In this document: positions 1 through 21,296 of the stretch, piece after piece
Numbering within the stretch: the stretch's first letter is position 1
Layout of the letters: each line of letters starts with the position of its first letter
From: Promethearchaeota archaeon
Lineage (GTDB): Archaea; Asgardarchaeota; Lokiarchaeia; Sigyniarchaeales; SOKP01
Assembly: GCA_008080735.1 (NCBI GenBank)
Contig: SHMW01000074.1
Coordinates: forward strand, 1-21,296
Length of the DNA stretch: 21,296 nt
Direction of reading: 5' to 3'
Notes under the pieces: model-generated
The model's database searches: none
What the model saw: the letters and a program-made list of their open reading frames with translations, nothing else
What the model was told of the DNA's origin: nothing
Program-made: the position numbers and the translations under genes

Positions 1-71
1 ATTTTTATGGAGTGGAAATTTAACTGTTTATAGGATATTATCAAGATATTAACATTTATAAAAACATTGAA

Positions 72-84
72 TAAAAAAAAGAAA
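72..84 (-). terminator. Possible oligo-T terminator of the wHTH gene
   Basis: An A8 run at 73-80 reads as T8 on the minus strand, ~50 nt past the stop codon. Archaeal terminators are typically oligo-T. Confidence 0.35.
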
Positions 85-128
85 TAAAGGCCCAAACCCA
101 TAAACGAATTGTTAACATTTAATAATAA

Positions 129-383
129 TTATTCTGAAATTTTCCAATAAACCTTAGGTCTTCCACGTTTTCCGTTATTTCTAGAGAATTTTTCTACAAC
201 TTTTTGTTTTTGTAATTTCACCAAATTATCATATATTGTTGTCCTTGGTGTATTTAACTCATTTACAAGTTGTTTTCGAGTTAAAGGACCTTCATTTTTA
301 AGTATTTGCAACAAATTGTGTTGAAGGGGGGTGACAATTTCGAAATCTTCAATATAATTTTCAACTAAAATATTGTTAGCCAT
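129..383 (-). CDS. Small winged-helix DNA-binding protein (TrmB/ArsR-like HTH), ~84 aa
   Basis: HTH pattern LLQILKNEGPLTRKQLVNELNTPRTTIYDNLVKL followed by wing GRPKVYW. The start was moved from GTG398 to ATG383 because a GGAGG Shine-Dalgarno motif (minus strand, 394-390) lies just upstream of it. Confidence 0.85.
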   Translation of the reverse strand: MANNILVENYIEDFEIVTPLQHNLLQILKNEGPLTRKQLVNELNTPRTTIYDNLVKLQKQKVVEKFSRNNGKRGRPKVYWKISE

Positions 384-400
384 TTTTTTCCTCCACAAAA

Positions 401-421
401 TTTCGACATTTTTTCGACATT
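401..421. repeat. Tandem direct repeat TTTCGACATT x2 (11-bp period), candidate operator
   Basis: Identical 10-mers at 401-410 and 412-421, immediately upstream of the wHTH gene. Confidence 0.6.
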
Positions 422-471
422 ATGAATATTGAACTTTTTCAAGTTCTCTAACTAATATAAAGACTTTTTAA

Positions 472-537
472 TATATAAATGATGCTTATTGATGATAATA
501 ATGCATAAATAAGCATAAAATTAAATAGGTTTATAAA
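472..537. promoter_or_regulatory. Back-to-back TATA boxes flanking a 9-bp inverted repeat
   Basis: Minus-strand TTTATATA at 479-472 and plus-strand TTTATAAA at 530-537. ATGCTTATT (482-490) and AATAAGCAT (508-516) form an inverted repeat between them. Confidence 0.5.
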
Positions 538-579
538 CATATGAATTATAATTTCATTAAAAATAATGGAATAATTTGA

Positions 580-951
580 ATGACTGAGACTAAACGTACA
601 ACTGTTACTTTAAGTAAGACATATATGGACCTAATTGATGAATTAGTGGGCGTTTTTGGGAGAACTCAGGCAGCAGTCATTACAAATATCGTTCAACATT
701 TTTTTAATAATAGCAATAACTTCCCCTTGTTAGAGGAATTAAGATCAAGAAAGAGAAAACAACCAGATATCACTAATATAGAACTGAAATTGCAAAAATT
801 ATTAAAAGGTACCAAAACAATCAAATTAAGTCATTTTTTGGAATATCTGGAGATAGATAGAGATTTTCTTTTTGATCAACTTGAAGATTGGAAAAAAAAA
901 TTCAATCTAAAACTTGATTATGATAAAATAATAAAATCTGATGAAAATTAA
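580..951 (+). CDS. Ribbon-helix-helix (CopG/MetJ-like) regulator with extra C-terminal domain
   Basis: N-terminal KRTTVTLS beta-ribbon, helix YMDLIDELV, G-turn and helix TQAAVITNIVQHFF give the typical RHH pattern. Confidence 0.7.
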   Translation: MTETKRTTVTLSKTYMDLIDELVGVFGRTQAAVITNIVQHFFNNSNNFPLLEELRSRKRKQPDITNIELKLQKLLKGTKTIKLSHFLEYLEIDRDFLFDQLEDWKKKFNLKLDYDKIIKSDEN

Positions 952-972
952 TTTTTCAGAATAATTATTTAC

Positions 973-1176
973 CTAACCTCCAAAAAGATTAAAAAAGTCA
1001 TTAGACAATCCTAAAGTCCAATCCATAATAGAAGATATGATGCTAAATACCAAAAAGAAGATAAAAAAGGCAAACCCTAATAACAATGCATATTCAACTA
1101 AATTACCACCATAATTATCAGAAAAAAATTCTTTAAATTTCTTGAGTATTCTTTTTCCAATATTTTTAAGATTCAT
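973..1176 (-). CDS. Flp/class III signal-peptide pilin-like protein
   Basis: Basic amphipathic leader, then FFSDNYG|GNLVEYALLLG with E at +5 and Y at +6, then a hydrophobic helix; 67 aa. TATA-like TTTATAAA on the minus strand at 1211-1204. Confidence 0.7.
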   Translation of the reverse strand: MNLKNIGKRILKKFKEFFSDNYGGNLVEYALLLGFAFFIFFLVFSIISSIMDWTLGLSNDFFNLFGG

Positions 1177-1316
1177 TTTTGCATTATTTTTTTTCTATCA
1201 ATATTTATAAACCCCCCTTATAATTGATTTTATTAGAAAACCTAAAAACTAACGGACTCGATTTTTTTTTATTTGAAAAGAAATTTTTTGAATAAGAAAT
1301 ACTTTTAAAGTATCTT

Positions 1317-2126
1317 ATGAAATATCAAAAACTGAAAGAAATCCTGAAAAATAAGGTTGCTCCAATAGATTATTCCATAAAAGGAAATTTCACAGGATTA
1401 CAATATGGAGATATTAAATTAGAAAAGAATATCAACAAGATTTTAATTTGTGTGGATATAACCGTAGATTCTATTTATTTTGCTCTAAAAAATAAAGTAA
1501 ATTTAATAATATCTCATCATCCAATTTTTCCCGGCAAGATTTCCCATTTCAGACATCTTTTAATCAATAAGTTGAATTTGCTTTCGAAATATCCCATTTC
1601 AATCTACATTCTAAATAGTCCGTTTATATCTTCAGAAAACGGGATATCTGAAACAATTGCACAAACGCTTTATTTAAAAATAGATAAACTTTTTAAGATT
1701 AAGGAAAAAAATAGAAAAATTCCCGTAGGTAGAATCTGTAGACCATTAGAATTAACGGAATCTAATCAAGATTTTACCTTGAAAAATCTTTTAGAAAGAG
1801 TGAGAAGAAATTTGAATAAAAGTAATGTTTCTTATGTTGGAGAATTATCAAAAAAAATTGAAACTTTATGTGTAGTTGGAGGTGATACTAAAGAGAATAA
1901 ATATATTATTAAAGCCGTAAAAATGGGATGCGATTGCTATATCTCTAGCAATATAAACCACTATCTAGCAACTTTAGCACAAGAACTAGGCTTATGTATT
2001 GTTAATATTTCACATCATAATGCAGAAATGCTAGCTTTAAAGAAACTAAGGAACTTATTAAGTTTAGAATTTCCTCATGATGATTTTCTAATTTTTGATT
2101 CAGATGACCCTTTAAAAATTTTCTAA
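1317..2126 (+). CDS. Nif3/YbgI (DUF34) family protein, divergent
   Basis: GLQYG, ILICVD, IISHHPIF, GRI, CVVGG, GCDCYIS and SHHNAE motifs appear in family order. Confidence 0.85.
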   Translation: MKYQKLKEILKNKVAPIDYSIKGNFTGLQYGDIKLEKNINKILICVDITVDSIYFALKNKVNLIISHHPIFPGKISHFRHLLINKLNLLSKYPISIYILNSPFISSENGISETIAQTLYLKIDKLFKIKEKNRKIPVGRICRPLELTESNQDFTLKNLLERVRRNLNKSNVSYVGELSKKIETLCVVGGDTKENKYIIKAVKMGCDCYISSNINHYLATLAQELGLCIVNISHHNAEMLALKKLRNLLSLEFPHDDFLIFDSDDPLKIF

Positions 2127-2250
2127 AACATAATAGCTTGATTTCAGACTAACACTTAATATTTTAAGATAAGAGTCTATTTTATCAATATAATTAAATT
2201 TAAATGAATTGAAAATATTCAATGTATAAAAATAAACGGATGGATTAATT

Positions 2251-2832
2251 ATGGTTTTAATTGAATATAATGACAAAAAACCGGAAATTAGTAAAAATGC
2301 CTACGTATCTCCACAAGCAACATTAATTGGAGATGTTAAAGTAAATGATAATGTGATCATTTGGCCTGGTTCGATTATACGTGCAGAAAATGCTAAAATA
2401 AACATCGGAGAATATTCCACAATTTTTAACGGTGTTATATTACTAACCCGGTCACCTAAAAGTTCTATCCATATTGGTCGCTATTGTATATTGGAGACGG
2501 GGGTAACAATTTTAGGAAGTTTTTTAGAAGATTATGTCCAAATTATGGAAGGAGGCATAATCTTTGAGGAAACATCTATCGGGGAGGGTTGTGTCATTTT
2601 GAATAATAGCCAAGTTCCTCCAGGTCTGGTGATACAAGCAAGAGCTGTTATGAGAGGTATTCCAGTCGAAATGATAAGAGAACAAACGAGAAACGATGTG
2701 CTTGAACAAAAAGAAAGAGCTCATCACTATTCCCAATTATTTGTCAAAATAAAAAATCATTTGCCAAATGCTCAAGAATATCTGATTACTTTACCAGATT
2801 TTGTGAAGTTTTTAATGAAAAAAGAACTCTAA
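2251..2832 (+). CDS. Left-handed beta-helix protein, gamma-carbonic anhydrase-like (YrdA/PaaY fold), lacking Zn-binding histidines
   Basis: KKPEISKNAYVSPQATLIGDV...IWPGSIIRAE...INIG hexapeptide repeats, then GIP and a C-terminal helix with HY. Confidence 0.8.
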   Translation: MVLIEYNDKKPEISKNAYVSPQATLIGDVKVNDNVIIWPGSIIRAENAKINIGEYSTIFNGVILLTRSPKSSIHIGRYCILETGVTILGSFLEDYVQIMEGGIIFEETSIGEGCVILNNSQVPPGLVIQARAVMRGIPVEMIREQTRNDVLEQKERAHHYSQLFVKIKNHLPNAQEYLITLPDFVKFLMKKEL

Positions 2833-2834
2833 AT

Positions 2835-3722
2835 TTAAACTCTGATATTTAATTTTTTAACAATCTCCTTATATCTAGATCTGAGAGTAACCTCAGTTAC
2901 TCCAACTAAGTTCGCAATTTCTTTTTGAGATACTCTCTTTTTTCTTGCTTTGCATACTAAATATAAAGCTCCAGCGCATAAGCCCTTTGGATCTTTCCCA
3001 CTAATAGAAAAATTTGATGTAAAGGCTTTTAATATTTTAATGGTAGTTTTTTCATCATCGGTATTAAGAGCTAGTTCGGCTATAAATCGAGGAATTAAAG
3101 AAATGGGGTCTGTTGACGGAGCTTTTAATTTTAATTCTCTTATGAGTGTTCGATAGCATCTTCTTACATTTTTTGCACTTATTGAAGTCTCATCCAATAT
3201 TTCTTGTAATGTTCTAGGAATATTACTTTTTCTACAAGCAAAATATAAACAAGCAGCTACCATTCCATTTATTGATCTCCCTCTTAATAATTTCTTTTTA
3301 AAGGCTTCAATATAAAGTCTAATAGCTGCCTTTTTTATATGAGTTGGTAAATTAAGATTACTCCCAATTCTTTTTAATTCCGTGGTAGCTATTAACATAT
3401 TTCTTTTATCCCATGTCATTCTTGAATTCCATTTAGCCGCTCTTTTAAGATCAGGGCTCTTAATACCGGATTTATCTATTATTGTACTAAGTCCCATATC
3501 GGGGAGAAGAATAGAAATTGGAGATCCCGTTCTAGCTCTTTTCTCCTTTTCTTGTTTTGTAAATGCTCGTTTTCCACTATGGGAAATATCTAGAATCCTT
3601 TCATTTACAACCAATCCACACTTCCGGCAGACATTTTCTCCCTTTTCTTGAACTGGAATGATTTTTCCACCACATTCTGGGCAAGAATTTGAAAAATAAT
3701 TCATATCTGTTTTTATATCCAT
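2835..3722 (-). CDS. tfb: Transcription initiation factor IIB (TFB)
   Basis: Zn ribbon CPECG...CRKCGLV, B-reader RAF...RARTGSP, and cyclin repeats LLRGRS...AACLY...PRTL and GKDP...SQKEIA...VTEVTLRSRYKE. GAGGT upstream of the start. Confidence 0.97.
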   Translation of the reverse strand: MDIKTDMNYFSNSCPECGGKIIPVQEKGENVCRKCGLVVNERILDISHSGKRAFTKQEKEKRARTGSPISILLPDMGLSTIIDKSGIKSPDLKRAAKWNSRMTWDKRNMLIATTELKRIGSNLNLPTHIKKAAIRLYIEAFKKKLLRGRSINGMVAACLYFACRKSNIPRTLQEILDETSISAKNVRRCYRTLIRELKLKAPSTDPISLIPRFIAELALNTDDEKTTIKILKAFTSNFSISGKDPKGLCAGALYLVCKARKKRVSQKEIANLVGVTEVTLRSRYKEIVKKLNIRV

Positions 3723-3865
3723 ATTATAACCTCTAAACCTTTAATTAATACTAAATATTTATTTACTAGCTGAACCAGTACTGTCCTATCAATCGATAAA
3801 ATAATAATTAAGTGACTGAACAAAAATTAACCCGTTTGCAAATCTATTATACACAAATATTATAT

Positions 3866-5278
3866 TTAAAACTTTCGTTTCGTTGTTTTTTCTTTCTTTA
3901 AGATTTTTGAGAATTTTAGTAAGAAATATTTAAACATTTTTTTCTCAATAGATTTAACTTCATTTAGCAGAAATTTGTTATAGATTATCTCTAATTCATC
4001 AGCATTCAAGGTGTAATATTTAAAGTTGAAATCATCATCTTTATAATTAAAAAGACACCCAAGGACAGGAAAAAAAATTTTATAAAGATTTTTTTCTTTA
4101 TCTGTTAAGTTTATATCATGATTTTTCTCTTGAAAAAGAGAAAAACTGTATGAAAAGAATCTGAACATATTATAATAGAAGAAATATTTAACGACAAAAT
4201 ATAGATATTCAATAGATGGACAGGGAACATTCAAATTTATATTTTTACCCATTAGAACTTCTTGCGTATCTTTATTTGATTTGAATTGTGAAAAATTTTC
4301 TTTTTCGAGGTAATCAATCAATATTTTTCTTTCTTTAGAAATCTTGATTCCTAATTTGAGATTAATAAGACATTTGAACGTCCTCCCGTGAAATTCTAAG
4401 CTTTCAAAATTAAAATTTAGAATTTTTATCGGAGATTTCAAAATATTAAAAAAAGTTTCCCATCTTAGTGGGTTTGGCTCTGCTTCAATCCAGTCACTCT
4501 TCATGTAATGAAAACAGTAGTATCCGAATTTTTCAATATTGTTGCATAGTTTTTCTTCATATTTTCGGATTTTGATAACATCTTTTTGTTGTTTCATAAT
4601 CTCATATTGTATCGATTCTATTAGCGTTATATAAAAGCACATAAATTTTTTGCGATAGCTTTCAATTATTTTTAAGTCTGATACCTGATCTTCTATTGGA
4701 TATTCCAATTTTTTTTTTTGATTAATATTTTTATCGCAATATTTCTTATTTTTCACTACTCCTGTTTTATCAATAGGAAATAGCTCGAAATCATCTTCGT
4801 AAATACAAATTGGTAGACTGTTATTAGGAATATAAAAGATTATTTTAGATTTAATTTCTGGTCTATTTTCAATTAGGATTTTCAGATTTCGAACAAATTC
4901 CTTTGTTATTTTACATTTCCTTGAATCAAAATAATATTTTACGTTAGAGTTATTTTTAATATTATTTTTTACATCATAATCAAAAGCTCTCTTATAATAT
5001 TCACCCTTTTCAAAATAGATTAGATCTTTGAAGAACATTTTTTTCCAGCCAACGAACACAAGCTCTGGAATAATTAAGTGAAGTCTTTTATTTTCGATAA
5101 GCTCAATTAGGATCTCATATAATTCTTCTTGCATTATATTGATTTTGAATCTTTTATCAAAAACGCGATTCTCTATTTTTTGTAATAATGCAGCTTTAAT
5201 TCTTCCCTTATGATTAATATAGTCCAATACGTGATCTATAACCCTATTTTTTTTGATAAATTTCGTTTGATTATACAT
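3866..5278 (-). CDS. Hypothetical protein (470 aa, K/F/Y/I/N-rich)
   Basis: Long uninterrupted ORF filling the gap between tfb and the radical SAM gene; no motif recognised. Confidence 0.7.
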   Translation of the reverse strand: MYNQTKFIKKNRVIDHVLDYINHKGRIKAALLQKIENRVFDKRFKINIMQEELYEILIELIENKRLHLIIPELVFVGWKKMFFKDLIYFEKGEYYKRAFDYDVKNNIKNNSNVKYYFDSRKCKITKEFVRNLKILIENRPEIKSKIIFYIPNNSLPICIYEDDFELFPIDKTGVVKNKKYCDKNINQKKKLEYPIEDQVSDLKIIESYRKKFMCFYITLIESIQYEIMKQQKDVIKIRKYEEKLCNNIEKFGYYCFHYMKSDWIEAEPNPLRWETFFNILKSPIKILNFNFESLEFHGRTFKCLINLKLGIKISKERKILIDYLEKENFSQFKSNKDTQEVLMGKNINLNVPCPSIEYLYFVVKYFFYYNMFRFFSYSFSLFQEKNHDINLTDKEKNLYKIFFPVLGCLFNYKDDDFNFKYYTLNADELEIIYNKFLLNEVKSIEKKMFKYFLLKFSKILKKEKTTKRKF

Positions 5279-5383
5279 TTCTACTCGAGGATTTATTCTA
5301 AACTAAAATATTTAAAAAACACATAATTTCAGGTTTTTTTTATGAGTTTTTATACAAGAATTTTTAGATCAAAATGGTAAACT

Positions 5384-6946
5384 ATGATCAAACATATTTT
5401 ATTTATTCAACCCTTTACTTTGATTGAGAAACAATTATCTAACATTTTACTCGTATGGCCGTTTTATCTTGAAAATTATCTAAAATACAAATTTAAAAAA
5501 TTGGATTTCGAAACTTTATATCTACCAGCAGAACAGAAGAGAGGAAGTATTAAAATTAAAGATTATTCGTATAGTGAAATTGAAAAATTTAATTTTGAAA
5601 TGGACCGTCTCATCAGTCGATTGGATTTTGATCTTGATTCAGATACATTAATTTGTATTTCTTGCTCATTCAGTACCCTATATCTCCCTACTGAGATTAT
5701 TTTGAATTATTTTAAACAATTTCATGAGCAATGTCTGGTAGTAATTGGTGGTGCCCATACGACTGCTTGTCCTTCAGAATTCATTTCGAAACTTGGTTTA
5801 ATTGATTATATAGTTATGGGAGAGGGAGAGATTCCTCTTTCAATGATTATTCAAAACAATTCAAAAAAGCAAAAAAAACCAATCCTAATGAAAAAAAAAT
5901 ATATACCTAATCTTGATGATTTACCTCTTTTAACATTTGAAGATCTTTCCCTGAGCGAGTATATTGCAGATATTCCAAATTTAGCTATAAATCTAAGTAG
6001 AGGATGTCCATATACTTGCAATTTCTGTATGGAACAGAATCTAGGAAAAAATTGTAATGTAATAAAACCTTGGAGAGCCTATTCTCCTTTAAGAGCGGTA
6101 AAAGAAGTTGAACAAATGATACTTTTTGGAGAAGACCATAATGTAGAGCAATTTGGGTTTTTAGATAGTATTTTTGGCTTTAATAAATCATGGTTAGATT
6201 CTTTTCTGAAAAATTATGATTTTGAGAGTTTAACTTCAATTTGGACAGAAACAAGATTGGATATACTCAATGAGGATTTACTAAAACGACTCCAAAAGAA
6301 AAAAATTTATAACATGTATGGACTAGAACATTTTTCTTATACAATTTTAGAAATATTGAATAAAACCAACAATCCGGCGAATTATATAGGTACATTTAAA
6401 CGCATATTGAAACTTCATGATGATTTAAAGTATGAGTGTGTTCTAAACATTTTACTAAACCATCCAGGTGAAAACTCCGAAACTTTAGATCAGGCATTTG
6501 ATGGTATGAAAAAGATTATCGAAACGACTCATAGTAATAAAATAATCTTTAACATTAAACAATATCATAACTTTCCTGGTACTCCCTCATATGAAAATGA
6601 ATCTTATTATCACGAAAAGTTCGGTACACAATATTACCCAATTTCTAAAAATTGGTGGAAACATAAAGACTTGGAGTGTCAAAAATTCGGGGTTTTTTGC
6701 GTCCGCTCTTCACAAAATTTACCCCTAAGAGACTTTCTTTTATTATGGACTAATAAATACATCAAGATTAATAATAGAATAAAAGAACAAATTAAAAGTT
6801 TAGATATAGACACTTTTCATAAAATCTATGAGATCTCCGAATTGAATAAGATGAATAAAAATCTCAGAAATAGATATGAGAGGTTTTCATCTTTCTTAGA
6901 TAAGACGAAAATCGAAGAAGAAATAGTTATTACAGATTTAGCTTAA
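5384..6946 (+). CDS. Cobalamin-binding-domain radical SAM protein (class B methyltransferase-like)
   Basis: B12-binding motifs VIGGAHTT and VMGEGE, the RGCPYTCNFC CxxxCxxC motif, and downstream FLDSIF, ETRLD, GLE, HPGEN and FPGTP. Confidence 0.9.
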   Translation: MIKHILFIQPFTLIEKQLSNILLVWPFYLENYLKYKFKKLDFETLYLPAEQKRGSIKIKDYSYSEIEKFNFEMDRLISRLDFDLDSDTLICISCSFSTLYLPTEIILNYFKQFHEQCLVVIGGAHTTACPSEFISKLGLIDYIVMGEGEIPLSMIIQNNSKKQKKPILMKKKYIPNLDDLPLLTFEDLSLSEYIADIPNLAINLSRGCPYTCNFCMEQNLGKNCNVIKPWRAYSPLRAVKEVEQMILFGEDHNVEQFGFLDSIFGFNKSWLDSFLKNYDFESLTSIWTETRLDILNEDLLKRLQKKKIYNMYGLEHFSYTILEILNKTNNPANYIGTFKRILKLHDDLKYECVLNILLNHPGENSETLDQAFDGMKKIIETTHSNKIIFNIKQYHNFPGTPSYENESYYHEKFGTQYYPISKNWWKHKDLECQKFGVFCVRSSQNLPLRDFLLLWTNKYIKINNRIKEQIKSLDIDTFHKIYEISELNKMNKNLRNRYERFSSFLDKTKIEEEIVITDLA

Positions 6947-6974
6947 AATATTAAATCCGTGTTAAAGGAAAAAA

Positions 6975-7406
6975 TCAGAGGATTTTCTCGCATTCATCAT
7001 GGATTTCGTTCAGAGTGCGGTTAAAATCTTTCCACCAATCTTGACCTTGTTGAGAAACTAAAATCGGGTCCACCTTGGTAGAATCGAGACAGCGTATCTC
7101 TTGTTTTTTCTTTTTTACTCTATTTTTCCATATATCAGAAAAAATCGATTGCATATTGATATTAATTTTTTTAATTAAATCATCATAAGAGAGTGAAATA
7201 TCCTCACTTTTCTGTAGTTTCTTTAATTTCTCATATTTTACATTCTCCTTAGCACTTTGAATATCATTACAATTAATTTCGACAGAAAAAGGATTATTTC
7301 TTCCATATTCGCAATTCTTTTGGATTTCACATGGTTCGCAATACTTTTCAAAAGAGATAATAAAATCTTGAAGTCCAATGACAGAATACTTGAGTTTTTC
7401 AGACAT
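6975..7406 (-). CDS. Hypothetical Cys-containing protein
   Basis: 143-aa ORF with CEPCEIQKNC plus three further Cys residues. Confidence 0.75.
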   Translation of the reverse strand: MSEKLKYSVIGLQDFIISFEKYCEPCEIQKNCEYGRNNPFSVEINCNDIQSAKENVKYEKLKKLQKSEDISLSYDDLIKKININMQSIFSDIWKNRVKKKKQEIRCLDSTKVDPILVSQQGQDWWKDFNRTLNEIHDECEKIL

Positions 7407-7560
7407 GATTAATCATTAATTATTAGGAATTCAATTCTATTAATAGCTCGTTTATAATGTAAAAAAATTTTTTAAGTATATATTATTAAAATTATTACAT
7501 ATAAACAATATTAACAACGGTTAATATTTTTATTTTTAGTTTTATCCCAATACAAATCGT

Positions 7561-7634
7561 GCGGAGATGGCTTAGCTTGGTATAGCGCACGGCTGATAAC
7601 CGTGAGGTCGGGGGATCGAAGCCCCCTCCCCGCA
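7561..7634 (+). tRNA. tRNA-Ile (GAT)
   Basis: Acceptor stem GCGGAGA/TCCCCGC (one A-C mismatch), anticodon arm CACGG-CT GAT AA-CCGTG (anticodon 7595-7597), T arm GGGGG-ATCGAAG-CCCCC, discriminator A. No encoded CCA and no intron. Confidence 0.93.
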
Positions 7635-7745
7635 CTAATTATTAATTTTAGCCAAAAATTTACTACTTTAAAATTTTTTGTGAGAAGCATTTTAAATTAG
7701 CAATTCTTTTCCCCTTAATAAAACCCCTAAATATAATTTAATTCT

Positions 7746-8336
7746 ATGAAAACTATAATTATTACAGGAACTCCTGGATGTGGGAAATCAACCCTCACCA
7801 AAAAGATCTCAAAGATTATGGATTCTGAATATATCTCAATTAATCAATTAGTTCATTCTGAAGAATTCATTGAGGAATATGATGAAAAAAGGAATACATA
7901 TATTGCAGATTTCGATAAATTAATCCCATATCTAATAGATGTAATAGAAAAAGCTCAAAATGAAAATAGTGATTTTTTTTTTATTGAAGGACATTTTGCT
8001 GATATTGTTCCAAATAAATTTATTGATATAGCCATAATTTTAAGATGCCATCCAGATATTCTAAAGAAAAGACTTGAAAAAAGGGGTTATAAAGAATCTA
8101 AAGTGATAGAAAACCTTCAAGCAGAAATTTTAGGTAATAGCACCAATTATATTCTTGAAAAAGATCTCGATTGTCCTGTATATGAGATAGATACCTCAGA
8201 GAAGAGTATTGATGAAACCTTAGATATTATTGAAAACATCATCATAAAAGACGAGATAAAAAACTGTGAAATTGGAAAAATTGATTGGCTATGCAACCTT
8301 TCTAAAAATAATCGCTTAAACGAATTTTTTGATTAA
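7746..8336 (+). CDS. Adenylate kinase 6 / Fap7 family P-loop NTPase
   Basis: IIITGTPGCGKST P-loop, FFFIEGH Walker-B-like ExH, and LRCHPDIL..RL..RGY...KV.EN..AE. Confidence 0.9.
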   Translation: MKTIIITGTPGCGKSTLTKKISKIMDSEYISINQLVHSEEFIEEYDEKRNTYIADFDKLIPYLIDVIEKAQNENSDFFFIEGHFADIVPNKFIDIAIILRCHPDILKKRLEKRGYKESKVIENLQAEILGNSTNYILEKDLDCPVYEIDTSEKSIDETLDIIENIIIKDEIKNCEIGKIDWLCNLSKNNRLNEFFD

Positions 8337-8351
8337 AAGTTTTGATCATAT

Positions 8352-9989
8352 ATGAACTATGAACTAATAGATACAGATGCCTTGGGACGGATTGGTAAAT
8401 TAGAATATAAAAATTATGAACTGATTACTCCAAATTTGATACCTGTTATACATCCTTATGAGGAAAATTTGAAACCCTCTATAATAGAAAAAATTGGATT
8501 TGACTGTATTTTCACGAATTCGTACATTATTTACCAAGACAACCAAAAAAGAGAAAAGGTTTTAGATCTAGGATTAAAAGAATATTTAGGATTTAATGGA
8601 TTAATAGCAACGGATAGTGGAGCGTTTCAACAATATATATATAATGATAAAGATATTCACATAAGACCTAATGAAATCGAAAAATTTCAAGAAGATATTG
8701 GATCAGATTTCCCCGTAATATTAGATCTCCCTGTACAGCCCGATGATAATTACATTCAAGCAAAAAACAAAATAGAAACGAGCTTAGAAAGAGCAAAATT
8801 AAATATTAGTAGAAGAACAAAAGAATGCTGCTGGATTGGACCTATACACGGGGCAAAATATCCAGAACTATTAAAAGTCAGTTCTAAAGAAATGAGTAAA
8901 TTAGATTTTGGAATTTATGCAATCGGAGGATTGGTGAAGTTCTTTCTTGATTATAGATTTGACGAAGTCTTAAAAATCTTATTAACAGTTAAGAAACATA
9001 TAGTCTCCAACAAACCACTTCACATGTTTGGATTAGGGTTACCGCAATTCTTTTCATTAGCCGTTGCTTGTGGATGTGATTTAATGGATTCAGCCGCATA
9101 TATTCTCTATGCTAAAGAAAACCGATATTTTACTCTCTCAACAGGTACAAAACTATTAGGTGAGTTAAAAGAATTTCCTTGTTGTTGCCCCATGTGTTCC
9201 AATTACACACCAGATGAAGTGAGACAATGTGAACCAAGTGAAAAAACGCGATTATTAGCAATACACAATTTGCATGTTTCTTACTCAGAATTAAAAAATA
9301 TTAGACAAGCAATTTATGACGGAAATTTATGGGAACTAGTTGAGCAACGAATTAGGTCTCACCCAAAATTATATGAAAGTATTAATATAATTAAAAAGAA
9401 TGTCCTATTGTTTGAGAGATATGAGAAAATTTATAAAAATCATGGGAGATTATTAGCTTCTATTGAGAGCATTCAACGACCTCTCTTAAAAAGATATAAA
9501 CAGAGAATAAAAAAGCGTTATAGAATCCCAAATAGTACAAGGTATCTAATCATTTTACCTGAATTAGACATAAGAGGTAAAAAATCCCCCTCTACAAAGA
9601 AATGGCTAAATCAAATAAATAATTGTACCATCCCGAGAGACATGATTCATATTCTTTTCTTTTCGAAATTCTTCGGATTAATTCCAATCGAATTAATAAA
9701 TACATATCCTATGGGTCAACATGAATCTATCTCATTAAATTTTTTTGATAAAGAAGAATATATGGATGAATATGTTGAGATATTTATTTCCGTAATTAAT
9801 TCCTATAGACTATCTAAAAAAATAGCCTATTTATATCCTAAATCTTTCATAAACCAATTTTATGAGGAAGAAAAATTTAGAGATTCTTTTTATGAATCAA
9901 TTTTTAAAGTTTTATCTACTAAATTTAAAATTCCAATTAGACAATTCGATATAATTAGTAATATAATTGAATATTTTGAGAAAGAATGA
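8352..9989 (+). CDS. tgtA: Archaeosine tRNA-guanine(15) transglycosylase (ArcTGT)
   Basis: GRIGKL, TPNLIPV, TDSGAFQ, LDLP, HMFGLG, GCDLMDSAAY, Zn site CCCPMC...HN, and LWELVEQR.RSHP.L. Confidence 0.95.
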   Translation: MNYELIDTDALGRIGKLEYKNYELITPNLIPVIHPYEENLKPSIIEKIGFDCIFTNSYIIYQDNQKREKVLDLGLKEYLGFNGLIATDSGAFQQYIYNDKDIHIRPNEIEKFQEDIGSDFPVILDLPVQPDDNYIQAKNKIETSLERAKLNISRRTKECCWIGPIHGAKYPELLKVSSKEMSKLDFGIYAIGGLVKFFLDYRFDEVLKILLTVKKHIVSNKPLHMFGLGLPQFFSLAVACGCDLMDSAAYILYAKENRYFTLSTGTKLLGELKEFPCCCPMCSNYTPDEVRQCEPSEKTRLLAIHNLHVSYSELKNIRQAIYDGNLWELVEQRIRSHPKLYESINIIKKNVLLFERYEKIYKNHGRLLASIESIQRPLLKRYKQRIKKRYRIPNSTRYLIILPELDIRGKKSPSTKKWLNQINNCTIPRDMIHILFFSKFFGLIPIELINTYPMGQHESISLNFFDKEEYMDEYVEIFISVINSYRLSKKIAYLYPKSFINQFYEEEKFRDSFYESIFKVLSTKFKIPIRQFDIISNIIEYFEKE

Positions 9990-10420
9990 TGATATTGGAA
10001 CGAATATATGCAAAAGGTCAAAAAAATGTCAGGTGCAGACATAAAACTACAATTGAGATTACCAAAGATAGTTATTTAACTCCTAAAGGAGACTGTATCT
10101 TAGGAATTGAAGCATCAAAAGCTTGTTATGATTTAGATGCGAATTTTAAAAAGTATCTCAGGAAAGGTAAAAAAGTCGAAGTAATAATCAAATATCACGA
10201 CCTTTTTGATACCTTTTTTGGATTTGGACATAATCAATTAGGTTTGACCAGTAAAAAAGATATGGTATTCAGAAAAAGTGATTTTCTCTGCGATAGGACT
10301 GTTCTAATAAATTGTACGAAATCATCCTCGGAATTATCAAGAAAACTGGTTAATGAGATAAAAAAAACCCAAAATAGATTTTCTATATTATTTAAGAAAG
10401 CTGATTTTAGTAATGAATAG
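9986..10420 (+). CDS. DUF371 family protein
   Basis: NV...HKTTIEITKDSYLTPKGDCILG and MVFRKSDF.CDRT motifs. ATGA overlap with the tgtA stop. Confidence 0.88.
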   Translation: MMILERIYAKGQKNVRCRHKTTIEITKDSYLTPKGDCILGIEASKACYDLDANFKKYLRKGKKVEVIIKYHDLFDTFFGFGHNQLGLTSKKDMVFRKSDFLCDRTVLINCTKSSSELSRKLVNEIKKTQNRFSILFKKADFSNE

Positions 10421-11573
10421 TCCCGAAGGAAAGATCTTTTACTTTAAGGTAGCTAAGAAAGATGCTCAAGAATTGATAAATTTTATAGGAAGATTTTATC
10501 CAAACGATAAAATTCTCAATGATCGATATAAAATATTAAAAGAGGGAAATAATATCTTCTTTCCAATAAAAATCTCTCAGAAACAACTCAAAGATCTCAA
10601 GAAAAAAGGTAATAAAATGCAAATAAAAATTATAAAGAAATATGGATATAAAAAAAAAGATTATAAACATAAGAACTTAGAAGAGGCTTTAGAAGATAAA
10701 ATCCCAGAGAAAAGTTTTGACTTAATACCAAAATCTTATGATATTATTGGAGATATTGCTATACTGGAATTTAACGAGATCGAACGGTTGAGAGATATTG
10801 AAAAAATTAAAAAGAAAATATCAATGGCAGTAATAGAAGTAAACAAAAATGTTAAAACAGTTTATGAAAAAATTGGTAAGGTATCTGGAGATTACAGGAC
10901 ACGAGAATTAAAATTTTTAATGGGAACAAAGAAATCAGAAACAATTCATAGAGAAAATAATTGCCAATTTAAACTTGATATTGAAAAAACTTTTTTCACT
11001 CCAAGATTGATAAATGAAAGAAGGAAGATTTCACATTCAAATATTCGAAAATTTGAAACTATTGTCGATCTATTTGCAGGAGTTGGACCTTTTAGCGTAC
11101 AAATTGCCAAACTCCATAATGTTAAAATCTATGCATTCGATAAAAATCCTCACGCATACAACTATATGAAAGAAAACTTGCAATTAAACGATATAAGAGG
11201 TGAAATCTATCCATTCAACATGGACGTTTCAAATTTAATAAAACCTCACAATAAAATCGGAACTAAGCTCAAAAATAAAGTTAATAGGGTGATAATGAAT
11301 TTACCTGAACATGCCTCAGATTTTTTAGATATTGCTTGTCATCTCATCCGGGAAAAAGGTGGAATAATCCATTTTTATTTATTTAGTGAAAAACCTAACA
11401 CTATAAAAAAGGCCAGAAACAAATTTCAAGAGAAAATCGAAGGTTTTAATTATTATATAGATGAAATTACCAGAGCGGAAATAGTAAAATCCTACTCTCC
11501 TAAATCTAATATGATCGTTATTGATGCCTTTATAAGAAAAAATCAAACCCATCTAATGAGAAATTTCAAATAA
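10413..11573 (+). CDS. trm5: tRNA (guanine37-N1)-methyltransferase, Trm5/Met-10+ family
   Basis: SYDIIGDIAI, ETIHREN, FFTPRL..ER, DLFAGVGPF SAM motif, DKNP and VIMNLP (Trm5 NLP motif). 8-nt overlap with DUF371. Confidence 0.9.
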   Translation: MNSPEGKIFYFKVAKKDAQELINFIGRFYPNDKILNDRYKILKEGNNIFFPIKISQKQLKDLKKKGNKMQIKIIKKYGYKKKDYKHKNLEEALEDKIPEKSFDLIPKSYDIIGDIAILEFNEIERLRDIEKIKKKISMAVIEVNKNVKTVYEKIGKVSGDYRTRELKFLMGTKKSETIHRENNCQFKLDIEKTFFTPRLINERRKISHSNIRKFETIVDLFAGVGPFSVQIAKLHNVKIYAFDKNPHAYNYMKENLQLNDIRGEIYPFNMDVSNLIKPHNKIGTKLKNKVNRVIMNLPEHASDFLDIACHLIREKGGIIHFYLFSEKPNTIKKARNKFQEKIEGFNYYIDEITRAEIVKSYSPKSNMIVIDAFIRKNQTHLMRNFK

Positions 11574-11694
11574 ACCCTTCCATTTTTCATCTCTCTTATA
11601 TGATTTATAATAAAATTTATAGATTTTCTTTAACATTTTTTAATAAAAGAAGATTAAATACAACTAAATATCTTCAAATCTCCAGAATTCTTAT

Positions 11695-11769
11695 GGACTC
11701 GTAGCCTAGCCTGGATAGGGCGTCGGACTTCTAATCCGAAAGTCGCAGGTTCGAATCCTGCCGGGTCCG
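11695..11769 (+). tRNA. tRNA-Arg (TCT)
   Basis: Acceptor stem GGACTCG/CGGGTCC, anticodon arm TCGGA-CT TCT AA-TCCGA (anticodon 11730-11732), T arm GCAGG-TTCGAAT-CCTGC, discriminator G. No intron. Confidence 0.96.
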
Positions 11770-11774
11770 CTTCC

Positions 11775-11788
11775 CGAATCCTACCGGG
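11775..11788 (+). repeat. Partial duplication of the tRNA-Arg T-arm/3' segment
   Basis: CGAATCCTACCGGG matches tRNA 11752-11765 CGAATCCTGCCGGG at 13 of 14 positions. It sits inside a TTCCCG/CGGGAA inverted repeat (11771-11790). Confidence 0.65.
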
Positions 11789-11897
11789 AATTCTAATATT
11801 CAATTTTTAAAAATCATTAGACTAAATAATAATTTGCTTAATAATTCTTTAATATAAGCCATTTAATTAAAAGAAAATCTTACTTTTTATTGATAAA

Positions 11898-12611
11898 ATG
11901 CTAAAGCGTAAGGATTTTTTACATCAAAATATACGTTATTCTTTTCATTATCATAAAACACGTTTAGAAAGAATTAATCAATTAAGTAAGGATTATGAGA
12001 AGTTAAAAAAATTTCTCTTAGAGATTTATAAAGGTAAGATCCCAAATACTCTGTTTAATAAAAAAAATATCCCGCGAGTCTCAAATTTCAAGTTAAAAGG
12101 AATTAAAAGCGCTTACATAAGAAGCTACAGTAAACAACTAATACGGTCAGGAAAAATTTTAAAATTTGACTCGAATTATAAACTATCTCACTATGCCGAA
12201 GAAGTATATCAAAATTTTAGACAACATAAACTAAGAGAAAATCCAGGTCATGATCCCATCCTTAAAAATATTTTAATACGAGATCCTACTTCTATAGCGA
12301 TTGAAGTACCCATTTGGAAAAACGTAAATGGAAGTTATATTACAGGGCATATTGATCTAATAAAAATCGAAGATGATCACATCAAAATTGTCGATTATAA
12401 GCCAGAAGGCAATTTTCTTTACTCTCTCCCTCAAGTCGCTTCTTATGGGTTATTATTCAAATCAATCTTTAAGTATGATAATGTGAAATGTATATCCTTT
12501 AACAAACATCATGCTTGGCAATATAATCCCGATATTTTATTATATGATTTAAAAGAATATCTATTAAATCATAAATTTAATACGAAGAAATGGGAAAGAT
12601 TTGTAACTTAA
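11898..12611 (+). CDS. PD-(D/E)XK (RecB-like) nuclease family protein
   Basis: AIEVPIW, ITGHIDLI (motif II), IVDYKP (motif III) and QVASY (QxxxY). No Cas4-type cysteine cluster. Confidence 0.82.
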   Translation: MLKRKDFLHQNIRYSFHYHKTRLERINQLSKDYEKLKKFLLEIYKGKIPNTLFNKKNIPRVSNFKLKGIKSAYIRSYSKQLIRSGKILKFDSNYKLSHYAEEVYQNFRQHKLRENPGHDPILKNILIRDPTSIAIEVPIWKNVNGSYITGHIDLIKIEDDHIKIVDYKPEGNFLYSLPQVASYGLLFKSIFKYDNVKCISFNKHHAWQYNPDILLYDLKEYLLNHKFNTKKWERFVT

Positions 12612-12626
12612 TCAGCTATTAGCTCA

Positions 12627-12899
12627 CTATTTCTTAAACTTTTCTCTTTTGTTGCTCTGAGGCTCTTCTGTAAGATATTTCTTATTGAAAAGAAAATAAC
12701 AAACGAACAAGCTTAAAATCTCGGTTATTAAGCTTAAAAATACAATCGTCCCTCCATCAAAACCAAAGGATCGTAATAAAAGAGCTATAGCTAATCCCGA
12801 AATTGCTAAAAGGAATAAGATAAACCCAAAAAGAATCTCTGCCCATGAATTTTTAAGATCCGTCAAAAACACACTAATTTTTGAGAAAATATTTGACAC
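12627..12899 (-). CDS. Small two-TM membrane protein
   Basis: Two hydrophobic stretches and a basic C-terminal tail; GTG start. Confidence 0.7.
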   Translation of the reverse strand: MSNIFSKISVFLTDLKNSWAEILFGFILFLLAISGLAIALLLRSFGFDGGTIVFLSLITEILSLFVCYFLFNKKYLTEEPQSNKREKFKK

Positions 12900-12959
12900 G
12901 ATAATTAATCTCCAATCGATTTGTTGAATATAATATTGTTTCTATAAAAAAAATTATTA

Positions 12960-15344
12960 TTATCTCCGATTCTCTTTAAACTTAGAATATAGTGCTTTAT
13001 CGAGAAGTTTACCTATTCGTTTTGCGATTTCTTGTGCGATTTTAAATCTTTCTCCATCAAACATATTATTAAATTCTTCCCTATTAGGTATATGATCAAT
13101 ACGATCTTGAAGAATTTTATTTGCGATATTTTTCACAACATTTTCTATTTTTTCTGAACTAGGTAATTTAAAATCAGGATAAAGCGCCTTCATTTTTTCT
13201 CTCGCAAATAAAAAATATTCACAAAACAAATCTAAAGTATCCCCCTCTAACTCGCTATGTAATTTGATATTATCCGAGGCCACTTTAATGTCTTTTTCTT
13301 CCCAATAGAGCTGATTTGGATTAATACCGGGACTGGTTATCCTCATCAATGAGGAGGTTATCCTTCTTTCTATCCAGTTGAGCGTACTTTTTTCTTGACT
13401 TTTTCTAATTTCTTTTCGAATTTTTTCCTTTTTCTTCTCTTCTACTTTTAAAGCTTTTCTAACTTTAAATTTCCTTAAGTCCTCATACTCTTCAAATCTC
13501 TTAATTAAATCATAACCTAAACAATAAGAAATTGGAGAAATCAAATCTTTTTTGAGCTTAATCGGTTTGATTCCCTTATATACGGGGCTAGGTTCATTTT
13601 TTAATTTACTAACTGCTTTTTCGAGTGAAGTTTCAGTTAATCGTGCTAATATGAATCCATTTATAAGAAAAGGTTTATTGTCTGCATCAAATAAGACAAC
13701 TAATTCTTCTTGTCTGTTTTTTAAACGTTGGATTATTAATTCTTCAAATTTAATCCATATCCATTCTTCTGATTCTGTGGTATTATACATTTTTTTAAAG
13801 GCTAGCAGATACAACGCCTTTTCATTTGTTATTTTCAAAAATGCTTCAATGATTCTACTAAGTTGTCTTAATATTTTTGAAAGTAAATAATAATAAGTAT
13901 CCTTTACCAAATTATTAATAATTTTATCGAACTCTAATGAAATTAAAATTTGAGAATAATTCATCAAACCGAGCTTATCCAGAAAAATTTTATCAACGAT
14001 TTCCTTTTTTCTGATAAATTCTCGTAGTTCTACATAACTATTTCCACTTTCTTTTTCAATTTTACCCCATAAATCCTGATTTTTTTCCCTCTCCTCTTTT
14101 AATAAAGCAAGTAAATTGGATTCTTTTATCTCCTCCTGTTTCATATCCAAGAATTCATTTCCTAATTGATTTAATACTTTCTTAGTCTTTACAAGAATGT
14201 TCTTTTTTTTGTCGTTTAATTGGATGATATCAAATTTTTTGATATTATATCTTATCATATTCTTTTTTACTTCCTCTGCGATATCGTCATTCAAGTTTAT
14301 AATTTCTAAAATATTGAAAATTCCATATTTGTTTAGGGTATATACTATTTCTTCAAAGCTCTCTTCATTTAGATTCTGAAGAAAATAAACAAAATCATTA
14401 GGATTTGTGTTGAGTTGTCCTATAAGCTCTTTTTTCATATAAGTGAATATTTCATTCTCAAAATGTTCATAATCAATTTTTTTTTCTAAATTTTCCTTTA
14501 TTTTATTAATAATATTCTTTTTAAGTTCGTTTGCTTCTCGGAAGGAAATTAATCCGGGAACAGATACAGGAAAGCGCTCCATATCATAATTAATAATGCG
14601 TTTTTTAATCATTCTGACTGGCATTGCTTGCATTTTTAATTCTTGAAAGGATTTAAATTCAAAATCTTTCTTGATTTCTTCAATCATCTTATTTAATGTG
14701 GATAATTCAATGTATTTATCTTCTTTCTCCTTCTTTTTTAGTCTCTTTTCTAAATCCATCGAAAGCTCTTTTAGATCTCCACTTTCCTTAAAAATTTCCT
14801 TTTTAATGGTATTATTAATTCCTATAAGATCACCAATCAGATCATAAAAATTAAACGATTTATAATCTAATATGATTGTTCTTAGTTCTTTTTCAAGATA
14901 GTAATCGATTTCCTCTAATACACTCTCTCTCTGACTCTCTAATATATCTGGGTCTCTTATTTCAATCAATATACGTATAAATTTATTTTCAAGGGCGATT
15001 ATTCGAAATAACATGTCAATTTCGGATTGAAATGAATCTTTCAGAAGCTCTTTAACTTCATTAAATATAACCTTCTTTTCCATTAATTCTTGCTTTTTTG
15101 AGGATTCTACTGTGCCCTTTTCCATATCTATCGCTTCCTCAACCCTAATCCCAAGATTATGATAGATATGGATGGAAGCTGTTGATATAAGAAGATCTTT
15201 TAAGGTAAAAGTCTCATCTAATAATTCAAAAATCTTTTGTTTATCTGCGTCTCTTTTAAAATGTGATATAATTAGATCGACAGTTTGAAAATATCGAAAT
15301 GCACTTTCAACGGCGGTAGATTTTCTCTTAATTCCACTTATCAT
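12960..15344 (-). CDS. Large alpha-helical hypothetical protein (~794 aa)
   Basis: Long ORF. The start was moved from GTG15359 to ATG15344, which forms an ATGA overlap with the upstream gene's TGA (15343-15341). Confidence 0.85.
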   Translation of the reverse strand: MISGIKRKSTAVESAFRYFQTVDLIISHFKRDADKQKIFELLDETFTLKDLLISTASIHIYHNLGIRVEEAIDMEKGTVESSKKQELMEKKVIFNEVKELLKDSFQSEIDMLFRIIALENKFIRILIEIRDPDILESQRESVLEEIDYYLEKELRTIILDYKSFNFYDLIGDLIGINNTIKKEIFKESGDLKELSMDLEKRLKKKEKEDKYIELSTLNKMIEEIKKDFEFKSFQELKMQAMPVRMIKKRIINYDMERFPVSVPGLISFREANELKKNIINKIKENLEKKIDYEHFENEIFTYMKKELIGQLNTNPNDFVYFLQNLNEESFEEIVYTLNKYGIFNILEIINLNDDIAEEVKKNMIRYNIKKFDIIQLNDKKKNILVKTKKVLNQLGNEFLDMKQEEIKESNLLALLKEEREKNQDLWGKIEKESGNSYVELREFIRKKEIVDKIFLDKLGLMNYSQILISLEFDKIINNLVKDTYYYLLSKILRQLSRIIEAFLKITNEKALYLLAFKKMYNTTESEEWIWIKFEELIIQRLKNRQEELVVLFDADNKPFLINGFILARLTETSLEKAVSKLKNEPSPVYKGIKPIKLKKDLISPISYCLGYDLIKRFEEYEDLRKFKVRKALKVEEKKKEKIRKEIRKSQEKSTLNWIERRITSSLMRITSPGINPNQLYWEEKDIKVASDNIKLHSELEGDTLDLFCEYFLFAREKMKALYPDFKLPSSEKIENVVKNIANKILQDRIDHIPNREEFNNMFDGERFKIAQEIAKRIGKLLDKALYSKFKENRR

Positions 15345-17659
15345 AATTCTTTTATCCACTCTCTGTATACTTTCTTAAAATTGTCAGATAAATTAAATGC
15401 TATATTTGCTTCTCCCCAATATTTAAAAGCAAAAACCTGAAACAAATCTCCCTCAAATAAATCTAATTCCTCATGAGTAAATTGGTGTCTAAGGATTAAA
15501 TTTGATGGGATGGGTATCAAATCTGAAAAATATTTTAGTTCATTCTCTTTTAAGTATTCATAAAAACTATTCTCATTATTATCAGAGGATATAAAAATCA
15601 AATTATAGTCTGTTTCCCATTCAATATTGAATGTAGAAATCTCTTCCTCAATTTTTTTTCGAAGATATTTTGGAAATTCTGTCTTAATCCCACTAAAATA
15701 TTTATATTGTTCATATAATCTAATTAAACTGTGTTTTTCCTTGCGATCAACAATGTTTGAAATAAAGGTATCCAAAAAATTTACAAAATTATCTGGATCT
15801 CTTGCCTTATATTCTCTCTCTTCAAGATAATTGATAAAATCATTATAAATCTCATATAACGTCCAATTTCTATTCATATCAAGTTTGAAGAACAATTTCG
15901 CATAATCTTTAATCCAATCTAAAATCAAGGATTTCCACTCTAGATTAATCCCTGCTAATCTCTTTTCAAGAAATCTATGGAATTTAGTTGAGAAGGAAAC
16001 AGGGTCAGAGATCTCTTTGTCAGGGATGTCTTTAAGAAATCTATTGATTGTTGAATACCTTAAAATATAACTCAACAAAAAATGTATTTCCCCAGAAAAT
16101 TTTTTAAATTTACTAATATGGGAGTTAATTTGGTTTAATTCCTCCTTGAGATTTATTTCCGCAAAGGATATTATTTCTTTTATACCTAAACCTACATTCT
16201 TGAAAAAATCATCCAAATGATTATTTATTAATCGTGAAAAGTTTTTTTGAATAATTTGTTTATCAAATTTTATCTCATTTTTAGGAAATAATGAATATTT
16301 TTTAATAGTTCTTAGAAGATATTCTTTTAACTCATCTATAAATTTATTTCCTAGCAATCGCACGGGGTTTTCTTCTTTTTCAAATTCTTGTTTAAGATTT
16401 ACAGTTAATCGCTGGATTAATTTTTTAAGCCTAATATTTAAGAGATATTTAGGAAAATTATTTAGAATCGTTTCAAAAGACCTTTTGATTAATTCTGAGA
16501 AATAATTAAAGGATGATTCGAAAAAATTTGCCCTAATATTCACTTTTTCCGTAATTATTCTTTTTATGAAATTTTTCAAAATCTGATAAATATCCTTGAG
16601 ATCTATAATTCCATTTTGTAGGTTTTCTTCAAGGAAATCTCTTAATTTAATTAATATCTCATCTAAATTTCCCTTCACGCCACTAGTTAAGAAATCTCGA
16701 CAGTGTGCGTTAAATACATCAAATTGAGTTTTAATTTCTTCAATTTGCTTCCCAACTAAAGAAATTAGTTTTTTTTCTTCCCAATCATCTTGAATAATTG
16801 GTTTAATATTCTTTAACTTGTTTAAAATATAGTAAGTCAATTTATCTTGAAATTCATCGATTGTCCCGAAATTGGCTAAATTCAATAGATTAGACCCTAA
16901 TTTAAGAGTTTTTTCAGCGACAAATCCCGCACTGGGTTCAGTAATACTAAATTTAAGGTGTTCAAGAGCAGTCTTTCCTTCAAATGGATTTTTAATTTTA
17001 TCAAAATCTATCTCTGTGAAATTTAATTCTAAGGGTTTTTTATGTAAATTAATCTCAATTCTGGATTTCAGTTTGCTATATGTATCTAACTGTTCTTTAT
17101 CAGTGGGTAATGATTCGGATAGACCTATTAATTTTTTATTCCATTTCTCTTCTAATAATTCTCCATATAGTTTTTTACTAAATCTCTGGGCAAACACATT
17201 GTAGACTTGTGTTGTCTCGTTAGTATTGAGATCTGGATGGTTAGCATATTCCTCAACTTCGAAAAATAATTTACTAATATTATTAATCGATTGACTGGAT
17301 TTATGAACGTTTAAATACCCTGTTTCGGGTTTCAGTGCGAGCATTAAACTTTCACATTCTTTATATGTCCCAGGAACTAGCATCATAGATTTAGGATATA
17401 TTCTAGTGCTTGCGGCCTTTTCGTTGAAATTTATTAGCTCAAATTCCACGGCGTATAGTTCTGAACCCGTATAGTCTCTCAGCATAGCATTATACTCTGT
17501 TAAATATTTTATAACATCCTTCGTCAAATCTTTAATAAGATTCTTTGTCAGATTACCTGGACTAATGATATCACCAACCATTAAATTCTCCAAGTTTGGC
17601 GACGAGTATCCATAAATCAATGAGAATTGATAATTAATTGACTCTCTTGTAGTGATCAT
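15341..17659 (-). CDS. Large hypothetical protein (772 aa), mixed alpha/beta ends with long helical middle
   Basis: Long ORF, translationally coupled to the downstream gene; no motif recognised. Confidence 0.85.
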   Translation of the reverse strand: MITTRESINYQFSLIYGYSSPNLENLMVGDIISPGNLTKNLIKDLTKDVIKYLTEYNAMLRDYTGSELYAVEFELINFNEKAASTRIYPKSMMLVPGTYKECESLMLALKPETGYLNVHKSSQSINNISKLFFEVEEYANHPDLNTNETTQVYNVFAQRFSKKLYGELLEEKWNKKLIGLSESLPTDKEQLDTYSKLKSRIEINLHKKPLELNFTEIDFDKIKNPFEGKTALEHLKFSITEPSAGFVAEKTLKLGSNLLNLANFGTIDEFQDKLTYYILNKLKNIKPIIQDDWEEKKLISLVGKQIEEIKTQFDVFNAHCRDFLTSGVKGNLDEILIKLRDFLEENLQNGIIDLKDIYQILKNFIKRIITEKVNIRANFFESSFNYFSELIKRSFETILNNFPKYLLNIRLKKLIQRLTVNLKQEFEKEENPVRLLGNKFIDELKEYLLRTIKKYSLFPKNEIKFDKQIIQKNFSRLINNHLDDFFKNVGLGIKEIISFAEINLKEELNQINSHISKFKKFSGEIHFLLSYILRYSTINRFLKDIPDKEISDPVSFSTKFHRFLEKRLAGINLEWKSLILDWIKDYAKLFFKLDMNRNWTLYEIYNDFINYLEEREYKARDPDNFVNFLDTFISNIVDRKEKHSLIRLYEQYKYFSGIKTEFPKYLRKKIEEEISTFNIEWETDYNLIFISSDNNENSFYEYLKENELKYFSDLIPIPSNLILRHQFTHEELDLFEGDLFQVFAFKYWGEANIAFNLSDNFKKVYREWIKEL

Positions 17660-17866
17660 TTTTAACTTTATGATTCTTTTTCTTTACTCTAGATGGTAAA
17701 TTTTCTTTATATTTTTTTAGGTATTTTCTTTAGGATAATTTTAAGCAAATTTTCATAACCAAAAGAATAAATTGAAAATTTATTTCTATAATGATATAAA
17801 TTATTATAATTAAATTGAATATAAATTAAATTAATCGAGGTTTTTACCATCCAATTCGGTTCCGAT

Positions 17867-18250
17867 TTGGGCATTACTAATGATGATATTGAAAAAATTT
17901 CCCCCGAAATAACATTTATTACTTCGAATGCAGAAATTGAGGCAATCGCATTAGTTTCTTCAGAGGGATATCAGATCGCTTTTTCCGCCTTACCTCAATA
18001 TCAAGTCGATGGGGATCAATTTTGTGGTCTCGCATCAGCACTATTAATGACCGGAAGATCCACCATTCAGCAGCTTTTCCAAGAAGATCTTAGTGAAATT
18101 ATATTACGTGCTGAGGATGGATACATTGTCATAACTAATGCAGGGAAATTAGTTATTGTCTGTGCGGGAACGGAGATTGATACGATGATGAAAACCGTTA
18201 AAGTTATGAGAGTTGCTGCAAAAAATTTAATTAAAATTTTTGAAGAATAA
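17867..18250 (+). CDS. Roadblock/LC7 (MglB-like) domain protein
   Basis: IEAIALVSSEGYQIA, D...GLASALL..G, L.EIILRAEDGYIVITNAG and a C-terminal helix VMRVAAKNL; 127 aa, TTG start. Confidence 0.88.
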   Translation: MGITNDDIEKISPEITFITSNAEIEAIALVSSEGYQIAFSALPQYQVDGDQFCGLASALLMTGRSTIQQLFQEDLSEIILRAEDGYIVITNAGKLVIVCAGTEIDTMMKTVKVMRVAAKNLIKIFEE

Positions 18251-18403
18251 TTTCTTCCAGCATCCGCATTTAAAGAATCACTAAAATAAAACCCTTTTTC
18301 ACTATTTTCTCTCTAATTAAGAAATGTCATTTTCAACGAAAAGCATAGATTTTTAAATTTTAAAAAATAACTAAAACTAAATAGTTCCTATAATATAAGC
18401 ACA

Positions 18404-18460
18404 ATGGCTCCTGTAAAAATCAATTCTTGGCGTTGGCAGTGGGCTTGGCGTTGGCAATAA
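18404..18460 (+). CDS. Putative Trp-rich leader peptide (MAPVKINSWRWQWAWRWQ) of trpB2
   Basis: ATG GCT CCT GTA AAA ATC AAT TCT TGG CGT TGG CAG TGG GCT TGG CGT TGG CAA TAA: five TGG codons in the last 10 sense codons, directly upstream of a Trp synthase gene. Confidence 0.85.
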   Translation: MAPVKINSWRWQWAWRWQ

Positions 18461-18543
18461 AACGCCTTTGCAATGGACTATTTCAATTGATGTCTTTTTT
18501 CTGATATTTTGATTGCGTTTTCAAAATATTAACATTTTTATTT
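18426..18543 (+). promoter_or_regulatory. Candidate attenuator RNA (alternative pairings plus hairpin and U-tract)
   Basis: GGCGTT (18429-34 and 18447-52) is complementary to AACGCC (18461-66). AAAACGC (18459-65) is alternatively complementary to GCGTTTT (18515-21). Hairpin ATATTTTGA (18504-12) / TCAAAATAT (18521-29) is followed by TTTTTATTT (18535-43), and there is a T6 tract at 18495-18500. Confidence 0.6.
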
Positions 18544-18611
18544 AAATGCATTAATACTATTGATTCCCAATTTTATTATGAAACACATTAAATAAAAAAA
18601 ACGTGTAAATT

Positions 18612-20015
18612 ATGACAGACTATTTTAACGCAAGGATTTTATTAGATCCGAAAGAAGTACCAAAACAATGGGTGAATATTCTACCAGATTTGCCCACACC
18701 TATGACGCCCTTAATTAACCCGATGGATGGGAAACCCGCACCATTTGAATTAGCTGCGGCAATTTTTCCAAAAGAATGCGTAATACAAGAGGTTTCCCAA
18801 GAACCTACCATTCCTATCCCTAAGGAATTAAGGGAGATATATGCGAGATCACATAGACCTACTCCGCTTCACAGAGCATATGGACTTGAAAAGGAATTAG
18901 GAGTAGAAGGAGAGGAAATAAAAATCTTTTATAAGAATGAATCTGTCTCTCCAACAGGCTCACATAAACCGAATACAGCTCTTGCCCAAGCATATTATGC
19001 AAAGGCGGATGGAATAAATGAGTTAGTGACTGAAACTGGCGCAGGGCAATGGGGATCGGGTCTTTCATATGGGTGTTCGCTTTTTAACATTACATGTACG
19101 GTGTATATGGTGAGAGCAAGCTTCCTCCAAAAACCAGGGCGAAAAATTCTCATGCGATCATATGATGGAGAGGTTCATGCTTCTCCTTCACGTTTTACGG
19201 AATCTGGAAGGAGTTATTATGAAAATGATCCGGACCATCCTGGGAGCTTGGGTATCGCTATTTCAGAGGCAGTAGAGCATAGTTTAAGAAGTGAAAAAAT
19301 CAGATATTCCCTAGGTAGTGTTGTGAATTTTGTATGCCTACATCAGACAGTAGTAGGACAAGAAACTCAGCAACAACTCAAGAAAGCCGGAATTGACCAG
19401 CCAGATATTGTAATCGGATGTATGGGGGGTGGTTCTAATTTTTCTGGAATGGCGATTCCGTTTGCTCGAGATAAAATTCGAGGGGATGCTCCAGACATAC
19501 AGATTATAGGTGTAGAACCACGAGCATGTCCTAGTGTATGTAAAGGAAAGTACACATGGGATTATGGAGATTCCGCTAAAAAGGCTCCTATCTTGAAAAT
19601 GCATACTCTTGGTCACAATTTTATTCCCAGCCCAATCCACGCTGGTGGCCTACGTTACCATGGTATTGCACCTATCGTATCCAATCTGTACAATAATGGA
19701 GTAATTGAAGCCACGATGCACCATCAGCTTGAAGTGATAGAGGCGGGTATGTTATTCGCAAAGGCGGAAGGAATCTTACCTGCCCCCGAAACTAATCACG
19801 CGGTAAAAGAAGCGATGAATCAAGCTCTTAAAGCTAAAGAGAAGAACGAGAAGAAGACCATCGTCTTTAACTTCAGCGGTCATGGCTATTTTGATCTACT
19901 TGCTTACAAGGAATACATGACTGGAGAACTGGAGAACTTCGAACTTTCTGAGGAAAAAATCCAAAAATCAATCAATGACGCAGATATGCCTCAGATTGAT
20001 GAATCTGCATTTTAA
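18612..20015 (+). CDS. trpB2: Tryptophan synthase beta chain, type 2 (standalone TrpB2)
   Basis: VPKQWVNI..DLP, RPTPLHRA..LE, SPTGSHKPNTA (PLP lysine), TETGAGQWG, GGGSNF, HAGGLRYHG, APETNHA and FNFSGHG. No trpA in the window. Confidence 0.97.
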   Translation: MTDYFNARILLDPKEVPKQWVNILPDLPTPMTPLINPMDGKPAPFELAAAIFPKECVIQEVSQEPTIPIPKELREIYARSHRPTPLHRAYGLEKELGVEGEEIKIFYKNESVSPTGSHKPNTALAQAYYAKADGINELVTETGAGQWGSGLSYGCSLFNITCTVYMVRASFLQKPGRKILMRSYDGEVHASPSRFTESGRSYYENDPDHPGSLGIAISEAVEHSLRSEKIRYSLGSVVNFVCLHQTVVGQETQQQLKKAGIDQPDIVIGCMGGGSNFSGMAIPFARDKIRGDAPDIQIIGVEPRACPSVCKGKYTWDYGDSAKKAPILKMHTLGHNFIPSPIHAGGLRYHGIAPIVSNLYNNGVIEATMHHQLEVIEAGMLFAKAEGILPAPETNHAVKEAMNQALKAKEKNEKKTIVFNFSGHGYFDLLAYKEYMTGELENFELSEEKIQKSINDADMPQIDESAF

Positions 20016-20070
20016 TTCTTATTTCTCTTTTTTTTTGTTCTTTTTTATACTTTTTAATCCTTTTTATTTC
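20016..20070 (+). terminator. T-rich terminator of trpB2
   Basis: T9 at 20028-20036 and further T5-6 runs directly after the stop codon. Confidence 0.6.
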
Positions 20071-20136
20071 TTATATCAACATTTTTATCATAAAAAAAAT
20101 TTTCAATAGTAAAACATACCACAGTGGATAGTATTT

Positions 20137-21219
20137 GTGCAATTTCTTTCACTTTTAATTATTTGTATTCTCTATTCCTATTCTCTTTTTATTCTATATA
20201 TTGCCATAATGGCTAAAGATAATGGAGACATAGGTGCTTTTACAAATAATATAGCGAATTTTGCTGTTTTGGTAATTTCTGTCTCCGTAAATTTAATAAT
20301 TGTAAATAACTCCGAACTATCAAATATTGATTTTTTAGTATTTCCATTTGATTATTTAACTATCAGTTTTCTCATCTTATTTTTCCCTCTTTTCTTAATA
20401 TTCATTTATAACGAGAAACGGAAAGTAAACAGAGGCAATGGACTACCCAAATTTGAAGAATCTTTTTCTACTAGAAATATACTCCCCTTTAAATACGATC
20501 TTTATCGAAAACTTACACATCTGGTAGTCTTGTTTGTGGTGTTATTTTATTTTAATTTTGGTTTTTGGACAAAACATGTATTCATATATCTCTCTGAATT
20601 ATTGCCAGAAGATCTTTATATGCTCTTTTATTCAATTTTTCTCTCAGAGAGCAATAACATGATTTTTACTCAGTATCTAGTTGTCTTCTTGGTTGGGATC
20701 TCGCTTTTTGGATTGTTGACTGCGGACTTTTTCCGTATCTTGAAACCCAAGTTATATCCCTTGAAATCTGTTAATAAAATCCTTAGAGAAAAAGAATTAC
20801 ATTTGCGATTAGGTCCACAGATCTCGATGACGATCGGATGTTTCTCAATAATTATACTCTATGGACTATTTCAACCCCTTGGTCCTATGATGATTTGTAC
20901 TGCTATGATTATCTCTATCTTTGGTGATATGGCGTCTAACCTCATTGGAAGGGTGTTTGGAAAAAAAAAGATAAGAAATACTCAAAAAACGTATGCCGGG
21001 CTCTATTCAGGAATAGTAGTAGGATTCCTGTCAGGAATAATTTTTTTACTGATAATAAATGCTCAAGAACTATTTGGCTACTTGGGTATATTTATTTTAA
21101 CCTTTATAGGTTCAATGATAATTGGTTTACTAGATTATCTTGATTTGGAAATAGATGATAATCTCACTTACCCTTTCATTGTTTCAAGTATTCTTTTTTT
21201 TCTATCATTATTCTTTTAA
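20137..21219 (+). CDS. Dolichol/phytol kinase-like CTP-dependent polyprenol kinase (membrane protein)
   Basis: DLYRKLTHL, LREKE, FGDMASNLIGRVFG, KTYAG and DDNLTYP motifs; many TM helices. The start (GTG) is uncertain. Confidence 0.82.
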   Translation: MQFLSLLIICILYSYSLFILYIAIMAKDNGDIGAFTNNIANFAVLVISVSVNLIIVNNSELSNIDFLVFPFDYLTISFLILFFPLFLIFIYNEKRKVNRGNGLPKFEESFSTRNILPFKYDLYRKLTHLVVLFVVLFYFNFGFWTKHVFIYLSELLPEDLYMLFYSIFLSESNNMIFTQYLVVFLVGISLFGLLTADFFRILKPKLYPLKSVNKILREKELHLRLGPQISMTIGCFSIIILYGLFQPLGPMMICTAMIISIFGDMASNLIGRVFGKKKIRNTQKTYAGLYSGIVVGFLSGIIFLLIINAQELFGYLGIFILTFIGSMIIGLLDYLDLEIDDNLTYPFIVSSILFFLSLFF

Positions 21220-21234
21220 AATTTATCATTGAAA

Positions 21235-21276
21235 ATGCGAGAAAACGCATCCCTTAAGGGATAAGATGAATCGCAT
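21235..21276 (+). mobile_element. Probable IS200/IS605-family (IS1341-like) subterminal end hairpin
   Basis: ATGCGA (21235-40) / TCGCAT (21271-76) outer stem, inner palindrome ATCCCTTAAGGGAT (21249-62), followed by GATGAA. Resembles the CCC-TTxA-GGG...GATGAA end structure recalled for archaeal IS605-family elements. Confidence 0.5.
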
Positions 21277-21296
21277 CGGAAATCAGCAATTCAACG

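Follow-up and report, generated by a model that had tools for sequence, protein, structure and literature searches.

A putative tryptophan-sensing leader peptide upstream of trpB2 in a Promethearchaeia archaeon, with candidate sister leaders at other amino-acid genes

The amino-acid leaders of bacteria, E. coli trpL (Rfam Trp_leader) and those of the his, leu, thr, ilv and pheST genes, place a short upstream ORF, with its cognate codons near the 3′ end, before a biosynthetic operon; the Trp codons of trpL stand in tandem, and a terminator hairpin with a U tail follows the ORF. The element we describe here, a Trp-rich uORF upstream of trpB2 in a Promethearchaeia (Loki) genome, is built on the same general plan. 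It also shares with them a hairpin that takes in the stop and the last of the control codons (P1b below, which is like the 1:2 protector), and the repetition of the design for several amino acids. It differs from trpL in its archaeal host and TATA promoter, in its Trp codons, which alternate and number 2-6 among leaders, and in a helix that surrounds the whole uORF, as well as in having no GC-rich terminator with a U tail, no covarying 2:3 helix and no match in Rfam. Since we looked for the antiterminator, the intrinsic terminator and the Rfam homology and found none of them, we do not count the element in the trpL family, even if it would work as the leader-peptide attenuators of bacteria do.

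Two other bacterial systems come close in different ways. The Rho-dependent leaders (E. coli tnaC; Salmonella corA, PMC13675443) are alike in the pyrimidine-rich untranslated spacer after the uORF, in lacking an intrinsic terminator and in the availability of a factor that loads on nascent RNA (aCPSF1/FttA in our case), but this factor would be a U-preferring nuclease and not Rho; an untranslated U-rich tract after the uORF and an encoded aCPSF1 were both found. The polycysteine sORF ‘ribulon’ of mycobacteria (bioRxiv 10.1101/834739) likewise consists of several unlinked loci, each with a cognate-codon sORF and a pausing ribosome, but those transcripts are leaderless and free a sequestered RBS, whereas the transcript here is predicted to have a 5′ UTR of about 24 nt, and an RBS-sequestering helix was looked for and not found.

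In archaea, trp control is known through DNA-binding proteins, TrpY in Methanothermobacter and Tar in Thermococcus (PMC6737238), which have the same target genes as the uORF but act at initiation, on the DNA. No attenuation was known in archaea according to a 2021 paper by Blombach et al. (PMC8448881), and the literature within our coverage, which leaves most subscription papers outside, holds leader-peptide attenuators from bacteria only and no archaeal case, in line with an earlier note on this DNA that took the mechanism as not established there. Archaeal Ribo-seq papers report uORFs, and no amino-acid-sensing leader among them. An archaeal leader of this sort is likely to be novel. The nearest archaeal hint of codon sensing reportedly comes from Xie and Reeve in 2005, who are said to have suggested that the single Trp at codon 2 of TrpY makes its translation dependent on Trp-tRNA.

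The uORF, its gene and its promoter

The window (i.e., the whole stretch of DNA that was analysed, 21,296 nt) contains the following features, all on the plus strand:

18350-18357 (+): TATA box, a T-run then AAA, conserved 50-65 nt upstream of the uORF start, in invariant alignment columns
18404-18460 (+): Trp leader uORF, 18 codons, five of them Trp, conserved in orthologous loci
18612-20015 (+): trpB2, encoding a stand-alone TrpB-like PLP enzyme; no other Trp-pathway gene was found in the genome

Most of what the earlier note had read from this locus was borne out. The uORF translates exactly as it had it, with Trp at codons 9, 11, 13, 15 and 17 (i.e., every second codon of the latter half) and a TAA stop; the 13-nt direct repeat lies inside it, at 18426-38 and 18444-56, and 151 nt separate its stop from the trpB2 ATG at 18612. 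The patch from 18426 to 18480 is indeed GC-rich, at 53% against 27% for the intergenic region, and there is no SD-like word before the uORF ATG in the window. The run of five TGG at 6-nt spacing is the sole one of its kind in the 4.1-Mb genome, where the uORF ranks second among 9211 intergenic short ORFs scored genome-wide on single-residue clustering.

The downstream gene was rightly named, as it lies above the TrpB2 equivalog cut-offs of PRK12391 (642 bits; cut-off 366) and TIGR01415. A search of this genome, which is 93% complete, found neither TrpA nor TrpB1 nor any member of the chorismate-binding TrpE family, which leaves trpB2 as the one Trp-forming gene seen in it. The reaction of TrpB, which joins indole and serine (PMC1854888), suggests indole salvage as its role. 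The named relatives with 74-92% TrpB2 identity are Promethearchaeota/Promethearchaeia (Loki) MAGs, and in most members of the family a 127-aa gene (17867-18250, plus strand, in the window) stands upstream of trpB2; it looks Roadblock/LC7-like by eye, its NCBIfam match being weak and below cut-off.

The TATA box lies about 53 nt upstream of the uORF ATG here and at offsets of −50 to −65 in 21 of 22 loci. With standard archaeal spacing, transcription is predicted to start near 18378-18382, which gives a transcript that probably has a 5′ UTR of about 24 nt and is not leaderless. The conserved box thus leaves the leaderless transcript proposed earlier without support, and the TATA-like CTAAATA (18377-83) proposed with it falls at the predicted start site itself. 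Contigs of RNA libraries from the relative G055, a closed genome (four runs, all from the same study), link both trpD and the trpB2 locus to the 3′ part of the leader, a junction that does not by itself prove a single transcript, and their depths cannot rank leader against gene. All of these contigs share an end inside the G055 uORF, which was considered as a start site and rejected: the trpD and trpB2 leaders have a stretch of at least 37 nt in common, and the contig end sits a single k-mer away from its edge, for which reason it is read as an assembly branch.

A conserved reading frame at Asgard tryptophan genes

The comparison across genomes used one fixed rule (a uORF of 8-50 codons that has two or more Trp among its last 12 and stops 60-450 nt before the gene). 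By this rule a Trp uORF precedes trpB2 in 41 of the 55 class-level loci, compared to 4 of 30 trpB2 loci in the non-Asgard phylum of a Methanoregulaceae MAG (all four mutually unlike) and 18 of 400 random genes of the source genome; the loci come from related genomes, so that the counts are not independent trials and overstate independence. The uORF is also found in 11 of the 11 trpD operons having upstream DNA, two-Trp leaders before trpD in L060, L062 and L065 being recovered by a covariance model plus re-reading, and one genome has a second Trp uORF before a split-off trpEG. The trait occurs in several families and at three or more different target genes, and the uORF follows trpB2, trpD and trpE through differing neighbourhoods. 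This way, the comparison bears out the expectation that in-frame Trp codons, together with the start codon, would be kept at trpB2 and trp operons across the class, and it supports the core of the earlier proposal, a Trp-codon uORF controlling a trpB2 of the indole-salvage type in an archaeon.

Three genera hold family members in which the trpB2 leader is lost, and these genera mostly have the full operon; in several of the genomes concerned a homologous leader stands before trpD instead (model R1, E 1e-13 to 1e-25). It seems that the module was either transferred or copied from one of these two places, trpB2 and the trpD operon, to the other. Before trpB2, decayed remnants with hairpin P3 kept and the uORF gone are seen in L010, L015 and L021, and intact leader homologues before trpD in L062 and L065-L068. 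In G055, the leaders of trpB2 (L043) and trpD (L069:10831-10920) are near-identical across about 90 nt, which suggests recent copying or gene conversion. The trp operon of the same genome contains a 923-aa ORF (L069:6751-9522, minus strand), apparently a fusion of TrpC, TrpF and TrpB1. Between the Trp leader and trpD of several operons sits a short, related-looking frame of about 80-90 codons (e.g., L058, about 9850-10300; L067, about 6450-6690). One 1.8-kb contig titled WOR-3 bacterium (L076) encodes the same leader peptide as the Loki locus L077, and its TrpB2 identity (74%) equals that of L077; it is probably mis-binned.

Beyond the class, five other Asgard families have multi-Trp uORFs before trpB2 and a single-Trp uORF recurs in a sixth, while no convincing Trp uORF was found before trpB2 in eight others. 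The TRP box of the TrpY regulon has the consensus TGTACA, and such boxes occur upstream of trpB2 in other Asgard families (L104, L107-L110 at about 477-520, L098, L099, L088 and L089), mostly in tandem with a 10-nt period and, in family f12, about 290-310 nt upstream; we take them to be like the TrpY box. As f12 has both these boxes and a conserved single-Trp uORF, it may control trpB2 in two layers.

That the conserved feature is a reading frame, and not only a run of TGG, is indicated by its two ends. Among the 40 loci with a W-x-W cluster, an in-frame ATG precedes it in 34 and GTG or TTG in the other 6, and a stop follows the last Trp within five codons in all 40; for random intergenic TGG the corresponding figures are 13% for the ATG, 30% for the stop and 3.4% for both. 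The start column is aligned within the family, indels between the ATG and the Trp block measure 0, 3 or 6 nt, and the N-terminal residues drift while start codon, frame and stop are retained. On the other hand, 84 of the 99 TGG spacings are exactly 6 nt (7 of the other 15 are multiples of three) and the codon after Trp begins with C in 77 of 86 cases, which is what one might see if the 6-nt UGGC repeat were the site of a Trp-activated RNA-binding protein (TRAP-like) or a DNA operator, with the ORF incidental. We consider this very improbable. An ATG and a near stop in 34 of 40 loci contrast with the 3.4% expected, the aligned AUG column is paired by a conserved CAU, and other amino-acid genes carry different, cognate codon runs. 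There is, moreover, no TGTACA upstream of trpB2 in the window locus (L001), as would suit a DNA operator, nor does 18380-18611 contain the (G/U)AG repeat of the Bacillus TRAP leader, with its about eleven triplets and 2-nt spacers. The spacing of TGG modulo three, tried as a separate test of the frame, was set aside as uninformative, nearly all spacings being 6 nt and stray TGGs entering the windows.

The same alternation could in principle belong to a nascent peptide that arrests from within the ribosome tunnel on sensing free Trp or indole, like TnaC or the fungal arginine attenuator peptide. A C-terminal W-(P/A/Q)-W-(R/H) motif does persist across families, with Pro common next to the stop, but any of R, Q, P, H, A and C may follow Trp, the peptides have between 2 and 6 Trp residues, their N-termini are not conserved, and the parallel leaders are plain runs of Leu, Ile or Val. 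Given that the residue after Trp varies and yet its codon starts with C, the alternation looks like a requirement of RNA pairing rather than a peptide motif. All of this makes peptide arrest, too, quite implausible. As a system for comparison, TnaC senses excess Trp through its peptide and induces a catabolic operon, i.e., with the opposite sign. W-x-W and Trp/Arg-rich motifs occur as well in RiPP precursors and antimicrobial-like peptides, and 11 kb away is a gene that by eye looks radical-SAM-like (CxxxCxxC motif); even so, the uORF tracks trpB2, trpD and trpE and not a maturase, and its peptide varies from 11 to more than 30 residues. A free peptide product was rejected on position and a chance ORF is excluded by the three counts obtained under the one rule (41/55 against 4/30 and 18/400), which leaves this pair of explanations with almost no probability.

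Leader RNA and its possible outputs

Because the plain MFE of the window leader is unremarkable against shuffles (z −1.67), our claims about structure rest on covariation. The elements of the leader are:

18379-18388 (+): P0 5′ arm, one strand of a long-range helix, lying in the 5′ UTR where the uORF ribosome would load
18475-18483 (+): P0 3′ arm, preceded in most relatives by a CAU pairing with the uORF AUG
18406-18444 (+): hairpin P1a, codons 2-4 paired with Trp-Gln-Trp codons, predicted in several loci
18447-18466 (+): hairpin P1b, Trp-Arg codons paired with the 6 nt after the stop, the stop codon in the loop
18490-18545 (+): U-rich spacer holding a variable AU hairpin, P2 (18503-18530); candidate site of aCPSF1/FttA loading and cleavage
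18547-18590 (+): conserved hairpin P3, bulged by 3 nt, its 5-nt loop (18563-67) also conserved and its 3′ flank A-rich, not U-rich

P0 encloses the uORF, in that the 5′ UTR, and in most loci the AUG too, pairs with the segment just 3′ of the stop. Its cognate arms form a duplex of −9.9 kcal/mol against −7.2 for non-cognate arms (22 loci), a difference reached in 0 of 20000 permutations, with the proviso that the loci are kin and their relatedness is uncorrected; the helix is weaker in this window (−6.7), and three loci are without it in this register. P1b has 91% of cells paired and two compensatory pairs, slid controls giving 29-61%. P3 is 90% paired and has changes on both sides in 6 of its 12 pairs (0 of 500 shuffles); its upper 8 pairs were recovered independently by RNAalifold, and it is shared by the leaders of the trpD operons. 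In most relatives an SD-like word lies outside P3, after A-rich sequence. A conserved ATG about 35 nt before trpB2 was considered as a second uORF and rejected, since it is the 3′ arm of P3 and turns to ACG or ACA along with its partner.

P1b resembles the 1:2 hairpin, and in many loci the post-stop segment is complementary to the loop and 3′ arm of P3, so that a classical attenuator of the E. coli type, with a 2:3 antiterminator and P3 as the 3:4 intrinsic terminator, has to be weighed among the outputs of the same sensor. P3, however, is AU-rich and followed by A's, and there are 0 sites with a GC-rich hairpin and a U run; no match to Rfam Trp_leader or another leader model appears at E≤10 except at chance level, and the mutually exclusive 2:3 pairing does not covary (p=0.28-0.31). 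In a search for a covarying alternative helix, which found none, 9 of 10 segment pairs gave p>0.17 and one p=0.006 before correction for ten tests. When ribosome footprints are masked in equilibrium folding, P3 persists in all displayed loci but L005, whose constrained fold shows a switch. An alternative in which the P3 loop would change partners to pair with the post-stop segment, good by eye, was dropped, as it does not covary and appears in one displayed fold only. We regard a classical attenuator as improbable, and termination at an intrinsic hairpin, which the earlier note had listed among the possible outputs, finds no support here.

We think it highly probable, from the conservation of the uORF and from bacterial analogy, that the 5′ leader of trpB2 contains a Trp sensor read by the ribosome (i.e., a leader-peptide attenuator), whatever its output. 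The step of sensing itself, in which the time the ribosome dwells on the Trp codons would decide whether P0 and P1 close, we hold with the same high confidence, on conservation and bacterial precedent. Transcription would start about 24 nt before the uORF, and a ribosome would load on the nascent RNA before P0 closes over the start region. With plentiful Trp-tRNA, the ribosome would pass the Trp codons, stop and leave; closure of P1b and P0 would keep ribosomes from loading again, and the polymerase would trail about 150 nt of untranslated, U-rich RNA, on which aCPSF1/FttA would load, cleave and terminate transcription before trpB2. When Trp-tRNA is scarce, the ribosome would stay on the Trp codons and bar P0 and P1, termination would not occur, and trpB2 would be on, with the cell making Trp from indole and serine.

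Factor-dependent termination in the U tract is our leading guess for the output, with confidence about evenly balanced. It is preferred because the spacer after the stop is about 50% U in four of the five leader classes, aCPSF1 is encoded in the genome (above cut-off), aCPSF1 binds nascent RNA that is rich in U, up to about 36 nt from the polymerase, its exclusion by a coupled ribosome having been hypothesised (PMC11616081), and in Saccharolobus its recruitment near promoters is linked to a lower output of mRNA (PMC8448881). The tract holds 21.8 U per 40 nt (22 loci), compared to 14.6 at −130 to −90 of genes and 16.1 after stop codons genome-wide. Against this step, the tract begins about 30 nt past the stop, beyond the cover of a stalled ribosome, and the leuA leaders, at 33% U, are not U-rich. 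In equilibrium folds, moreover, the accessibility of the U tract does not change between stalled and released ribosome in any of the five leader classes (0.42-0.77 unpaired in both states).

The same Trp-codon sensor might instead act on translation or mRNA stability, with the stalled ribosome altering access to the trpB2 start by way of re-initiation, of shunting past P2/P3 or of protecting the RNA from cleavage. A terminator hairpin with a U tail was not found, in each leader class examined a conserved hairpin ends some 15-40 nt upstream of the main start and an A-rich spacer fills the gap, and the mycobacterial polycysteine leaders offer a precedent (bioRxiv 10.1101/834739). Yet neither the SD nor the start of trpB2 lies under a helix in the consensus, leader segments show no covarying pairing with the SD region (p 0.28-0.80), and re-initiation after a completed uORF would turn the gene on when Trp is plentiful, which is the wrong sign for a biosynthetic gene. 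We judge such an output unlikely, though worth keeping in view. Returning to aCPSF1, the full proposal, in which Asgard archaea have leader-peptide attenuators genome-wide (for Trp, Leu, Ile, branched-chain/Ala and probably Phe and Val) whose ribosomes gate aCPSF1 termination and not a terminator hairpin, is put forward tentatively, with slightly less than even confidence.

If it is correct, this would be, as far as we know, the first amino-acid-sensing attenuation in Archaea, and it would link bacterial attenuation to the nuclease-driven premature termination and uORF control of eukaryotes, aCPSF1 being a nuclease of the CPSF73/Integrator type. Found in the closest lineage to eukaryotes, conserved leaders specific for amino acids would supply archaeal gene regulation with a layer so far missing, and they bear on the origin of eukaryotic uORF control. 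They would also serve as natural reporters for transcription-translation coupling and its control by aCPSF1/FttA. Being short, they are testable, and two closed genomes, G050 and G055, both carry the element.

Sister leaders in the same genome

The Trp leader is very probably one of a set of cognate amino-acid leaders in Loki/Asgard archaea. A genome-wide ranking blind to function placed uORFs rich in Ala/Val/Ile/Leu, Leu and Val near the top, and a second pass added one rich in Ile and one in Ile/Leu/Val; their downstream genes include ilvE, leuA, citramalate synthase (cimA) and the gamma subunit of a pyruvate/2-ketoisovalerate oxidoreductase (porC/vorC). In our view this match between codons and pathway is the strongest argument for ribosomes reading the leaders as amino-acid gauges. 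No cognate uORF was found at the ValRS, LeuRS and MetRS genes of the source genome. In the conservation counts that follow, the source genome is included.

A Leu-run uORF (G000:C4:16808-16918, minus strand, in L072) stands 91 nt before leuA and is kept in 20 of 20 orthologous loci; a covarying-looking hairpin begins a few nt past its stop. An Ile-run uORF (G000:C12:46855-46911, minus strand, in L170) precedes cimA by 114 nt and is found in 13 of 14 loci, the leader having a near-invariant 13-bp stem around a U-rich loop. The Ala/Val/Ile/Leu uORF (G000:C3:33216-33302, plus strand, in L071), 135 nt before one of two ilvE paralogues, is conserved in 10 of the 13 best loci. Its spacer can form two crossing helices, one favoured in short nascent RNA and the other in the full leader, which makes it the best candidate for a switch among the leaders, as far as the folding models go. 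The Ile/Leu/Val uORF (G000:C1:126919-127026, minus strand, in L171), about 80 nt before the porC/vorC gamma subunit, is kept in 10 of 14 loci, and its presence before this gene suggests that the enzyme is used for branched-chain amino-acid synthesis.

Some further short ORFs are worth recording. A Val-run uORF (L073:625-711, plus strand) precedes a 45-aa ORF (L073:868-1005, plus strand); the pair is kept in three genomes of the genus and was not found in the others searched, and the ORF is a candidate small protein or gene remnant under putative Val control. A 39-aa ORF of the source genome (G000:C75:5335-5454, minus strand) is metallothionein-like, with three Cys-Lys-Cys-Gly-Gly-Gly-Cys modules. 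Finally, a Phe-rich uORF (G000:C55:4739-4846, minus strand), with six Phe codons in a stretch of eight, stands 217 nt upstream of a gene of 513 aa.

Follow-up and report, generated by a model that had tools for sequence, protein, structure and literature searches.

The closest described counterpart of the RNA analysed here is the enterobacterial trpL leader (RF00513), in which a short ORF with Trp codons precedes the genes of Trp synthesis, a hairpin covers the last Trp codons and the stop codon, U-tracts lie before the structural gene, and the element stands before different trp genes in different genomes. The leader that we describe, located upstream of a trpB2 gene in an Asgard archaeon, is alike in all these respects. 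It differs in that the host is archaeal, that its Trp codons alternate (WxWxW) whereas those of trpL are adjacent, and that it has no conserved 2:3 antiterminator but a long-range helix joining the 5' end to the segment behind the stop codon; its candidate terminator signal is a U-tract cluster with an AU-rich hairpin, and two further hairpins, H and S, are present. As far as we know, every demonstrated case of leader-peptide attenuation is bacterial, and literature searches on archaeal leader-peptide attenuation and on Asgard uORFs yielded none from archaea.

The trp leader of Bacillus subtilis that is controlled by TRAP also carries regularly spaced triplet repeats followed by a terminator. 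TRAP, however, binds (G/U)AG repeats and needs mtrB, whereas the repeats found here are UGG, in frame and placed between a conserved start and stop; with such repeats, and with no TRAP (PF02081) gene found in the genome, a TRAP-regulated leader was rejected. A T-box riboswitch (Stem I specifier, T-box motif) was likewise set aside, there being no Rfam match to one. The Cys-rich short ORF attenuators of mycobacteria resemble this leader as amino-acid-run uORFs that control biosynthetic genes outside the enterobacterial scheme, but they are bacterial, leaderless and specific for another amino acid, and the abstract describing them reports no conserved 5'-3' clamp (bioRxiv 10.1101/834739).

Archaeal terminators are U-tracts bound by aCPSF1, for which a hairpin is not required, and for an aCPSF1 orthologue of Lokiarchaeial origin cooperation with U-tracts is likewise reported (PMC8716108). 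Since the host is archaeal, U-tracts rather than hairpins are to be regarded as the terminator signal (PMC8716108). The known aCPSF1 (FttA) terminators are similar to the present cluster in holding several U4+ runs within ~50 nt and no GC-rich hairpin (PMC8716108), but they lie at the ends of genes and none is known to act conditionally; here the cluster lies in a 5' leader, behind a putative sensor ORF, and is partly buried in the helices designated P1 and P2.

The window, i.e. the whole stretch of 21,296 nt that was analysed, belongs to the metagenome-assembled genome (MAG) of a Lokiarchaeial (Asgard) archaeon, and the named relatives at the trpB2 locus are Promethearchaeota/Promethearchaeia MAGs. 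By sequence comparison, the region 18426-18543, in which the earlier note had seen a possible attenuator, forms the central part of a ~230-nt conserved leader RNA predicted on the trpB2 mRNA, with the following features:

18344 to 18360, plus strand: archaeal BRE/TATA promoter block, with TATA TTTTTAAA at 18350-57
18379 to 18388, plus strand: 5' strand of P1, AAATAGTTCC, right at the 5' terminus of the predicted transcript, pairing with 18475-83
18404 to 18460, plus strand: leader ORF of 18 codons, MAPVKINSWRWQWAWRWQ and stop, with Trp codons starting at 18428, 18434, 18440, 18446 and 18452
18447 to 18466, plus strand: hairpin Pa, GGCGTT (18447-52) with AACGCC (18461-66), the stop codon (18458-60) lying in the loop
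18469 to 18477, plus strand: motif A, TGCAATGGA, consensus UGCAnnGGA, between Pa and the 3' strand of P1
18475 to 18483, plus strand: 3' strand of P1, GGACTATTT, partner of 18379-88 and present in the MFE fold of 18379-18494
18495 to 18500, plus strand: first U-tract, T6, which may signal termination or pausing in archaea
18502 to 18531, plus strand: P2, an AU-rich 11-bp hairpin with arms 18502-12/18521-31, holding two U4 runs
18535 to 18543, plus strand: second U-rich tract, TTTTTATTT, after P2; CUCUUU(U/C)UAAAUG is conserved in relatives
18549 to 18580, plus strand: hairpin H, with base 18549-53/18576-80, apical stem 18559-62/18568-71 and a loop with an invariant UCC
18583 to 18606, plus strand: hairpin S, ACAC (18583-86) with GTGT (18603-06), its 3' arm at an SD-like position (GGU) before trpB2
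18612 to 20015, plus strand: trpB2, a stand-alone TrpB-like PLP enzyme (NF009057, 643 bits)

The position of the BRE/TATA block predicts a transcription start near 18380, and with it a 5' UTR of ~24 nt; across the family, a conserved block, ATTAACTTTTTATAA, lies 56-69 nt upstream of the leader AUG. The leader stop and the trpB2 start are 151 nt apart. No promoter-like motif was found between leader and trpB2, where the promoter PWM stayed at shuffle level, so that the two are read as a single transcription unit; an internal promoter at TTTTTATTT is unsupported, as the tract does not score as one. The gene that the leader RNA would regulate is trpB2. In this 93%-complete genome no match was obtained for TrpA, TrpE or a second TrpB, and IGPS gave a sub-threshold match only, so that trpB2 is the one gene found that would form Trp. 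Judging by the known properties of TrpB2 enzymes, it presumably salvages indole, and it is probably the regulated, indole-salvaging source of Trp where the rest of the pathway is lacking.

The leader ORF was compared over 85 unique family loci, drawn from 30 relatives and then 80 more; these sequences are related to one another, and all the counts given here overstate independence. W-x-W leaders, mostly of 16 aa with 3-5 Trp, are present throughout, with start codon, frame and stop position conserved: the AUG lies ~8 codons before the first Trp and the stop 1-2 codons after the last. The five alternating Trp codons of the window follow a strict 6-nt UGG period. The two GGCGTT copies that had been pointed out within the Trp-Arg-Trp codons are indeed there, at 18429-34 and 18447-52, each inside a 12-nt direct repeat, TTGGCGTTGGCA (18427-38 and 18445-56). 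Trp makes up 1% of residues genome-wide. Among the amino-acid-run uORFs of the genome the leader ranks first (p 3e-8), and no other is convincing. The -1 frame is also open in the window from 18406 to 18503, spanning the Trp codons, motif A and the 3' strand of P1 and ending at a TGA just after the T6; we take this to be chance.

Around the stop codon, the proposed pairing of segment 1 with segment 2 (GGCGTT:AACGCC) proved to be a real helix, Pa, with -9.4 kcal/mol and z -2.4. It recurs in the 85 loci as at least six compensating sequence types, including GGCGU:ACGCC, UUGGC:GCCAA, GGUCU:AGACC, GUGUUUU:AAAACAC and GCGCG:CGCGC; it is 93% paired in A3 and is seen in other families too. The main helix, P1, had escaped the earlier note. 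It joins the 5' end of the predicted transcript to the post-ORF segment and so encloses the whole leader ORF, and it was found in all loci (21, then 85) with unrelated sequences, among them UGAUUUAG/CUAAAUCA, AUUUGGUUUA/UAAACCAAAU and UAUCCUAU/AUAGGAUA. Own partners gave -10.4 kcal/mol against -7.6 for permuted ones (0/2000, 17 thinned lineages), and the segment scan returned a covariation z of -4.8. Depending on the lineage, 6 to 21 nt separate the stop from the 3' strand of P1. The GGAC/GTCT stem that had been thought to precede the first U-tract is present at 18475-78/18492-95, but its GGAC belongs to a far better supported helix with the 5' UTR, namely P1.

Between Pa and P1, motif A is nearly invariant in A1/A3 and is retained in the distant families f5 and f6. 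In many lineages segment 2 and motif A pair inward with the start-codon region, extending P1; in this window the extension is weak (AUGGCU vs CGCC). The pairing signals of segment 2 plus motif A are weak both with the Trp codons (z -2.0) and with the 5' UTR (z -2.1), and an all-against-all segment scan gave no covariation signal between segment 2 or motif A and any downstream segment. The single alternative that covariation backs, if weakly, is thus a choice for the post-stop segment, which may pair with the Trp codons (Pa) or with the 5' UTR and start region (extended P1). Opening of hairpin H by motif A was also considered; the pairing AUUGGA:UCCAAU is compatible in most loci, but is contradicted in L018, L019 and L079, with z -1.1, and was rejected.

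Downstream of this domain, the T6 at 18495-18500 is present as described earlier, after GGAC/GTCT. In most loci 31-38 nt separate the leader stop from the first T5+ run. U-tracts are enriched behind the leader, with 2.9 T4+ runs per 85 nt in the 85 loci vs 1.6 in the background, and T5+ occurs after the leader in 86% of loci vs 53% of background windows, a baseline reflecting how common U-runs are in 34%-GC DNA. The archaeal pattern of U4+ tracts is seen within 18495-18539, as T6, T4, T4 and T5. The perfect 9-bp hairpin reported at 18504-12/18521-29 is real and extends to the 11 bp of P2 (-9.2 kcal/mol, z -5.0). P2 shows 84% pairing over 28 loci, against 34-49% for slid controls, and 6 of its 11 base pairs differ on both sides. 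P2 is AU-rich, with 3 nt between hairpin and U-run, and a scan for bacterial-consensus terminators found zero terminator-like sites. In the folding of 18400-18615, Pa and the AU-rich hairpin are both in the MFE structure; the overall z of -1.5 is unremarkable, and it is individual helices that stand out, not the fold of the whole region.

Beyond Pa and P2, the earlier note had drawn pairings of the 2:3 kind. Their sequences are in place, with AACGCC at 18461-66 overlapping AAAACGC at 18459-65, GCGTTTT at 18515-21, GCAATAAAA at 18454-62 and TTTTGATTGC at 18507-16. As an antiterminator, however, AAAACGC:GCGTTTT and GCAATAAAA:TTTTGATTGC are confined to this genome and missing from the closest relative, a 92%-identical neighbour, and the 2:3 pairings are no better than cross-locus controls (-8.3 kcal/mol own-locus vs -9.2 cross-locus). 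The comparison across loci came out divided: compensatory changes in Pa and P2, no signal in the 2:3 pairings. What stands of the attenuator logic is the Trp-codon leader, followed by a hairpin that a ribosome must open as it occupies the late UGG codons and then by a second, conserved hairpin accompanied by U-tracts, all before a Trp-synthesis gene; the 2:3 antiterminator pairings and the scheme for breaking 3:4 are not conserved.

The same division appears in the comparison with trpL as a class. The window has the Trp-rich short ORF upstream of a Trp gene (5 Trp in 18 codons) and, in Pa, the 1:2 hairpin over regulatory codons and stop; a match to the Rfam model, a conserved 2:3 antiterminator and a GC-rich terminator hairpin abutting the U-run were not found. 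Rfam gave nothing for the leader at the gathering threshold or at E<=10, with SNORD111 at 21.6 bits, far below threshold. The element would work like trpL, yet it lacks two features that define that class, the match to the Rfam model and the conserved 2:3 antiterminator.

Two more hairpins lie between the second U-rich tract and trpB2. H, which the earlier note did not mention, is 85% paired over 79 sequences, with 9/12 pairs changed on both sides (0/500 shuffles). Its many G-U cells point to an RNA structure and not to a palindrome in the DNA; for this reason, and because its loop and length are variable and the promoter PWM scores at the level of shuffles, an operator or promoter acting as DNA was rejected. 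A covariance model of H (R1) finds one copy per genome, in 51/61 family genomes, always before Trp-pathway genes; a second hit in this genome, which scores 25 bits and is placed at an unrelated ORF's 3' end, was judged to be chance. H is kept in loci that have lost the leader and is thus a separate module. S is weak in the window (-1.5 kcal/mol) and recurs elsewhere with compensating arms (ACAAC/GUUGU, UCACC/GGUGA, AUCAU/AUGAU); together, H and S appear to form a separate, leader-independent module.

The element of leader plus H is present in ~100 related genomes, where it precedes trpB2, trpD or a 90-aa ORF. Where trpB2 is without the element, an H copy and a W-x-W leader (WQMPW in L164/L168) are found before trpD (L167, L171; Pfam). 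The 90-aa ORF with the element lies ~3 kb upstream of a trpB1-like gene (G008, G011, G020). This ORF of ~90 aa is itself conserved behind leader and H (L164:408-, L166:416-688, L168 and L169, from G008, G045, G048 and G053); it has no Pfam family, its best match being DUF6172 (E 0.08), and possibly represents a first gene of the trp cluster that has gone unrecognised.

In six more families of the phylum (f5, f6, f9, f18, f20 and f24), trpB2 likewise has a Trp-rich uORF upstream. Family f9 (L148-L150, L138, L139) has a different leader type, (Q/H)W(H/Y)WGPRGPV and stop, with a GC hairpin, GGGUCC/GGACCC (compensating GGGCC/GGCCC), inside the ORF just after two Trp codons and no U-tracts downstream of it. 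In family f5 (L142, L145) the element is compact: its P1 has 15 bp and shows compensatory changes, Pa, motif A and U6 are there as well, and only ~80 nt lead from the leader to trpB2; a CCCUCU beside its P1 3' strand could mask the GGAGG Shine-Dalgarno.

Taken together, the leader RNA is very probably a ribosome-read sensor of Trp, of a kind so far described only in bacteria. For the reading as a whole, in which the ribosome's position on a translated, Trp-sensing leader would re-fold the post-stop segment and so set read-through of the U-tract terminator cluster, we see a little better than an even chance. The leader ORF would be translated. With Trp-tRNA scarce, the ribosome would stall on UGG, hold Pa open and never reach the stop; the post-stop segment would then zip onto the 5' region, and the RNA up to the U-tracts would be fully structured or covered by the ribosome. 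With Trp plentiful, the ribosome would run to the stop, strip Pa/P1 and leave, exposing the U-tract cluster at 18495-18543. That exposure would determine the frequency of termination at the U-tracts, before trpB2, by archaeal RNA polymerase together with aCPSF1/FttA. We assume the sign, with read-through when Trp is scarce, on the basis of what trpB2 does, and infer termination as the output step.

The fact that Pa and extended P1 are the only covariation-backed alternative favours a choice between them that is set by the ribosome. Folding with ribosome footprint masks, as the earlier note had recommended, bears this out in part, with P1 lost when the mask is on the stop codon and kept when it is on the UGG codons. 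At equilibrium, folding showed no effect of leader state on the downstream hairpins, on H or on the trpB2 start (75 loci for the latter), and the output would therefore have to be kinetic. Also counting against the reading are the variable spacing between stop and P1, the weak inward extension of P1 in this window and the frequency of U-runs in the background. A more specific form, in which the uORF ribosome acts as the gate of an RNA clamp, deciding whether the 5' end zips up and thereby hiding or exposing the U-tracts to a CPSF73-like termination factor, is offered tentatively, as a possibility that we rate well below even.

The interpretation closest to the earlier note is a classical bacterial-type attenuator, in which the freed segment 2 pairs with the P2 loop or 5' arm and blocks an intrinsic terminator formed by P2 and its U-tract. 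The window does contain the AAAACGC:GCGTTTT complementarity (duplex -7.8 kcal/mol), P2 is real, conserved and followed by a U-rich tract, and in a GC-richer relative (L026), with a 12-bp Pa and a strong hairpin plus U6, a 2:3/3:4 scheme can be drawn by eye. Against this weigh the loss of the 2:3 pairing in the closest relative and an own-locus energy no better than cross-locus, together with the lack of covariation of segment 2 or motif A with downstream segments and of any bacterial-consensus terminator; moreover, a hairpin is unnecessary for archaeal termination (PMC8716108), and we regard this attenuator as distinctly unlikely. Somewhat less unlikely, though still improbable, is a Trp-sensing leader whose output is post-transcriptional, P1 guarding against 5'-3' decay or the fold setting access to the trpB2 start. 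Such an output would give the expected sign without termination, and it fits with P1 sequestering the very 5' end of the predicted transcript, with the 3' arm of S overlapping an SD-like element in many loci and with family f5, where ~80 nt separate leader and gene and a possible anti-SD lies beside P1. Predicted accessibility of the trpB2 start is, however, constant across leader states in 75 loci, no covariation links the leader domain to S or to the RBS, and the conserved U-tracts and P2 would be left unexplained.

In a simpler reading of this geometry, P1 could also act with U6 as a terminator that is blocked by a ribosome at the stop, so that expression would rise with efficient translation or Trp supply, or the main product could be a stable paired-end leader RNA of ~115 nt acting in trans. 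P1 is predicted to form except with a ribosome on the stop, its 3' strand runs straight into the U-tract in L006, L016 and L019, and the stop-to-U-tract distance of 31-38 nt resembles the spacing of the bacterial expressome; this terminator would nevertheless have a sign opposite to that expected for a Trp-forming enzyme behind Trp codons, and in most lineages ~10 nt separate P1 from the U-tract, all of which makes this pair of options very unlikely. Least credible of all, with hardly any weight in our judgement, is that the ORF is not a ribosome sensor and serves as a UGG-N3 array for a TRAP-like protein or as the site of a starvation frameshift into a hidden frame that reaches trpB2. The strict 6-nt period is unusual for leader peptides and would suit such a role, but the stop position is conserved, as is an AUG in frame eight codons upstream, the gene for TRAP is missing from the matches in this genome, as stated above, and in all 85 family loci, as in the window, both alternative frames end before trpB2.

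A conserved Trp-codon leader with a covarying fold before Asgard Trp genes implies that ribosomes there read nascent or young mRNA and so control gene output. Should the ribosome-gated clamp be true, archaea would have their first case of conditional (attenuation-type) transcription termination, and there would be direct evidence that transcription and translation are functionally coupled in the prokaryotes most closely related to eukaryotes. In either case the ~230-nt element, compact and mutable, lends itself to tests of transcription-translation coupling, of U-tract/aCPSF1 termination and of control by uORFs in the lineage closest to eukaryotes.

Elsewhere in the window, two adjacent ORFs of 772 and 799 aa on the minus strand (12960-17659) are without a Pfam or NCBIfam match, and tRNA genes at 7561-7634 and 11695-11769 are the only Rfam matches. 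A Roadblock/LC7 (MglB-like) gene at 17867-18250 lies directly upstream of the leader promoter and is the same neighbour in several relatives (L011, L015).
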